From Nostoc sp. CCCryo 231-06 (lineage in GTDB: Bacteria > Cyanobacteriota > Cyanobacteriia > Cyanobacteriales > Nostocaceae), in the NCBI GenBank assembly GCA_023522315.1, contig JAHCSU010000412.1, forward strand, positions 244-64,243: a stretch of DNA of 64,000 nucleotides, given 5' to 3'. Of the stretch, positions 1 through 64,000 are shown in pieces. A model generated the notes under the pieces. It searched no databases and was not told where the DNA came from. It worked only from the letters and a program-made list of their open reading frames with translations. Made by a program: the position numbers and the translations under genes. The stretch's first letter is position 1; each line of letters opens with the position of its first letter.

Positions 1-443
1 GGAAAAACATAAAGGACATCCGGCAGATTAGTAATTTTTATTTAAAAATCATCAAAACTTTTATATTCCTTTAAAAAAGATATATCAATATAAATGTTTA
101 AAGAAAGTTTCATAAAGAAGATAGACATAACACCCTGATCTATTGTCAAATGGGAAATTGATTGATCCCGTAATAAAGAATAACAATGTAAATATATTAC
201 TTTAGCTACTTAGATATGTATCTGCCCCGATTGGGGTTCTTTCACCTCAAGTTCATGCACCTACACATCAATGAGATTAGAAGCTCTCAAGAGAGGTAAT
301 TTATAATTTTTGATTAAATTCACCAAACTTAATTTACATTCATCACAAGTCAGAAATTTGTCGAAATAAAACAAAGATTTATAAGGACTAATACACCCTT
401 GAAGTAATCTCTGGTATTTATTGTCATACACATTTTTCTATAT

Positions 444-584
444 TAGGACTTACGCAAAATATCTCTCAAACTCTCATTTCTCTGTGTCCGGTTATTGAGC
501 GAAGTCGAAATACTGCGCCTCTGTGGTAGCCTGCGGCAAGCCGCTCCGCGTCTACGTTATTCTGTAACTTGTGTGTAAGTCCTA
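444..584. mobile_element. MITE-like element (141 bp) with TAGGACTTAC terminal inverted repeats
   Basis: Starts TAGGACTTACGCA, ends TGTGTAAGTCCTA. No ORF; contains an internal SDR-like TATTGAGCGAAGTCGAAATA. Confidence 0.7.
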
Positions 585-670
585 TATATATCTGCTTTTA
601 AGGAAGATAAAGCAAGCTATATCACTTCATACTGTTCTATTTTAAGGTTGATACAAACAGGATAGATAGG

Positions 671-836
671 AGGGCTATTTCATTCTCATCTAGCCCACCT
701 CAGAATTCATTCTAAGTCTAATAACCAAAGTCGTCTAAAGGCAATTGAAAAAATTTTGTAGTCAGTTTTAATGGACTTTAGCTATAACAGAGGAACTTTA
801 GTTCTGGGCATTTTATGTCTAGAACGAAATAGCCAT
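671..836 (-). mobile_element. Degenerate copy of the 169-bp MITE at 9046-9214, opposite orientation
   Basis: Ends AGGGCTATTTCATTCTCATCTAG and CTAGAACGAAATAGCC match the TIRs of the 9046-9214 element; internal CTCAGAATTCATTCT and AAAGTCGTCTAAAG are shared. No clean target duplication. Confidence 0.75.
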
Positions 837-1063
837 AGCATAGCTATTAGTAAAGTAAATTAACAAAAGAGTAGAGAGAAAATAAAAAATTGTATTAGCA
901 ATTGAGTGAAATAACGTCAATATTTACAAGTATGAAAATCAGCTAACTATTGTTTTTTTATTAATACATCTGCAACTAAAAGTGTTAGGTATTTTTTTGA
1001 AACTATTCAATATAAAACTGATTATGGAATTACTTTTAGTACTATTGTGAGGTATATATTTCA

Positions 1064-4000
1064 ATGAATGATTCACAAAATAAACCGTTGTCAACATCTC
1101 TAAGTCCAATAATTGGTGCTCAATCATCTCTACAAAGTATTGATCAGAGACAACCCAGTATTTCCGCTAACGCCAGCGTGCTATCTCAAGGAGATGGACT
1201 CAAAGCAGAGTACTACGACAACATCGATTTCACCAACTTGAAGCAAACTCGCACAGATTCAACAGTTAACTTTAACTGGGGTCGTAGTTCTCCAGATCCA
1301 TCCATTGGTGCAGATACCTTCTCAGCACGTTGGACAGGTCAGGTAGAAGCCAAGTACAGCGAGAATTACAACTTCTATACCACTAGTGATGATGGTGTGC
1401 GACTGTGGGTCAATAATCAACTACTGTTCGATAAGTTTGTCGATCAATCTGCCAAAGAATACAGTGGCGCAATCGCACTGATTGCTGGTCAAAAGTACGA
1501 TATTAAACTTGAGTACTATGAAAATAAATACGATGCCGTTTCTCGACTGTCTTGGTCAAGTTCTTCTCAGACCAAAGAAATCATTCCTCAGTCCCAACTG
1601 TATAGTAAAGTCAACACACCTAGTAATGGCAACGGACTCAAAGCAGAGTACTACGACAACATCGATTTCACCAACCTGAAGCAAACTCGCATAGATTCAA
1701 CAGTTAACTTTAACTGGGGTCGTAGTTCTCCAGATCCATCCATCGGTGCAGATACCTTCTCAGCCCGTTGGACAGGTCAGGTAGAAGCCAAGTACAGCGA
1801 GAATTACAACTTCTATACCATTAGTGATGATGGTGTGCGACTGTGGGTCAATAATCAACTACTCATCGATAAGTTTATCGATCAATCTGCCAAAGAATAT
1901 AGTGGCGCAATCGCACTGATTGCTGGTCAGAAGTACGATATTAAACTTGAGTACTATGAAAATAGATACGACGCCGTTTCTCAACTGTCTTGGTCTAGTT
2001 CTTCTCAGACCAAAGAAATCATTCCTCAGTCCCAACTGTATTCACCAGCTATTCAAACCGCTATCACATTAGGATCATCTTCCACAACTGTCAACGAAGG
2101 TGCTGATAGCGTTACCATAACGTTGTTGAGAACTGGTGATTTAAGCAGCACATCTTCAATCAAGTATGCAACCATAGCTGGTACTGCCACAGCAGGAGTT
2201 GACTACGGAAGTGAAGGCACCGAAAGCGCTGGAATACTTATTTTTGCGCCAGGACAAAGCAGCAGACAGATATCCATTCCGATCAATGACGATTCCTTAG
2301 CAGAAGCAGATGAAACCTTTAGTTTCGTTATTGATCAGGCAGGCGGGGCAACACTAGGACTCCAAAGAACTATCGGAATTACGATTCAAGATAACGATCG
2401 CTCTAGCCTCGATTTTACTCAGCCAGTAGTTAATGAGGGTGACGGTACTGCTACGGTGACAGTTACACGGGGTAACACTTCGGGGGCTGCTAGCCTCGAC
2501 TACACAACTGTGAATGGGACTGCTAAAGCTGGCTCTGACTACCACGATGTATCTGGAACCTTGTCCTTTGCAGCAGGACAAGCCAGCAAGACCATTTCTA
2601 TAGTCCTTAAGGATGACACGGTTGGGGAGGTAAATGAAACATTTACTTTGAAGTTTAGTAACGCAGTTGGAGTGCAACCAAATACTCAACAGACAACTAT
2701 CACTATTATTGATGATGACGCTGGTAACTTTGCTTTAGAGACGGTAGCTTCTGGTTTGAATCAACCCACAGCTTTTGACTGGACATCTGACGGTAAGCGC
2801 ATGTTCATAGCTCAGAAAAATGGCGTAGTGCGAGTCTTGAACAACGGCACTTTATTATCAACACCATTTATCGATATCTCTGGACAGGTTAATGATACGC
2901 GCGATCGCGGTCTTTTAGGCATTGCCGTACATCCAGATTTTGGCAAAGCCACAAACCCCAAAAACTACGTTTACTTGTTATATACCTACGATCCACCAGA
3001 AACCAATCCAAACAACCCTAAAAACAATCCCAATAGCACATTAGATAATCCCGATCAGATTGGGAATCGGACTGCACGGCTAATTAGGGTAGAAGCTGAC
3101 TCCAAGACTAATTACACTACTGCTATTGCTGGCAGTGAAGTTGTGTTGCTGGGTACTAATGGCACTTGGGAAAATATCAATCGCCCAGATGGAAATAGCA
3201 CAAATGTCTCACTTGGCTACGCACCATCAGGAATTCTCAACAAAGATACTGGTAAGCCGTTTACCAGCTTACAGGATTATCTCAATAATCAGGGTAAAGT
3301 CCAAAATGTCCAGAATTTTATAGCCAACGATAGTGAATCTCACTCAGTTGGTTCTGTGCGCTTTGGCACCGATGGTTCTCTGTTTGTGAGCTTAGGAGAT
3401 GGCACTTCCTACAATGGGAGAGATCCGCGAGCAATTCGTGTCCAGGATGTTAATAATTTGTCCGGCAAGATCCTGCGGATTGATGCGATTACCGGTCACG
3501 GCTTATCAAGTAATCCTTTTTACAACGGTGATCCTAATAGCAATAGTTCCAAAGTTTATAACTTAGGTTTGCGTAACCCCTTCCGTTTCACAATTGATAA
3601 AAACACCAATACCCCCGTAATTGGTGATGTTGGCTTCTTTCTTTACGAAGAGGTCAATATCGGAAAACCAGGAGCTAACTTTGGCTGGCCATTCTATGAA
3701 GGTGGCCTTGATGCAAATGGCAACATCGTCAGCCTGAAACAACCAAGCTATTCTAGCCTAGATGCAGCAAAAGACTTCTATAGTAGTGGCACAACTGTTA
3801 CAGCACCAGCTTACACTTACCAGCATACTGATTCTAATTCGATTGTTTTGGGTGACTTTTACACAGGCGATACTTTCCCCGAAATCTATCAAGGTGCGTT
3901 ATTCGTTGGTGATTTCAGTCAAGGAACTATCGATGCTTTGACATTCGATAGTCAAGGCAAATTTGTCTCAGTTAAGCGGTTTGCTTCTCAAGCAGACAGG

Positions 4001-4102
4001 CCAAATTTAGGAGTCACTGCACAAATCAGCACTGGGAAGGATGGTAATCTGTACTACGCAAACTTAACCGGGGGTGAGATTGCTCGCTTCCTACCTGTTT
4101 AG
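1064..4102 (+). CDS. PA14 x2 / Calx-beta x2 / glucose-sorbosone dehydrogenase-like (PQQ-type) beta-propeller protein
   Basis: Two near-identical GLKAEYYDN...FSARWTG...DDGVRLWVN PA14 repeats; two Calx-beta motifs (YATIAGTATAGVDY, F.PGQSSRQISIPINDD); C-terminal ASGLNQPTAF, DRGLLGIAVHPDF, GLRNPFRF, NFGWPFYEG typical of GSDH propellers. Confidence 0.85.
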   Translation: MNDSQNKPLSTSLSPIIGAQSSLQSIDQRQPSISANASVLSQGDGLKAEYYDNIDFTNLKQTRTDSTVNFNWGRSSPDPSIGADTFSARWTGQVEAKYSENYNFYTTSDDGVRLWVNNQLLFDKFVDQSAKEYSGAIALIAGQKYDIKLEYYENKYDAVSRLSWSSSSQTKEIIPQSQLYSKVNTPSNGNGLKAEYYDNIDFTNLKQTRIDSTVNFNWGRSSPDPSIGADTFSARWTGQVEAKYSENYNFYTISDDGVRLWVNNQLLIDKFIDQSAKEYSGAIALIAGQKYDIKLEYYENRYDAVSQLSWSSSSQTKEIIPQSQLYSPAIQTAITLGSSSTTVNEGADSVTITLLRTGDLSSTSSIKYATIAGTATAGVDYGSEGTESAGILIFAPGQSSRQISIPINDDSLAEADETFSFVIDQAGGATLGLQRTIGITIQDNDRSSLDFTQPVVNEGDGTATVTVTRGNTSGAASLDYTTVNGTAKAGSDYHDVSGTLSFAAGQASKTISIVLKDDTVGEVNETFTLKFSNAVGVQPNTQQTTITIIDDDAGNFALETVASGLNQPTAFDWTSDGKRMFIAQKNGVVRVLNNGTLLSTPFIDISGQVNDTRDRGLLGIAVHPDFGKATNPKNYVYLLYTYDPPETNPNNPKNNPNSTLDNPDQIGNRTARLIRVEADSKTNYTTAIAGSEVVLLGTNGTWENINRPDGNSTNVSLGYAPSGILNKDTGKPFTSLQDYLNNQGKVQNVQNFIANDSESHSVGSVRFGTDGSLFVSLGDGTSYNGRDPRAIRVQDVNNLSGKILRIDAITGHGLSSNPFYNGDPNSNSSKVYNLGLRNPFRFTIDKNTNTPVIGDVGFFLYEEVNIGKPGANFGWPFYEGGLDANGNIVSLKQPSYSSLDAAKDFYSSGTTVTAPAYTYQHTDSNSIVLGDFYTGDTFPEIYQGALFVGDFSQGTIDALTFDSQGKFVSVKRFASQADRPNLGVTAQISTGKDGNLYYANLTGGEIARFLPV
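1196..2040 (+). repeat. Intragenic direct duplication with 438-bp period (PA14 domains)
   Basis: GGACTCAAAGCAGAGTACTACGAC at 1196 and 1634; the two ~405-bp units are nearly identical at DNA level. Confidence 0.9.
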
Positions 4103-4124
4103 ATAACAATTATTAGTTATCAGT

Positions 4125-4231
4125 TATAGCGTTTCTCGTTTACGTGAGGTACAGCCGTAGGGGCACGGCACTGCCGTGCCCTTATACTTCGCAATATAAT
4201 GTTGTACTGCATGTGAATGGGAAACGCTATA
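4125..4231 (+). mobile_element. 107-bp MITE/REP-like element, copy A
   Basis: TIR TATAGCGTTTC...GAAACGCTATA; internal hairpin GGGCACGGCACTGCCGTGCCC. Confidence 0.75.
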
Positions 4232-4267
4232 TCAGTGAACAGTTGTCTGACTGTTCACTGATTTTGG

Positions 4268-5818
4268 TCAAGATAACTTTGTTAAAAATCCCAACAATTT
4301 TTTGGTATTTGATGTCAGGAGGGTTCGACGATAAGCATCAGCGGCTTTTTTAATAGCTTCGGCTTGAGTGGGATAAGGATGAATTACACTGCTTAACTTA
4401 CTCAAACCGATTTTATTCACCATTGCCGTAGTGACAACTGATATCATCTCACCCGCGTGACTAGCGACAATAGTTGCACCGATAATTTCATCAGACCCCT
4501 TTTTATGGTGAATTTTGAGAAATCCTGATTCTTCACCATCTGCGATCGCTCGGTCTACACTACTAAAAGGTATCTTGATTGTCGTCACCTCAATACCCAA
4601 TTTCTGCGCCTCGTGTTCGTATAATCCTACGTGGGCAATTTCTGGGTCAGTGTAAGTTACCCACGGCATCACCAGACTACTGAGTTTCGAGCGTCCTATG
4701 CCAAAGGGAGAAAACAGCGTATTTTTAATCACAATCCGCGCCGCAGCATCAGCAGCATGGGTAAACTTCCAGTTCATGCAGATATCACCAGCCGCATAAA
4801 TTTTGGGATTCGTCGTCTGGAGATAATCATTTACCTTTACACCTTGGCGCTTGTCGTACACCACCCCCACTGATTCTAAATTCAAACCTTCCACATTTGG
4901 CGATCGCCCCGCACCGACTAAAATTTCATCTACTGTCACTGAATCTCGATGGCCATTGGAGGAAAAGTAAAGCCGTTTCCCCTCAGTAACTGTTACCACT
5001 TCTTCCAACTTGGAATTCAACACCACGCGAATTCCTTCCCTAATCAAAACCTTTTGGAGAATTTCAGCAGCTTGGGCGTCTTCTTTATTCAGAAGATGAG
5101 AACCGCTATGGAAAAGTACCACCTCAGAACCCAAACGCCGGAAAGCTTGCGCCAATTCGCAACCAATGGGGCCGCCACCAATCACCGCTAAACGTTCTGG
5201 TCGTTGAATTAAGGAAAAAACCGTCTCATTAGTTAGATAACCCGCCTTTTCAATTCCCGGAATCGCCAATTGTGCGGCTCTTGCGCCAGTAGCAATTACA
5301 GCTTTTTTAAACCGGAGGGTTTTGTCGCCAATTTCCACGGTATTTTTAGTTGCAAATCGACCGCTACCCAAAAAGACATCGACACCCAAATTTTGAAACC
5401 GTTCCGCCGAGTCATTAGGGCTGATACCAGCCCTTATCCGCCGCATCCTTGCCATGACTTTGGGAAAATCAACATCAATATTATGTTGGGGAATATTAAC
5501 TCCCAAGTCTTTAGCATCCCAGATTTCGCCAACGACACGGGCAGACCGAATAATAGTTTTAGATGGTACGCAACCAACATTTAAGCAATCTCCACCCATG
5601 AGATGCTTTTCAATTATCGCCACTTTTAAACCCAAATCTAGACCCGCTGCACCCGCAGCCACCACTAACCCCGCCGTACCAGCCCCAATTACTACCAAAT
5701 CGTAAACATCTGCGGGTTGAGGATTAACCCAATTTGGCGGATGAACGTAAGACACCAACTTTTGGTTATACTCATCCGTTGGGCGAACTGTGACTCTCTC
5801 TAAATCTGAATTGGTCAT
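4268..5818 (-). CDS. FAD-dependent pyridine nucleotide-disulfide oxidoreductase (mercuric reductase / LpdA-like family)
   Basis: GAGTAG FAD motif, redox disulfide GGDCLNVGCVPSK, GGGPIGCE NAD(P) motif, HPYPTQAE. No HMA domain and no C-terminal Cys-Cys pair. Confidence 0.85.
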   Translation of the reverse strand: MTNSDLERVTVRPTDEYNQKLVSYVHPPNWVNPQPADVYDLVVIGAGTAGLVVAAGAAGLDLGLKVAIIEKHLMGGDCLNVGCVPSKTIIRSARVVGEIWDAKDLGVNIPQHNIDVDFPKVMARMRRIRAGISPNDSAERFQNLGVDVFLGSGRFATKNTVEIGDKTLRFKKAVIATGARAAQLAIPGIEKAGYLTNETVFSLIQRPERLAVIGGGPIGCELAQAFRRLGSEVVLFHSGSHLLNKEDAQAAEILQKVLIREGIRVVLNSKLEEVVTVTEGKRLYFSSNGHRDSVTVDEILVGAGRSPNVEGLNLESVGVVYDKRQGVKVNDYLQTTNPKIYAAGDICMNWKFTHAADAAARIVIKNTLFSPFGIGRSKLSSLVMPWVTYTDPEIAHVGLYEHEAQKLGIEVTTIKIPFSSVDRAIADGEESGFLKIHHKKGSDEIIGATIVASHAGEMISVVTTAMVNKIGLSKLSSVIHPYPTQAEAIKKAADAYRRTLLTSNTKKLLGFLTKLS

Positions 5819-6040
5819 TGGCGAAACCTCTTTTAAGAATTAAAAATGCTAAAGTCAACTGCCTTTTGGGGGTATTCAAAATGACGTTCGCAGGCTTCAC
5901 CCTGCGCTAACAAAATTAAGAATCCTGATAAACTTAGGCGGCTCAATCTTTTATTTTTTATGCTTGTTTAACAACGAATACAGCCTTTGAATTGTTTTAT
6001 CCGTTTGGGAATTGATAGATACGATTGAAGCTTTCCTGTA

Positions 6041-6147
6041 TATAGCGGTTCTCGTTTACGTGAGGTACACCCGTAAGGGCACGGCAGTGCCGTGCCCCTA
6101 CCCCTGGCAATATAATGTTGTACCGCATCTGAATGGGAACCGCTATA
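6041..6147 (+). mobile_element. 107-bp MITE/REP-like element, copy B
   Basis: TIR TATAGCGGTTC...GAACCGCTATA; same body as 4125-4231. Confidence 0.75.
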
Positions 6148-6222
6148 AACATTTTAACAATCGATAATTTACAGCAATTTGCAGTTGAATTGACCACACT
6201 AAGGGCGCACAAATGTACACCC

Positions 6223-6996
6223 TTACAATTCCTCTTCTAAAGCTTTGCGTGCAATCCGGGTGACATAAACTGTCACAGCTACTGTAGCAATCAAACCCAA
6301 AATCCGAATTGCCCATTGCAAAGTCGGGTTGGTAGGTTGAGCTTCAGTACCAATCATGGCAAGATTACCTGCAAGTGAACCAATATAAACGTACATAATG
6401 GTTCCAGGAATCATGCCTACAGAGCCGATGAAGTAGTCTTTAAGTGAAACTCCTGTGATGCCAAAGGCATAGTTTAATAAATTGAAAGGAAATATTGGGG
6501 ACAGCCGCGTTAACAGCACAATTTTTAATCCTTCTCTACCAACCGCTTGGTCAATGGCGGCAAATTTTTTATTATCTGCGATTTTCCGAGCAACCCAGCC
6601 CCTTGCTAAATAACGTCCTACAAGAAAAGCAGCAGTAGCACCAAGAGTTGCACCGATAAATACGTAGAGAGAACCCAAAACTGCGCCAAAAATCACACCA
6701 GCCCCCAAGGTGAGAATAGAACCTGGGAAAAAAGCAACGGTAGCGATAATATAAAGGGCAATAAAAGCTATTGCTCCCACAGTACCAAGGCTATCAATCC
6801 ACTGCAACGCGTTCCGTAAAATGGCTTGGGGATTGAAAGAATTTGGATTTGTAGATTCTTGTGCAAAAGCAGGGTTTGTGTTTAATGAGAAAGCACTCAC
6901 CAATATCAGTAATATTAATACACTTAGGCTAAAAAACTTTTGCAAATTTCTGGCATCAAGAATTTTCAATATCTTAATAATTGTTAGTTTTTTCAT
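6223..6996 (-). CDS. TVP38/TMEM64 (DedA / SNARE-associated) membrane protein
   Basis: FPGSILTLGAG, LLTRLSPIFPFNLLNYAFG, GMIPGTIMYVYIG DedA-family motifs. Confidence 0.9.
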   Translation of the reverse strand: MKKLTIIKILKILDARNLQKFFSLSVLILLILVSAFSLNTNPAFAQESTNPNSFNPQAILRNALQWIDSLGTVGAIAFIALYIIATVAFFPGSILTLGAGVIFGAVLGSLYVFIGATLGATAAFLVGRYLARGWVARKIADNKKFAAIDQAVGREGLKIVLLTRLSPIFPFNLLNYAFGITGVSLKDYFIGSVGMIPGTIMYVYIGSLAGNLAMIGTEAQPTNPTLQWAIRILGLIATVAVTVYVTRIARKALEEEL

Positions 6997-7738
6997 CGGT
7001 TGTTATTTTTTCTATTGCCACACTTTGAGCTAATGCTTTTTGAGCAACTTTTGTTATATATACAGTTACAGCAACAGTAGCAATTAACCCAACTACTCGC
7101 ATTACCCATTGCCAGACTTGAGTTTCTGGAGTAATTGGTTGATAAGAGGTGTTAATCATGGCAAGATTACCAGCTAAGGAACCAATATAAACGTACATTA
7201 CAGTACCGGGAATAATGCCAAAGGAACCTAATATATAGTCTTTAAGAGAAACCTGTGTTAATCCAAAAGCATAATTCAATAAATTGAAAGGAAAAACGGG
7301 ACACAGACGAGTCAGCAAGACAATTTTCCATCCCTCTTTGGCAACCGCCAAATCAATCGCTTTAAATTTAGGATGTTTGTCCATTTGTCCAGAAACCCAA
7401 TCTCGTGAAAGGTAGCGTCCGATAATAAAAGCCAAAGTTGCTCCGATTATTGCAGCAATTAATACATATATTGACCCCCAAAATACTCCAAACAGACAAC
7501 CGCCTTTGAGTGTTAAGAGGGAACCGGGTATAAACAGTAATGTTGCCAAGTTGTAAATGACTATGTAGGTGATAGGCCCTAAAACGCCAAGACTCTCAAC
7601 CCAAATCACTAAGGTTTGTAAAAGTCCCTGAAAGTTGAATTGTTTAGCGACAATTATGAAAGTGACAATTAGGCAACTTAGGAATAGTATTTTGAGTTTG
7701 GAATTTAATAAACGATTCTTCATTTTTAGAAGTTTCAC
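6974..7738 (-). CDS. TVP38/TMEM64 (DedA) membrane protein, tandem paralog
   Basis: IPGSLLTLKGG, LLTRLCPVFPFNLLNYAFG; overlaps the downstream paralog. Confidence 0.9.
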   Translation of the reverse strand: MKLLKMKNRLLNSKLKILFLSCLIVTFIIVAKQFNFQGLLQTLVIWVESLGVLGPITYIVIYNLATLLFIPGSLLTLKGGCLFGVFWGSIYVLIAAIIGATLAFIIGRYLSRDWVSGQMDKHPKFKAIDLAVAKEGWKIVLLTRLCPVFPFNLLNYAFGLTQVSLKDYILGSFGIIPGTVMYVYIGSLAGNLAMINTSYQPITPETQVWQWVMRVVGLIATVAVTVYITKVAQKALAQSVAIEKITTDEKTNNY

Positions 7739-7834
7739 CTTTTGAGGCTCGATGTTGACCTTCTGAGGCTCAACTTTGAAACTTACACCTCAAATCTAAT
7801 GACTTTAAGATATACTACCCAAATGAGAAACAGC

Positions 7835-8545
7835 TTAAATTCTCTTAAATTTTTCTCGCCGATACCAGCAACGAATTCGCTCAGGTGAAACGCCGAGTAA
7901 ATAAGCAATAATTACTATTTGATTAAGTAGCGTAGTTTTAAACACTCCCTTTTGCAACCATCTACGGGCTGAGGTAACAACTGGTGTGGGAATAATTACA
8001 ATGCGTCCAGTGCGTTTTAACCGACGCATGAGTTCAAAGTCTTCCATAATGGGCAATTCAGGAAAATTGCCAATTTGCTGAAATACTGCTTTTGTTAAAA
8101 AAATTGCTTGGTCGCCATATGGCATTTGGTAAAAATGCGATCGCAAATTTACACCCAACTCCACCCATCTTAAACTCAAAAGTGGTGCATCAATCCGCAA
8201 CTTAAATGCACCAGCCACAGTCCCAGGTTGTTGTAGCGCCGTGCGAACCATGTCATCAAACCCAGTTGGTAAACAGGTGTCTGCATGGAGAAACAGCAGA
8301 ATCTCCCCGGTAGCCGCTACAGCACCCGTGTTCATTTGCACAGCACGGCCGGGAGATGATGAGATAACTTTGACACCTAAAGACTGAGCTATTTTTATGG
8401 TGTCATCTTTGGAGCCACCATCTACTATGATTACTTCTATATTTGTGTTGAGTTGAGTAGTTGCAATTGCCTCTTTAATATTTTCTGCTTCATTAAGAGT
8501 CGGAATAATAATAGAAATTCTAACTGCGTCGATATTCTGACTCAT
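7835..8545 (-). CDS. GT2 glycosyltransferase, TIGR04283 family (arsenosugar / rSAM-selenodomain associated)
   Basis: ISIIIPTLNEA, VDGGSKDDT, GRAVQMNTGA, LLFLHADT, YGDQAIF, IMEDFEL, TSARRW motifs; DedA and flavoprotein neighbours. Confidence 0.8.
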   Translation of the reverse strand: MSQNIDAVRISIIIPTLNEAENIKEAIATTQLNTNIEVIIVDGGSKDDTIKIAQSLGVKVISSSPGRAVQMNTGAVAATGEILLFLHADTCLPTGFDDMVRTALQQPGTVAGAFKLRIDAPLLSLRWVELGVNLRSHFYQMPYGDQAIFLTKAVFQQIGNFPELPIMEDFELMRRLKRTGRIVIIPTPVVTSARRWLQKGVFKTTLLNQIVIIAYLLGVSPERIRCWYRREKFKRI

Positions 8546-8594
8546 GATTGCTTACAATTTAGCTAAAGTTGATGTCATCTTCAAGATAATCCCC

Positions 8595-9045
8595 ATGACA
8601 GCTATTACCGTCAACTTGAACCCCATCATTCAACTCACCTACAACCAATTTTATCAACTCTGTCGGGAAAACCCAGAAGTCAAATTTGAACGGAATGCAG
8701 AGGGAGAACTACTAATAATGCCACCGACAGGCGGAGAAGCTGGAAATCGTAACTCAGAAGTTAATGCTGATTTTGTGATTTGGAATCGCCAAACTCAACT
8801 TGGAATTTGCTTCGATTCTTCCACCTGCTTTAAACTTCCCAATGGTGCCAACCGTTCTCCTGATGTAGCTTGGATAAGAAAAGAGAAATGGAATGCACTC
8901 ACACCCGAAGAACAAGAAAAGTTTCCGCCGATCGCACCAGATTTTGTTTTAGAGTTAATCGAAGCAAGCGATAGTTTGCGAGAAACGCAAGCGAAAATGC
9001 AGGAATATATCGATAACGGAGTTAAATTAGGCTGGTTAATTAATC
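8595..9045 (+). pseudogene. Uma2 family (PD-(D/E)XK) endonuclease, 3'-truncated at a MITE insertion
   Basis: MTAITVNL...RSPDVAWI...PDFVLEL...GVKLGWLINP. The track ORF 8544-9101 reads into the MITE; the expected C-terminus is not found after the MITE. Confidence 0.75.
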
Positions 9046-9214
9046 CAGGGCTATTTCGTTCTAAACAGAAACCGCCCAGAACTGAAGTTCCGGGCTTTTA
9101 GCTAAAGTCCGTTAAAACGGACTATAACATGAGTCTCAGTCGTCTTTAGACGACTTTCGCTATTAGACTCAGAATTCATTCTGAGGCGGCCTAGATGAGA
9201 ATGAAATAGCCCTG
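9046..9214 (+). mobile_element. 169-bp MITE (Nezha-like size and 10-bp target duplication)
   Basis: TIR CAGGGCTATTTC(G/A)TTCT; perfect 10-bp direct repeat TTAATTAATC at 9036-9045 and 9215-9224. Confidence 0.85.
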
Positions 9215-9639
9215 TTAATTAATCCGAAAATACTTCAGGCTTAGACATTGATCAATACCTCAAGATGTGGTATTCTAATTATAGTGGATAAGGTGATCAA
9301 CCACTTAAAGCCTCGACTCCGCTCGGCTTTAACCCTGAGCGAAGCCGAAGGGTTAAAAAACCTTGTGGCCCAGAGGCAACGCTGAACCTTCTCCCAAGGG
9401 GAGACGCTAACGCGAAGACAATTAAATCTATGCGGTTCTACTGCATTGTTCTAGTTTCTTCCTAGCAGTAGGTAAAAGATTTATAGGAGCTAGACTCGTG
9501 TTGAGCGAAGCGATGCACTGAGCTTGCCGAAGTGTCGAAACACGACTCAGAATTTTGAAGCATTTTTGTTTCAAACTAAACAGGACTTGCACGGCAGTTG
9601 CTTCAAGTCGGCATAGCCGCCCAACGCACTGCCTCAGCA

Positions 9640-9774
9640 ATGCAACTAGGGTAGGGCATACCCGAAGTAACGCTTGAGGAGAGCCTCACCTCTGATCTGG
9701 ACAACGCAAGGAATCCAGGTTAAGTGATCTCGTTGATTCAAGAATCCCCGTCCGTTCACGGCGGGGAGTGTCAA
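9640..9774 (+). mobile_element. IS200/IS605 right-end remnant (tnpB 3' tail / omegaRNA-like scaffold), no transposase or nuclease ORF
   Basis: GGGTAGGGCATACCCGAAGTAACGC (VGHTRSNA-like TnpB tail) followed by the GAATCCCCGTCCGTTCACGGCGGGGAG hairpin and terminal GTCAA; same architecture as the right end at 25740-25791. Confidence 0.65.
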
Positions 9775-9831
9775 AACAAGTTGCCGTTACCATACAAACT
9801 TGTGTTTTTGATAGCATTGACATCGTGGTAT

Positions 9832-10419
9832 TTATGGAAACCACCAGTTACTTCTATTGCTGTAAAAGTGAAAGCGTCCAAAGCCGAGGAATTGTCCGTG
9901 GGATTTCTCACCCACCGGAAACGCTGTTACACCCAATAAGTAGACACCAGAAAAGCTGGGATTCTTCACAGGCCGGAGGGCGATTGTAACTGTCTGTCCC
10001 GGAGTTACAGGCGGATCAAAATTCACATTAACTGTTCGTGTCTCGCGTTCTGCTGTGACTGGGCCTAGTGTTAGCCGAGATTCTTTGCGTAGGCGTAGCC
10101 CGCCGTAGGCATCGCTCGTTCCGACAAATGCGTGCGTATCATTAAGATCATACCGGATGTTTTCTGCTCCCTCCCTCTGTGCGATCGTTACCTTCTGGAG
10201 GGATTCTCCAGCATTTTCCGGCACATTAATCGTGAAATAGTAAGTTGCGCCCCAAACATTCACATCTTTATAAGTAGTCGTCGCGTCAACAAGTTTCGGC
10301 GGTTGGACAAAGTAGACTGTGCCATCTCTAAGCTGCACCGCTTGAGTTACCCGAACAGCAACTCCTCCAATACTGATTGCTAACGAGAGTGTTATCCCAA
10401 ACAAAGTTGCAACGCGCAT
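9832..10419 (-). CDS. DUF2808-like exported cyanobacterial protein with a 7-aa SDR insert
   Basis: Signal-like N-terminus; YYFTINVPENAGESL, FDPPVTPGQTVTI, GVYLLGVTAFP, FLGFGRFHF. Confidence 0.7.
   Translation of the reverse strand: MRVATLFGITLSLAISIGGVAVRVTQAVQLRDGTVYFVQPPKLVDATTTYKDVNVWGATYYFTINVPENAGESLQKVTIAQREGAENIRYDLNDTHAFVGTSDAYGGLRLRKESRLTLGPVTAERETRTVNVNFDPPVTPGQTVTIALRPVKNPSFSGVYLLGVTAFPVGEKSHGQFLGFGRFHFYSNRSNWWFP
10087..10115 (+). repeat. SDR5-like 21-nt insert in a HIP1 site (GCG^ATCGC)
   Basis: GCG[TAGGCGTAGCCCGCCGTAGGC]ATCGC. Related copies at 38489, 39199, 39806 (18 nt), 51100, 51750. Confidence 0.85.
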
Positions 10420-10442
10420 AATTCAAATATAAAAAAACGCAC

Positions 10443-10880
10443 TTATTTCAATTTTAGTTCTTTGGGAATGAGCGACTTGGGAATAATAGAAGCTTGTTTT
10501 TCCCCATCATAAGATTTCGTGTACCACCAAGCCCAAGCAATTAAAACTGCTTGAAACGGAAGTCTGACTACGTGTACCCAAGGTGAATTTGGTATATGTT
10601 CAATCTTAATAAGGTTAACCGCCATATAAATATTGGCAGGGTAGACAGCAATAAAAAGAGCAAGAAGTCCCCAAGCAGCAGCTTGACTTAAAGGCGGGAC
10701 TAATAAGCCGATACCACCTAAAATTTCATAAAAGCCACTGAGATAAACTAATCCTAAAGGGTAAGGTAGTTGCGGCGGCACAATTTTGACATATTCTTTT
10801 GGAACAACAAAGTGTGTCACTCCAACCACAATGATGCATATAGCAAGGATGACTCGTAAGATTTCCTTATATTTATTCAT
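10443..10880 (-). CDS. DoxX-like membrane protein
   Basis: GVTHF, IVPPQLP, SGFYEILGGIGLL, AVYPANIYMA, RLPFQAVLIAWAWW. Confidence 0.75.
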   Translation of the reverse strand: MNKYKEILRVILAICIIVVGVTHFVVPKEYVKIVPPQLPYPLGLVYLSGFYEILGGIGLLVPPLSQAAAWGLLALFIAVYPANIYMAVNLIKIEHIPNSPWVHVVRLPFQAVLIAWAWWYTKSYDGEKQASIIPKSLIPKELKLK

Positions 10881-11007
10881 GAGTTTTGCCTGATTATATA
10901 CTTGTCCCTATTACTTCAGTTTGATTTATGGATGTTAATCTGTCTTGAGTCAACAGGAGGAAAATTGGCAAAATTTTTTAAAATATCATTTAATTAAGAT
11001 ATTTATC

Positions 11008-11127
11008 TAAGTAGGTAGGCGTAATTAAACATAAGATCAAACCTCACCCTCAATTCCTCTCCGAACTCACGGAGAGGGAAGCCGGAGGCTGGGTGAGGTT
11101 TTATATTTAATTTGACCCACTTACTTA
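11008..11127. mobile_element. 120-bp MITE with TAAGTAGGT-type TIRs
   Basis: TAAGTAGGTAGGCG...GACCCACTTACTTA with an internal CCTCTCCG/CGGAGAGG hairpin; same TIR family as 24160-24290. Confidence 0.65.
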
Positions 11128-11255
11128 ATTGTCCATCACATCTTACAGCGATGTGAGCGATTCTTTAATCTTCGCGTCGCTTAGTATAATATCATCTCAG
11201 GTTTATTTGATGGTAATAATTTAGTAGTCAATTCATTACCTGTTACTAATTATCC

Positions 11256-13451
11256 ATGAAAAACATGAGCGATGCCTTTAGCCGACTTGCACCCTTCATC
11301 CAAGAATATATTTATCATCACCAGTGGACTGAATTACGGCCAGTTCAAATTGCCGCTTGTCAAGTTATATTTGACACCGAGGCTCATTTGCTAGTTACTG
11401 CTGCAACTGCTGCGGGTAAAACAGAAGCAGCCTTTCTACCAGTTTTAACTTTATTACATGCCAACCCTGCTGCAACTATAGGGGTATTATATATTAGTCC
11501 AATCAAAGCTTTAATTAACGATCAATTTGAACGCCTCAACGACTTACTCAAAGAAGCAGATATTCCAGTTTGGCACTGGCACGGTGATGTTTCTCAAACT
11601 CGAAAAAACAAACTTTTAAAAAATCCTCAAGGCATTCTACAAATTACACCAGAATCTCTAGAAAGTTTGTTAATCAACAAAAATAACGACCTAATTCGCT
11701 TATTTGGTGATTTAAGATTTGTCATCATTGATGAGATTCACGCCTTCATGGGTTCCGAACGCGGTTGTCAAATTATTTGCCAATTACAACGTTTAGCAAA
11801 GCTGACGCAAAAGCAACCGCGCCGTATTGGTTTGTCAGCAACTCTTGGTGATTACTCAATAGCGGAAGATTGGTTGCGTTCTGGAACAGAAAAGCCAGTG
11901 ATTACACCGCAAACTGATGGGATAAAACGCCAAATAAAACTAGCTGTAGAACATTTTTATATTACAGACGAAGTAGATGAATCAGAGGCGACAGCTTATG
12001 AACAATATATTTTCAACCTTAGCAAATCTCGCAAATGCCTGATATTTGCTAATAATCGCACGCAAACTGAATCTGTAATAGCATCTTTGCGACAAATTGC
12101 CACAGAACAAAGGCTACCAGATATATATCATGTGCATCATGGGAGTATATCTGCTAGCTTGCGGCAAGCAGCTGAAAATGCGATGCGTGAACCTAACAAT
12201 CCAGCAGTTACTGCCGCCACTTTGACTTTAGAATTAGGCATAGATATCGGTCATTTAGAGCGAGTTATTCAGTTAGAATCACCCTTGTCTGTAGCTAGCT
12301 TTTTACAGCGCTTAGGACGTAGCGGCAGAAGAGGTGAAGCTGCCGATATGCGCTTTATTTGCGCCGAAGAGAAACCATTATCAGAAGCTTCTCTACCAGA
12401 GCAAATACCCTGGCAACTTTTGCAGTCTATTGCTATCATTCAACTTTATTTAGAGGAAAAATGGATTGAACCAATCAGACTGATTAAATATCCTTTGAGT
12501 TTGCTTTATCACCAAACAATGAGTATTTTAACAGCAGCAGGGGAAATTTCACCTAATGCCTTAGCTAAACAAATTTTTAGCTTGCCGCCTTTTGCTGCTA
12601 TTTTAAAAGAAGATTTTCAACTATTGCTCCGCTATTTAATTGATATTGGTCATATTCAGCATACTGAGCAAGGTAAATTAATCCTGGGTTTGGCAGGAGA
12701 AAAGATTGTGAGAAAATTCCAGTTTTATGCTGTCTTTGCTGAACAGCAAGAATATATTGTTAAGCAAGGTGCAACGCAAATTGGTAGTATCGTCACGCCG
12801 CCTGCTGTTGGAAATCAATTTGCTTTAGCTGGGAGAACTTGGGAAGTCGTAGAAGTTGACTTTAAAAAGAAGGCTATTTTTGTTAAACAAGCCGAGGGGA
12901 AAGCTAGTATTTATTGGCGTGGTAGTGGTGGGACTATTCACACCAAAGTTTTACAACGAATGCAACAGGTTCTATTTGAAAATGTCGAGTACAGCTATTT
13001 GCAAAAAAATGCTTTGCAACGTTTAAGTAAAGTTCGCCAATTGGTGCAGCAAGTTGGATTAGATAAACAAAATATCTTGCAATTAGAAAAAGGTAAATGC
13101 TGCATTTTTCCCTGGATGGGTACGGTTGCTTACCGCACTTTAGAAAGATTACTCAACTCTTACTGTCGAGAATCTTTGGAAATTATAAGTATTGGCGGAG
13201 TAAATCCTTATTATTTAACAATTAAATTAGGCAAGGATAAATTTAAATATCTTTATCATGAAATTGCTTCATTGTGTGAGCAAAGAATTACCTCAGAAGA
13301 TTTACTAAGTACTTCAGAAGCACCGGAAATTCAAAAGTATGATCAATTTATTCCTCATTCACTTTTACGAAAAGCTTTTGCTAGCGATTCTTTAAATATG
13401 AGAGAACTCCAACAGCAAGTGGCACTTTGGAGACAAGAAGAGATAGCATAA
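11256..13451 (+). CDS. Lhr-like DEAD/DEAH-box SF2 helicase (Shango SngC-like)
   Basis: ATAAGKTEAA (Walker A), SPIKALINDQ, ITPESLE, DEIH, SAT, HHGS, TLELGIDIG, QRLGRSGRR. Confidence 0.8.
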   Translation: MKNMSDAFSRLAPFIQEYIYHHQWTELRPVQIAACQVIFDTEAHLLVTAATAAGKTEAAFLPVLTLLHANPAATIGVLYISPIKALINDQFERLNDLLKEADIPVWHWHGDVSQTRKNKLLKNPQGILQITPESLESLLINKNNDLIRLFGDLRFVIIDEIHAFMGSERGCQIICQLQRLAKLTQKQPRRIGLSATLGDYSIAEDWLRSGTEKPVITPQTDGIKRQIKLAVEHFYITDEVDESEATAYEQYIFNLSKSRKCLIFANNRTQTESVIASLRQIATEQRLPDIYHVHHGSISASLRQAAENAMREPNNPAVTAATLTLELGIDIGHLERVIQLESPLSVASFLQRLGRSGRRGEAADMRFICAEEKPLSEASLPEQIPWQLLQSIAIIQLYLEEKWIEPIRLIKYPLSLLYHQTMSILTAAGEISPNALAKQIFSLPPFAAILKEDFQLLLRYLIDIGHIQHTEQGKLILGLAGEKIVRKFQFYAVFAEQQEYIVKQGATQIGSIVTPPAVGNQFALAGRTWEVVEVDFKKKAIFVKQAEGKASIYWRGSGGTIHTKVLQRMQQVLFENVEYSYLQKNALQRLSKVRQLVQQVGLDKQNILQLEKGKCCIFPWMGTVAYRTLERLLNSYCRESLEIISIGGVNPYYLTIKLGKDKFKYLYHEIASLCEQRITSEDLLSTSEAPEIQKYDQFIPHSLLRKAFASDSLNMRELQQQVALWRQEEIA

Positions 13452-13473
13452 TAATTTAATTACTTGGAAATTT

Positions 13474-14352
13474 CTATAATTTAGAAAAATCATAATTAGG
13501 TAATCCAGTAACATCAGTTTGGAGAGCAAACAAATCACCAGAGGAGAAACTTTTTTCGATCTCTGCTTGGCTGAGTCCAACTGAAGCAGTGGTGATATAG
13601 AGTGTTTGCAAATCTTCGCCGCCAAAAGTACAGCTAGTTGGCACTTGTACAGGTAGCTTTATCCGCAATATCTCTTCACCCTTGGCATTGAAACGAATCA
13701 CACACCATCCATCCCACATAGCCGACCAAATATGTCCTTCACTGTCTATTGTCAACCCATCTGGATGGAAGGATTCATGAGTTAAATCAATGAAAATTCG
13801 ACGATTACTAATGTTTCCTGTTAGCGAATTAAAGTCGTAAGCATATATTTTTTGCTGAGGAGAATCTGTTAAGTAAAATGTCTTTTGATCTGGACTCCAC
13901 CCTAAACCATTAGAAATAGTTAATCCTGTTTCCATTACATGCAATGAACCATCATTGTCATAGCGATAGAGGCTAGCCTGTGGTTTTTCCAAAGAACACA
14001 TTGAACCGAACCAGAAACGTCCTTGAGAGTCACATTTACCATCATTGAAACGATTATCTGGTAGATGTCCTTCAATTTCCAAAATTGGAGTAACTTCACC
14101 TGTCTGGGTGTTGAGAAAAGCCAGGTGATGGCGCAGTGCCATTATTAATCTATCTGCACCTGCTGTTGCGATCGCACCGACGACATCTCCCACATCAAAA
14201 AAGTAGTTTTCCCCAGTAGCAGGGCTGAACTGATGCACCCGATGGTTATAAATATCGACCCAGTACAGTAGGTTTTTGGTTGAGTCCCAAATGGGGCCTT
14301 CACCCAAGCGGGCACGGGCTTCTACAACATTGTGGAGTGGATATTGTCCCAT
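13474..14352 (-). CDS. SMP-30/gluconolactonase/LRE family protein
   Basis: LGEGPIWD, RFNDGKCD, SNGLGWSPD, PDGLTIDSEG. Confidence 0.9.
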   Translation of the reverse strand: MGQYPLHNVVEARARLGEGPIWDSTKNLLYWVDIYNHRVHQFSPATGENYFFDVGDVVGAIATAGADRLIMALRHHLAFLNTQTGEVTPILEIEGHLPDNRFNDGKCDSQGRFWFGSMCSLEKPQASLYRYDNDGSLHVMETGLTISNGLGWSPDQKTFYLTDSPQQKIYAYDFNSLTGNISNRRIFIDLTHESFHPDGLTIDSEGHIWSAMWDGWCVIRFNAKGEEILRIKLPVQVPTSCTFGGEDLQTLYITTASVGLSQAEIEKSFSSGDLFALQTDVTGLPNYDFSKL

Positions 14353-14536
14353 AAGCAGTTAATTTAAATATTAAACCTTCAACCGCTATACCATTTCCGA
14401 ATTCCTGTTCCAGTAAAAACTAAAGACGTGATAAATTGCATCTTTCCCAGGTATAAGAAAAAATATTTTCTTTTGACTTTTGTCAAACCTTTATCGTGAT
14501 CCGTTAACTTAAAATTAGTCAGTCAGGATTCCCCTT

Positions 14537-15259
14537 ATGTACCAAACAGACCCTCCGCGCCCTGCAAAAGAAACCCTACCCACCATGTACGATCTTCCTA
14601 GTGAATACCCGGAGGACTCTGGTTTGCCTGACGAATTTCACCTTTTTCAACCCCAACTTCTGCGCGAAACCTTCTGTCCACCTAACTATCCAGCAGAGGA
14701 GGTATTTGTTGCCACTGACTTAAACCTTTACTATGACCTCCGGCATACACTGTGGTACAAACGCCCGGACTGGTTTGCTGCTGTGGGAGTTTCGCGTCTC
14801 TACGAACAGCAAAACTTGCGTCTGAGTTATGTCATCTGGCAAGAAGGGGTTGCTCCTTTTGTAGTGGTAGAATTGCTTTCTCCTGGCACTGAAAAAGAAG
14901 ACTTAGGACAAACTTTGCGGGAGGTTAACCAACCGCCGACCAAATGGGAAGTTTATGAGCGGATTTTGCGAGTTCCTTACTACATTGTGTTTGACCGCTA
15001 CACTGACAAACTCCAAGCATTCCAATTAGTTGCAGATAGTTACAGCGAATTAGACTTGACTACCCCACGGGTGTGGATGCCGGGTTTGGAACTGGGCTTA
15101 GGACTTTGGCAAGGTTCTTACCAAGGAATTGAGCGGTTGTGGCTACGTTGGTATGATGCATCTGGGAATTGGCTTCCCACGCCGCTAGAACGAGAAAGTC
15201 AACGTGCTAACAGATTAGCAGCACAACTGCGAGAGTTAGGCGTTAACCCTGATTTGTGA
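14537..15259 (+). CDS. Uma2 family endonuclease
   Basis: LPTMYDLPSE, RPDWFAAVGV, VVVELLSPGTEKED, ILRVPYYIVFDR. Confidence 0.85.
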   Translation: MYQTDPPRPAKETLPTMYDLPSEYPEDSGLPDEFHLFQPQLLRETFCPPNYPAEEVFVATDLNLYYDLRHTLWYKRPDWFAAVGVSRLYEQQNLRLSYVIWQEGVAPFVVVELLSPGTEKEDLGQTLREVNQPPTKWEVYERILRVPYYIVFDRYTDKLQAFQLVADSYSELDLTTPRVWMPGLELGLGLWQGSYQGIERLWLRWYDASGNWLPTPLERESQRANRLAAQLRELGVNPDL

Positions 15260-15313
15260 AGGTGCGATCGCATCATTAGGGGTACACAGCGATGCGCCCC
15301 TAAATATCTTTAC

Positions 15314-16252
15314 TCACAACGCTTGTAAAATCTCCTCATCTACAGAGAAATCAACATCAGCTTTATCTTTTGCATTAGCCAAATAGTCATTTTCTAGAGA
15401 ATCTTGTAACCCAGAAATCAAATCATATTCAGGATGCCAATTTAATTCTGTTTGTGCTTTGTTCACCGAAGCAAAGAAATGCTGCACTCGCATCGGAAAA
15501 GCTTTGCGCTTGCCAAAATCAAACTTTTTCGGGTCATAATGGACGATTTTTACAGCATCAGGTGATTTACCAGCCGCTACAGCACTAGCACGGGCTAAAC
15601 CGTCAAAAGTGACAAAGCGATCGCCAGAGATATTATAAATCTGTTTTATGGCTTGTTTATTACCCAAAACCTTAACCATTGCTAGTGCCAAATCTTTTAC
15701 ATGACCAAACTGGGTGATATGCAAGCCATTTCCGGGGATGGGAATGGGGCGATCGCGCACAATTCTGTCAAAAAACCAGCCTTCTAACTCATTATAATTA
15801 CGAGGCCCGTAAATATAAGTAGGACGAATGGAAGTAAAAGGTAATCCCAATTGAGTCAGATAAGCTTCTGTTTCATGTTTACCCTTATGGCGACTTTTAG
15901 GATCTACTGGATCACCTTCTACATGGGGCAATTGGTCAGATTTGAGATATACTCCCGCAGAACTCATATACACAAAATGTTGCACTCGGTCTTGAAAAAT
16001 CTCTGCTAGTGGTTGAGTATCAGTAAGTTCCCGCCCGTTATTGTCAAAAATGACATCAAAGTTTTCTTGTGATAACTTTGCTTTTAATTGAGTAGCATCT
16101 GTGCGATCGCCTATAATTTGTCCTACTCCCTCTAAAGAAGGCGCTGGCCGATTTCCCCGATTGAACAGCACTACCTCATGTCCTTGTTCCACTAGTAGTT
16201 GAGTCAAATAGACACCAATGAACCGAGTACCACCCATAATTAGAATTCGCAT
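15314..16252 (-). CDS. NAD-dependent epimerase/dehydratase family, CSP41b-like
   Basis: GGTRFIG, FDNNGRE, YMSSAGVY, RPTYIYGP, FGKRKAFPMR. Confidence 0.8.
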   Translation of the reverse strand: MRILIMGGTRFIGVYLTQLLVEQGHEVVLFNRGNRPAPSLEGVGQIIGDRTDATQLKAKLSQENFDVIFDNNGRELTDTQPLAEIFQDRVQHFVYMSSAGVYLKSDQLPHVEGDPVDPKSRHKGKHETEAYLTQLGLPFTSIRPTYIYGPRNYNELEGWFFDRIVRDRPIPIPGNGLHITQFGHVKDLALAMVKVLGNKQAIKQIYNISGDRFVTFDGLARASAVAAGKSPDAVKIVHYDPKKFDFGKRKAFPMRVQHFFASVNKAQTELNWHPEYDLISGLQDSLENDYLANAKDKADVDFSVDEEILQAL

Positions 16253-16331
16253 AAATTCACCATTTCTATATCAGTTGTCGTTAAGGGAATAGGGAGTAGG
16301 GGAAGCAGGGGAAGAATAACTATTGGTCATT

Positions 16332-16385
16332 TCCCATTTCCCATGCCCAATGCCCCATGCCCAATGCCCCATGCCCAATGCCCCA
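16332..16385 (+). repeat. STRR heptamer tandem repeat (CCCCATG/CCCAATG)
   Basis: Alternating heptamers; similar tracts at 23219-23246, 31982-32020, 38611-38636, 55258-55290 (ATAACTC), 63943-63970. Confidence 0.9.
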
Positions 16386-16547
16386 CTCTGAGATTATCAG
16401 GTTGCAGCATCCATCTGGAACCTCTAAGGGAAAGATTGCGTCTTATGTGCTAATCTGGGGCGCTTCCCATTAATTAATCACAAGGGAAGACTTTTCAGTT
16501 AACCTCATCAAGTTGGCCTTTGTAATTTCCATTTATTCAAGTTAGCT

Positions 16548-17690
16548 GTGCCCTTGAAATATGCTCTGGTTCATGAGTGGCTGACACCCAAAGCCACCGG
16601 TGGTTCAGAACTCGTTGTACGAGAAATTTTGAATCATATTGATGCTGATTTGTATGCTCTCATCGATTTTGAATCAAGTAATCCTGAAAGTTATTTATAT
16701 AAGCGTCAAATTGGCAAGACGTTTCTCCAAAACTTTCCTTATGCCCGCAACGGTATACAAAAATACTTGCCTTTGTGGCCTTTGGCAATTGAACAACTTG
16801 ATTTACGGCATTATGACGTAATTCTGTCTTCATCCCACGCTGTTGCCAAAGGAATTCTTACCACTCCCGAACAGATGCATATTTGCTACTGTCACAGCCC
16901 TATGCGCTATGCCTGGGACTTGACTTTTGATTATCTGCGCCACAGCAAAATGGGCAGTGGTTTAGCTGGGTGGGTGACGCGATATTTATTACATCGTTTG
17001 CGTCAGTGGGATGTATTGAGTGCCAATCGCGTTGATTACTTCATTGCCAACTCGCAGCATACAGCTCGGCGGATTTGGCGTTGCTATCGACGAGAAGCAA
17101 CAGTCATTTACCCACCAGTGAATATTGCGGAATTTCCATTTCTGTCTGAGAAAGAGGACTTTTACCTGACAGTTTCCCGTTTAGTGAGTTACAAGCAAAT
17201 ATCGTTGATTGTCAAGGCTTTTAATCAACTAAAACGACCACTAGTAGTCATTGGTACAGGAGATGAAATGAACAAGATTCGAGAGATGGCAAACTCTAAT
17301 ATCCAAATACTGGGATGGCAACCCGATAATGTGGTAAAAAAATATATGTCTAGGGCTAAGGCGTTTGTATATGCAGCTTGTGAAGATTTTGGTATTGCCC
17401 TAGTGGAAGCACAAGCCTGTGGCACGCCAGTGATTGCCTACGGTGGAGGGGGTGCTTTAGAAACAGTGCGAGATATTCACTCTGGTGCGGATACAGCGAC
17501 AGGTATATTCTTCAGGACGCAAACAGACGCGGCTTTGGTGGAGGCAGTAGAAAAGTTTGAAGTGTGTGAGGGTTCGTTCAGTTCCGAGTATATGCGATCG
17601 CACGCCGCGCAGTTCTCACCGCAAATTTTTGCAGATCGTTATTTAGATTTTGTAAACAAATGCAACGAAAAAAGACCATTTTTGCAATGA
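16548..17690 (+). CDS. GT4 family glycosyltransferase
   Basis: ALVHEWL...GGSE, SSSHAVAKG, YCHSPMRYAWD, EDFGIALVEAQACGTPVIAY. Confidence 0.9.
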   Translation: MPLKYALVHEWLTPKATGGSELVVREILNHIDADLYALIDFESSNPESYLYKRQIGKTFLQNFPYARNGIQKYLPLWPLAIEQLDLRHYDVILSSSHAVAKGILTTPEQMHICYCHSPMRYAWDLTFDYLRHSKMGSGLAGWVTRYLLHRLRQWDVLSANRVDYFIANSQHTARRIWRCYRREATVIYPPVNIAEFPFLSEKEDFYLTVSRLVSYKQISLIVKAFNQLKRPLVVIGTGDEMNKIREMANSNIQILGWQPDNVVKKYMSRAKAFVYAACEDFGIALVEAQACGTPVIAYGGGGALETVRDIHSGADTATGIFFRTQTDAALVEAVEKFEVCEGSFSSEYMRSHAAQFSPQIFADRYLDFVNKCNEKRPFLQ

Positions 17691-17798
17691 TGGTCTTGAA
17701 TAACGTCTTATTTTTTTAGGCTTTTGGCAATTTTCCCCAGAAGCACCTCATTTTGGCTTTAATATTGGGACTATGTGTGGTGTGGATTATTAAGGAGT

Positions 17799-18557
17799 AT
17801 GATGACTGCCCAGAGCTCACTCCTCTCCGGCAAGCGAGGCGTAAGGCAAGACACCAGAACGTCTACGCGTTTCTTAAAACGCGGTCAAAAAACGAAGACA
17901 CCAAAAGTTAAACCAAAAGGTTTGTCTTTTCAGGATTTAAACGGAGAGTTTGCCAAACGACTGTTCGATATAGTGTTTTCGCTGTCGGTGTTAATTTTGT
18001 TCTTGCCCGTCTACTTAATTTTGGCCTTCTTGATTGCTTTCAGCTCAGAAGGCCCAATTTTTTATGTCCAGGAACGGGTAGGGAAAAATTACAAAACGTT
18101 TAATTGTATTAAATTCCGAACAATGGTAAGCAATGCGGACGAAATCCTTATGCAAATGATGGAAACATCGCCCGAATTGCGACAAGAATTTGAAAGCAGT
18201 TTTAAGCTAAAAAAAGACCCCCGGATTACCAAAATTGGTCGATTTTTGCGAATTACTAGCTTAGACGAATTTCCCCAGTTCTGGAACGTTTTAAAAGGGG
18301 ACATGAGTGTAGTCGGCCCTCGACCATTGGTATCAGAAGAACTGCCAAAATACGGTTGTCACATTGATGAGATTTTAACAATCCGTCCAGGAATTACTGG
18401 TTTGTGGCAGGTGTCTGGGCGTAATGATATTCCCTACCCTCGGCGAGTCCAAATAGACCTGCATTATGCTAGGTTTAGAAATTTCTGGCTTGATTTATGG
18501 ATCATCTTGAAAACTGTTGATGTGGTCATTCTGCCCAAAAATAACGGGGCATACTGA
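17799..18557 (+). CDS. Priming sugar transferase (WcaJ/CpsE-type Bac_transf domain)
   Basis: KRLFDIVFS, KFRTM, SLDEFPQFWNVLKGDMSVVGPRP, RPGITGLWQVSGRN; AGGAG RBS before ATG 17799. Confidence 0.88.
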   Translation: MMTAQSSLLSGKRGVRQDTRTSTRFLKRGQKTKTPKVKPKGLSFQDLNGEFAKRLFDIVFSLSVLILFLPVYLILAFLIAFSSEGPIFYVQERVGKNYKTFNCIKFRTMVSNADEILMQMMETSPELRQEFESSFKLKKDPRITKIGRFLRITSLDEFPQFWNVLKGDMSVVGPRPLVSEELPKYGCHIDEILTIRPGITGLWQVSGRNDIPYPRRVQIDLHYARFRNFWLDLWIILKTVDVVILPKNNGAY

Positions 18558-19056
18558 GTAACTACTTAGGCTCGATTCTGTGGGGCAGTTAATGCCCCTA
18601 AATACCAATTTAGTCCCTAAGACTAAACGATTGTTCTTCTTTATTTATATACTTATCTATAATTTATGCGTTTCTACTTAACTTAGACTTTTTTGAGTGT
18701 GTATCTGTGGTTTGCTTTGCTCTTATTCTGATTTTTGGTATAAGTCTAATTTAAAATATTTATTTTATTCAGTCTTCACAAAACCTATTAAATTATGAAG
18801 TTTTGACAAAAAAAGAACGTACACAAAAAGAATCTTGAGCAATCTAGTAAAAGAAATATACATAATTATACAATCTTGATATATCTAAGAAAAATGACGT
18901 GTTAAATTAATTTTTATTAAGTATATCTATTTAGGGAGAAAGTCTCTTAAAAACAAGAACTCGTAGGTTTCCCATTAGGCAATTGAGCAATTAGCTGCTA
19001 GGTTGTATCAGATTGGCTGTAACTTTTTAATCAAAGACAATAAGGGATAATTAAGC

Positions 19057-20136
19057 ATGACGCAACAGAAACGAGCGTTGATTACTGGTATTACTGGTCA
19101 AGATGGTTCATATCTAAGTGAGTTTTTGTTGGAACAAGGTTATGAGGTTCATGGCATTATTCGCCGGACTTCTACCTTTAACACAGACCGCATCGATCAC
19201 ATTTACGAAGACCCCCATAAAGAGGGAGTGCGGTTGTTTCTTCACTATGGTGACTTGACAGATGGTACAACGTTGCGACGCATTTTAGAAGAAGTCAAGC
19301 CAGTAGAGATTTACAACCTGGGCGCTCAATCCCATGTCAGAGTAAGCTTTGATTCACCAGAATACACGGTGGATGCTGTCGGAATGGGAACGTTGCGTCT
19401 GTTAGAAGCAATTCGGGACTATCAACACCGTACCGGAATTCAGGTGCGATTTTACCAGGCGGGTTCTTCAGAAATGTACGGTTTAGTACAAGCAGTACCT
19501 CAAACTGAGACAACGCCCTTTTATCCCCGCAGTCCCTATGCCTGTGCGAAAGTTTACGCCCACTGGCAAACTATAAATTATCGTGAGTCTTATGATTTGT
19601 TTGCTTGTAATGGCATACTTTTTAACCACGAGTCACCACGCCGGGGTGAAACCTTTGTAACCCGCAAAATTACTAGAGCAGTAGCTGGTATTGTTGCTGG
19701 TAAGCAGAAAAAAATTTACATGGGTAATTTAGACGCAAAGCGAGATTGGGGCTATGCGAAGGATTACGTCAAAGCAATGTGGTTGATGTTACAGAAAGAC
19801 CAGCCAGACGATTACGTAATTTCTACTGGTGAAACCCACTCGGTGCGGGAGTTTTTGGAACTAGCATTTAATTACGTAAATCTCAATTGGGAAGATTATG
19901 TAGAGTTTGATGAGCGTTACCTCCGTCCATCTGAGGTAGAGTTGTTGATTGGAGATTCTACCAAAGCACGGCAGAAGTTGGGCTGGGCACCATCAATAAC
20001 CTTTGAAGAATTAGTTTCCTTAATGGTAGAAGCAGATTTACAAGCATTGGGTCACACTTCACCCAATGGAAATGGTTCGCAATTTCCATTAGATATTGCA
20101 ACTATTCGTCAACAACTGGGCGCTTTGCACTTCTGA
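19057..20136 (+). CDS. gmd: GDP-mannose 4,6-dehydratase
   Basis: [59 protein letters not shown]. Confidence 0.97.
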
Positions 20137-20159
20137 TTCGCACCACAGAGGATAAAAAT

Positions 20160-21104
20160 ATGACCGGCTTAGAATTAAAAAATAAACGCATTCTTGTCAC
20201 TGGTGGGTCGGGGTTTCTAGGTCGTCAGGTGATAGATCAACTGTGTAAAGCAGGGGCTGATCGTGAGAAGATTACAATAACGCGATCGCGCGATTGTGAT
20301 TTGCGTGTTTGGGAAAATAGCCAACGCGCAGTTGACCAGCAAGACGTAATTATCCACCTAGCAGCTCATGTTGGGGGTATCGGTCTGAACCGTGAAAAAC
20401 CCGCTGAGTTGTTCTACGATAACTTGATCATGGGAACGCAGTTAATTCACGCTGCCTATCAAGCTGAAGTAGAAAAATTTGTTTGTGTTGGCACAATCTG
20501 CGCCTATCCTAAATTTACCCCGGTGCCATTCAAAGAAGATGATCTTTGGAATGGCTACCCAGAGGAAACCAACGCCCCCTACGGAATTGCTAAAAAAGCG
20601 CTTTTAGTCCAATTGCAATCTTACCGCCAGCAGTACGGTTTTAATGGGATTTATCTACTGCCAGTGAATTTATATGGCCCAGAAGATAACTTTGACACAG
20701 GAAGTTCTCACGTTATTCCAGCATTAGTTCGCAAAGTTCACGAAGCCCAAATTAAGGCAGAAAAGCAACTCCCAGTTTGGGGTGATGGCAGTCCCACCCG
20801 TGAGTTTCTGTATTCAGAAGATGCAGCGCGGGGGATTGTTATGGGGACTCAATTCTATAACGAATTGGAACCAGTTAACTTGGGAACGGGTTATGAAATC
20901 TCCATCCTTGATTTAGTAACTCTAATCTGCGAATTGATGGAGTTTAAGGGTGAAATTGTTTGGCAAACTGACAAGCCTAATGGTCAACCCCGCCGTTGTT
21001 TAGATACTGAACGGGCAGAGCAAGCCTTTAATTTCACGGCTCAGGTGGGCTTTGAGCAAGGGTTAAAGAATACCATTGAGTGGTATCGTCAACACGCTGT
21101 ATAA
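20160..21104 (+). CDS. fcl: GDP-L-fucose synthase
   Basis: [43 protein letters not shown]; directly follows gmd. Confidence 0.95.
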
Positions 21105-21130
21105 CAATGTATTGGTGAGTGTAGGGTACT

Positions 21131-21158
21131 TAAGCTGGGCATCGCCCAGCTTATTTGT
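21131..21158 (+). terminator. Probable intrinsic terminator after fcl
   Basis: Perfect hairpin TAAGCTGGGC-ATC-GCCCAGCTTA followed by TTTGTTT. Confidence 0.6.
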
Positions 21159-21176
21159 TTGACGCGATAAATTTTC

Positions 21177-21752
21177 ATGGACAAAGTTAATCATCAATTA
21201 AATAAAGTAGAACTACGGCGCACTTTACTTAAAACCCGTCAATCAATGCCCGTTCGAGAGTGGAGAGAAAAAAGCGATCGCTTATGCTCTCATTTACAAA
21301 ACTCTACTTTGTTTACCCAAGCAAAAACAATACTAGCTTATTTCAGCTTTCGCCAAGAACCCGACCTCAGTCCACTATTTGCAAACACCAAATACCGTTG
21401 GGGATTTCCTCGCTGCATTGATAAATCCCTACATTGGCATATTTGGACACCTGAAGATTCTGTCCAAAGCGGCGCTTATGGCATTACTGAACCACACCCC
21501 GACGCTCCAATTTTAGAGCCGGCTGAAGTGGATTTGATTCTCGTCCCTAGTGTAGCTTGCGACTATCAAGGATATCGCCTGGGCTATGGCGGTGGATATT
21601 ACGATCGCTTGCTCAGTTTACCGCAGTGGCAGACAAAGCCGACTATCGGAATTGTCTTTGAGTTTGCCTATTTGTCCGAAATACCTATTGAAGTTTGGGA
21701 TAAACCATTACAAGCTATTTCTACCGAAACCCGATTGACTCAAAAAGATTGA
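21177..21752 (+). CDS. ygfA: 5-formyltetrahydrofolate cyclo-ligase
   Basis: LRRTLLKTR, YGITEP, DLILVP, GYRLGYGGGYYDRLL, WDKPL. Confidence 0.9.
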   Translation: MDKVNHQLNKVELRRTLLKTRQSMPVREWREKSDRLCSHLQNSTLFTQAKTILAYFSFRQEPDLSPLFANTKYRWGFPRCIDKSLHWHIWTPEDSVQSGAYGITEPHPDAPILEPAEVDLILVPSVACDYQGYRLGYGGGYYDRLLSLPQWQTKPTIGIVFEFAYLSEIPIEVWDKPLQAISTETRLTQKD

Positions 21753-21947
21753 AGAATTCAGGATAATGAAGACACATCATCAAATGTTTTAGATTTTTGA
21801 TCATAGGTTACGATACAGCACTTCCTCCTGCTATGAGGTACAGATACTTGGGATGCTATTATGACATACAAACGATAATTCGATCAATTAGTGTACCTCA
21901 TAACTTCGGGAAGTGCTGTAAAATTAATCAAATTCTTAAGTAATGCC

Positions 21948-22316
21948 ATGTCTGACTCAGTTCAGTATGTCACTAACACACAGCGAGAGAAAGTTGGGGT
22001 ACTGTTAGACTTAGAAACTTATCAGCAGCTAACTAACTTATCTATAGATTCTGAATTATTGATTGGTTTAAGTCTGGATGAGTTACAAGCTTTAGCAGAA
22101 AGTTCTTTATTTCCTAAAACTCAGACACAATTACAGGAGTTGTTAATTAAAAATTCTGAAACTAATTTATCAAATCAAGAAGCTGAAACTTTAGACAGGT
22201 TGTTGGCACAAGTTGACCAATTAAATATTATTAAAACTAGAGCTAGATATACATTAAATATTTTTCAAAATAAAGAAAGTTGTAATAAATATTTACAAAA
22301 CTCAGAAAGTTATTAA
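21948..22316 (+). CDS. Small hypothetical, antitoxin-like protein
   Basis: N-terminal QYVTNTQREKVGVLLDLETYQQL resembles cyanobacterial antitoxin-like proteins. Start moved from track 21891 to ATG 21948 (inference). Confidence 0.5.
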   Translation: MSDSVQYVTNTQREKVGVLLDLETYQQLTNLSIDSELLIGLSLDELQALAESSLFPKTQTQLQELLIKNSETNLSNQEAETLDRLLAQVDQLNIIKTRARYTLNIFQNKESCNKYLQNSESY

Positions 22317-22320
22317 TCAA

Positions 22321-23157
22321 ATGCTGAACTGTAAAAAATCACGATCGCAAATTCTGCTAATGTATGCGCTATTAGGAGCGATCGCACTGGTGATGCTCTT
22401 TCCTTTACTGTGGCTAGTTAGTACAGCCTTGAAATCGCCTACAGAAAATATTTTGCAGTCGCCGCCCCAGTTATTGCCTGCCTCACCTACACTAGATAAC
22501 TTCTTTAATGTGTGGAACTCTTTACCTTTTGGACAATACCTGTATAACAGTACTTTGGTGTCAGTGCTGACTGTGGGCTTAAATCTGCTGTTTTGCGCTT
22601 TAGCTGCCTATCCGTTGGCAAGATTATCATTTGTCGGGCGAGACTGGATTTTTGTAGCGATCGTCTCTACGATTATGATTCCCTTCCAAATCGTGATGAT
22701 TCCCCTTTATATTTTGACAGTCCAGTTGGGTTTGAGAAATAGTTATTTAGGGATGATTTTTCCGAGTTTAGCTTCTGCCTTTGGCATTTTTCTGTTGCGC
22801 CAAGCTTTCATGAGTGTCCCCAAAGAGATAGAAGAAGCGGCTCGGATGGATGGAAGTTCGGAGTTAGGTTTGTGGTGGCATATTATGTTACCAGCAATTC
22901 GCCCAGCATTGGTAACTTTAGCTATATTCGTATTCATTGGTGCTTGGAGTGACTTTTTGTGGCCTTTAATTGTCATCCAAGATGAAAATTTATACACTCT
23001 TCCGTTGGGAGTCGCAAAGCTAGCAGGTACATTTTCTCTTGACTGGCGGTTGGTAGCTGCTGGTTCAGTAATTGCGATCGCCCCAGTATTATTACTATTT
23101 TTGTTTTTGCAACGTTACATTGTACCCACGGAAACTGGTAGCGGCGTCAAGGGTTAA
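22321..23157 (+). CDS. Carbohydrate ABC transporter permease (MalG-type)
   Basis: MLFPLLWLVSTALK, EAA motif IPKEI-like PKEIEEAARMDG, WSDFLWPL. Confidence 0.92.
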   Translation: MLNCKKSRSQILLMYALLGAIALVMLFPLLWLVSTALKSPTENILQSPPQLLPASPTLDNFFNVWNSLPFGQYLYNSTLVSVLTVGLNLLFCALAAYPLARLSFVGRDWIFVAIVSTIMIPFQIVMIPLYILTVQLGLRNSYLGMIFPSLASAFGIFLLRQAFMSVPKEIEEAARMDGSSELGLWWHIMLPAIRPALVTLAIFVFIGAWSDFLWPLIVIQDENLYTLPLGVAKLAGTFSLDWRLVAAGSVIAIAPVLLLFLFLQRYIVPTETGSGVKG

Positions 23158-23173
23158 AAATCTCTCTCCCAAT

Positions 23174-23218
23174 ACTTCGGCTTCTCTACGAGACGCTACG
23201 CGAACGCTCAGTACAAGT
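23174..23218 (+). repeat. 45-nt compound SDR (21-nt element nested in a 24-nt element)
   Basis: ACTTCGGCT[TCTCTACGAGACGCTACGCGA]ACGCTCAGTACAAGT; identical reverse-complement copy at 47495-47539. Confidence 0.85.
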
Positions 23219-23246
23219 GCCCAATGCCCCATGCCCCATGCCCAAT

Positions 23247-23900
23247 TCAATAAGCCCCAGTCTTTTTCAAGACTACCTCAATAGTTTTAATAATCAGACT
23301 CAGGTCATAAGTTACAGACCACTTACGTTGATAATCTATATCCATCTTGACAATGGTTTCAAAGTCTGTAATGCTAGATCGCCCATTAGCCTGCCATTCT
23401 CCAGTAATGCCTGGTTTGACTCGCAATCTATCCCAGTGGTGTGGATCGTAATTGCTGACTTCATCAGGAGTGGGTGGACGAGTACCAACTAAACTCATGT
23501 CCCCTACCAGAACATTCCAAAATTGGGGAAATTCGTCTAAACTAGTGCGCCGCAAAAATTTACCTACAGGAGTAATGCGAGGATCGTCAACAGATTTAAA
23601 GATGTGACCTTTGGCTTCGTTTTCAACCAAATGCTTGAGTTTATCGGCATCAACGATCATCGAACGGAATTTCCAGATGCGGAAAGTTTTTCCGTTCAAA
23701 CCACAGCGAATTTGGGAATAAAATATTGGACTTGGCGAATCTATAAAAGTAACAATTGCTACAGGAATTACGACAATAAACGTAATTATCAACCCTACAA
23801 TGGCTCCAACAATGTCAATTAATCGTTTTCTCACACTTAAGGTTGACGGGTGGAAAGGCTCTTGCGAGCAATTAACTGAATAAAGATAAAGATGATTCAC
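23247..23900 (-). CDS. Sugar transferase (Bac_transf domain)
   Basis: KRLIDIVGA, KFRSM, SLDEFPQFWNVLVGDMSLVGTRP, KPGITGEWQANGRS. Confidence 0.88.
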   Translation of the reverse strand: MNHLYLYSVNCSQEPFHPSTLSVRKRLIDIVGAIVGLIITFIVVIPVAIVTFIDSPSPIFYSQIRCGLNGKTFRIWKFRSMIVDADKLKHLVENEAKGHIFKSVDDPRITPVGKFLRRTSLDEFPQFWNVLVGDMSLVGTRPPTPDEVSNYDPHHWDRLRVKPGITGEWQANGRSSITDFETIVKMDIDYQRKWSVTYDLSLIIKTIEVVLKKTGAY

Positions 23901-24159
23901 AATGACTAAACTTATCTACAACAGGACTTTTTGAATCAGTAGTGTAGACATGAACATAATTCTTAGGCGATTTTTACTGCTTTTGTCGCTACCACTGAGT
24001 GTTAACATACGCAAAAACCAAGCAATATAAAAACCGAAAACCTAAAGTTTACAGAATCTTTTAATTAAGGTGGAAAATTGTAAAATTACAGTATTCCATG
24101 CCATCAAATAGAAAAGATAGTGTTGTCGGTACACATCCAAAATATTACAGTCAAAATAT

Positions 24160-24290
24160 TAAGTAGATCGGTGCAATTAAAGCTAACTAGTGGGGGCTGT
24201 CATTTATCCTTTGTCATTGTTCATTGGTAAGAGTTTTAAGCCTGTTTATATTTCGTAACATAGTTGGATTTATTTCTGCCGACTTACCTA
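24160..24290. mobile_element. 131-bp MITE with TAAGTAG/CTTACCTA TIRs
   Basis: TAAGTAGATCGGTGCAATTAAA...TTTATTTCTGCCGACTTACCTA; internal TTTGTCA-type heptamers. Confidence 0.65.
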
Positions 24291-24293
24291 GAT

Positions 24294-25791
24294 CGGAGAG
24301 AAGGCTCCCGCCATAATCTTTGATTTGGCGGCGAGATGAATCGAGGGCGAAAAATGTTAGCGAAGCGGTAGCGAGTCTTGTCTGCGAGACGCTACGCGAA
24401 CGAGCGTCAACATTCCCTGACCATGACTGACTGAAAGTCAGTGAGGGATGGGAATAGTTGAGTTTTTCGCAAATCCATGTTATGATTTACGTTAGTATCT
24501 CTGACGTAAATATGCTGGTATTTGAGGCAAAACTTGATGGACAAGACTCGCAGTATCAATTGCTTGATGAAGCAATTAGAACTGCGCGTTTCGTTCGCAA
24601 CGCTTGCCTTCGGTACTGGATGGATAACAGAGGTATTGGCAGATATGAGCTTTCTGCCTACTGCGCGACTCTTGCTCAACAATTTGAATGGGCAGGAAAA
24701 CTCAATTCGATGGCTCGTCAAGCCAGCGCCGAAAGAGCGTGGTCTGCTGTTGCTCGGTTCTTGTCTACGACACGCTCCGCGAATGATAATTGCAAAAAGG
24801 GCAAGCCTGGAAAAAAGGGCTATCCACGCTTCAAAAAGGAACAAACGCACGGTTCTGTTGAATACAAGACTTGTGGGTGGAAACTTTCTCTTGACCGTAG
24901 AAGCATCACGTTTTCCGATGGGTTCAAGGCTGGAACTTTTAACCTCTGGGGAACCCGTGACTTGCATTTCTATCAACTCAAACAGTTTAAAAGAGTGCGG
25001 GTTGTACGTCGCGCAGACGGGTATTATTGCCAATTTTGCATTGATCAAGACCGGATTGAAAAACGAGAGCCAACGGGTAAAACTATCGGTATTGACGTGG
25101 GTTTGAACCATTTCTACACCGATAGTAACGGGGGAACTGTCGCCAATCCCAGACATCTTCGCAAGAGCGAGAAGTCTTTGAAACGGTTGCAACGCCGGAT
25201 GTCCAGGACTAAGAAGGGTTCTCAGAATAGAGCCAAGAAGAGAAATAAACTTGCGCGTAAACACCTCAAAGTAAGTCGCCAACGTAAAGACTTTGCTGTA
25301 AAGACAGCAAGGTGCGTAGTGAGGTCTAGCGACCTTGTGGCATACGAGGATTTGAAGGTGCGAAATATGGTGAGGAATAGACACCTCGCCAAGTCGATTA
25401 GTGACGCGGCATGGACTCAGTTCCGTGAATGGGTTGAGTATTTTGGCAGGGTGTTTGGCGTGGCAACTGTTGCAGTCCCTCCCCACTACACTTCGCAAAA
25501 TTGCTCTAACTGTGGTCAAACTGTGAAGAAAACTCTTAGCACTAGAACTCATGTTTGTCCTCATTGTGGACATACCCAAGACCGAGACTGGAACGCAGCC
25601 CGTAATATATTAGAAAAAGCATTGAGTACGGTGGGTCACACCGGAACTAACGCCTCTGGAGACATCGACCTCTGCATGGGTGGGGAAACCCCTCCAAGTA
25701 AGTCGGGTCGTGGAAAGAGGAAACCCAAAGAGCGATCTTTGGAATCCCCCACTATATTCGGTACTCCGAATTAGTGGTGGGAGGATGTCAA
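24294..25791 (+). mobile_element. IS200/IS605 family, tnpB-only (IS1341-like) element
   Basis: Left subterminal hairpin CCGCCA-TAATCTTTGATT-TGGCGG; tnpB ORF; right hairpin CCACT...AGTGG ending GTCAA at 25791. The left boundary is an inference. Confidence 0.75.
24512..25774 (+). CDS. tnpB: RNA-guided endonuclease TnpB (with 7-aa SDR insert)
   Basis: RuvC-I GIDVGL, RuvC-II AYEDL, zinc finger CSNC/CPHC, RuvC-III DRDWNAARNI all intact; probable start ATG 24512. Confidence 0.93.
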   Translation: MLVFEAKLDGQDSQYQLLDEAIRTARFVRNACLRYWMDNRGIGRYELSAYCATLAQQFEWAGKLNSMARQASAERAWSAVARFLSTTRSANDNCKKGKPGKKGYPRFKKEQTHGSVEYKTCGWKLSLDRRSITFSDGFKAGTFNLWGTRDLHFYQLKQFKRVRVVRRADGYYCQFCIDQDRIEKREPTGKTIGIDVGLNHFYTDSNGGTVANPRHLRKSEKSLKRLQRRMSRTKKGSQNRAKKRNKLARKHLKVSRQRKDFAVKTARCVVRSSDLVAYEDLKVRNMVRNRHLAKSISDAAWTQFREWVEYFGRVFGVATVAVPPHYTSQNCSNCGQTVKKTLSTRTHVCPHCGHTQDRDWNAARNILEKALSTVGHTGTNASGDIDLCMGGETPPSKSGRGKRKPKERSLESPTIFGTPN

Positions 25792-25863
25792 TAATAGTGT
25801 TGAGAGTAGAAAGCCCATTAGGATGTGACCAACTCAGAAAGACACATCCGTAATGTACTAATC

Positions 25864-28800
25864 TCAATGATTAACCTCTAAAGCGAAATTCACTAAGTAT
25901 GCTTCCTCCAGTGATTGCTGATTACTAGCCTTGATTGCATCTAGATAACGACGCAAAGACAACAGTTGTTGGGAATTGGGACGATATGTGAGATTCCCTT
26001 GTTTTTCAAAAAGTGGTGCTGTAGCGATCGCCTGATAGTCAGGATTTTCTTGCGAACTCTGAGTCAGCCAAGCCGAACCTGTAACTGAAGGTATCAAACC
26101 CGAAGGCAGTTCACCTTCCAAAAAAGCCAGGAGGCGTTGCTGACAAGTGCGAGTATTAATCCCACGACCCTCAAATAACTGGATAACTTCACCGAAAGAT
26201 AAGGGTCGGTCTGGTAGCAGTCGCAGCAATTCTGTAAATAGGAAATAATCAGTGTATTGTTGCCTGGGTATATCTAATATTTGCGGATGCAGAGGCAGCA
26301 TTGCCAAACCATAAGCAACCCGACTGCAATTAGGAGCGCCGTTTTCGCCAAGATATAAATCTTGAATAATCTTAGCGCTGGGGAGTTTTTGCCGTAGCCA
26401 ACGATTCACTGTCCCCACACAAGCTACCCCACCAGTCAGGATAGCTTGATTAATCGATTCTGTGGGGATACCACGAGCTACCAATAATTTGTTGAGTTCT
26501 CGGTTCAGGCGACGGACAAAGGGGATAAATACCTGGCTTTCTAAATCTCGTCGCTGCAAAATCCACTGCTGATCGGCTAATTCTAGGGTAAAAGAGTCTT
26601 GGTGTTGCAAAATCAGCTTTAGAGCTAGTGCGGCATCTAATACCGCCTGTCCCAGTAGGGAACTTTCTAGACGCTGCTGGAGGCGAATCCGAGCGGTGAT
26701 ATCTGGCTCTCCAACTCTGGGTAGTTCTAATTCTTCTAACCCTAAACTCTGCCAACGCATTTGGTCTAAACCGGGAATTGACGGTTGCCATTGCCTAAGA
26801 TTATTGGTGATAGTTTTGCCATCGTTTTGTGTTTGTGGGCGTGATTGCCGAGATTTAGGTGGCAATAGCAGCTGACAGATTATATCTTGTTCAATTCCCT
26901 TACCAGCATAAGCAAAACTGTGGAGCATGAAATCATTGTATGTCAATTGCTGCAAGGTTTCTGGGAGATTGACCACCAACATTTCTGTGGCAGTTGTTCC
27001 AATGTTAATCACAAGGGTATTGCCAACAATGGGATGTTCGCTGGTTTTTGCAGGATGAGAACCCTGATGTTGGCTTAATTTTACTTGCTCACCGTTAGCA
27101 GCATCGAGTTCTGGGAGTAAACTAGCGATCGCTTCTTCTACAAAAAAGACTTGCTGCGGATGTTGAATGAGTTTACTGGTGAGTAAAGCTTCCCGCACGT
27201 TGAAGCGGTATTGTTCCGACCAACTAGATGGACAGGTGCAAATTACACCAGTAATATTATTGATAATCTTGGGGAAATCTTGTTCGCTGATCCCCATAGC
27301 AGCAGCCATTAAACTAGGGGTGGTACAAGTTTTTTCGGATTTGAGGGTTAATAGTAGCTTAGAGAGCGATCGCACAACCCAAATCAAAGGGCCTGCGGAA
27401 AATTCATTTAATTGCAAAACAGGTTCCCATTTCTGCCGTTCACTCTTGTAGGGAATGGCTACTTGTAAATAAGGCTTCAACTGCGCCGAGTAGAGATTAT
27501 TTGTCGTCACATCTGCTGTTGATCTCCGTGTTGCAGGAGTGGTGGCCGAGCGATCGGGCACTTTATCTTGGGCAACAGCCGCAGGTGCAGTCCGCTCATG
27601 TACTTCGATACTTTCGTTTTCTCCTTGGGGTACAGAAGCTGTAGGCAGATAAACCTCTGTTGGTAAACGAAATGATTGCTGGAAGGAAGTTGTTCCCGGC
27701 GGATTTTCTGCTGACCAGTAGATAGGATGTACAACAAAAGTCGAGCTATTTAATAATGTAGCAGAAATTCCTGTTGTACCTAAATCAATACCTAAATACC
27801 AGACTGATTCTATAACATTGAGCGATTCTGGATTGTTGATTGAGTTGGAAATTGGAGGTAAAGAACTTTCTTCAACAGGAGTAGTGGCTTCCTTTTCTTG
27901 TTCAGTTTCTATCTGGGGAACTGCCAAACTAGAAAAAGCAGCAGTTGAGGTATTTTCTTCTACTATTTGGAGATTTTCTGTTGGCGGCTCCGAGAAAGTT
28001 ATGGGAATTATGTCTTGATTTTTCTCAAGTAGTTCTGAGAAAATATCCAAGTTGGTAGCTGGCTGCGACTCAGAATTTAGCTGCCGATCAAAATTAGCCA
28101 AATCCTGATCTAATTGCTGCAATTGTTCTTCATCTAAAAAAATATCAGGTACGGCTGGAGCCTGGTTTGACTCAACAGAAAGCAAGTTTTCTTGTGCCGA
28201 AGCAGCAATGTAATTATCTGAAGACAGTTCTGCTTGATCATCATTAATTAATACTTCTGGTTTGGTGATACCTTCTCTGCGAGACGCTTCGCCAACACTA
28301 GGCTTTGCCAACCCGATTTCCGAAATTTCTGCAATTTCCGCTACATCTGGAGTAACTGGTGCTGTAGTTGTGCCATTATCCTCAGAAAATGACACTTCCA
28401 GCAGTTCCTGCTGATTATTTGTATCAGGCAATAGCTCAGTTAGAGTATTAATTGTATCAACACTAGCTGGCTGATTACCGATCTGCAAGCTGTCTGTTGC
28501 CGAAACTGCTTGTGGCGTAGAGAAACTAACAAGCTCTAGGTCTGTATCTTCTTCAAAAAATAGTTCTTCTTGTGAATCTGATGAATCTGTAGTTTCTACT
28601 GGAGTCTGTTGGGTTGTTTGTGGGTGGTTGCTCAGATCCAACAGATCCGTATCTGCTGTCACAGCCTCAGAATCCCCAGTTGCAGGGACAGATTCGCCCT
28701 CAGCGATGTTCAACGTTGATTCTGAGGCTGTGGAAACCTCAACACTTGGATTATTAACATCACCAGTACCAAACAAGCTGGCGTAAAGTTGGTCTACTTC

Positions 28801-29931
28801 ATCACCAATTAACGCAGAAATATCTTGCGGTAATTCGGTCTGGTGGGAAGATTGAGAGGAGTTTATACCAAGCTGCAACAGCGCTGCATCTAAATCTTCT
28901 GCGATGTTAGTATCCTGTTGCTTAGGATCAATTGTGAGTGAAGATGTTTCTGGCTGTATAAGCTCCAAGGGTTGGGGTGCAACTCCAGCAGTAATCTCGG
29001 CTGGATCAGGCAATGATGGTGATGTATCAGATTCTACCTCAAGGAAAGATAGCTGGGAACTAGGCGATCGCTCCTGCAAATGCTGGGTCAAATTGTTGAG
29101 AAAGCTGGCCATCAACTGTTCGCCTTGCATCCCCTTGCTATGCATTCTTGCCAATGCTTGCGACAGGGACTCGTAATAAGTATTAATGTTGCCCTGTAGT
29201 GCATCAAATACTAGATTTACAGTTCCATCTAGTGATAATAAACGTTGATCCAACTCTCTGGCCAGGTGAGTTAAACGCTCCGCAGGGTCTGGTGATTCTA
29301 ATAACGGTTGAGTTGCAGAGGTTGCTGGTTCTGAGTTTGCACTATTTGCTCCTGAAGAAGTGGCGGAATTTTCTCGCGTCTGTGCTAGCAGTGGCGTTAA
29401 AGTTGGCACAAGACGACTCATGAGTACCTGTAAAAACTCGGTAATCATCTGCTCCTGGTTTGTCAACTGCTGCGCTAAGGAGTAATTTTGTAATCGCCTT
29501 TGCTCTAGCTGCCTAATTTCCTGTATGAGAGTGGCTCGCTCTTGCAAGAGCAATTCTAATTCCGATCGCAATGGCTGGATCAAGCTCGAAAATTCACTTT
29601 TTAATTGTCCTGCGCCAACAGTACTATGTTCCTGATTGGGTTCGGGCCGGGGTAGTGGATACTGCTTATTACCTTGCTCAATAAATTTTGTTAATAAAGG
29701 CGATGGCTCCGCCAAGGGCGATCGCGGTTCTTCAGAAGGCTGATTTGGGATGCCGTTCTCTAATGCTTCTTTTTCTTCTAGCCTCACCAAGAAGTTGCGA
29801 ATTCGTTCTAAAACTTCTTTAGGCTCTTGCGCCTGACCAGACAGAAATCTAGACAAGCGCTTGCCACCACTGGCAAGTAAGTTGTCAATGTCTGCGATCA
29901 GCTTTTGAATTTCGTCTGCACTGGAATTCAC
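25864..29931 (-). CDS. Large protein: N-terminal coiled coil, acidic disordered linker, C-terminal actin/Hsp70-like ATPase fold
   Basis: LGIDLGTTG (phosphate 1), LVINIGTTATE (phosphate 2-like), ILTGGVA (adenosine motif), CPSSWSEQYR; no DnaK substrate-binding domain. Confidence 0.6.
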   Translation of the reverse strand: MNSSADEIQKLIADIDNLLASGGKRLSRFLSGQAQEPKEVLERIRNFLVRLEEKEALENGIPNQPSEEPRSPLAEPSPLLTKFIEQGNKQYPLPRPEPNQEHSTVGAGQLKSEFSSLIQPLRSELELLLQERATLIQEIRQLEQRRLQNYSLAQQLTNQEQMITEFLQVLMSRLVPTLTPLLAQTRENSATSSGANSANSEPATSATQPLLESPDPAERLTHLARELDQRLLSLDGTVNLVFDALQGNINTYYESLSQALARMHSKGMQGEQLMASFLNNLTQHLQERSPSSQLSFLEVESDTSPSLPDPAEITAGVAPQPLELIQPETSSLTIDPKQQDTNIAEDLDAALLQLGINSSQSSHQTELPQDISALIGDEVDQLYASLFGTGDVNNPSVEVSTASESTLNIAEGESVPATGDSEAVTADTDLLDLSNHPQTTQQTPVETTDSSDSQEELFFEEDTDLELVSFSTPQAVSATDSLQIGNQPASVDTINTLTELLPDTNNQQELLEVSFSEDNGTTTAPVTPDVAEIAEISEIGLAKPSVGEASRREGITKPEVLINDDQAELSSDNYIAASAQENLLSVESNQAPAVPDIFLDEEQLQQLDQDLANFDRQLNSESQPATNLDIFSELLEKNQDIIPITFSEPPTENLQIVEENTSTAAFSSLAVPQIETEQEKEATTPVEESSLPPISNSINNPESLNVIESVWYLGIDLGTTGISATLLNSSTFVVHPIYWSAENPPGTTSFQQSFRLPTEVYLPTASVPQGENESIEVHERTAPAAVAQDKVPDRSATTPATRRSTADVTTNNLYSAQLKPYLQVAIPYKSERQKWEPVLQLNEFSAGPLIWVVRSLSKLLLTLKSEKTCTTPSLMAAAMGISEQDFPKIINNITGVICTCPSSWSEQYRFNVREALLTSKLIQHPQQVFFVEEAIASLLPELDAANGEQVKLSQHQGSHPAKTSEHPIVGNTLVINIGTTATEMLVVNLPETLQQLTYNDFMLHSFAYAGKGIEQDIICQLLLPPKSRQSRPQTQNDGKTITNNLRQWQPSIPGLDQMRWQSLGLEELELPRVGEPDITARIRLQQRLESSLLGQAVLDAALALKLILQHQDSFTLELADQQWILQRRDLESQVFIPFVRRLNRELNKLLVARGIPTESINQAILTGGVACVGTVNRWLRQKLPSAKIIQDLYLGENGAPNCSRVAYGLAMLPLHPQILDIPRQQYTDYFLFTELLRLLPDRPLSFGEVIQLFEGRGINTRTCQQRLLAFLEGELPSGLIPSVTGSAWLTQSSQENPDYQAIATAPLFEKQGNLTYRPNSQQLLSLRRYLDAIKASNQQSLEEAYLVNFALEVNH

Positions 29932-30477
29932 TTTTATTACCTTACCTAGAGATATATGTCAACTAATCTGACAATTACTTTACAATCACCGTACCCCCTT
30001 GGGGAAGCAAGCGTCGCCCATAGGAGAAGTTTTGAGTGGCAAAAGCCGCCACTTGGATTTGTGACTGTCATTATGTTATGGATTACTGGGAGTCGTGGCA
30101 ATCTTCAGTCAGCGTTTGTGTGAGAAGCTTAGTTTTACAGATCATTAAATTGCCTATTTTTGAAAATCGCTAAAATACCTGAGCAATAATTTACTCCCTT
30201 TAGTATCATTAATGTTGTTTGCCTATATTCTGAACTAATCAAGTTTGCAGTGCAGCTAGCCCCTAAGCAATACAATTGCCGGCTATAAACTACTTTTTGC
30301 AAAGCTTTTACCCCGTTTAAACTTATAGGTAATTATTTAGAAAAACGTTCTTGTCGCTTTCTTATGTAGCATAGTTTAGTTTTATTTTTGAAAGGGAGCT
30401 GTGCAATGATAGCTTAGGCTGAAAATGACGCTCTTGTTTGTTGTGTGTATATAGCAGCTTTGAATAAAGATGTCGTA

Positions 30478-31182
30478 ATGGAAGATCGATATAGCTTGCA
30501 AGCACAGGCTAATTCCTGGATGATCACGTCGTCGGCTCCCTTTTTTCAAGGGTTGCCAGAAACTGCTGTAGAATCAGCCCTCATGCATCTTGTTACCCGT
30601 ACTCACCCAGCCAATCAGGTAATTCTGCTGGAAAATGACTGGGGCGGTTCTGTGTATTTTATTCTAGACGGATGGGTAAAAATTCGCACCTACAATCTGG
30701 AAGGAAAAGAGATAACGCTGAATATTCTTGGCAAAGGGGAATTGTTTGGTGAAATGGCGGCGCTAGATGAAGTGCCTCGCTCCACAGATGTGATTACCTT
30801 GGCCCCGACGGTAATTGGTAGTATGCCTGCTCAGGATTTTGTCAAGTTACTTCAGAGAGAACCCTTAGCGGGAGTTCGATTGGCGCAACTAATGGCACGA
30901 CGTTTGCGGCAAGTAAATCGCCGATTGCGGTTGCGGGAATCTGATAGCCAGTCACGGGTGGCAGATACGTTGGTTTTTTTGGCAGAAGGACAGGGAAAAA
31001 AAGGGCAAGCAGGAACTGAAATCCCCAATTTACCTCATCGGGAATTGAGTAGTTTGAGCGGACTGGCGCGAGAAACTGTGACAAGAGTGTTGACAAGGCT
31101 AGAAAAAAAAGGCTTGATTAAACGGGATCAAGACACTATTTGTATTCCCGATTTGTCAGCCTTAGAAAGAATGATAGTTTAA
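30478..31182 (+). CDS. crp: cAMP receptor protein (Crp/Fnr family)
   Basis: cNMP pocket FGEMAALDEVPRST; HTH LSGLARETVTRVL matching the CRP RET..R helix. Start 30478 is an inference (track 30445). Confidence 0.85.
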   Translation: MEDRYSLQAQANSWMITSSAPFFQGLPETAVESALMHLVTRTHPANQVILLENDWGGSVYFILDGWVKIRTYNLEGKEITLNILGKGELFGEMAALDEVPRSTDVITLAPTVIGSMPAQDFVKLLQREPLAGVRLAQLMARRLRQVNRRLRLRESDSQSRVADTLVFLAEGQGKKGQAGTEIPNLPHRELSSLSGLARETVTRVLTRLEKKGLIKRDQDTICIPDLSALERMIV

Positions 31183-31195
31183 AAACTTGTCAGAT

Positions 31196-31936
31196 ATGAG
31201 TATTTTAGATTCTCTGCCAGATGAGCCGGAGAAAAATCCATCCCCTGAGTCTCCAACTCCCCACAATCATTGGTTAGACAAAGAACAGCAGTTAATGCCT
31301 CCTCAACTCAAGGCTGATGCGCCATTGAGGATGGTGGAAACGGCGTTTTTAGCCAGTGCCGCTAGTTTAATTTGGTTTATTAATTTCTACTTTCCCTTAG
31401 GCCCAGTTTTGCGGATATTTTTTCCGATACCGATCGCTCTAGTTTATCTGCGTTGGGGCAGGCGTGCGGCATGGATGGCAGCACTCACCTCCGGGTTACT
31501 GCTGACGGTACTGATGGGGCCAGCCCGCAGTTTGCTGTTTGTCATGCCCTATGCGTTCATGGGCGTGCTTTTAGGAGCGACGTGGTATCGTCGTCGTGTT
31601 CCCTGGATTGTTTCTATCAGCTTGGGTACGCTGTTGGGTACTTTAGGAGTCTTTTTTCGGCTGTGGTTGCTGTCTGTGTTGTCAGGTGAAGACCTGTGGA
31701 TTTATGTAATTACCCAGGTGACAGAGTTCATAGAGTGGGTATTTTTTAACTTGAGTTTGTTGACGAGTCCCAGTGTGTTTTTGATTCAAGTGGGAGCGAT
31801 CGCTCTAATTTTACTCAACAACTTTATCTACCTTTTTGTGGTACACCTAGCATCATGGTTTCTTTTTGACCGCCTGGGCAACCCTATTCCCCCTCCACCA
31901 CGCTGGGTACAAGTCCTCATGGATTATGAAGGATAG
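31196..31936 (+). CDS. DUF2232 membrane protein
   Basis: MVETAFLAS, FPIPIALVYLRWG, multiple TM segments, GNPIPPPPRWV. Confidence 0.8.
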   Translation: MSILDSLPDEPEKNPSPESPTPHNHWLDKEQQLMPPQLKADAPLRMVETAFLASAASLIWFINFYFPLGPVLRIFFPIPIALVYLRWGRRAAWMAALTSGLLLTVLMGPARSLLFVMPYAFMGVLLGATWYRRRVPWIVSISLGTLLGTLGVFFRLWLLSVLSGEDLWIYVITQVTEFIEWVFFNLSLLTSPSVFLIQVGAIALILLNNFIYLFVVHLASWFLFDRLGNPIPPPPRWVQVLMDYEG

Positions 31937-32006
31937 TCATTAGTCATTAGTCTTTGGTTAAATGATAAGTCCTAACTAATACCCAATTCCCAATGCCCAA
32001 TTCCCA

Positions 32007-33236
32007 ATGCCCAATTCCCAAATTCGCATTTATACGCAAAAAGAACAGGGTGAAGAATGGCTACAACGATATCGTGGCTGTCTACCCGTATTTGCCTGTG
32101 TTTTAGGATTTACTGAAACTGGTTTAATTCCAGGTATTTCAGCAGCCGGTCGCACTCCAGAGGATCGGAAATATACTGCGTGTGCCGATGCCGAGTTTTT
32201 GTACTATGGCCCGGAACATAAAGCCCAATATCCCCTACCACCATTAACGGCTGGGGCTTCACCTGTGCTGATTTCCCGCGCTGTCTTTGAGTCACTAAAG
32301 ATACCAGTTCATTTGTTTAATGCTGGTTTACCCCAGCCTCCTGCTGTGCCAGTAATTGATTTAGGTGGCAGAACTGCTCAGTGTTTAAGTGGTGGTGCTG
32401 CTATGGAAATCACAACGGTACACCACTTGTTTAAACAAGGGCTACTTTGGGGAGAACGCCTTGCTGCCAATAACCAACATAAGTATGTGATTCTCGGTGA
32501 ATGCGTCGTTGGAGGCACTACAACTGCCCTGGCAATCTTAACTGGTTTGGGTATAGATGCTGCCGGAAAAGTTAACAGTAGCCACCCTGTTTGTAACCAC
32601 GCGCAAAAGTGGGCATTAGTGCAAACTGGGCTGGAGAAGATGAGGGGGAGCAGGGAGCAGGCTTGCCGTGAGCGTAGCCGAACGGGAGCAGGGGGAGAAA
32701 ATTTTACTTTGTCCTCCTCATCCTCCTCATCCTCCTCATCTTCCCCAGTTAACCCCTTGCAACTCGTCGCAGCTGTGGGTGATCCGATGCAAGTGGTGGT
32801 AGCTGGGATGGCGATCGCTGCTAGTCGGAGTTGTGGTGTAATGCTCGCTGGTGGGACGCAAATGCTGGCGGTTTATGCGCTGATCAGTGCGATCGCTCAA
32901 GCTTACGCCTTATCATGGCAACCAGAAGAAGTAGTTGTAGGCACAACTCGCTGGGTGGCAGAAGATCCTACTGGCGCTACAGTTGACTTAGCCCTCAGCT
33001 TAGAAAAAGCCAGCTTAACTCAGAGTGGAAGAACCCCTCCCCTATTAGCAACTCATCTAAGCTTTGCTCATTCTCGTTATCCCCAACTCAGAGCTTATGA
33101 GCAGGGCTTTGTAAAAGAAGGTATGGGCGCTGGAGCAGCTTGTATAGCCGCCCATCTTAGCCAAAATTGGCAGCAACACCAGCTTTTGGCAGCCATTGAA
33201 GCCCAACTTGAACGGCTAAGTACAGCATTTCATTAA
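32007..33236 (+). CDS. cobT: Nicotinate-nucleotide:dimethylbenzimidazole phosphoribosyltransferase-related (TIGR00303-type)
   Basis: IPGISAAG, GECVVGGTTTA, GDPMQ, LAGGTQM, GFVKEGMGAG; carries a repeat-derived insert (REQACRERSRTG...poly-Ser). Confidence 0.85.
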   Translation: MPNSQIRIYTQKEQGEEWLQRYRGCLPVFACVLGFTETGLIPGISAAGRTPEDRKYTACADAEFLYYGPEHKAQYPLPPLTAGASPVLISRAVFESLKIPVHLFNAGLPQPPAVPVIDLGGRTAQCLSGGAAMEITTVHHLFKQGLLWGERLAANNQHKYVILGECVVGGTTTALAILTGLGIDAAGKVNSSHPVCNHAQKWALVQTGLEKMRGSREQACRERSRTGAGGENFTLSSSSSSSSSSSPVNPLQLVAAVGDPMQVVVAGMAIAASRSCGVMLAGGTQMLAVYALISAIAQAYALSWQPEEVVVGTTRWVAEDPTGATVDLALSLEKASLTQSGRTPPLLATHLSFAHSRYPQLRAYEQGFVKEGMGAGAACIAAHLSQNWQQHQLLAAIEAQLERLSTAFH

Positions 33237-33532
33237 TTGATAGCTAATGAAATTCGGCAAGACTCTGCGCCCCACCAAAGTTATAGGCGGAGGTTTCCTT
33301 TGCTCATACCTCTCTCTCTACGTTTAAAAGCGCTACAATCTTACGCAAACCTTTACTTAGGCAAATCAACAGTTAATAATCTAATCGTTATTCAAATTGC
33401 ATCTGCGTGTTTCACGAACTTTTGCTCTCAGGAAGCCAGAAACTCCTGACTTCTCTGTGCGTAAGAGTGTCTTTCTAGCAATTTGAACTATGCAACTTTG
33501 TTTACCTTCTTGTTTTTTAGGAGAATTATCTG

Positions 33533-34129
33533 ATGAAATTAGTAAAAAAGCTTGGTATTGCTACCGCTAGTGCTGTTATCAGTATCACTGGTGTCGGTGC
33601 ATCTTCTACGGCACAAGCTGTACAGCTATTTGATTTTCAATACTCTTTTCCCAGTTATGAAGCAAATGGTACAGGGATTTCCGCTAGCGGCACTCTTACC
33701 ACCACCGATTTAGATCCTATAAAAAACAATTACACAATCACAGGAATAACTGGAACAAGGACAATTCAAGGAATTTCCGAGACAATTATTGGCATACTCT
33801 CAGCAGGTACATACGGAATCAATGATAATCTGTTGAATGCGAGTACGCCGATGTTAAGCCAGAACGGTTTTTCTTACCTGGTTTCTGGAAGCGGAGAAGA
33901 CAGAAATGGAAACGTTAACGTATTCTATAGTAGTTTCAATGAAGGTTATTCAGAGCTTTCAAGCGATGTAGATTATGGCAGCTTTAGTGTCGTACCACGT
34001 CCTGTTCCCGAACCCTACACAGTAAGTGGTTCATTGGTTGCTCTTGGTTTTGGCTGGTGGATGAAGCGAAAGCAAGCAGTAGCTTCCCAGAAGAAGCCCC
34101 ATAAAAATATCTATCTGTTAGATTCATAG
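33533..34129 (+). CDS. PEP-CTERM sorting domain protein
   Basis: Signal peptide; C-terminal VPEP + hydrophobic helix + KRK. Confidence 0.85.
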   Translation: MKLVKKLGIATASAVISITGVGASSTAQAVQLFDFQYSFPSYEANGTGISASGTLTTTDLDPIKNNYTITGITGTRTIQGISETIIGILSAGTYGINDNLLNASTPMLSQNGFSYLVSGSGEDRNGNVNVFYSSFNEGYSELSSDVDYGSFSVVPRPVPEPYTVSGSLVALGFGWWMKRKQAVASQKKPHKNIYLLDS

Positions 34130-34196
34130 TGCATCTGCGTGCATCTGCGATCTAGATTGCATTAAAATGTGCCTGCCATCTTACTTTTACTTAAAG

Positions 34197-34242
34197 TAAT
34201 ACCAAGTCGCCTTCATGATCCATCACTAGACGACTTGGTATT
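34197..34242. terminator. Hairpin between convergent genes (possible bidirectional terminator)
   Basis: AATACCAAGTCG...CGACTTGGTATT inverted repeat. Confidence 0.45.
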
Positions 34243-34269
34243 AACATAGGATATCAGCCGTAACTAAAA

Positions 34270-36354
34270 TTAAAAACTTCCAGGATTGTCATCAAGTGCT
34301 AGCAAGAAATTAATCAGGTCTGTTTGCTGGTTGGAATTAAACCCAGCCTGTCTATCTACGTAGAAATAATGACCAGTGCCATCAAGGTTACTACGCACTA
34401 AACTAGGGTTAGCTTTGTTAGCTTTCACAACTTTTGCACGAAGATCGCGATCAACCAAGGCACGCAAGCTGCTAGCTGGATCGGCAGGTATACCTTGACT
34501 GAGAGTGCCAGAAAGCCCTAAGCCAGTCTTGTCAACAACCGCGATCGCATTTGAGTCAACTTTCAGGCTTCCTGCTCGTACTGCTGCACCACCATCATGC
34601 AAATATGGTGCGCTTAAATAAAGACCACGCAAGGAAGTAGTTTTGTAACCGCCTTTTGGCAATATACCTTTGGGTAGAGTTGTGGGAGTATCGGAGATAC
34701 CCTGCGTTGGTACATCCAGGACTTCAGCCTTAGCAGGTATGGGAACGGGAGTGTTGAAAGTGTATAACTTGGGTGGTACTAACAAATTACTCAGCCCCAA
34801 GCGAGACTGGGCACGAGCAGGGTTAGTACGAATTTCATCAATTGGATGAATTTTGTTGTCAGTGAAGAATGGTGGAATATGGCAAGTTGCACAATTGGCT
34901 TTCTCAAATATTTTTGCGCCACGCTTAACAGAATTGCTGTTTAACGCTTGCCAGTTTTCTGAAGTCTGGTTGGCAGGTGGTACTAAGCTATTTTGAAAAG
35001 CAGACATGGCGTTGTTAGCAAATAAGAAAGGGCCACTGGCAATATCACCAGGCTTTCCAGTATTTGGGCTGAAAACTAAACCGTTGTAAGTAAATAAACT
35101 GGGACGCAGGTTTGGGTAAGTTCCTGTGCCAGGAGCAGAAATTTGGTCTTCTAATTCTGCTTGTGTAGGATTCGGTGCAAGCTTCCGCAGCCACTGTGAG
35201 GGTTTTACTGGAAGTCCTTCTGGTAAACGGAGGCTGGGAACGGCAGCATTTTGCAGTAATGTACCAATATAAACTTCTGGGTCAATGCCAAGGGTTTCTG
35301 AACTGATTTGAGCGGCTGCGAACAGATTGATTTCCGAGGAGTGAACAGCGTTGTTAACAGCGCTGAGTCCTGCAAACGGGCCCACAGCAAACTGTCCATC
35401 AGCTAAATAAGGATGATCTTTAAAGGTGAAAACACTAGGGATTTGAGTAGTGTTTCTAATCCCATCCGGTGAACTCTCGAAATTACCGAAAGGTACATCT
35501 AAAACAGCATCATCGAAAGCTTTTTCAAACTTTTCAGGATCAGGTAATTGTACTTTATTACCTTTACTGTCAATAATAGTCTTACCATTGCCTTTGTATT
35601 GTGGGTCTAGAGGGTTAAAGTTTAACCGTGTAAACCCTGCGGCCGTATTTGGTGATAAGGCAATCAAAAGCGGGATGGCAAGTTCACCGTTAGGTACTCC
35701 TGTAAGGATTTTGCCATCCCTAGAAAGGGTTGCATGACAGATTGCACAGGTAATGTCGCCGTTAGGTGCGTTTCCTAGTGCGACAACTTGTCCCTGTTGA
35801 ATTTTTAAACCTGTAGGAATAACAGTCCCTTTGGGAAAAGTTCGACTACCTATAGTTAAATCCTTCTGGAGGGTAATTTTTAGGTTTGTCGTTGATTGTC
35901 CGTGCAAATTAGCGATCGCTGCACCTATTTCATCTGATAGGATATTAAATCCTTGTCCAAAACCAAATACCCCTTGTAAACCAAATCTGTCGCCAATCTT
36001 GCGATTTAAGAATATATCTTCACCTTGGGCGATTAATTCTTTAGTAATTTTAACTGCCCCTACCCGTTGATAGGAAATGGGGTCATTAGGATTGAGTCCC
36101 TTATTTGCAACTAGTTGTGATGCTTCTTGAGGGCTAAGTAGTTTGCCGAAATAGTCGTAATAGCCTAGCGGTTGAGTAGGAGCAGGTTGCAAAAGGTCAA
36201 TCTTAGCTAAAGCTGTCTGGCTTGTCATCAACCAATTTGATAACAAGATGCCAAAAACACTAATGATAAAAACGCAGATTAATAAGAAAAGCTTGGTTTT
36301 TGAACCATACAATACCCTAATAGCACCAGCATTAGGATTGTTTTTTTGTTTCAT
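34270..36354 (-). CDS. Exported di-heme c-type cytochrome (cytochrome c peroxidase / RoxA-like superfamily)
   Basis: N-terminal TM/signal segment; CxxCH motifs CAICH and CATCH; YKTTSLRGLYLSAPYLHDG; terminal DLINFLLAL. Confidence 0.75.
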   Translation of the reverse strand: MKQKNNPNAGAIRVLYGSKTKLFLLICVFIISVFGILLSNWLMTSQTALAKIDLLQPAPTQPLGYYDYFGKLLSPQEASQLVANKGLNPNDPISYQRVGAVKITKELIAQGEDIFLNRKIGDRFGLQGVFGFGQGFNILSDEIGAAIANLHGQSTTNLKITLQKDLTIGSRTFPKGTVIPTGLKIQQGQVVALGNAPNGDITCAICHATLSRDGKILTGVPNGELAIPLLIALSPNTAAGFTRLNFNPLDPQYKGNGKTIIDSKGNKVQLPDPEKFEKAFDDAVLDVPFGNFESSPDGIRNTTQIPSVFTFKDHPYLADGQFAVGPFAGLSAVNNAVHSSEINLFAAAQISSETLGIDPEVYIGTLLQNAAVPSLRLPEGLPVKPSQWLRKLAPNPTQAELEDQISAPGTGTYPNLRPSLFTYNGLVFSPNTGKPGDIASGPFLFANNAMSAFQNSLVPPANQTSENWQALNSNSVKRGAKIFEKANCATCHIPPFFTDNKIHPIDEIRTNPARAQSRLGLSNLLVPPKLYTFNTPVPIPAKAEVLDVPTQGISDTPTTLPKGILPKGGYKTTSLRGLYLSAPYLHDGGAAVRAGSLKVDSNAIAVVDKTGLGLSGTLSQGIPADPASSLRALVDRDLRAKVVKANKANPSLVRSNLDGTGHYFYVDRQAGFNSNQQTDLINFLLALDDNPGSF

Positions 36355-36700
36355 AGTGAGGTACTCACTAAAATCTATAACGTAGATATATCATACTCTT
36401 ACGTAAATATATGTAATAATGTGTTTAAGTTTTTTATCAATTTTATGACTGGATTAGTTGCTTATACTTATAAATATATAAACCTATCCTACTAATAATA
36501 TTTATTGCTAAAAAGCTTAAGCTTATTGAGAACTAAAAACAAAAAATTAAGGTTTTCAAGCACATTTTACGAAAAGAAGTAGGGATTTTTAGAATAGTGG
36601 GATAGGTTCATGGACATAAAGCCATGATTTGACATTGAACCTAAAGGCTTGGCTTCCCTACCTCCAGCCATTTTTTTAATTCGTTGAACTCAGGTTAAAT

Positions 36701-37069
36701 TTAATGGATTCTCTCTCTGAGTAATTGTTCTTCCAAGGCAGCAATGCGATTGTATGCTGCTGTTAATTGCGCTGTCAGTCGTTGTATTTGAATTTCTGGT
36801 GTTATGTTATCTCCGCCTTGACGATGCATGTCTAGATAAATGCCATCTGTCAATACATCCTTGTGTTCCATTTCTGGATTTAAATTGTTACGTCTGAACT
36901 GGTAGCCACCAGCTGCGCCATTTTCCTGATAATTATGCTTTGCTTGTGTATTCGCTAAAGAACACTCTGAGAAAGCTTGAGTGACTTTACCATCAAGCTG
37001 CTCAATCACTTGGCAGAGGGCATCTAGTTTTTCGCTTAAAGTCAGGATTTGCTTCTGTAATGGCTCCAT
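36701..37069 (-). CDS. Small coiled-coil hypothetical protein
   Basis: Heptad-rich termini; QIQRLTAQLTAAYNRIAALEEQLL. Confidence 0.7.
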   Translation of the reverse strand: MEPLQKQILTLSEKLDALCQVIEQLDGKVTQAFSECSLANTQAKHNYQENGAAGGYQFRRNNLNPEMEHKDVLTDGIYLDMHRQGGDNITPEIQIQRLTAQLTAAYNRIAALEEQLLRERIH

Positions 37070-37425
37070 TTAATACCCTCATCCGTACATTTTCTTTATG
37101 TTATTCAATTTACTCTCAATGTTAACTATACTTAGGGATTATTTAAGTATTAATAATTTTTGGTGCAAATGTGACATTTAAATCATTAATTCTAAATATA
37201 AGTAAAGTTTGATCATAAGTACTAATGAGGAAATTTATGGATAAAAATTAATCTTTAGGTAGTTATTTGCCCAAAAAGGCGCTATTTTGAGTTAAATAGT
37301 CCAAATTGCCGCTATTAACGAGGAAAAATACCGCAAATTTTCTAACTAGACTTTTTCAGTTAGTCAGCCTCTGGTGAATCTCTGCTTAATATTAGGTATA
37401 ATCAAAAATCTCAAATCCAAAATCA

Positions 37426-38607
37426 ATGGATCGACGGTCTTTTTTGCTAGGTACAAGTACACTGGCACTTTCACAACTGCTTTTTGGCTGTGGTGGAAAC
37501 AACCAGGCGCAACTAAAAGTACAGTTATTAAAAGGTTCTATACCTGGTCAGGTGGTTAATCAGTTCCGCAAAGGTTTGCAGCAACAGGTGCAGTTAAAGT
37601 TTGCTCCAGTCGAGCAGATACAAGATTTATTTCAGCAATTACAAAATTGGCAGCAGAAACCAAAAGCCACCGATGAGCAGGGATGGAGACGCTTTATACC
37701 CTTTAGGCAAGGTCAAAAAACGGTTGATGCAGACCTAGTAACATTGGGAGATTACTGGCTACAAGCAGCTATTGAGCAGAAACTGATTCAACCACTTCAA
37801 GAGGTACAGGGAAACCAATTAAAGCAGTGGTCTACTTTAGATGAAAGGTGGAAACAACTGGTAACGCGCAACGACCAAGGTAACTTGGATACTCAAGGGA
37901 AGGTGTGGGGTGCGCCTTATCGGTGGGGTAGCACAGTGATTGTTTATAACCGTGACAAGTTGCAAAAATTGGGATGGACGCCCAAAGATTGGAGTGATTT
38001 GTGGCGAGATGGAGTGCAGCAGCACATTTCCGTACTTAATCAACCACGAGAAGTTATTGGTTTGGTTTTAAAGAAGCTAGGAAAATCTTATAATACAGAG
38101 AATCTTGACCAAGTACCAGACTTGGAAAAGGAATTACAGACATTAAACCAACAGGTAAAGTTCTACAGTTCCAATAACTACTTAGAACCTCTTATTATGG
38201 GAGATACTTGGCTAGCGGTTGGTTGGTCAAGCGATGTATTGCCAGTTCTGGGACGTTATCCGCAACTTGGTGCAGTTATTCCCCAGTCAGGAACAGCAAT
38301 CTGGGCAGATTTGTGGGTACGTCCCGCAGGTATTACTACTAAGGGTACTTTATCAGATCAATGGATTGACTTTTGTTGGCAACCAAGCACAGCTAAACAA
38401 ATTTCGGTGCTGACCAAAAGTAATTCGCCAATTTCTACAAATATTGCCGCTTCCGATATCCAAGAAGCATTACGGAGTATTTTACAGAGCGATGTTTACG
38501 ACGGGCTACGCCTACGCGAAGTTTTTGATAAAAGCGAATTTTTGCTTCCCTTACCCCCATCAGCAATAAAACAATATGAGTCTTTATTCGCCAAAATTAA
38601 GGTTTAA
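37426..38607 (+). CDS. Polyamine (PotD/PotF-like) ABC substrate-binding lipoprotein with a 7-aa SDR insert
   Basis: DRRSFLLG (Tat-like) and LFGC lipobox; PYRWGSTVIVYN, WLAVGWS, PQSGTAIWADLW. Confidence 0.8.
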   Translation: MDRRSFLLGTSTLALSQLLFGCGGNNQAQLKVQLLKGSIPGQVVNQFRKGLQQQVQLKFAPVEQIQDLFQQLQNWQQKPKATDEQGWRRFIPFRQGQKTVDADLVTLGDYWLQAAIEQKLIQPLQEVQGNQLKQWSTLDERWKQLVTRNDQGNLDTQGKVWGAPYRWGSTVIVYNRDKLQKLGWTPKDWSDLWRDGVQQHISVLNQPREVIGLVLKKLGKSYNTENLDQVPDLEKELQTLNQQVKFYSSNNYLEPLIMGDTWLAVGWSSDVLPVLGRYPQLGAVIPQSGTAIWADLWVRPAGITTKGTLSDQWIDFCWQPSTAKQISVLTKSNSPISTNIAASDIQEALRSILQSDVYDGLRLREVFDKSEFLLPLPPSAIKQYESLFAKIKV

Positions 38608-38697
38608 TAGGGAATTGGGAATTGGGCATGGGGCATTGGTCAATAATTAATAGTTATTCTTCCCCTGCTTCCCCTGCTTACCCTGCCCCCTAAATTA

Positions 38698-39246
38698 TTA
38701 GAGTGAACGGTGTAACCCTATCTTGTTCTTAACACTCGTTTGGATACTGCATAAAGCTGGACTTGTACTAAAGTTGCAAGTGTAGGTTGCTAAGGGTTCT
38801 TTTTGATAGTTAAATACCCGGACGTTGTAACCAAAGTTACGTGCAGCGCTACCCAAGCGATTTACGAAGTCGTAGCGCTGTATAGAGTCTAGTAAGCTCC
38901 AAATTTGCTGATTCACGATCAAGTCTACTCGTGCAGGTTCTTTTTCAGAAGGTGGATATGCTATCCAATTATCCAATAGCTTTGTCTCAGAGTTTTGTTG
39001 TGCCCACCATAAACTGGGAACGGTTAATCGTTCTGGGTTTATGGTGTTAGCTGTGATTACATAGTCTTTTGGCTTGGTCAATAAGTCTAGTTCCAGAGGC
39101 GCATTAGAAGGCGATGGTATTGGGGGGGTTTGCGCTAGCGAGGGCGGGACTAGTAAAGTGGTGAGGCTAATGGTTAGTAATAATGAAAATAATCTCTGGC
39201 GTTGGCTACGCCCGCCGCAGGCATCGCACAATTTAGGTGTATGCAT
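38698..39246 (-). CDS. Hypothetical exported protein
   Basis: 182-aa ORF with hydrophobic signal; the N-terminus contains an SDR5 insert. Confidence 0.65.
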   Translation of the reverse strand: MHTPKLCDACGGRSQRQRLFSLLLTISLTTLLVPPSLAQTPPIPSPSNAPLELDLLTKPKDYVITANTINPERLTVPSLWWAQQNSETKLLDNWIAYPPSEKEPARVDLIVNQQIWSLLDSIQRYDFVNRLGSAARNFGYNVRVFNYQKEPLATYTCNFSTSPALCSIQTSVKNKIGLHRSL

Positions 39247-39384
39247 AGCTAATTCCTAATTCGTAATTCGTAATGACGCTCTCTACGAGACGCTAAAAGC
39301 GTAGCTTGCTTCTCTGTAAGAGTACGCGGACTCGCTTTCTCGTGTCGCTAAGGTAATTAAGGCATAAGTCAAAATTCGCACAAT

Positions 39385-40176
39385 TTAAAGTTTAATGGCA
39401 ACGATGCGAATTCTTCGATAGTCTGCTGTCCAAGTTCCTTGTTGATATAGCATCGGCTTGAGATATTCCTCCACGACGCGAATTATTTGTATTTGTTGCT
39501 CACTAGAAAGCCCTGCTAAAAAACTACTAGCGAACATCTGAATCCAGTTTGCCATACCTGCTTCTCCTTCTGCTAAAGGAGTTGGACGAGCAAAAAGCAT
39601 GGCATGAATAACATCAAAGCCTTGATGTTCTAGTAAGGTGGCGTATTCACCAATACTAGGGAAATACCACGGATTTAGGGCTTGTGTGGGGATATTAATT
39701 GCTTCTAAGGCGTTTTCTAAAGCTGTGGCGATCGCTTGCACATTTCCTTTACCACCAAATTCTGCCACAAAAAGTCCTCCGGGTTTTAGGGATTGATGGA
39801 TGGAAGCGATGCCTGCGGCGGTAAACTACGCACTATCTGCTTCTTTCACCCAATGTAGTGCAGCGTTGGAAAATACAGCATCCAATGGCTTGTCTACGTG
39901 AAAGTTCGTAGCATCGGCAACATCAAAGCGGATATGAGGATAGTTTTGTCTGGCCTTTTCTATCATCGTGGATGCATAATCAACTCCCATTACTTCAGCC
40001 CCAACTTGGGCAATTTTTTCTGTGAGTTGTCCAGTACCACAGCCGAGATCCAAAATCGATTCTCCTGGCTGAGGGTTGAGTAATTGCAATAAGTCTTCGC
40101 CATACTGCCAGACAAAGGCGTGTTTATCTTCGTAAAGGACAGCATTCCAATTATTAATTGTCGAAATATTATTCAT
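39385..40176 (-). pseudogene. Class I SAM methyltransferase (Tam-like) split by an 18-nt HIP1 insert carrying an in-frame TAG
   Basis: ILDLGCGTG, FSNAALHWV, then GCG[TAGTTTACCGCCGCAGGC]ATCGCT; the frame resumes ASIHQSLKPGG...AEFGGKGNV. Confidence 0.85.
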
Positions 40177-40196
40177 AACGTAGGATTTTTCAATGT

Positions 40197-40225
40197 GTAG
40201 AGACGTTGCAATGCAACGTCTCTAC
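40197..40225. repeat. GTAG-type REP-like palindrome
   Basis: GTAGAGACGTTGCA-A-TGCAACGTCTCTAC; relatives at 55146-55172 and 56826-56853. Confidence 0.75.
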
Positions 40226-40248
40226 ATTAAACTACAGCGATTGATGGT

Positions 40249-41214
40249 TTACTTTCTACCAGTCAACTTATCTAAGAAATCCATTTTTACTGCAAAGTTA
40301 ATAACATCTTGACCTGTGCGAGGAATTGTAATCTCACCATTATTCAGGGCAACAATATACGGCAGACCATCAATTAAATCAATAATTGGCCCACCTGAAG
40401 CACCGGCTGCGGTGGCGCAATCATGATAGAAATGGTTTGACTCCTCACCAACAATGCTACAACCAGCTTCATAACTCGCTGTCCAGCCTTTGCCAGCAGT
40501 CAAGGATTCATAGCCTTCTTTGCTGGGGTCTGGGTAATCACTAGAGTAACCAACAAAGAAAAGTTGTTTTTGCTTCTGCTTAATCAAAGTGGAAGCAGGC
40601 ACAGATTGCCATCCTAAATAACCATATTTACGACCCAATGGCTGATTAATCCCGATCAATGCCCAGTCATTGCTTTGATTTTGGACGTTATCAAAGCCGC
40701 CATTCTTAAAGTCTGTACCATAAAGTACGTTTTTCGCAATATTTTGTACTGTAGCAATATCTTTAGGACTTTGGGACTTGCCATTAATAGCATTGGGTAT
40801 AAACCGAAGTTCTTTACTGAGTTGATGAGTCTCAGGGTCAATTACACAGTGGGCGTTTGTCAAAACTATATCACTAGCAACCAGTGTGCCTGTACAATAA
40901 TAGCTTTTAGCATCGGCTGCTGTGCCTTGCACTCGTCCGATAGTTGACCAAGGATAATTTCTACTCAACATGGGGATACGGTTATCTATACCTGTGGGGA
41001 TACCGCGATCGCCATCAAAAGGTTTGTCCGACTGTTTGAGATCATCAGGTTTGAAGGGTTTACCATCCCCTACCAAATTCAACTGTTCTGTATTTGGCGA
41101 TATCGGTGATTTTGTTTCTGCTTGGACTGATATCCAACCACCTAAAGCGGTAAAACCCACAATTCCGGCGAGAAAGAAAGCAAGCAGTTGTTTGTAAATA
41201 GACGGTTTACGCAT
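40249..41214 (-). CDS. Secreted trypsin-like (V8/glutamyl endopeptidase-like) serine protease
   Basis: Signal peptide; CTGTL, TNAHC (His), NDWAL (Asp), GASGGP (Ser). Confidence 0.85.
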   Translation of the reverse strand: MRKPSIYKQLLAFFLAGIVGFTALGGWISVQAETKSPISPNTEQLNLVGDGKPFKPDDLKQSDKPFDGDRGIPTGIDNRIPMLSRNYPWSTIGRVQGTAADAKSYYCTGTLVASDIVLTNAHCVIDPETHQLSKELRFIPNAINGKSQSPKDIATVQNIAKNVLYGTDFKNGGFDNVQNQSNDWALIGINQPLGRKYGYLGWQSVPASTLIKQKQKQLFFVGYSSDYPDPSKEGYESLTAGKGWTASYEAGCSIVGEESNHFYHDCATAAGASGGPIIDLIDGLPYIVALNNGEITIPRTGQDVINFAVKMDFLDKLTGRK

Positions 41215-41306
41215 TGATTTTACTCCTGAGTTAAAAGTGAAAATTTGAGATTAAGGATTTCCAAGAAATAATTGGATATTTTTTTATTTGGAAGTCCCCC
41301 TAGACC

Positions 41307-41496
41307 CACAGGTGTCAACTTAAGGGAAAATTTGCTTTGAGAAGAGGTTTTGCCCTCATCCCCTAACCCCTTCTCCCAAGTTGTGATAAGGGGAACTGGA
41401 GAATTTGCTCCCCTCTCCCAAAATTGGGAGAGGGGTTGGGGGTGAGGGTAACCAGCGCTTGCCAAACCTAGCTTCTACGTTAAGTTGACACCAATG
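41307..41496. mobile_element. 190-bp MITE with 9-bp target duplication
   Basis: TIR CA(CA/TT)GGTGTCAACTTAA; direct repeat CCCTAGACC at 41298-41306 and 41497-41505. Confidence 0.8.
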
Positions 41497-41554
41497 CCCT
41501 AGACCTCTTTCTTGGGAGGAGATAGGCTTTAAATTGCATTTTCTTCCAGTTCTC

Positions 41555-41765
41555 TCTCCTTTTAGGCTACGGTGTACACACAAGTCTTTTCGTTCACAAC
41601 ACAAAGACTTTCGTTCACAACACAAGTACTTTCGTTCACAACACAAGTCTTTTTTGAGCCAATGAGGGAATGAAACAGCTTTGCTTTTCAAGAGAGGTTG
41701 GGGGGATTAAAAGTCTGTGGAGCCACTCTAAAAGACTTGTGTGTACACGGTAGCCTAAAAGGAGA
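41555..41765. mobile_element. MITE with ~35-bp inverted ends and internal 21-bp tandem repeat
   Basis: TCTCCTTTTAGGCTACGGTGTACACACAAGTCTTT vs AAAGACTTGTGTGTACACGGTAGCCTAAAAGGAGA; about 3.4 copies of ACACAAG(T/A)nCTTTCGTTCACA. Confidence 0.75.
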
Positions 41766-41780
41766 AGGTCAATTAAGTAT

Positions 41781-44700
41781 TCACCGCCACTCACCTTGGA
41801 GGGTGAAAGCCGCCCAATAACGGGGATGTTTCCATTCTGGATTTTTCAAATCGTTTCCTTGAAAATCTTTCCCTTGCCACATTTGGCGTTGAGCGACATT
41901 AAGGGCGGCGGCAGGAGCTTTTTTTTGTTCCAATATTTGTTTGTAAAATCCAATCATTAACTCCTTGGTAGATTGATCGTTCACCTTCCACAGAGACACG
42001 GTGACTCTAGCTGCACCCGCATACATAAAGCCTCTTGTCAAGCCAACCAGCCCTTCACCTTGGACATCATCGCCTAGTCCACTTTCACAGGCACTTAGCA
42101 CTATCAACTCTGCTGGTAAGTCGAGGTTAAAAATATCATTGAGCCGCAGGAAGCCTCTGGTTTGGGGTTTACCTTGTTTATCCACCAGAGACAGCACTAT
42201 ACCTGATAAGGCTGGGTTCACAGGGTCGAAAATACCGTGAGTGGCGAACAGCAGCAGGCGATATTGGCTCAACTGTTTGCTAGTTGCAAAGTTGTAGTTG
42301 GCATCAAAATTAAAGGCGGAAAGTTTTTCACCAGGAGAATTCACCAAGCTAAGAATCGCCTCTCCTTCGTCTTTTGTACCTGGGAGTGGGTCTAATTTGT
42401 CTCGATTGATGTTTCTCAAAGACATTTCTAAAGCTGAACGGTCGAGGTTGTTTTCTACAGTTGAGGGTTTATCATTGTTCAACCGTGCATCATCAACACG
42501 AAACACAGGATTAGCGAGAACAGCTAGGGTTTTGGGTGCAATTTTGCGTCCTTTGAGTTTCTTTCTGTGAGTTGCGAGGCTAGATATTGAAGGGAGGTTG
42601 ACAATTTCATGATTCACAACTAGGGGTTGATATCCTGCGCTGGCTGGCGATTTTCTGGGTTCGTTTAAAGCCGCGAATGGCACTTGATGCAAAATCCCAT
42701 CAGCAACGATAACTAAACGTTTGTTCCCCAACTTCCCAGCTACAGGTGCGAGGATAATTTGACTAAGTGCGTCTGCGGCTTTATCTGTATTTGCAAAAGT
42801 TGGGGCGTTGTCTTCTGGGGTTCCTCCATCAATCAGTTTTTGCGTTAAGAGGCTATTAAATTTCTTTGCAGCTTTCGCTATCTTTTCTTGTCCGGGAAGT
42901 TCGTAGCTTTGTAGAGAATTAGGAGTGGCTACCCACAGATAACTGCGTTCTTCACCCAAGGAATATTGCAACATTACGGTATCTTGATCTAGTTGTTGTT
43001 GAATTTCTGACAATTCCAGTACGTCTTTTGGGTCAATTAATTCTGCACGTTCTGGGTTAGTCGCCCTGATTTTTTCAGAAATTGATTGCGATTCTTGGAT
43101 AATATTTGTAATTTCTTGTTTGGTTTTTGTGATCAGTTCGGTGGGTGGTTCCTTTCGACTGAATAAATCTGATAAAAACTTATCTTTGGCATTCAATCTA
43201 AAATTTAAACGGCGTTCTTCTGCTAATAGTTGCGGATCAACGTCTTTACCGAGATTGACATTACTTTCTTTTAACAGTTCGACTAATACCCTGGCGCGAG
43301 AACGTTCGCTAATGTGCAATGCTAATGCGTTGTATCCTTTTGATGGGTCTTTTTTGTGCAACTGCATCAGCAAGTCAATGTAGAACTTGTAATAATCTTG
43401 CACTGTGGCGAAGTAGAAAGTACGTAAATCATCGCTGTTGACTTTGTTGCGCGTATTCTCAATAATGTTTATGGCTGCTTCTATGTGCGTCTTGGCTTGG
43501 TTGAGATTTCTTCTGTCGCGCTCAATGATGGCAATCTTATAAAGTGGATGAGTTTGTTCGGATGTGTCGCCTATTTGCTGTCCTAGCTTTAATTCTTGGT
43601 TGTAAGCCTCTATCGCCTGCTGCGGCTGCTTCATAGAGATGTAAATCTTACCTCGGATTTTATAGAGGGTGGCTTGTGATGTTAAATCTCCTAGTTGCTG
43701 TGATAGCGACAAACTTTGTTTGCTAGCATCAAGGGCATTTTGATAATCTCCTGCACCTTCATAGGCGGTGCTTAAAAAAGCAAGGGCAGTCCTTTCAGCT
43801 TCTTTGAGATTTTTTTCCCGAGACAGTTCTAAAGCTTGTTTAGCCTTAGCAATAGCTTTGGGATATTCCTTTAATAACTCATAAATCTTGGAAGTAGAAG
43901 TAAGAATATAATTTTTTATCAAGTATCGTTCACCGGCATCCTTTAACGCATCCTCAAAATATTTCAATCCTTGACGGCAATCTTCTGCTTTTTTTTGAGA
44001 AAAGCACTTATCTAGATAAACACTGCCTATGCTAAAAAAACCAGTTACTATTAAACTCGGATTGCTTTGCTGATATATCTTCAAAACTTCCTTATACTTA
44101 TCAATGCTTAAGTCATAGGCTCCTAAATTTTGGTACACATTAGCTATCTCATTGAGAGTCCTTGCTTCTATACTAAGATTTTGCTGTCTTTTAGAAATTT
44201 CTAGTGCTTGGTTAAAGAGTATATCTAGGGCTTGTTGAAATTCTCTTGAATTTGTATGAATAGAGGCAATGCTTACAAGTGTTTCAACTTCTCCTTGAGA
44301 ATCATGAATGTCCCGTTGAAGCTTTAGGGCTTGATTGAGATTTTCAAGAGCTTTTTGTGTCTCACCTAATAGAGAGTACGTATTACCAATACTGGAAATA
44401 AAATTTGCTTCCCGATGGAAATTACCTAGCTGATGAGCGATAGTTCTTGCTTGATTTAAGTAGACAATCCGCTGCTGTATATCACCCAGATATAAGTAGC
44501 CAGTGGCAATTGAAGAGAGAATCCTCATTTGGCTATCAAAAAAATCTCTACGACCAAGTGGATTTTTTGGGTCTTGCTGTATTTGTCTTGCGATTGTCTT
44601 TAGTAACTCTAATCCCTGCTTAAAAGATTTCTCGGCTGAAGAGCGATCGCCTTTGAAACTGTAGACTGAACCTATATCTATAAATGTCTCTGCTTGTCCA

Positions 44701-45674
44701 AATAAATCTTTCGTTTGGCTGTAGATTTTCAGTACTTGCTGATAGGAATCAAGGGCTTTATTTGTTTCACCTAAACCTTGGTAGTTTCCAGCAATAACCC
44801 CAAGCGTCTTTGCTTGCCCTGGTAAATCATCATTTGCCTTTTGAATTGCCAAAGCTCTTTCTAAAAAGTCACGCTCTTTTTTCGGTTCGCCAAATACTTT
44901 ATAAAATACAGCAATGCTAAACAGTACATCAGCCTCTTTTTTGGGTTGTTTGTCAGCATGATATAGTGACTGTGCTTGGTTATAAGCATCAATCGCTTTT
45001 TGCTTTTCCCCTAAATCTCGATAAACAACACCAAGGGATGTTAATATTAAAGCTTTCAATTCACGAGCCTTTGATTCCTGCGATTCCTGCACAATAGCTA
45101 ATGCTTGCTCAAAATATCCCACAGCTTTTGTGTCTTCTCTTAGGGTGATGTAGATAGTACCAATGCTAGAAAGTGTAATAGCCTCGAGAAAAGGTGCTTC
45201 TTGAGGTTTTGCTGCACGCACTTCTGGTAATCTCCAGATTTTCAACGCTTCTTCGTATTTAGTAATTGCCTGTCGTACTGCTGCTGCTGATGGTTGATTC
45301 CGTAGTTGATGTCCTTCTTCTAACAGTTGGTTTGCTTTATCCCAAAGCGGCTTGATTTTAGCCTCGGCTTCACTTGGCGCAGGGTTTGTATTTTGTGGTT
45401 TTGCATCTGGCGACTGCGCTATTTTGACGTTAGCAGAGACTTTTTTCCCTATTTTTTCTGAAAACGAATCTGTATACCCTTGTTCTACCGCAGCATCAAT
45501 TGACTTTTGCGAGTCAGCTTGCATCTGTTGTGTTATCTGCAACCATCTACTTATCGATGTTGCACCTACGGCATCAGACAGAAAAAGCACACTCAGTAAC
45601 ACAGTTAAACTATAACGATAAACCTGAGAAAATGAGCAGCAAAAATTACACTCAAATTTAGCGTTATTCTTCAT
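41781..45674 (-). CDS. TPR-repeat + CHAT (caspase/HetF-like) domain protein
   Basis: Signal-like N-terminus; many TPRs; CHAT motifs LVIVADGILHQVPFAAL, ATHG (His), LSACESG (Cys), GLTRGFMYAGA, WAAFTLQGEW. Confidence 0.92.
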   Translation of the reverse strand: MKNNAKFECNFCCSFSQVYRYSLTVLLSVLFLSDAVGATSISRWLQITQQMQADSQKSIDAAVEQGYTDSFSEKIGKKVSANVKIAQSPDAKPQNTNPAPSEAEAKIKPLWDKANQLLEEGHQLRNQPSAAAVRQAITKYEEALKIWRLPEVRAAKPQEAPFLEAITLSSIGTIYITLREDTKAVGYFEQALAIVQESQESKARELKALILTSLGVVYRDLGEKQKAIDAYNQAQSLYHADKQPKKEADVLFSIAVFYKVFGEPKKERDFLERALAIQKANDDLPGQAKTLGVIAGNYQGLGETNKALDSYQQVLKIYSQTKDLFGQAETFIDIGSVYSFKGDRSSAEKSFKQGLELLKTIARQIQQDPKNPLGRRDFFDSQMRILSSIATGYLYLGDIQQRIVYLNQARTIAHQLGNFHREANFISSIGNTYSLLGETQKALENLNQALKLQRDIHDSQGEVETLVSIASIHTNSREFQQALDILFNQALEISKRQQNLSIEARTLNEIANVYQNLGAYDLSIDKYKEVLKIYQQSNPSLIVTGFFSIGSVYLDKCFSQKKAEDCRQGLKYFEDALKDAGERYLIKNYILTSTSKIYELLKEYPKAIAKAKQALELSREKNLKEAERTALAFLSTAYEGAGDYQNALDASKQSLSLSQQLGDLTSQATLYKIRGKIYISMKQPQQAIEAYNQELKLGQQIGDTSEQTHPLYKIAIIERDRRNLNQAKTHIEAAINIIENTRNKVNSDDLRTFYFATVQDYYKFYIDLLMQLHKKDPSKGYNALALHISERSRARVLVELLKESNVNLGKDVDPQLLAEERRLNFRLNAKDKFLSDLFSRKEPPTELITKTKQEITNIIQESQSISEKIRATNPERAELIDPKDVLELSEIQQQLDQDTVMLQYSLGEERSYLWVATPNSLQSYELPGQEKIAKAAKKFNSLLTQKLIDGGTPEDNAPTFANTDKAADALSQIILAPVAGKLGNKRLVIVADGILHQVPFAALNEPRKSPASAGYQPLVVNHEIVNLPSISSLATHRKKLKGRKIAPKTLAVLANPVFRVDDARLNNDKPSTVENNLDRSALEMSLRNINRDKLDPLPGTKDEGEAILSLVNSPGEKLSAFNFDANYNFATSKQLSQYRLLLFATHGIFDPVNPALSGIVLSLVDKQGKPQTRGFLRLNDIFNLDLPAELIVLSACESGLGDDVQGEGLVGLTRGFMYAGAARVTVSLWKVNDQSTKELMIGFYKQILEQKKAPAAALNVAQRQMWQGKDFQGNDLKNPEWKHPRYWAAFTLQGEWR

Positions 45675-45875
45675 GCTGAAGCCTCAATAACCTTTCAGAT
45701 ATTTGGGTTTAGATATTTATGCTTGAATTCTTTAAGGAATCTTTCTGTGATTCCAATGTTGAGTTTATAACGTTCATTCACCTGAACTAACATTGTTACC
45801 AAAATAGATACAAAATTTTGTCAAATCTTCCAGATTCCTGGTTTTGGCCTTATCTAGCTAGGTTTTATCTAGAAT

Positions 45876-46067
45876 CGTAGGTTGGGTTGAACGAACGCGA
45901 ACAGCGTCCCATAGGGAAGTGAAACCCAACAAACCGAGAAAAAAGTTGGGTTTCGTTCCTCAAACGCCACTTGCTACCCTTCTCCTAATGGAGACGCTGC
46001 GCGAACGGGAACGCCAAGGGCGGGCGAACAAGTCGGTAAACCGCAAGGAGTGGCTCCTCAACCTACG
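45876..46067. repeat. Nested composite repeat element
   Basis: Outer CGTAGGTTGGGTTG...CAACCTACG with several SDR-like inserts. Confidence 0.65.
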
Positions 46068-46114
46068 CAGGTTAAGGTTTTTGGCTGAGGGTCAAGTGAG
46101 TAATACTAAGTAAT

Positions 46115-46774
46115 TTGCTAAACTCTAAATCATCATCAGGAGTAAGTGTGATGTTTCAAGCCTTACCAAAAATAATCACTTTTGAAGAATTCCTCAATTG
46201 GAAACCAGATGGCGGATGCTATGAACTACACGACGGAGCAATTGTTGAAATGCAGCCAGTAGGAGATCATGAAGAGATTAATGGTTTTTTAGCTAAAAAA
46301 CTAAACGTAGAATTTGAACGGCTGAGTCTCCCCTACCTTATACCCAAGCAAGCATTGGTCAAAGTTCCTGACAAAGAGTCTGGTTATTCGCCTGATGTGA
46401 TAGTGATAAATCAAAAGAATCTTTCATCAGAACCGATGTGGAAAAAGTCTTCAACGGTTACTCAAGCTGCGTCGGTTCCCTTAGTTATTGAAGTTGTCAG
46501 CACTAATTGGAAAGATGATTATGCACACAAACTGGTTGACTACGAAACTTTTGGCGTTCCTGAATACTGGATTACTGACTATTTAGCTTTGGGCGGTAGA
46601 AGGTACATAGGTAATCCCAAACAACCTACTATTTCCATTTACTATTTGGTAGATGGTGAGTATCAAGTTAACCTGTTTCGGGGAAATGATCGCATCATAT
46701 CCCCTACATTCCCAGAATTAAACTTGACATCTGAACAGATTTTCCAAGCTGGGCGTTCAGAATATCAATTATGA
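46115..46774 (+). CDS. Uma2 family endonuclease
   Basis: YELHDGAIVEM, YSPDVIV, LVIEVVSTNWKDDY, GVPEYWITDY. True start probably the GTG/ATG near 46148-46151. Confidence 0.85.
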   Translation: MLNSKSSSGVSVMFQALPKIITFEEFLNWKPDGGCYELHDGAIVEMQPVGDHEEINGFLAKKLNVEFERLSLPYLIPKQALVKVPDKESGYSPDVIVINQKNLSSEPMWKKSSTVTQAASVPLVIEVVSTNWKDDYAHKLVDYETFGVPEYWITDYLALGGRRYIGNPKQPTISIYYLVDGEYQVNLFRGNDRIISPTFPELNLTSEQIFQAGRSEYQL

Positions 46775-49095
46775 CCGCAGTGCAGATACTCCCATAGGGC
46801 CACGAGTTACGCCCAATTGATTTTGCAGTTTCAACTCGCGCCAGAGTTGGGAACCTGTAATCTCGCCTTGCAATAATTGACTGTAGCGATGTATTGTTTT
46901 ACTCACTTGTTCTGGTGTTTCATTGACAAACTCGATGCGAAACTGACGTAATCCCAGTTTTATGAGACGCTGTACGGACTCGGCTCCGGTTTGAGCAGTG
47001 CCGTTAAATACAGTATTGCGGCAGCCTACATCTGCTTTGAGGACGTGTTCGCTACCAACGCGATCGCGCAATTTCACTTCCTGCTTTTCACAAGGTCGTC
47101 CACAGTTTGTATAGTCAGTACCCGTTGATAGAAAAGCACAAAAAACACAATGTTCCATGTGAAACATCGGTATATGTTGATGGATTGTTACCTCAAACCA
47201 TTGGGGTGGACAACTGGTTAGCAGGTCTTGTAGTTGGGTAATATTCAGGTCATAGGATGCCGTCAGCCTTTCTAAACCAAAGCGCTGTTGAAAGTAGTCT
47301 GCTGTGAGAGGATTGGCAACATTCAGCGAGAAATCTCCGATACAGCGATCGCTCCTAAAAAATTCTAGTTGATCATAGTTCCGCACTAGATAGCCATCTG
47401 CCTCACAAGCACGCACTTGCTGCAAAATCCAATTTTCTCCAGGTTTAGTAATTCGGGGAGGTGCTACCCAAATAGTAGGGAGTGGGGAGTGGGGACTTGT
47501 ACTGAGCGTTCGCGTAGCGTCTCGTAGAGAAGCCGAAGTAGTGGGGAGTAGGGATTGTTGTCTTTGTTGATGTACTAGCTGTACGGCTTCTCGGTAGGCG
47601 CGGGGGTCTTCAAATTCACAGTACAGCGTTTCAATACCAACTTGAAGGGCGGCTTGGAGTTGCTTGAGGTTTCGTACTAAGACTATGAGTGAAGGAGATG
47701 TGGCTTTAGCTTCCCGCAGGGTGGGAGATAAGGGGGATGAGGAGGGAAGTAAGTTTTGGAAAGAGACATCAGAACGTAATTGCCAACGTTTGGGTTGACT
47801 TCGCAATTCTTCCATCTGCGCGACAATTTCCCGCCGCATCCGGTTCAACTCACTTACGGGTAGCATAATCGCACCACTCAGGTGGTTGGTTAGCTTTCCC
47901 AAACAGAAAGGGGTGTTACCTAAACGACCGAACTGTTCTTGTAAACGGTCTGTATCTAAGGGTTTTGTGTGCGCCTCAACCAGTGAAATTGCAGATTCTA
48001 CTTGGACAATATTACCGAGTTGATCACGAGCGATCGCTATCAATGGCTGACCAACTTCTCCATAAATTTCTATATAAATGGGACGTTGAAATTGTGGGTT
48101 CTCGCCAGCAAAACTCTGCCGCAGTTGCTTATCGAGTTCTGGATCGCTGGTTTTCCAAATGCGATCGCCTATATGCACTCGGCGCAGGTTCAAGTCATTT
48201 CGACCAAAGGTCAGCATTGCTTCTTTACCTTTGGACACCACAGCATAAACCCGGCCGCCTTCTTCCTTCGCTTCTGGATGACCGCAGTCAAATACAATTC
48301 CATCCCCTGGTTTTACAGGCGCTTCCAGTTTGATTGTTATCTGTTCGTTGTGAATGCGGGTGACTTCACCCAGGTAAACGCCGCGTTTTTTACCAAAGCG
48401 GGCGTGAACCAGTTCTTGATTATTAATCCCGCCAAACCAGCCCGTGTAGAGTCCGCGAGAAAATGCCATTTCTAAGTTGTAGTGTTCTTGATCTGATTTA
48501 CCTCTCCCCCAACCCCTCTCCGAAACGGAGAGGGGAGCCTTTATTCCCCCTTCCCTATGAGGGAAGGGGGTTAGGGGGTTAGGTCTTTCCAATTCCGTCA
48601 TCACCCCATCTAGGGCTTGCCGATAAACACGGGTGACATTAGCAACATACTCTGGAGCTTTCAGGCGACCTTCAATCTTGAGACAAGTTACTCCTGATTT
48701 CACCAAATCGGGCAAAACATCTAACCCTGCTAAGTCTTGAGGACTGAGTAAATATTTGCGTTCTTTTAAATTCACAATTTCCCCATCAGCGATTAACTCG
48801 TAGGGCATCCGGCAAGCTTGGGCACATTCGCCTCTGTTGGCAGAACGTCCACCTAAAGCCTCGCTAGTCAAACACTGACCGGAATACGCTACGCACAAAG
48901 CACCGTGAACAAAGACTTCCAAAGGCAGTGAAGCTTCTTGTAAGGCAATCTGCTGCTGTATTTTATTGATTTCCTGAAGAGAACATTCACGCGCCAGCAC
49001 GACTAATTGACAGCCGAGGGATTTGGCAAATTCCACCCCAGCCGCACTGGTGATAGTCATTTGGGTTGAAGCATGAATGGGAAAATCGGGTGAGA
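46769..49095 (-). pseudogene. U32 family (RlhA-like, DUF3656) protein lacking its N-terminus
   Basis: Homology starts abruptly at SPDFPIHASTQMT; retains HGALCVAYSGQC, RGECAQACR, KIEGRLK. The usual N-terminal ELLAPAG segment is not in the window. Confidence 0.7.
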
Positions 49096-49829
49096 ATACT
49101 CTCTACAACCTGCTCAAGAAAATTAACTGTATCACCAACCAGTGATTCGTCGATATACCAGCGATTACCTATGTTGAGGGTAGGATCTATATCTGCTTCA
49201 TGAGCAATTTTATTTCTACGATCCACAATTAAGGTAAGTTGTTGCTTAATATCTTTAGAAGGCTTACTCATTTTAGTAGCAACTTCATCCCACAATTTTT
49301 TATCCGAAATTTGCCTAATTGCATCAGCTATTTTGTCAGGTTGCTGAAAGCTTTGATAACTTAGACGTTCTCGGATCTCGTCTTCTAACCATGAAGTATT
49401 ATTTAATCTGTTCAAAATACTATTTGATATAGCTGGAATTAAACCAGAAATAGTATGAGACTGCTGTAAAAAGTTAGCTCCATAAACCTGCTGTATGTCA
49501 CTCTCTATCCAAGAAGCGATATCTATGGCTATTCTTCTATCCTCACGAGCGCTTCCCAACGAAACTTGAAAACGGGAAAAGGCTGATTGAGTTGTATTAG
49601 CTGAAGATACTGGTTCAGCACGTTGTCCTCGATGAATTTCCAGCATACCCAATGTGACAACCTCATGGATATAATAATCCAAGGCACTAACAGTTAGAAC
49701 TAGGGCAGCTCGTAAAATGTCTGAAAGATCCAGAGCAGCAGTAGCTTGAGCCTTAACGGAAGTATGAAGAGCAATCAGATCCCGAACACGCTGAATACTA
49801 ATGCGAAATTGGTCAAGCACTGACTGCAT
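48987..49829 (-). CDS. HEPN-domain protein (RiboL-PSP-HEPN / MAE_18760-like), C-terminus extended by fusion
   Basis: DILRAALVLTVSALDYYIHE, SFQQPDKIADA, RRNKIAHE (RxxxxH); start ATG 49829 overlaps the ParA-like stop. Confidence 0.75.
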   Translation of the reverse strand: MQSVLDQFRISIQRVRDLIALHTSVKAQATAALDLSDILRAALVLTVSALDYYIHEVVTLGMLEIHRGQRAEPVSSANTTQSAFSRFQVSLGSAREDRRIAIDIASWIESDIQQVYGANFLQQSHTISGLIPAISNSILNRLNNTSWLEDEIRERLSYQSFQQPDKIADAIRQISDKKLWDEVATKMSKPSKDIKQQLTLIVDRRNKIAHEADIDPTLNIGNRWYIDESLVGDTVNFLEQVVESILTRFSHSCFNPNDYHQCGWGGICQIPRLSISRAGA

Positions 49830-50874
49830 AACTGGATGATAGTGCAATAATTTTATCTGCTAAGTCAGAAAAAGTTTTTTGAAATTCCTTTTGTTTTGCT
49901 TGATTATTTTCGCGTACTATACCAGTTTGTCTTAATTGTTCTGTTGTAAGCGCATAAACAGGTGTACTGTGTTCCTGTGATAGAGCAATTAAACTGTTAG
50001 AATTAGAAATCTTTGTCAGAGTCCAACTACCATTCATACCCTGCTCAGTATAGACCTGCTTAGGTAATAACAAATCATTTTTATCTAGAATTGGTACTAG
50101 TTTATCAATGACTGTATCCTCAATTTTTTCTATCCATGTTTGAAATGCTGCTGTTTCTTTACCCCTAATAATTCTATAGTTTTGAACTATGGTTCCTAAA
50201 AATTTCAAGGTAAATTCTGGAAATGGATAAGCAGCTTCCTTTAATATAGGGTTTGCACTTGCCATCTTTGCCCAACTACACCACTTTGATAAAATTCTCG
50301 ACAGAGAATCAATTGCCATCACAGAGAAAAAATCAGCAGTTGTAGGCACTAAAAAAAAGTCACTTGTCATTAGTAAGTTCTGATTTATTGCTCCTAAACT
50401 TGGACTCATATCAATCAGAATATAGTCAGCATTAAATTTATTAGCAGTTTTTTCTAAAAGATCAGAAATAGCACCTGGCAAGTTTTTGAGTGTCTGAATT
50501 GAGCCACTGAGTTCTTGCGCGATACCTAATGTTACTTCGTATTCACCAAAGCCAATATGACCAGGTAATAAAAATAAACCTTCTTGTCCTTCTATCGAAA
50601 TACAATCTACAGCTTCAATAGCTCGTGGCTGTGACTCAAAAGCAGGAGCCAATCCAGTTTTTATATTTGAAACAGTATTATAGATGTTTTCTATTCTCGC
50701 TTCATCTTCTTCTGTTTCCTCTTTTAGAGCCATTCCTGTTAGATTGCATTGAGGATCAGTATCTACAAGGATAACTCTCTTACCCTTTGAAGCAAGCATC
50801 CAACCTAAGTTAAAAGTCGTTGTAGTCTTACTGACACCACCTTTGTGATTGAATAAGGCAATTTTGTGAACCAT
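49813..50874 (-). CDS. ParA/Soj-like (AAA_31, SIMIBI) ATPase
   Basis: FNHKGGVSKTT deviant Walker A, VDTDPQCNLT, LIDMSPSLG, FFSVMAI. Confidence 0.85.
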   Translation of the reverse strand: MVHKIALFNHKGGVSKTTTTFNLGWMLASKGKRVILVDTDPQCNLTGMALKEETEEDEARIENIYNTVSNIKTGLAPAFESQPRAIEAVDCISIEGQEGLFLLPGHIGFGEYEVTLGIAQELSGSIQTLKNLPGAISDLLEKTANKFNADYILIDMSPSLGAINQNLLMTSDFFLVPTTADFFSVMAIDSLSRILSKWCSWAKMASANPILKEAAYPFPEFTLKFLGTIVQNYRIIRGKETAAFQTWIEKIEDTVIDKLVPILDKNDLLLPKQVYTEQGMNGSWTLTKISNSNSLIALSQEHSTPVYALTTEQLRQTGIVRENNQAKQKEFQKTFSDLADKIIALSSSYAVSA

Positions 50875-50990
50875 CTTAGTTTTGCTTTTGATACTTCTAA
50901 TTTTTTTTAATCTAGGTATAATTTTATAACCTGCATGACTTAAATATAGCTTCTAAAAAGTTTACAGAACAGCAAATTATTTAACGCGCT

Positions 50991-51647
50991 TTACCCCAAT
51001 CCCTCAACATTAGCACTTTCGCCTCCCAACTCAACAGACTCAAAGTTTACCTTGTTGTATATATCTTGTAGAGAAATTTCCAAGGGTACGGTTACAAGTG
51101 CGTAGGCGTAGCCCATCGAAGATATCGCTTCATCTTCTTCATCATATTCACGAAGCGTCCATTGCTTTTTCCCGGTTTTGGAAAATTGATCTACATGAAT
51201 CCGTGTTTGGTCAATTAATAGATATTCTTGAAAAGTAGAAATACTTCGGTAAGCCTGAAATTTATCTTCGTTATCGTAGCCTTTTGTCGATTTTGATAAA
51301 ACCTCAACAATGATTTGTGGGTTCAGAATTATATCCCTCCGGTTGTTGAAATACTCCGGTTCACCTGCCAGAATCATCACATCTGGATAAGTGTAGGTAC
51401 GCTTTTGGGGTATCCATAGACGAACATCACCCATGAAAACCCGGTAGTTCTGCTTTTTAAAAGCAAAATTCAACTCAGTACTTAAGTTAAGTGCTATTTG
51501 ATTGTGATTTATAGTCCCACCCGCCATAGGAATTATTTGCCCGTCAATATATTCACTTTTGTAGTCAGCAGCTTCTTCTAGCTCTAAATATTCCTCTGGA
51601 GTATAGTATCGCTTTTGTGTGATTTGCATAGTTTTATCCGGTAACAA
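50991..51647 (-). CDS. Uma2 family endonuclease with a 7-aa SDR5 insert
   Basis: KSEYIDGQIIPMAGG, YTYPDVMI, IIVEVLSKST, QEYLLIDQ. Confidence 0.88.
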   Translation of the reverse strand: MLPDKTMQITQKRYYTPEEYLELEEAADYKSEYIDGQIIPMAGGTINHNQIALNLSTELNFAFKKQNYRVFMGDVRLWIPQKRTYTYPDVMILAGEPEYFNNRRDIILNPQIIVEVLSKSTKGYDNEDKFQAYRSISTFQEYLLIDQTRIHVDQFSKTGKKQWTLREYDEEDEAISSMGYAYALVTVPLEISLQDIYNKVNFESVELGGESANVEGLG

Positions 51648-51798
51648 TGTTTAACGATACGGAGCGTCTAGCCACTAAAGATATTTTATCCATGTTGACC
51701 GAACCTGTTAACAGGTTAGATAGAGGTTTATGTGCTTTCTACAAAGTGAGCGTAGGCGCAGCCCGCCGTAGGCATCGCTATCTCAATTCACAAAGATC

Positions 51799-53630
51799 CT
51801 ATTGATAACCGGCTGCTTGCAACAAAAACAATTTGGCATAACGTCCTCCTAGCTGTAACAGTTCTTCGTGAGTTCCCTGTTCTATAACTTCCCCGTTTTC
51901 TATAACTAGGATTTTGTCAGCCATTCGTACCGTTGAGAAGCGATGGGAAATCAAAAGTACCATCTGATTTTGAGTAATAGCGCGAAAATGATTGAAAATC
52001 TCAAACTCAGCTTGAGCATCTATTGCTGATGTTGGTTCATCTAACACCAAGATATCTGCTTGCGATCGCATAAAAGCACGAGACAGCGCAATTTTCTGCC
52101 ACTGTCCGCCAGAAAGTTCCTGTCCTCCCTTAAACCAACGACCAAGCTGAGTCTGGAAGCTTTGGGGTAATTGGTCAATAAAAGATTGCGCCATCCCTTT
52201 TTCAGCAGCAGTTTGCCAACGGTTTTTGTTTTCGAGATGTTCTACATCACCGACGCCAATATTTTCACCTACAGTGAATTGGTAGCGGACAAAGTTCTGA
52301 AAAATCACACCAATCCGACGCCGCAATACATCCACATCCCATTCTTGCAAATCCAAGCCATCTAAAAAAATTCGCCCAGAGTCAGGGGTGTAGAGTCGGG
52401 TAAGTAGTTTGATTAAGGTAGTCTTACCGGAACCGTTTTCACCGACAATTGCTAGTTTCTCTCTGGGTTTCAAGTGCAGCGAAATGTTTGTCAACGCTGG
52501 TTTGGAACTTCCTGGATAAGTAAATGATACGTTCTCAAAACGGATGCCATCTTGAGGATTTAAACCAATAGTTGCTTTACCCCAAGATGTTGGTACTTCC
52601 TCTTCCAGGAAATCGTAGAGATTTGATAAATATAGGTTGTCCTCATACATCCCTCCAATAGAAGTAAGGGCATTTGAGAAAGTAGACTGTCCTTGGCGAA
52701 ACACAGTGAGATACATTGTCATATCTCCCAAGGAAATCTTACCTAGCACTGTTTCCAGTACAATCCAAGCATAAGCTAGGTAAAAAGCACCAGTACTAAC
52801 TAAACCCAGGAGATACCCCCACAGTCCTCGCCGCAGAGTTAAATCGCGGTCTTCGCCATAGAGTTGATGAAACAGGCTGCGGTAACGCCCTAGCAGCATC
52901 TCTCCCAGTTGGTAGAGTTTAACCTCTGTGACAAAATCTTCTCTTGCTAGCAGATTTTCTAAGTAGTGCTGTTGACGAGTTTCTGCCGCCCGCCAACTAA
53001 ACAAGCGAAAGCCTTCTCCAGCAAACTTTGTTTCGGAAATAAATACAGGCATAGCTGCCAAAATCAGCACCACCACCGCCCAACCTGAGAAATTTACTAA
53101 CAAAATACCGTATGTGAAAAGGGAAAGAGCATTTTGCACTAACCCAAAGGTGCGGTTTACTAAGGAAAGGGGACGAACTGATGCTTCTCGTCGGGCATTG
53201 GTCAATTTGTCATAAAATTCTGAGTCTTCAAACTGCCTAAGATCAAGTGTCAGCGCCTTTTCTAAGATGAGTACATTCACTCGCTGACCCATTAGCGCCC
53301 GCAATAACGACTGACAAATGGTGATTCCTCGCTGACTGCCTGCTAGTAAAATTACAGCGATCGCTTCTAATCCTACATAAAATAGCGAGGGATAAATATT
53401 GACAAAACCATTGTTTTGTGAGTTAACTTGAGATGCTAATACCACTGCATCCACAATTAACTTACTGATGTAGGATATCGCCGCCGGTAAAAGACCAGCA
53501 ACTATTGTTAAACTAGCCAGAAGAATAGTAAGCGATCGGCTAGTAGTCCATACTAGGCTTACAGCCCGTCCACTGTAGCGGAAAACCGTCAGTGATTGGC
53601 GCAGGATATTTCTTTTTTTTTAATTTTCAT
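51799..53630 (-). CDS. ABC exporter, fused permease/ATP-binding protein; 5' end interrupted (TAA / A9 tract)
   Basis: GENGSGKTT, LSGGQWQ, LVLDEPT, SHRFS. The frame stays open upstream of the track start (53454) up to a TAA at 53620-53622. Confidence 0.8.
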
Positions 53631-53984
53631 CTTTCTTGCCGCGAGATACCCCAGCTTGGGCGGATCTTCCTGACTCTATTAAATCTTTATTAATTTTACA
53701 TTTTTCTAAGAATGTTCGCTGAAAACCCCGAAGTTAAAACCTAAAAACTTTTTGGGGTTTTTATGTTTCGGGGTGGTCATACCATTTCAGGAAATAATTG
53801 AATTGATAAGCTAAACCACATCTAGTTTGCATATCTAAAATTTTTATAACCCATGTGGGGTGGGTATCTTGCCCGCTCTAATCATGCAATTTAAATGTGG
53901 AACAAATTATAAATCACTTTTTTTGCCTCCCCTGCTTCCCCTGCTTCCCCTGCCTCCCCTGCTCCCTGCCCCCTTGCCTCCTCC

Positions 53985-55115
53985 TCAACCCCACAATCTC
54001 CTACCTGCTTTGCCACTTAATTTTTGGTGAGTATCTTCCAACAAAGCTGGAATATCTAACTTTTCTGGACACCGAGGCAAACAGTCACCGCATTCTGTAC
54101 AACGGTTGCCTTTCATTCCAGGGAACCAATGACCGGCATTTTCAAACATTCCGTAACGATATTGCCCATAGTCAGTCATATCGTATGCCACTGCAAGATT
54201 TCGTAACCGCAACACCTCTGGAATATTAATATTTGCTGGACAGGGCAAACAAGCATAACATTGGCTACACTTATCAGTTTCTAAAGCAACTTTTTGGTGA
54301 TTTTCTAACCGTTTAAAAGCAGAATTTTCGGCTGATGTTAACTCTCCATCATCGTCAGCGATTCGCAAAGGTTCCCTTAATTCATCTGGGTTTGCTGGGC
54401 CGATACTCAAAGTAGTAATACGGGTATCAGAAAGCAAGAAGCGATAGTTTAAGTCTAAGGGTAAATACGGTGAGCAGAGGTCTTTTAGAGTTTGGGGTGG
54501 TGTATAGAGGCGTCCCCCCTTATCAGCAGGGGAAATAATGAAAATACCCATGTCTTTTTCGGCAGCTAGTTGAATTGCTGGTGCGTGCCGTTGAAAAAAA
54601 TAGTAATAATGCAGATTGACAAATTCAAAAAAATCTGTATTGATTGCAGCCTGAATTACCTCTAATGGGCCGTGGGTGGAAAAACCAACGTGTCGGACTC
54701 GACCATCAGCAACAGCTTCCTCTACGGCTTGCATACAGCCATTTTTGGCTTGCACCCTCTCTAAATGTTGCCAAGTGTTCAAGCCATGAACTCCCAAGCA
54801 ATCCAAATAATCTAGCTGTAATCGTTCTAGAGATTCGTCGATGCAGCGACGCATGGTGTCAGCATCTGCTGTGGCTGAGATTTTAGTAGTGACATAAAGC
54901 CTCGTTCGGGGTACTGACAACCCAGCTTTTAGCGCCCTACCAAGATACTCCTCACTTTTGCCGTAACCTCTGGCGGTTTCTAGATGATTAATTCCTAGCG
55001 CTAAGGCTTGTTCGATAGTCTGGTGGGCATTTTCAAAATCAGCCAAACAGCGCATTGTTCCCAGAGAAAAAACCGAGAGGCGCAGATTCGTTTTCCCAAA
55101 GCGTCGGTATTGCAT
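53985..55115 (-). CDS. Aldo/keto reductase with C-terminal 4Fe-4S dicluster
   Basis: LGTMR, ETARGYG, GFSTHG, CSQCYACLPCP and CTECGDCLPRCP. Confidence 0.9.
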   Translation of the reverse strand: MQYRRFGKTNLRLSVFSLGTMRCLADFENAHQTIEQALALGINHLETARGYGKSEEYLGRALKAGLSVPRTRLYVTTKISATADADTMRRCIDESLERLQLDYLDCLGVHGLNTWQHLERVQAKNGCMQAVEEAVADGRVRHVGFSTHGPLEVIQAAINTDFFEFVNLHYYYFFQRHAPAIQLAAEKDMGIFIISPADKGGRLYTPPQTLKDLCSPYLPLDLNYRFLLSDTRITTLSIGPANPDELREPLRIADDDGELTSAENSAFKRLENHQKVALETDKCSQCYACLPCPANINIPEVLRLRNLAVAYDMTDYGQYRYGMFENAGHWFPGMKGNRCTECGDCLPRCPEKLDIPALLEDTHQKLSGKAGRRLWG

Positions 55116-55294
55116 CTTTAACAAAGTTAGGAGTTAGGGAGTTAGGAGAGACGCGATGAATCGCGTCTGTACAGGAGTTAGAAGTTGAAGGAAGTAATTC
55201 ATAACTCTTAACTTTTAACTTTTTTTGCTTAGGAGTTAAGAGGAAGCAAAATCACTCATAACTCATAACTCATAACTCATAACTCATAACTTTT

Positions 55295-55792
55295 TTAACT
55301 GTCGTCATTACCAAAGCGCTTGATCAAATCTTCAGGACGGAGATTGGAAATAAATTCACGGAAGGCTTGCTGTTCGGCTTCATCTGCATCGCGGTCAACG
55401 GGGATAGAAGCATCGGCAATCACTTCTTCCATTACCCAAATGGGGGTATTTGTACGGAGAGCAATAGCGATCGCATCGCTAGGACGCGCATCAATTTCTT
55501 TTTTGACCTCGCCTTGCTGGACGATTAAGGCTGCATAAAATGTATCCTTTTGCAGGGAATGAATGATCACCTTTTCTAGAGTCATATTCCAAGTCTCTAG
55601 AAGATTCACAATCAGGTCGTGGGTTAAGGGTCTGGGAGGCTTCTGATTCTCCAGCGCACCCATAATTGCCCTAGCCTGTTCCTGACCGATGTAAATTGGC
55701 AAAGCCCGCCGATCTGAAGAATCTTTCAAAAGGACAATCGGGCTGCGGGTTATGGCATCTAATGCGATGCCAGCGACTTTCATTTCAATCAT
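55295..55792 (-). CDS. Bifunctional nuclease family (DUF151) protein
   Basis: LPIYIG, RPLTHDL, IDARPSDAIAIALR. Confidence 0.92.
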   Translation of the reverse strand: MIEMKVAGIALDAITRSPIVLLKDSSDRRALPIYIGQEQARAIMGALENQKPPRPLTHDLIVNLLETWNMTLEKVIIHSLQKDTFYAALIVQQGEVKKEIDARPSDAIAIALRTNTPIWVMEEVIADASIPVDRDADEAEQQAFREFISNLRPEDLIKRFGNDDS

Positions 55793-56132
55793 TGCCTAAG
55801 CCTCTACAATGCTTTGAAAGCCTTGGATGCTGTGTAACAAATAGTACCCCTTTTTAGGCGGTTGAGCGACAGGAATAAACATAAGCATTCGTTCTCTATA
55901 ATTGCTTCTATTAAACTCCGAACTTGTGGTGAAAACCAGAGTAAGTCAAATTGGTCTTCTTAGACAATAACCTTCTTACCCAAGTATGCCCTGTGAAGGA
56001 TGCTAATGTGTTAATATCCCTATACGAAAAAAAGTCAGAAAATATACTTGGATGTTGGAGATTTCTGTGACAATTACCAATTGATTTCAAGCAAAAGTAA
56101 GCAATAAATAGAGTTAGTTTGACAAAAAAGCC

Positions 56133-56810
56133 GTGTTTACAGGATTAATCCAGGCATTAGGAACGATGGAACCCTTAGGGGGCGATTCTTGGCAAATTAC
56201 TTGTGTAAGCCAGTCAGGTGAAGTAATTATGCAAGATTTAGCTTATGGTGACAGTGTTGCAGTAGATGGCGTTTGCTTGACAGTAGAAAAAGTTTTAAAA
56301 GACGGGTTTATTGCTACTGCTTCACCGGAAACTCTACGCCGCACAACTCTCTTAGGTGAGCAAACGCAACAGAGATATGTCAATTTAGAAGCGTCGCTAA
56401 GAGTGGGCAGTAAAGTTGGCGGTCATTTTGTGATGGGTCATGTAGACGGCATTGGTCGATTGCTAGTGGCAGAACAAACTGCTAGTTCTTGGGAAATGAC
56501 CTTTATTGCATCCGAGGCGATCGCACGGTATATTGTCCCCAAAGGTAGCATAGCTGTCAATGGCATCAGTCTTACTGTAGCCGCTTATGAACCAGAACTC
56601 TCTCAATTCAAGGTAGCGGTAATTCCCCTCACATACAGCGACACAAATCTTCGCTATTTGGTTTCTGGGAGTTTGGTGAATTTAGAAGGGGATATTCTCG
56701 GCAAATACGTCGAAAAATTCCTTTCCCCTGGCAAACCACACACCACCACTGATGAAACTAGTATGGATGGCATTACACCCGTATTCCTAGCAGAACACGG
56801 GTATTTGTAA
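56133..56810 (+). CDS. ribE: Riboflavin synthase alpha chain
   Basis: MFTGLIQ, GDSVAVDGVCLTV, GGHFVMGHVDG, KGSIAVNGISLTV, VNLEGD. Confidence 0.95.
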   Translation: MFTGLIQALGTMEPLGGDSWQITCVSQSGEVIMQDLAYGDSVAVDGVCLTVEKVLKDGFIATASPETLRRTTLLGEQTQQRYVNLEASLRVGSKVGGHFVMGHVDGIGRLLVAEQTASSWEMTFIASEAIARYIVPKGSIAVNGISLTVAAYEPELSQFKVAVIPLTYSDTNLRYLVSGSLVNLEGDILGKYVEKFLSPGKPHTTTDETSMDGITPVFLAEHGYL

Positions 56811-56914
56811 CTAAAAAAGTTAGAAGTAGAGACGCGATTAATCGCGTCTCTACAGGAGTTAGGAGTTTTAAATTCATAACTCTTCACTCCTCACTCCTCA
56901 CTCCTAACTTTCTT

Positions 56915-58522
56915 CTAGCTTCCTGGTAGCTGGCTTACCTGAGCAGTTTGCAAACCTCGCACTAACTGGCTGAGGGCGCTTTGTAATTGCACGCCTGGGT
57001 CAGTAGCAACCCACCCGTTCGGTGTCAGGTGGCGGACTTCAAAGTGCAGGTGAGGGCCTGTGGAGTTCCCGGTGCTGCCAACTCGCCCGATGACAGTTCC
57101 AGGTTGTACCCACTGACCGGGTTGAACAAGGATTTCTGACATGTGACCGTAAAGAGTTTGTTCAGCCGATTTGTGATTCAGGGTAACAGTTAAACCATAA
57201 CCGCCCAACCAGTTAGCAGTTTCCACTTGACCAGCAGCAGCAGCCAAAACTGGCGTACCTGTAGGCGCACCTATGTCTGTACCAGCATGGAAACGTTGAT
57301 TACCTGTGATTGGATGAACTCGCCAACCAAATACAGAAGTAATGGTAGCAGGTATAGATAATGGATACATCATTCCCGTACCACTATATGCAACTCTCGA
57401 CGTGTAGGGGATTTGCGGCAATACTGATGCTAGTGAGAAGTCGTAAGCTACGTTGCTGGGACGGGGTGCAATGTTGCCATCTGCCATTGGTGGAGGTAAA
57501 GTACCGCCACTGGGTGCGATGGGAGTTGCACTCACTGTTGTGGGGCTGAACTCGCCAGGACTTGGGATAAACCGATTAGGGCGAAATGCGCTCTTGGTGA
57601 CACCGCTAGAACCAGTTTGAGTTGGAGTACCACGCCATCTGCTGGTGTTGCCAGTAGATGCAATCTGCCGCACAGGTGAAACTACTGGTAATTGGGCATT
57701 TTGACTTCTTTTGAGCCAATTAGGTGCTGGTTTACTATTAGAATCAGCAACACTCCTTTGCGGTACTTTGGCGCAAACGCCGCCTAATACACTTTGTCCT
57801 GATGGCAAAATGGCTCGACAACCACTGGAGCGTTCTGTGAGAATTACAGAATTTGGTGCTTGATAAGTACCTGTAGCACCACTGTCATAACTATTAGGAT
57901 CAATATAGGCGTTATTATAATCCTTGGTTTTCCCCGCCGTTGCACTGACAGGGCTGTTCGAGTTATTTGATGGTTGAGCAACTTCTGGAAGTTTTTCAGG
58001 TAAAGAGCGGAAAGAGGTATTGGGTTTTTCCTGTCTCACCCGTGCAGGAGTAACCTGGGAGGCTTCTACCTTGGGTTTTGACTGTCTGATAATCACAACA
58101 GGTTGGGCAGCTTCGATTTTGGGTGTAGACTGCCTAACTGGCTCTTTTAATTGAGCAACCTCTGGCTTGCCTAATCTCTTTCTGAGTCTGGCTCGCCGTT
58201 GGGAAAATTCCGGTTGCGCTTGAGCGGCTTCGGGCGCAACAGCCTGCTTTTTCAAGCCGAGCGGAGTCGTTCGCGTAGCGTCTCGCAGAGAGGTTTTAAC
58301 TGGATTTGTAACTGCTGTTGGCTGGGAACTTTCAACTGTGGGAACGATGTTGTCTATTTGTGTTTCAGTTTGGGCAAACACAAAGCCGCCGCTAAGGAGG
58401 CTGACGCTACTCAGCCAACAGAGGCTCTGAGCTGGTAGTGTTGAGGCAAAACGTTTTTTTGTTAGACCTTGCTGCCATAAGTAATGCAAACGATAAGGGG
58501 CAGAATTTTTGCGCTGCGTCAT
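56915..58522 (-). CDS. M23 family metallopeptidase with long low-complexity N-terminus
   Basis: TSVFGWRVHP, HAGTD, YGHMS, GNSTGPHLHFE. Confidence 0.9.
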   Translation of the reverse strand: MTQRKNSAPYRLHYLWQQGLTKKRFASTLPAQSLCWLSSVSLLSGGFVFAQTETQIDNIVPTVESSQPTAVTNPVKTSLRDATRTTPLGLKKQAVAPEAAQAQPEFSQRRARLRKRLGKPEVAQLKEPVRQSTPKIEAAQPVVIIRQSKPKVEASQVTPARVRQEKPNTSFRSLPEKLPEVAQPSNNSNSPVSATAGKTKDYNNAYIDPNSYDSGATGTYQAPNSVILTERSSGCRAILPSGQSVLGGVCAKVPQRSVADSNSKPAPNWLKRSQNAQLPVVSPVRQIASTGNTSRWRGTPTQTGSSGVTKSAFRPNRFIPSPGEFSPTTVSATPIAPSGGTLPPPMADGNIAPRPSNVAYDFSLASVLPQIPYTSRVAYSGTGMMYPLSIPATITSVFGWRVHPITGNQRFHAGTDIGAPTGTPVLAAAAGQVETANWLGGYGLTVTLNHKSAEQTLYGHMSEILVQPGQWVQPGTVIGRVGSTGNSTGPHLHFEVRHLTPNGWVATDPGVQLQSALSQLVRGLQTAQVSQLPGS

Positions 58523-58612
58523 TTGTTCTCTCAGTTGTGTGTAATTAGCCTAAAGAGATGATGCTAGTGGTTTGTCTTGCCCAAAGAGCGGAATTTTGAA
58601 CAAACCTCAAAT

Positions 58613-59431
58613 TTAAACGGAAGATTTATGGTACCCCAAACTGATTGTACCGGGTTCAATATAAATTTCCGGTGTAATTAGTTCCTTTGTATTGTATGTT
58701 TCTAAATCAACTCGTAAATTTCCTTGAGGAGTCACCCCAACTACTTTACCTGAAATATTGTTGACGTAGACCCGATCGCCCATGTTTATCAGCAAATCTA
58801 AATAGCGAGACAAGAGTACCTTTACTCCTTCTTGGCAAAGGCACTCCATACCGGATTCTATTCCCAGCAAGACTTTAGAGGTTAGCATTTCCAGACAAGT
58901 AATTGGTCTGAAATCTTGGGAAGCTTGCCACGATTCCAGATTGATTCCAGTTTCGGGTACTGGGTTTGTCCAGTTAATACCAACACCAATTACTGCTTGG
59001 GTGATTTGTCCTTTATTTACTTTGGTTTCTGTCAAAATGCCGCCTAGTTTGCGACCATTTAAAACTAAATCATTGGGCCATTTTATCCCAACATCTATAC
59101 CGCATTGGCGCAATTGAGACGCAATTCCCCAAGCAGTAGCGAAAGTTAGCTGGTAGCTGTCAGTAGCCTCTATTTTGTGGTCTAAAGAAATCGCTACGGA
59201 AACATATAATCCGCCAACCGGAGAAATCCACTGGCGGCCCCATTGTCCCCGCCCAGCAGATTGCACAGTTGCGATTACTACTGTTCCTGAAATTGCCCCT
59301 TGGTTGAGTAAGTTCCAGAGGGTTTGATTTGTTGAAGAGACACTTTCAAAAAAGTGGAGGGAAAATGGTAAATATGTATACTTACGCTCTGCCTTCAAGG
59401 CTGCTTCCAAGTTTTGCAAATTAAATCCCAC
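58613..59431 (-). CDS. birA: Biotin--[acetyl-CoA-carboxylase] ligase
   Basis: SSTN, QSAGRGQWGRQW, IKWPNDL, KLGGILTE, IGVGIN. Confidence 0.93.
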   Translation of the reverse strand: MGFNLQNLEAALKAERKYTYLPFSLHFFESVSSTNQTLWNLLNQGAISGTVVIATVQSAGRGQWGRQWISPVGGLYVSVAISLDHKIEATDSYQLTFATAWGIASQLRQCGIDVGIKWPNDLVLNGRKLGGILTETKVNKGQITQAVIGVGINWTNPVPETGINLESWQASQDFRPITCLEMLTSKVLLGIESGMECLCQEGVKVLLSRYLDLLINMGDRVYVNNISGKVVGVTPQGNLRVDLETYNTKELITPEIYIEPGTISLGYHKSSV

Positions 59432-59508
59432 AGCAGTTAACCCAAATTCCGTTGTTCAAGTTAGCATTGATTGGCTGATGAGTGATTTCTGTTTAGGTTT
59501 GGTTGAAG

Positions 59509-60294
59509 ATGCACACTTGGCACTGGCACAATTGGGAAGGACTGCCCTATCTAACTTGTAGTATTCTGGAACGTTGGCATCACGGTTTCTTTACCCAGCA
59601 GTTTTGGCCGCGATCGCCACAAGTTATCACAGAAGTATTGCAACCAGAGGCATCAGTCTATCGCTTAAAGCAGGTTCATGGCAATACTGTTCTCACACCC
59701 CAAGAAGTTGAGAGCTTCTTAAGCACTGCTGGGGAGGATTTAGCATCGGCGGATGGTTTAGTTAGCGAACAACCTCTCCAAGCCGTTTGGGTAGCTAGTG
59801 CAGATTGTACACCCGTGTTAATTGGGGATGTGCAAACTGGGCGGGTGGCAGCATTACACGCTGGCTGGCGGGGGACTGCCAAGAAAATTGTCCCATTAGC
59901 GATCGCTCGATTACAATCTCAAGGCAGTAAACTCGATGATTTACGTATTGCAATGGGGCCAGCGATCGCTGGTGAGGTTTATCAAGTCTCTATCGAAGTG
60001 GCTGCCGAAGTCGGGGCTAGTATTATACCATATAACGACGAAGAAAAAATTGTTCAAGCATTGCATGAATTATCCAATTCACCTTTGCTAAAAGATCCTA
60101 ATCCGGGAAAGGTACGGCTGGATGTCCGGCGAGTGAATGCCTTACAACTGGAAAATATGGGGATTAGTGCAGAACAAATTGCGATCGCACCTTATTGTAC
60201 TTTCCAGACTCCAGAGCATTTCTTTTCTTACCGCCGAGAGAAAGAGAAAAAAGTTCAATGGTCTGGGATTGTCAGTGGCAAAACGAATCAGTAA
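59509..60294 (+). CDS. pgeF: Peptidoglycan editing factor / purine nucleoside phosphorylase PgeF (YfiH)
   Basis: KQVHG, ADCTPVL, HAGWRG, MGPAIAG, CT...FFSYRR. Confidence 0.92.
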   Translation: MHTWHWHNWEGLPYLTCSILERWHHGFFTQQFWPRSPQVITEVLQPEASVYRLKQVHGNTVLTPQEVESFLSTAGEDLASADGLVSEQPLQAVWVASADCTPVLIGDVQTGRVAALHAGWRGTAKKIVPLAIARLQSQGSKLDDLRIAMGPAIAGEVYQVSIEVAAEVGASIIPYNDEEKIVQALHELSNSPLLKDPNPGKVRLDVRRVNALQLENMGISAEQIAIAPYCTFQTPEHFFSYRREKEKKVQWSGIVSGKTNQ

Positions 60295-60386
60295 CCCCTA
60301 TTTTCAAATTAGATTCTCATCTAAGATCGGAACTTGGAGAATGGAAAATATTCTTGCTAAGTCTTGACTCAATTGGTTTAGGGAAC

Positions 60387-60770
60387 TTAACTGCTCACCA
60401 ATATCTCAAGGGTTAATAAACATTTCGGTTTGTTAACGACCAACTGCATTATGTCCAGCCACAAGGAACCTATGATGGTATCCGGGATATCATCTCCAAC
60501 ATGAACCGGAATTACAAATTCAGTTCCGTCAATGATGAGTTTGCCTTCATAGATATCAAATCGTGCTTCCCCTCGCGCTGTCTGCATCTCGATTTGTGCG
60601 CTCATTAATGACCACTTCAATACTTCCAAGTCTTGAGTATTGATGGCTAACCACCCATCTGTAAACTCGGTATCGAATAAAGCTTCAACAGAAAATTTCT
60701 CATCATTAGCAGCAACAAGCTCAATTTCAAATAGTAGCTCGCCATTATCCCCAAACGAACCTGCAATCAT
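60387..60770 (-). CDS. Retropepsin-like (clan AA) aspartic protease family protein with a DTE variant motif
   Basis: MIAGSFGDNGELLFEI, ALFDTEFTDGWL, IIGSLWL. Confidence 0.65.
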   Translation of the reverse strand: MIAGSFGDNGELLFEIELVAANDEKFSVEALFDTEFTDGWLAINTQDLEVLKWSLMSAQIEMQTARGEARFDIYEGKLIIDGTEFVIPVHVGDDIPDTIIGSLWLDIMQLVVNKPKCLLTLEILVSS

Positions 60771-61084
60771 AACCTGCCGCAGGTTCCTGTATCGTTGAGT
60801 CGGAATATGGTGAGTTTTACTTCGTTAGTATTGCCATAAGCATCATGGATTTTTTGCGTTATTCCTAAGAATGTTGGGTCAATGAGGTACTGTTCTGTTT
60901 TAGGATCGATGGCAATATGCCAGTTGTAATGCGTTTCAATCAGAGTTGGACGTAAGCGCTCGAAAACAGCACGACACTTTATAGCAAAAGCATCACGTTG
61001 TTCCTGATAGTGTGGTACTTCTTCAGATACTAAGGTTGATGCTTGTATAATACGGGTGCGTCGTGGGTGCGATACCTGTGTCAT
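60767..61084 (-). CDS. Small hypothetical protein coupled to the protease-like gene
   Basis: ~105 aa (start ATG 61084 is an inference); ends FRLNDTGTCGRL with an ATGA overlap onto the next gene. Confidence 0.65.
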   Translation of the reverse strand: MTQVSHPRRTRIIQASTLVSEEVPHYQEQRDAFAIKCRAVFERLRPTLIETHYNWHIAIDPKTEQYLIDPTFLGITQKIHDAYGNTNEVKLTIFRLNDTGTCGRL

Positions 61085-61212
61085 ATCAAGAAAATCTACG
61101 CGCTTGTGTGATTTTATTATGGCGTGATTTCGAGTACTTCCCACAGACTATCTAGATTTAGGTTTTCTTCCTGCGCGTAGCTTGGCACCATCCACCAAAG
61201 ATTGCATTTTCT

Positions 61213-62667
61213 CTAATCATATTTCATCACTTGTTTTTGACGGAGGGAACTAATTGCTAAGACTAAAATACTTAGGGTGATTCCTAAAACCGCATAACTC
61301 GGTAGGGCGAAGATAGTTATTTTCATAATGTATGGCAATTCCCCTGCTTTCACGTTCCATCGGTTTGCTAGAGAGTGGATGAGCCAGCCATGAATAACTG
61401 CTGTTTGCACTGCAAGACAGCAAACCCCTGCTAACCAAACAGACATTCTGATCCTAGAGAATTTACAATGCCTGATCTGATACAGCAAATCATTTAGCAA
61501 AAAAACAACGGCAGGTATTAACATTACAGAACTAGTTTCCTGCGAATAGGTGATGCCAATACTCAAGCAAGAAACTATTGCCATTTCTGCTAAATATATA
61601 TTTTTTGACCAGTTGGTGATAGATTGTTGTAGATACCAATACCAACCTGCCAAACCAAGAAGTATCAGAACAATTAAGTTTGACAAAAGCTTGGCAAAGA
61701 ATGGGTTATTGGGAAGTAATCTCGGCCCCACAACCATCAAATCGAGACGACTAATCGATATATAAGGGCTAACTGCGGGATCGTTTTGCCAGAGAGAAAA
61801 TCCACGAAATGCATCCGACACGAATTGTGTCAAAGAATTACCTGTCAAGGCTAGACCTAAAAATGCTAGACAAGTTACTGTGATAACAGATATAAAGACT
61901 ATAGAGAACCGTCTTTTAAGTAGAAAAGACAGAACGAATAATGCAGCTAATGTTGGTTTAAAAAGGGCAAGCCCTAAGCAAATCCCTGCTGGAATATCCT
62001 GATGTTTTCTAGCGAAGATAAACATCCATAAGATAAGAACTGCAATAAAAATTGCAACATTACCAACTTGAAGATCGCGAATTACGCCATAAATTAAGGC
62101 AACCGAAATTGTGCAAATAGTTCTGAAGGCTCGTGACTTAGACTCTAGTAATATATTCGCTCCCCATAAGGCTAAACCGATTGCTAATATATGCATTAAA
62201 ATCGAGATTTTGAATGCAGTATTCATCGAGAAATAAGCGAGAAACCAGATGAGAGGAATAATATTAGGTGGATAGACAAACGGTGGAATAAAGCCACACA
62301 CCGTAGTTATGGTACAGAAACTTTGATTAAAAATCTCGACATTAAAAGGACTCACATGCTGATGAGCCAATTTACTCGCCACATAATACCACTGAAAATC
62401 CCATAAAGGTGGATTTGGCTGGTTTAGGAAATAAAGTAGCCAACCTGTATAACAGAGGAATCTTGTAACGACTAATACAACACCTGCTTGGACGAGAAAG
62501 TTAACAATTGGTTGACGAAAAAATTGTATCAACCTTTGGATCACAGGAGATTTTAAGAATAAAGAATTTTTACAGGCTGCCTTTTCTTCATCTAATCGCC
62601 AATTATTTTTCAGAACTAAAGCAACTAAAATTATTATAATCAGGTTCCAAAAACCAAAGCTTATCAT
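61213..62667 (-). CDS. GT87 / DUF2029-like (GT-C fold) membrane glycosyltransferase
   Basis: WDFQWYY, FVYPP, LQVGNVAIFI, GICLGLALFKP; many TM helices. Confidence 0.75.
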   Translation of the reverse strand: MISFGFWNLIIIILVALVLKNNWRLDEEKAACKNSLFLKSPVIQRLIQFFRQPIVNFLVQAGVVLVVTRFLCYTGWLLYFLNQPNPPLWDFQWYYVASKLAHQHVSPFNVEIFNQSFCTITTVCGFIPPFVYPPNIIPLIWFLAYFSMNTAFKISILMHILAIGLALWGANILLESKSRAFRTICTISVALIYGVIRDLQVGNVAIFIAVLILWMFIFARKHQDIPAGICLGLALFKPTLAALFVLSFLLKRRFSIVFISVITVTCLAFLGLALTGNSLTQFVSDAFRGFSLWQNDPAVSPYISISRLDLMVVGPRLLPNNPFFAKLLSNLIVLILLGLAGWYWYLQQSITNWSKNIYLAEMAIVSCLSIGITYSQETSSVMLIPAVVFLLNDLLYQIRHCKFSRIRMSVWLAGVCCLAVQTAVIHGWLIHSLANRWNVKAGELPYIMKITIFALPSYAVLGITLSILVLAISSLRQKQVMKYD

Positions 62668-62889
62668 TATAATTATTTTTGCATTTAGTAAATAATATCG
62701 CTAAAGTGAATCTGGATAATAAATACTGAGATATTTTTATAACTACTTCATAAAATTTTGACAATTACTCCCTTACCGCCGAAAGAATGATTAATAAAAG
62801 CCGGAAAAGAGGTATTTCCGTAGATACACAATATGCTTCTTTTGTACAGTGTATAAGTTTTGCATTTTCTTCGCTCTACTTGTTTAATT

Positions 62890-63933
62890 TTACTTATTAC
62901 ATAAAGCGTCGCTCAACAACTCGCGGTGCATTAATGCTCTATCTACTAAAGATTGTATTTGGTCTGGTGATAACGGATCACCATTAGCGTAATGCTCCAT
63001 CCAAGTCAGACTAATCAAATTGGGGTCATTGGGTAAACTAGCTAAATCCCATCCAGGCATTTCCAAGTCTTCCATGAGACGATTTACCTTAGGATCATAA
63101 CTGAGAGCAAAGCAGCGACAACCTTCAGCAGCAGCCATAATCAAGCTGTGCAGGCGCATCCCAATTGCCATTTCAACCCCACGAAACACACCTTTCAAAA
63201 GTTGCGGATCTTCCAGACATAAAATCTTGCTAACATCTTTAAGGTGTGGTTGAATGGCTTCGGCAATACTTAAATCTTCACTTTTTTGAAATGGCAGTAG
63301 TAAAATAAAAGTTTGTGTAGCTTTTTGAAAGTCAACCAAAGCACGAGTCAAGTTTGCTAGGCGTGTTTCTGTAAGTTGGGGATGCGATCGCAACGTTACC
63401 GCAACTCTGGGCGCAGGTAAATCCCAAAGTCCCGGTACTGGTTTCGACTCCAACGCCCAAACCGGGTCAGGAGCTATAATACAAGGAATTTGCCAATCAG
63501 ATAATAAAGCAGCACTGGCGCGATCGCGGACACTAATTTTGGTACAATTACCAAAGGTTTGCCGTGCCAACCAACTAGTTTGCGGACGCACTAACGGGCC
63601 AATACCCTGCGCCCAAGCAACAGTTTTCAAACCCATTTTCTGCGCCAATGCCATCAGTCCGCCATAATAAAATGGGCTGATGGTACTGGTAATATCCTGA
63701 ATGAGACTCCCGCCGCCCCAAATCAAGGCATCACTTGAGCGTAAAGCTTGCAGTATAGGTAAGGGAGCCATGCGATCGCAAGTTTCTACATTATAGCGAT
63801 CGCGCGTTTCCTCTGGATTCCCCGAAAGTACCACAGGCGTTACGTAAGATGGTAACATTTGCAAAAGCGTCGCCAACAAAGCTTCGTCACCACCATTACC
63901 TTTACCGTAATATCCAGACAATAACGCCCGCAT
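62890..63933 (-). CDS. csaB: Polysaccharide pyruvyl transferase CsaB
   Basis: SGYYGKGNGGDEALL, WGGGSLIQD, AQGIGPL, ISVRD, GMRLHSLI, SYDPKV. Confidence 0.93.
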   Translation of the reverse strand: MRALLSGYYGKGNGGDEALLATLLQMLPSYVTPVVLSGNPEETRDRYNVETCDRMAPLPILQALRSSDALIWGGGSLIQDITSTISPFYYGGLMALAQKMGLKTVAWAQGIGPLVRPQTSWLARQTFGNCTKISVRDRASAALLSDWQIPCIIAPDPVWALESKPVPGLWDLPAPRVAVTLRSHPQLTETRLANLTRALVDFQKATQTFILLLPFQKSEDLSIAEAIQPHLKDVSKILCLEDPQLLKGVFRGVEMAIGMRLHSLIMAAAEGCRCFALSYDPKVNRLMEDLEMPGWDLASLPNDPNLISLTWMEHYANGDPLSPDQIQSLVDRALMHRELLSDALCNK

Positions 63934-64000
63934 CTTGACCATTTTGGATTTTAGATTTTGGATTTTGGATTAATAGTTATTGTTAAATGAATCTCTATCC

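Follow-up and report, generated by a model that had tools for sequence, protein, structure and literature searches.

The 64,000-nucleotide stretch of the Nostoc sp. [quoted passage not shown] On balance, this pair is best read as a resident copy of a widespread two-gene ParA-HEPN conflict module in which ParA would hold the RNase inactive until triggered. What is new in the window is the deletion-clipped tail of the HEPN protein; the class of gene pairs itself has already been described computationally.

Gene organization and protein families

Both genes are on the minus strand. The ATPase gene is intact (49813-50874; 353 aa), and its stop codon overlaps the HEPN start by 17 nt (49813-49829), an arrangement indicative of translational coupling that confirms the gene overlap described in the initial annotation. 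Because the identical 17-nt overlap is found in most of the orthologous loci examined, the start of the HEPN open reading frame (48987-49829; 280 aa, from the ATG at 49829 to the stop codon at 48987-48989) is well supported, and the TTG at 49847 represents a longest-ORF extension only. The pair is flanked on one side by a Uma2 gene (50991-51647) and on the other by a 5'-truncated gene for a U32 peptidase, which is the broken housekeeping gene recognized in the initial annotation. The Uma2 neighbor is present as described but means little because the genome contains 102 Uma2 matches. Compositional evidence of foreign origin weakened on closer inspection: the GC content is low, but only moderately so (35.0% for the ParA gene and 38.9% for the native HEPN part vs 42.2% for the window), and the absence of HIP1 sites from the pair is within chance, with about 1.3 sites expected in 1.9 kb (the window contains 43, about 1 per 1.5 kb). 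No obvious ParB was detected among the ORFs listed for 45000-55000 or among the annotated genes of the syntenic Nostoc commune locus.

The ATPase matches the Pfam families AAA_31 (E 3.8e-31) and CbiA (E 4e-15), and its AlphaFold2 (AF2) model (pLDDT 87.6, pTM 0.90) retrieves DIP2308, Soj, ParA and McdA as the best Foldseek matches (E 4e-13 to 1e-10). In addition to the ParA fold, the protein has the Walker B DhhhhD (DYILID, residues 150-155) and the sensor DxD (DTD, residues 38-40) of the ParA/MinD (SIMIBI) ATPases. The deviant Walker A motif of ParA/MinD, with its signature lysine, has been given as KGGxGK[ST] (bioRxiv 10.64898/2026.10.19.760177). In the window ATPase, this motif reads KGGVSKTT (residues 11-18; codons 50821-50844), which retains both lysines and has Ser in place of the Gly that precedes the second Lys of classical ParA. 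Most orthologues have the same sequence, and so do partners at 37-56% identity and the ParA of a P22-like phage. The deviant motif singled out in the initial annotation is real, but the Ser is the norm of the clade rather than a private mutation or defect, and the alignments identify KGGVSKTT as a clade signature. No mention of this Ser was found in the main text of bioRxiv 10.64898/2026.10.19.760177. Some orthologues with an intact HEPN have further altered versions of the Walker A motif (KGGVGSTT, EAGLGKTA and KAGVIKTT) that should cripple ATP binding; because such orthologues exist, ATP turnover may not be essential. The C-terminal half of ParA shows a modest excess of variation over the core (the window residue is matched at a mean of 0.53-0.69 vs 0.8-0.9), and in the window ParA, Ser replaces the conserved Phe of an SNFNS motif.

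The native part of the HEPN protein (residues 1-245; 49095-49829) is 78-97% identical to 249-aa cyanobacterial homologues. Over residues 13-245, the protein scores 44.2 bits for PF18735 (HEPN_RiboL-PSP; cut-off 28.4, E 2.6e-11), an assignment shared by its homologues. The match to PF18737 is below the threshold (20.0 vs 26.8 bits, E 8.6e-4, residues 133-211 only), which places the protein outside the MAE_18760-type HEPN family at the Pfam threshold; the two models overlap, as a few homologues carry both. The RNKIAH motif reported in the initial annotation is intact within the sequence RRNKIAHE (residues 204-211; 49197-49220), where R205 and H210 form the R-x4-H motif and R204, R205, N206, H210 and E211 are invariant among 23 homologues; this is the conserved R-x4-6-H motif of the last-but-one HEPN core helix. 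Nearly all of the top 11 VIA-align matches belong to HEPN proteins (Z 8.0-9.7 over about 115-137 residues, the best HEPN hits at Z 8.4-9.7, with solved HepT structures among the best at Z 8.6-9.1), although helical bundles commonly give Z values below about 13; neither Foldseek nor a sequence-profile search of PDB returned anything significant for this protein. We predict that the gene product is an HEPN ribonuclease of the RiboL-PSP type, which would be expected to have the metal-independent endoribonuclease activity of the superfamily. The internal repeat proposed earlier (ASWIESDIQ/TSWLEDEIR) yielded no BLASTP alignment at E <= 100, and its ASWIESDIQ copy falls within an insert of about 45 aa that is peculiar to the long-form (249-aa) HEPN proteins, which make up essentially one cluster at 50% identity.

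A deletion at the end of the HEPN gene

The C-terminal fusion suggested in the initial annotation is genuine: homology to every orthologue ends at 49094, and homology to U32 peptidases begins at 49093. Judging from the alignments, the 3' end of the HEPN gene and the 5' end of the U32 peptidase gene were both lost to a deletion of at least 517 bp. By blastn collinearity, 517 bp are missing at the junction (49093/49094) in comparison with a genome of the same genus (L011), and 1,976 bp in comparison with Nostoc commune NIES-4072 (L001), with a junction microhomology of 1-2 bp. A Logan contig from a run that is possibly the source sample covers 48600-49631 with zero differences and spans the junction; the Logan contigs of relatives break at 49090/49094. 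The U32 peptidase gene (46769-49093, minus strand) lacks approximately 93-118 N-terminal codons, with a longest remaining ORF of 763 aa from the ATG at 49060, and is the sole match in the genome to an 874-aa U32 query.

As a result of the fusion, the last four native HEPN residues, HQIL, are replaced by a 35-aa tail encoded by out-of-frame U32 peptidase sequence (48987-49094, including the stop codon), and a nearly invariant C-terminal His is lost. The tail is disordered in the model (pLDDT of 31-44 for residues 253-280). These changes raise the possibility that the module survives in this genome only as a non-functional relic, with an inactive HEPN and an ATPase that is perhaps used alone, a state that is compatible with any reading of the family and to which we assign slightly less than an even chance. 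The substitution in the SNFNS motif of the window ParA points in the same direction, as do parallel HEPN losses: of the 34 other genomes, 6-7 have lost the HEPN gene or retain it only in truncated or split form, and only one has a broken ParA, a decay bias of the kind expected of a costly toxin. Against decay of the window copy, the predicted four-helix core and the helix bearing the R-x4-H motif are intact, the reading frame contains no internal stop or frameshift, and the last helix is modelled as continuous up to residue 253. The chances that the RNase of the clipped copy still works appear to be about even.

Distribution and evolution of the pair

Among 401 cyanobacterial genomes, the HEPN protein was found in 35, with the ATPase encoded directly upstream in every case. 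The pairing extends to distant HEPN relatives of about 200 aa, to conjugative plasmids of Burkholderia glumae and to a Pf-type filamentous prophage, bearing out the co-conservation anticipated earlier; the pair is obligate. A profile search yielded 1,581 cluster representatives at E <= 0.001, and a search of a phage collection with the HEPN protein matched two Pseudomonas filamentous phages only. The distribution of the long-form pair is patchy even among close relatives (it was found in 4 of the 8 genomes sampled from the genus and in 15 of the 45 from the family).

The gene order ABC-Uma2-ParA-HEPN-U32 is syntenic in several genera of Nostocaceae. Synonymous divergence is 0.13-0.6 within the genus and saturated between orders, and the dN/dS ratios of both genes are in the range of 0.05 to 0.27, indicative of purifying selection. 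The synteny and the saturation contradict the recent horizontal arrival proposed in the initial annotation; as far as the sequence comparisons go, the locus is an old, conserved resident of Nostocaceae that evolves under strong purifying selection. The expected defense-island setting did not materialize either: in 23 loci, the flanks consist mostly of housekeeping genes. Other toxin-antitoxin genes, such as HicAB, a TacA-like gene and DUF4926, are frequent among the neighbors. The conservation of the pair is very strong, unlike that of a typical arms-race gene.

Relationship to known systems and possible modes of action

A literature search, in agreement with the earlier statement, found no experimental characterization of any member of the ParA-HEPN pairs. 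The initial annotation named a match to a known system as a ground against its proposal, and this ground applies in part: the pair fits a class that has been described, albeit only computationally. PADLOC-DB 2.0.0 has no model that matches the HEPN protein, and the ATPase matches PDC-M28B over the P-loop region only (residues 3-57). In 2013, Anantharaman, Makarova, Burroughs, Koonin and Aravind predicted a dyad of a ParA/Soj-like ATPase and a HEPN protein to be a novel toxin-antitoxin system in which the ATPase neutralizes the RNase by a nucleotide-dependent change (PMC3710099). The window pair shares with this dyad the two-gene layout, with the ATPase upstream and the Rx4-6H HEPN downstream (PMC3710099). 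The HEPN family of that dyad is MAE_18760, however, whereas the window HEPN is above the threshold only for PF18735, and the 2013 table ties RiboL-PSP to L-PSP fusions and ParB operons rather than to ParA (PMC3710099).

More recently, Li, Burroughs and Aravind (October 2026) described, by computational analysis, ParA-effector systems in which ParA is coupled to a single variable gene for an enzymatic effector, with HEPN as one of the listed effectors, and which are enriched in multicellular prokaryotes (bioRxiv 10.64898/2026.10.19.760177). The window ATPase contains the sequences FNHKGGVSKTT and DTDPQ, that is, the PriB1/ConB1 marks (Asn before the Walker A motif, Val inside it and Gln two positions after DxD), and is coupled to one effector gene; by these marks and this coupling, the pair fits the HEPN version of the ParA-effector systems, putatively in the ConB1 branch. 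The rapidly evolving C-terminal extension of ParA described for those systems was not seen in the window clade.

Among characterized systems, RemAIN of the Salmonella prophage Gifsy-1, a validated defense system that consists of the RemA ATPase, the RemI immunity protein and the RemN HEPN anticodon nuclease, likewise combines an ATPase and a HEPN RNase in one anti-phage unit, a likeness at the superfamily level. RemAIN differs in its three genes, one of which encodes a separate immunity/HeH component, and in its ParA sub-branch. A Salmonella system that we take to be RemAIN has been placed among the ParA-HeH systems, with HEPN as the effector (bioRxiv 10.64898/2026.10.19.760177). In MNT-HEPN (MntA-HepT), the upstream enzyme also neutralizes the downstream HEPN RNase, as proposed for the window pair, but MntA, a minimal nucleotidyltransferase, acts by AMPylating the toxin, whereas the window pair has a SIMIBI P-loop ATPase in its place, and the window HEPN has approximately 80 extra residues between the N- and C-terminal helices. 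With ParABS and MinDE, the pair shares the ATPase fold and motifs and, in the predicted complex, the partner-binding surface; it differs in the HEPN partner, the Ser-for-Gly replacement in Walker A and the patchy distribution.

That complex, modelled with ESMFold2 from the window ParA and the N. commune HEPN of native length (96% identical), received a score of 0.56, with 0.00 for the best of 3 controls, a result that qualifies as 'weak support'. In comparison, 51 of 78 solved complexes and 2 of 108 mismatched pairs attained the mark; no more than 5 of these 78 scored 0.60 or lower, as did every one of the 4 mismatches (of 180) that passed. The modelled interface involves residues 193-234 of HEPN, including R204, K207 and E211, and residues 77-85, 114-118 and 128-131 of ParA, which in the AF2 model correspond to the insert between beta2 and beta3 and to the helices that follow beta3. 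This surface has been described as the one to which ParB or MinE binds (bioRxiv 10.64898/2026.10.19.760177). Under the preferred reading, ParA would use it to bind the R-x4-H face of HEPN and stop the RNase from forming its active site; a change in the ATP- or DNA-bound state of ParA, set off perhaps by invading DNA, by a phage protein or by the depletion of nucleotides, would free the RNase, which would cut an essential RNA, likely tRNA or mRNA, and arrest the cell by toxin-antitoxin or abortive-infection logic. In the window copy, the deletion fused the HEPN gene to out-of-frame U32 sequence and decapitated the U32 gene. The observations in favor of a ParA-gated RNase are the domain identities, the invariant R-x4-H motif, the adjacency in 35 of 35 genomes, the recurrence of the pairing in distant relatives, on plasmids and in a prophage, the conserved overlap, the purifying selection, the asymmetric decay and, weakly, the modelled complex, with the 2013 proposal and RemAIN as precedents; against it stand the negative literature and PADLOC searches, the housekeeping flanks, the strong conservation, the orthologues with altered Walker A motifs, the weak complex score and the damage to the window copy.

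Conversely, ParA could be the primary effector, with multimers that coat the DNA of invading phages or plasmids, or sequester it, via the C-terminal helices, and with HEPN as a backup if containment fails, as in the model of Li, Burroughs and Aravind for ParA-effector systems (bioRxiv 10.64898/2026.10.19.760177). Apart from the PriB1/ConB1 marks and the persistence of ParA where HEPN has decayed, this possibility draws on the solo KGGVSKTT-type ParA that P22-like phages carry, without any HEPN, in their c2-gene 24 immunity region; the clade can therefore apparently act without the RNase. We nevertheless consider it unlikely: the C-terminal half of ParA is only modestly variable and, at the dN/dS ratios given above, not 'rapidly evolving', orthologues with a degenerate Walker A exist, and the predicted contact of ParA with the active-site face of the RNase would, weakly, suit direct inhibition better.

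A selfish addiction (toxin-antitoxin) module that lacks an anti-phage role, with ParA as a stoichiometric or ATP-dependent antitoxin, and that survives on mobile elements by post-segregational killing and in chromosomes as relics would conform to the 2013 proposal (PMC3710099), carriage by conjugative plasmids and a filamentous prophage, toxin-antitoxin neighbors, patchy distribution and frequent decay of the toxin side. It appears distinctly unlikely, considering that a highly conserved 353-aa ATPase makes a costly antitoxin, that addiction alone does not explain why the pair has been inherited vertically for so long at one chromosomal locus and under purifying selection, and that the related RemAIN is a bona fide defense system.

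The insert of about 45 aa, the single 50%-identity cluster, the saturated synonymous sites and dN/dS of about 0.05-0.2 could also be taken to mean that the long-form clade of filamentous cyanobacteria is a domesticated switch rather than an ordinary arms-race gene, in which HEPN replaces ParB/MinE on ParA and the ATP- and nucleoid-bound state of ParA times RNA cutting. This scenario, which we regard as highly unlikely, could involve a role in, for example, regulated cell death or dormancy within filaments, and the Ser-for-Gly replacement could make ParA a slow latch, not an oscillator. The same selection and clustering data notwithstanding, a domesticated housekeeping enzyme for ParA-positioned RNA processing is extremely improbable in view of the presence of the pair in only a part of the genus and family, its repeated pseudogenization and its relatives borne by mobile elements.

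Of the two-gene conflict modules for which the literature search yielded no bench data, the ParA-HEPN pairs rank with the more widespread; the question at stake is whether an ATPase of the partition type can serve as a latch for an RNase toxin. For this question, the window copy is a natural variant with a replaced RNase tail that is useful for comparison with the native 249-aa copies. In Nostocaceae, the module is a long-standing, conserved resident and not fresh foreign DNA.

Features of the ATPase and its HEPN partner

Both genes of the pair are on the minus strand, and the 17-bp overlap reported in the initial annotation was confirmed. The open reading frame (ORF) for the ParA-like ATPase (353 aa) extends from an ATG at 50874 to 49813, and that for the HEPN protein (280 aa) starts 17 nt within it, at an ATG at 49829, and ends at 48987. 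The ATPase matches Pfam AAA_31 (E 3.8e-31), as well as CbiA, and falls far under all NCBIfam cut-offs for partition proteins and equivalogs. Its confident AF2 model (pLDDT 87.6, pTM 0.90) matches the structures of DIP2308, Soj, ParA and McdA (E 4e-13 to 1e-10), and the sequence contains the deviant ParA Walker A (FNHKGGVSKTT, with Ser replacing the usual Gly), the sensor DxD and a Gln after it (DTDPQ), and Walker B (DYILID).

The HEPN protein passes the Pfam HEPN_RiboL-PSP threshold (44.2 bits against 28.4) and matches the MAE_28990/MAE_18760 model below threshold only; NCBIfam has no HEPN model. The RNKIAH motif noted previously is intact, as RRNKIAHE (residues 204-211), with R204, R205, N206, H210 and E211 invariant among 23 homologues. 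The AF2 model is all-helical (pLDDT 75.9), and HEPN proteins fill nearly all of the top 11 ranks in an exhaustive structural comparison, at Z scores of 8.0-9.7, a range that is indecisive for helical bundles. A Foldseek search of the PDB found no match at E <= 0.001, and a sequence-profile search of the PDB yielded nothing under E 0.38. The apparent internal repeat had to be abandoned: BLASTP produced no alignment between residues 92-142 and 143-200. Predicted promoters and terminators between 48700 and 51800 are fewer than in shuffled sequences and are uninformative, and in contigs from RNA runs of a relative, the depth over the pair (about 4, compared to about 130 for the U32 peptidase gene beyond the 3' end of the HEPN gene) is low and cannot prove transcription.

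Co-conservation, history and neighborhood of the pair

The ParA-HEPN pair is obligate and widespread. This HEPN is present in 35 of the 401 sampled genomes of the phylum, and in all 35 an ATPase orthologue lies directly upstream, with the identical 17-nt overlap at most of the loci examined. Carriage is patchy, at 4/8 in the genus, 15/45 in the family and 0/225 in twelve families counted as one group. When 1.84 billion cluster representatives were searched with a profile, 1,581 HEPN relatives were retrieved (E <= 0.001), nearly all of about 200 aa; the 249-aa long form is essentially a single 50% cluster that differs from the short form by inserts of 8 aa and about 36-45 aa, which fall after the N-terminal helices and before the catalytic half. 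In three of three distant representatives, a ParA gene with FNHKGGVSKTT immediately precedes HEPN, and the relatives on Burkholderia glumae conjugative plasmids (26-28% identity) adjoin an ATPase gene.

In the Pf-type filamentous Pseudomonas prophage AY324828 (L032:2055-3510), Orf317, annotated as 'similar to Soj', precedes an unannotated ORF with a match to the window HEPN (26% identity, E 3e-15), and thus, the pair is present but half-annotated in this record. Salmonella phages ST160 (L034:2468-3574) and SE1 encode a solo 368-aa ParA with FNHKGGVSKTT (36% identity). In such P22-like phages, this gene occupies a classic moron/defense slot flanked by the c2 repressor and gene 24, and no HEPN gene follows.

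Given that KGGVSKTT is common to the distant partners and the P22-like solo ParA, the substitution of Ser for Gly, correctly read in the initial annotation, is a clade signature rather than decay, and not a private deviation of this protein. A few orthologues that adjoin apparently intact HEPN genes carry Walker A changes expected to impair ATP binding, namely KGGVGSTT (L017:4354-5412), EAGLGKTA (L023:5790-6836) and KAGVIKTT (L007:6947-8014).

In this genome, the module has long been resident and did not arrive recently. Several Nostocaceae genera share the gene order ABC transporter - Uma2 - ParA - HEPN - U32 peptidase, which contradicts the recent horizontal acquisition suggested by the lack of HIP1 sites and the low GC content, which are too weak as signs of transfer. 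In other cyanobacterial orders, the flanks are completely different. Both genes are subject to strong purifying selection (dN/dS of 0.05-0.27), with synonymous sites saturated between orders. Among the 34 other carrier genomes, 6-7 have a truncated, split or deleted HEPN and one has a broken ParA, counts that come from related and hence not independent genomes.

The expected enrichment of homologous pairs in defense islands did not emerge: the 88 nearest neighbors at 23 loci (two per side), scanned with Pfam and PADLOC, are mostly housekeeping genes, with toxin-antitoxin (TA) and restriction-modification genes scattered among them. One of the few clear defense-type contexts found is that of a distant metagenomic relative (L028:2141-3792), where the pair directly follows genes for a methyltransferase and an Mrr_cat restriction endonuclease. 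The PADLOC search proposed in the initial annotation, run with both proteins, returned no match for HEPN. Uma2 (PF05685; PADLOC candidate PDC-S03), encoded in the window at 46115-46774 and 50991-51647, is the commonest neighbor match (9/88) but was rejected as a partner because this genome alone contains 102 matches (four on this contig). The window also contains, on the minus strand (41781-45674), a 1,297-aa ORF that carries numerous TPR-like repeats as well as a C-terminal region.

A clipped HEPN allele fused to U32 sequence

The copy in the window carries a deletion that bears out both the fused HEPN C-terminus and the broken housekeeping gene of the initial annotation. Homology to all HEPN orthologues stops at 49094, and U32 homology starts at 49093, with 1-2 bp of microhomology at the junction. 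The native HEPN end, HQIL, is replaced by 35 residues of out-of-frame U32 sequence, modelled as disordered. A contig of the probable source run crosses the junction, whereas contigs of relatives break there. The same deletion removed about 93-118 N-terminal codons and the upstream region of the U32 peptidase/DUF3656 gene (46769-49093, minus strand), which is matched nowhere else in the 7.08-Mb assembly; any expression that the truncated gene retains would need read-through from the ParA-HEPN operon and the internal ATG at 49060.

Measured against a same-genus genome, the gap at the junction is 517 bp; against three others it is 524, 435 and 1,088 bp, and against Nostoc commune NIES-4072, whose spacer contains hicAB and a tacA-like pair, it is 1,976 bp. 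Comparison with more genomes led us to withdraw a 1,976-bp loss that included these TA genes. The ancestral state would be simplest as HEPN followed directly by U32, from which a 517-bp loss would follow, with no loss of TA genes implied here. The N. commune spacer (L001:10866-12144) encodes hicB-hicA, a TacA1-like protein and the 173-aa partner of the latter. In other Nostocaceae, U32 comes directly after HEPN, and the spacer is thus a small hotspot for TA cassettes.

A predicted ParA-HEPN latch

The ParA-HEPN class has already been described computationally. One proposal is that the ATPase acts as the antitoxin to a HEPN toxin (Anantharaman et al. 2013, PMC3710099); in the other, ParA intercepts the DNA of invaders and the effector serves as a backup (Li, Burroughs, Aravind, bioRxiv 10.64898/2026.10.19.760177). 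In agreement with the initial annotation, our search of the literature on RiboL-PSP and MAE_18760 proteins and on toxin-type pairs of HEPN and a ParA-like ATPase turned up no experimental paper. Among tested systems, the nearest is RemAIN of Gifsy-1, which combines an ATPase, an immunity protein and a HEPN anticodon nuclease.

Prediction of the complex between the window ParA and the native-length N. commune HEPN gave a score of 0.56, compared to 0.00 for the best of three controls, a result graded 'weak support'. Of 78 solved complexes, 51 attain the mark for this score, as do 2 of 108 mismatches; scores at or below 0.60 come from only 5 of these 78 solved complexes and from all four passing mismatches of 180. 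In the model, the R-x4-H helix of HEPN packs against the beta2-beta3 insert and the post-beta3 helices of ParA, a surface described as binding ParB or MinE (bioRxiv 10.64898/2026.10.19.760177). Because of this modelled contact, we favor a latch in which ParA would mask the HEPN RNase until a change in the nucleotide or DNA state of ParA ends the masking, steps that, past domain identity and co-conservation, we infer. What is new here is the clipped allele, the picture of synteny and selection, the long-form insert and, weakly, the predicted interface.
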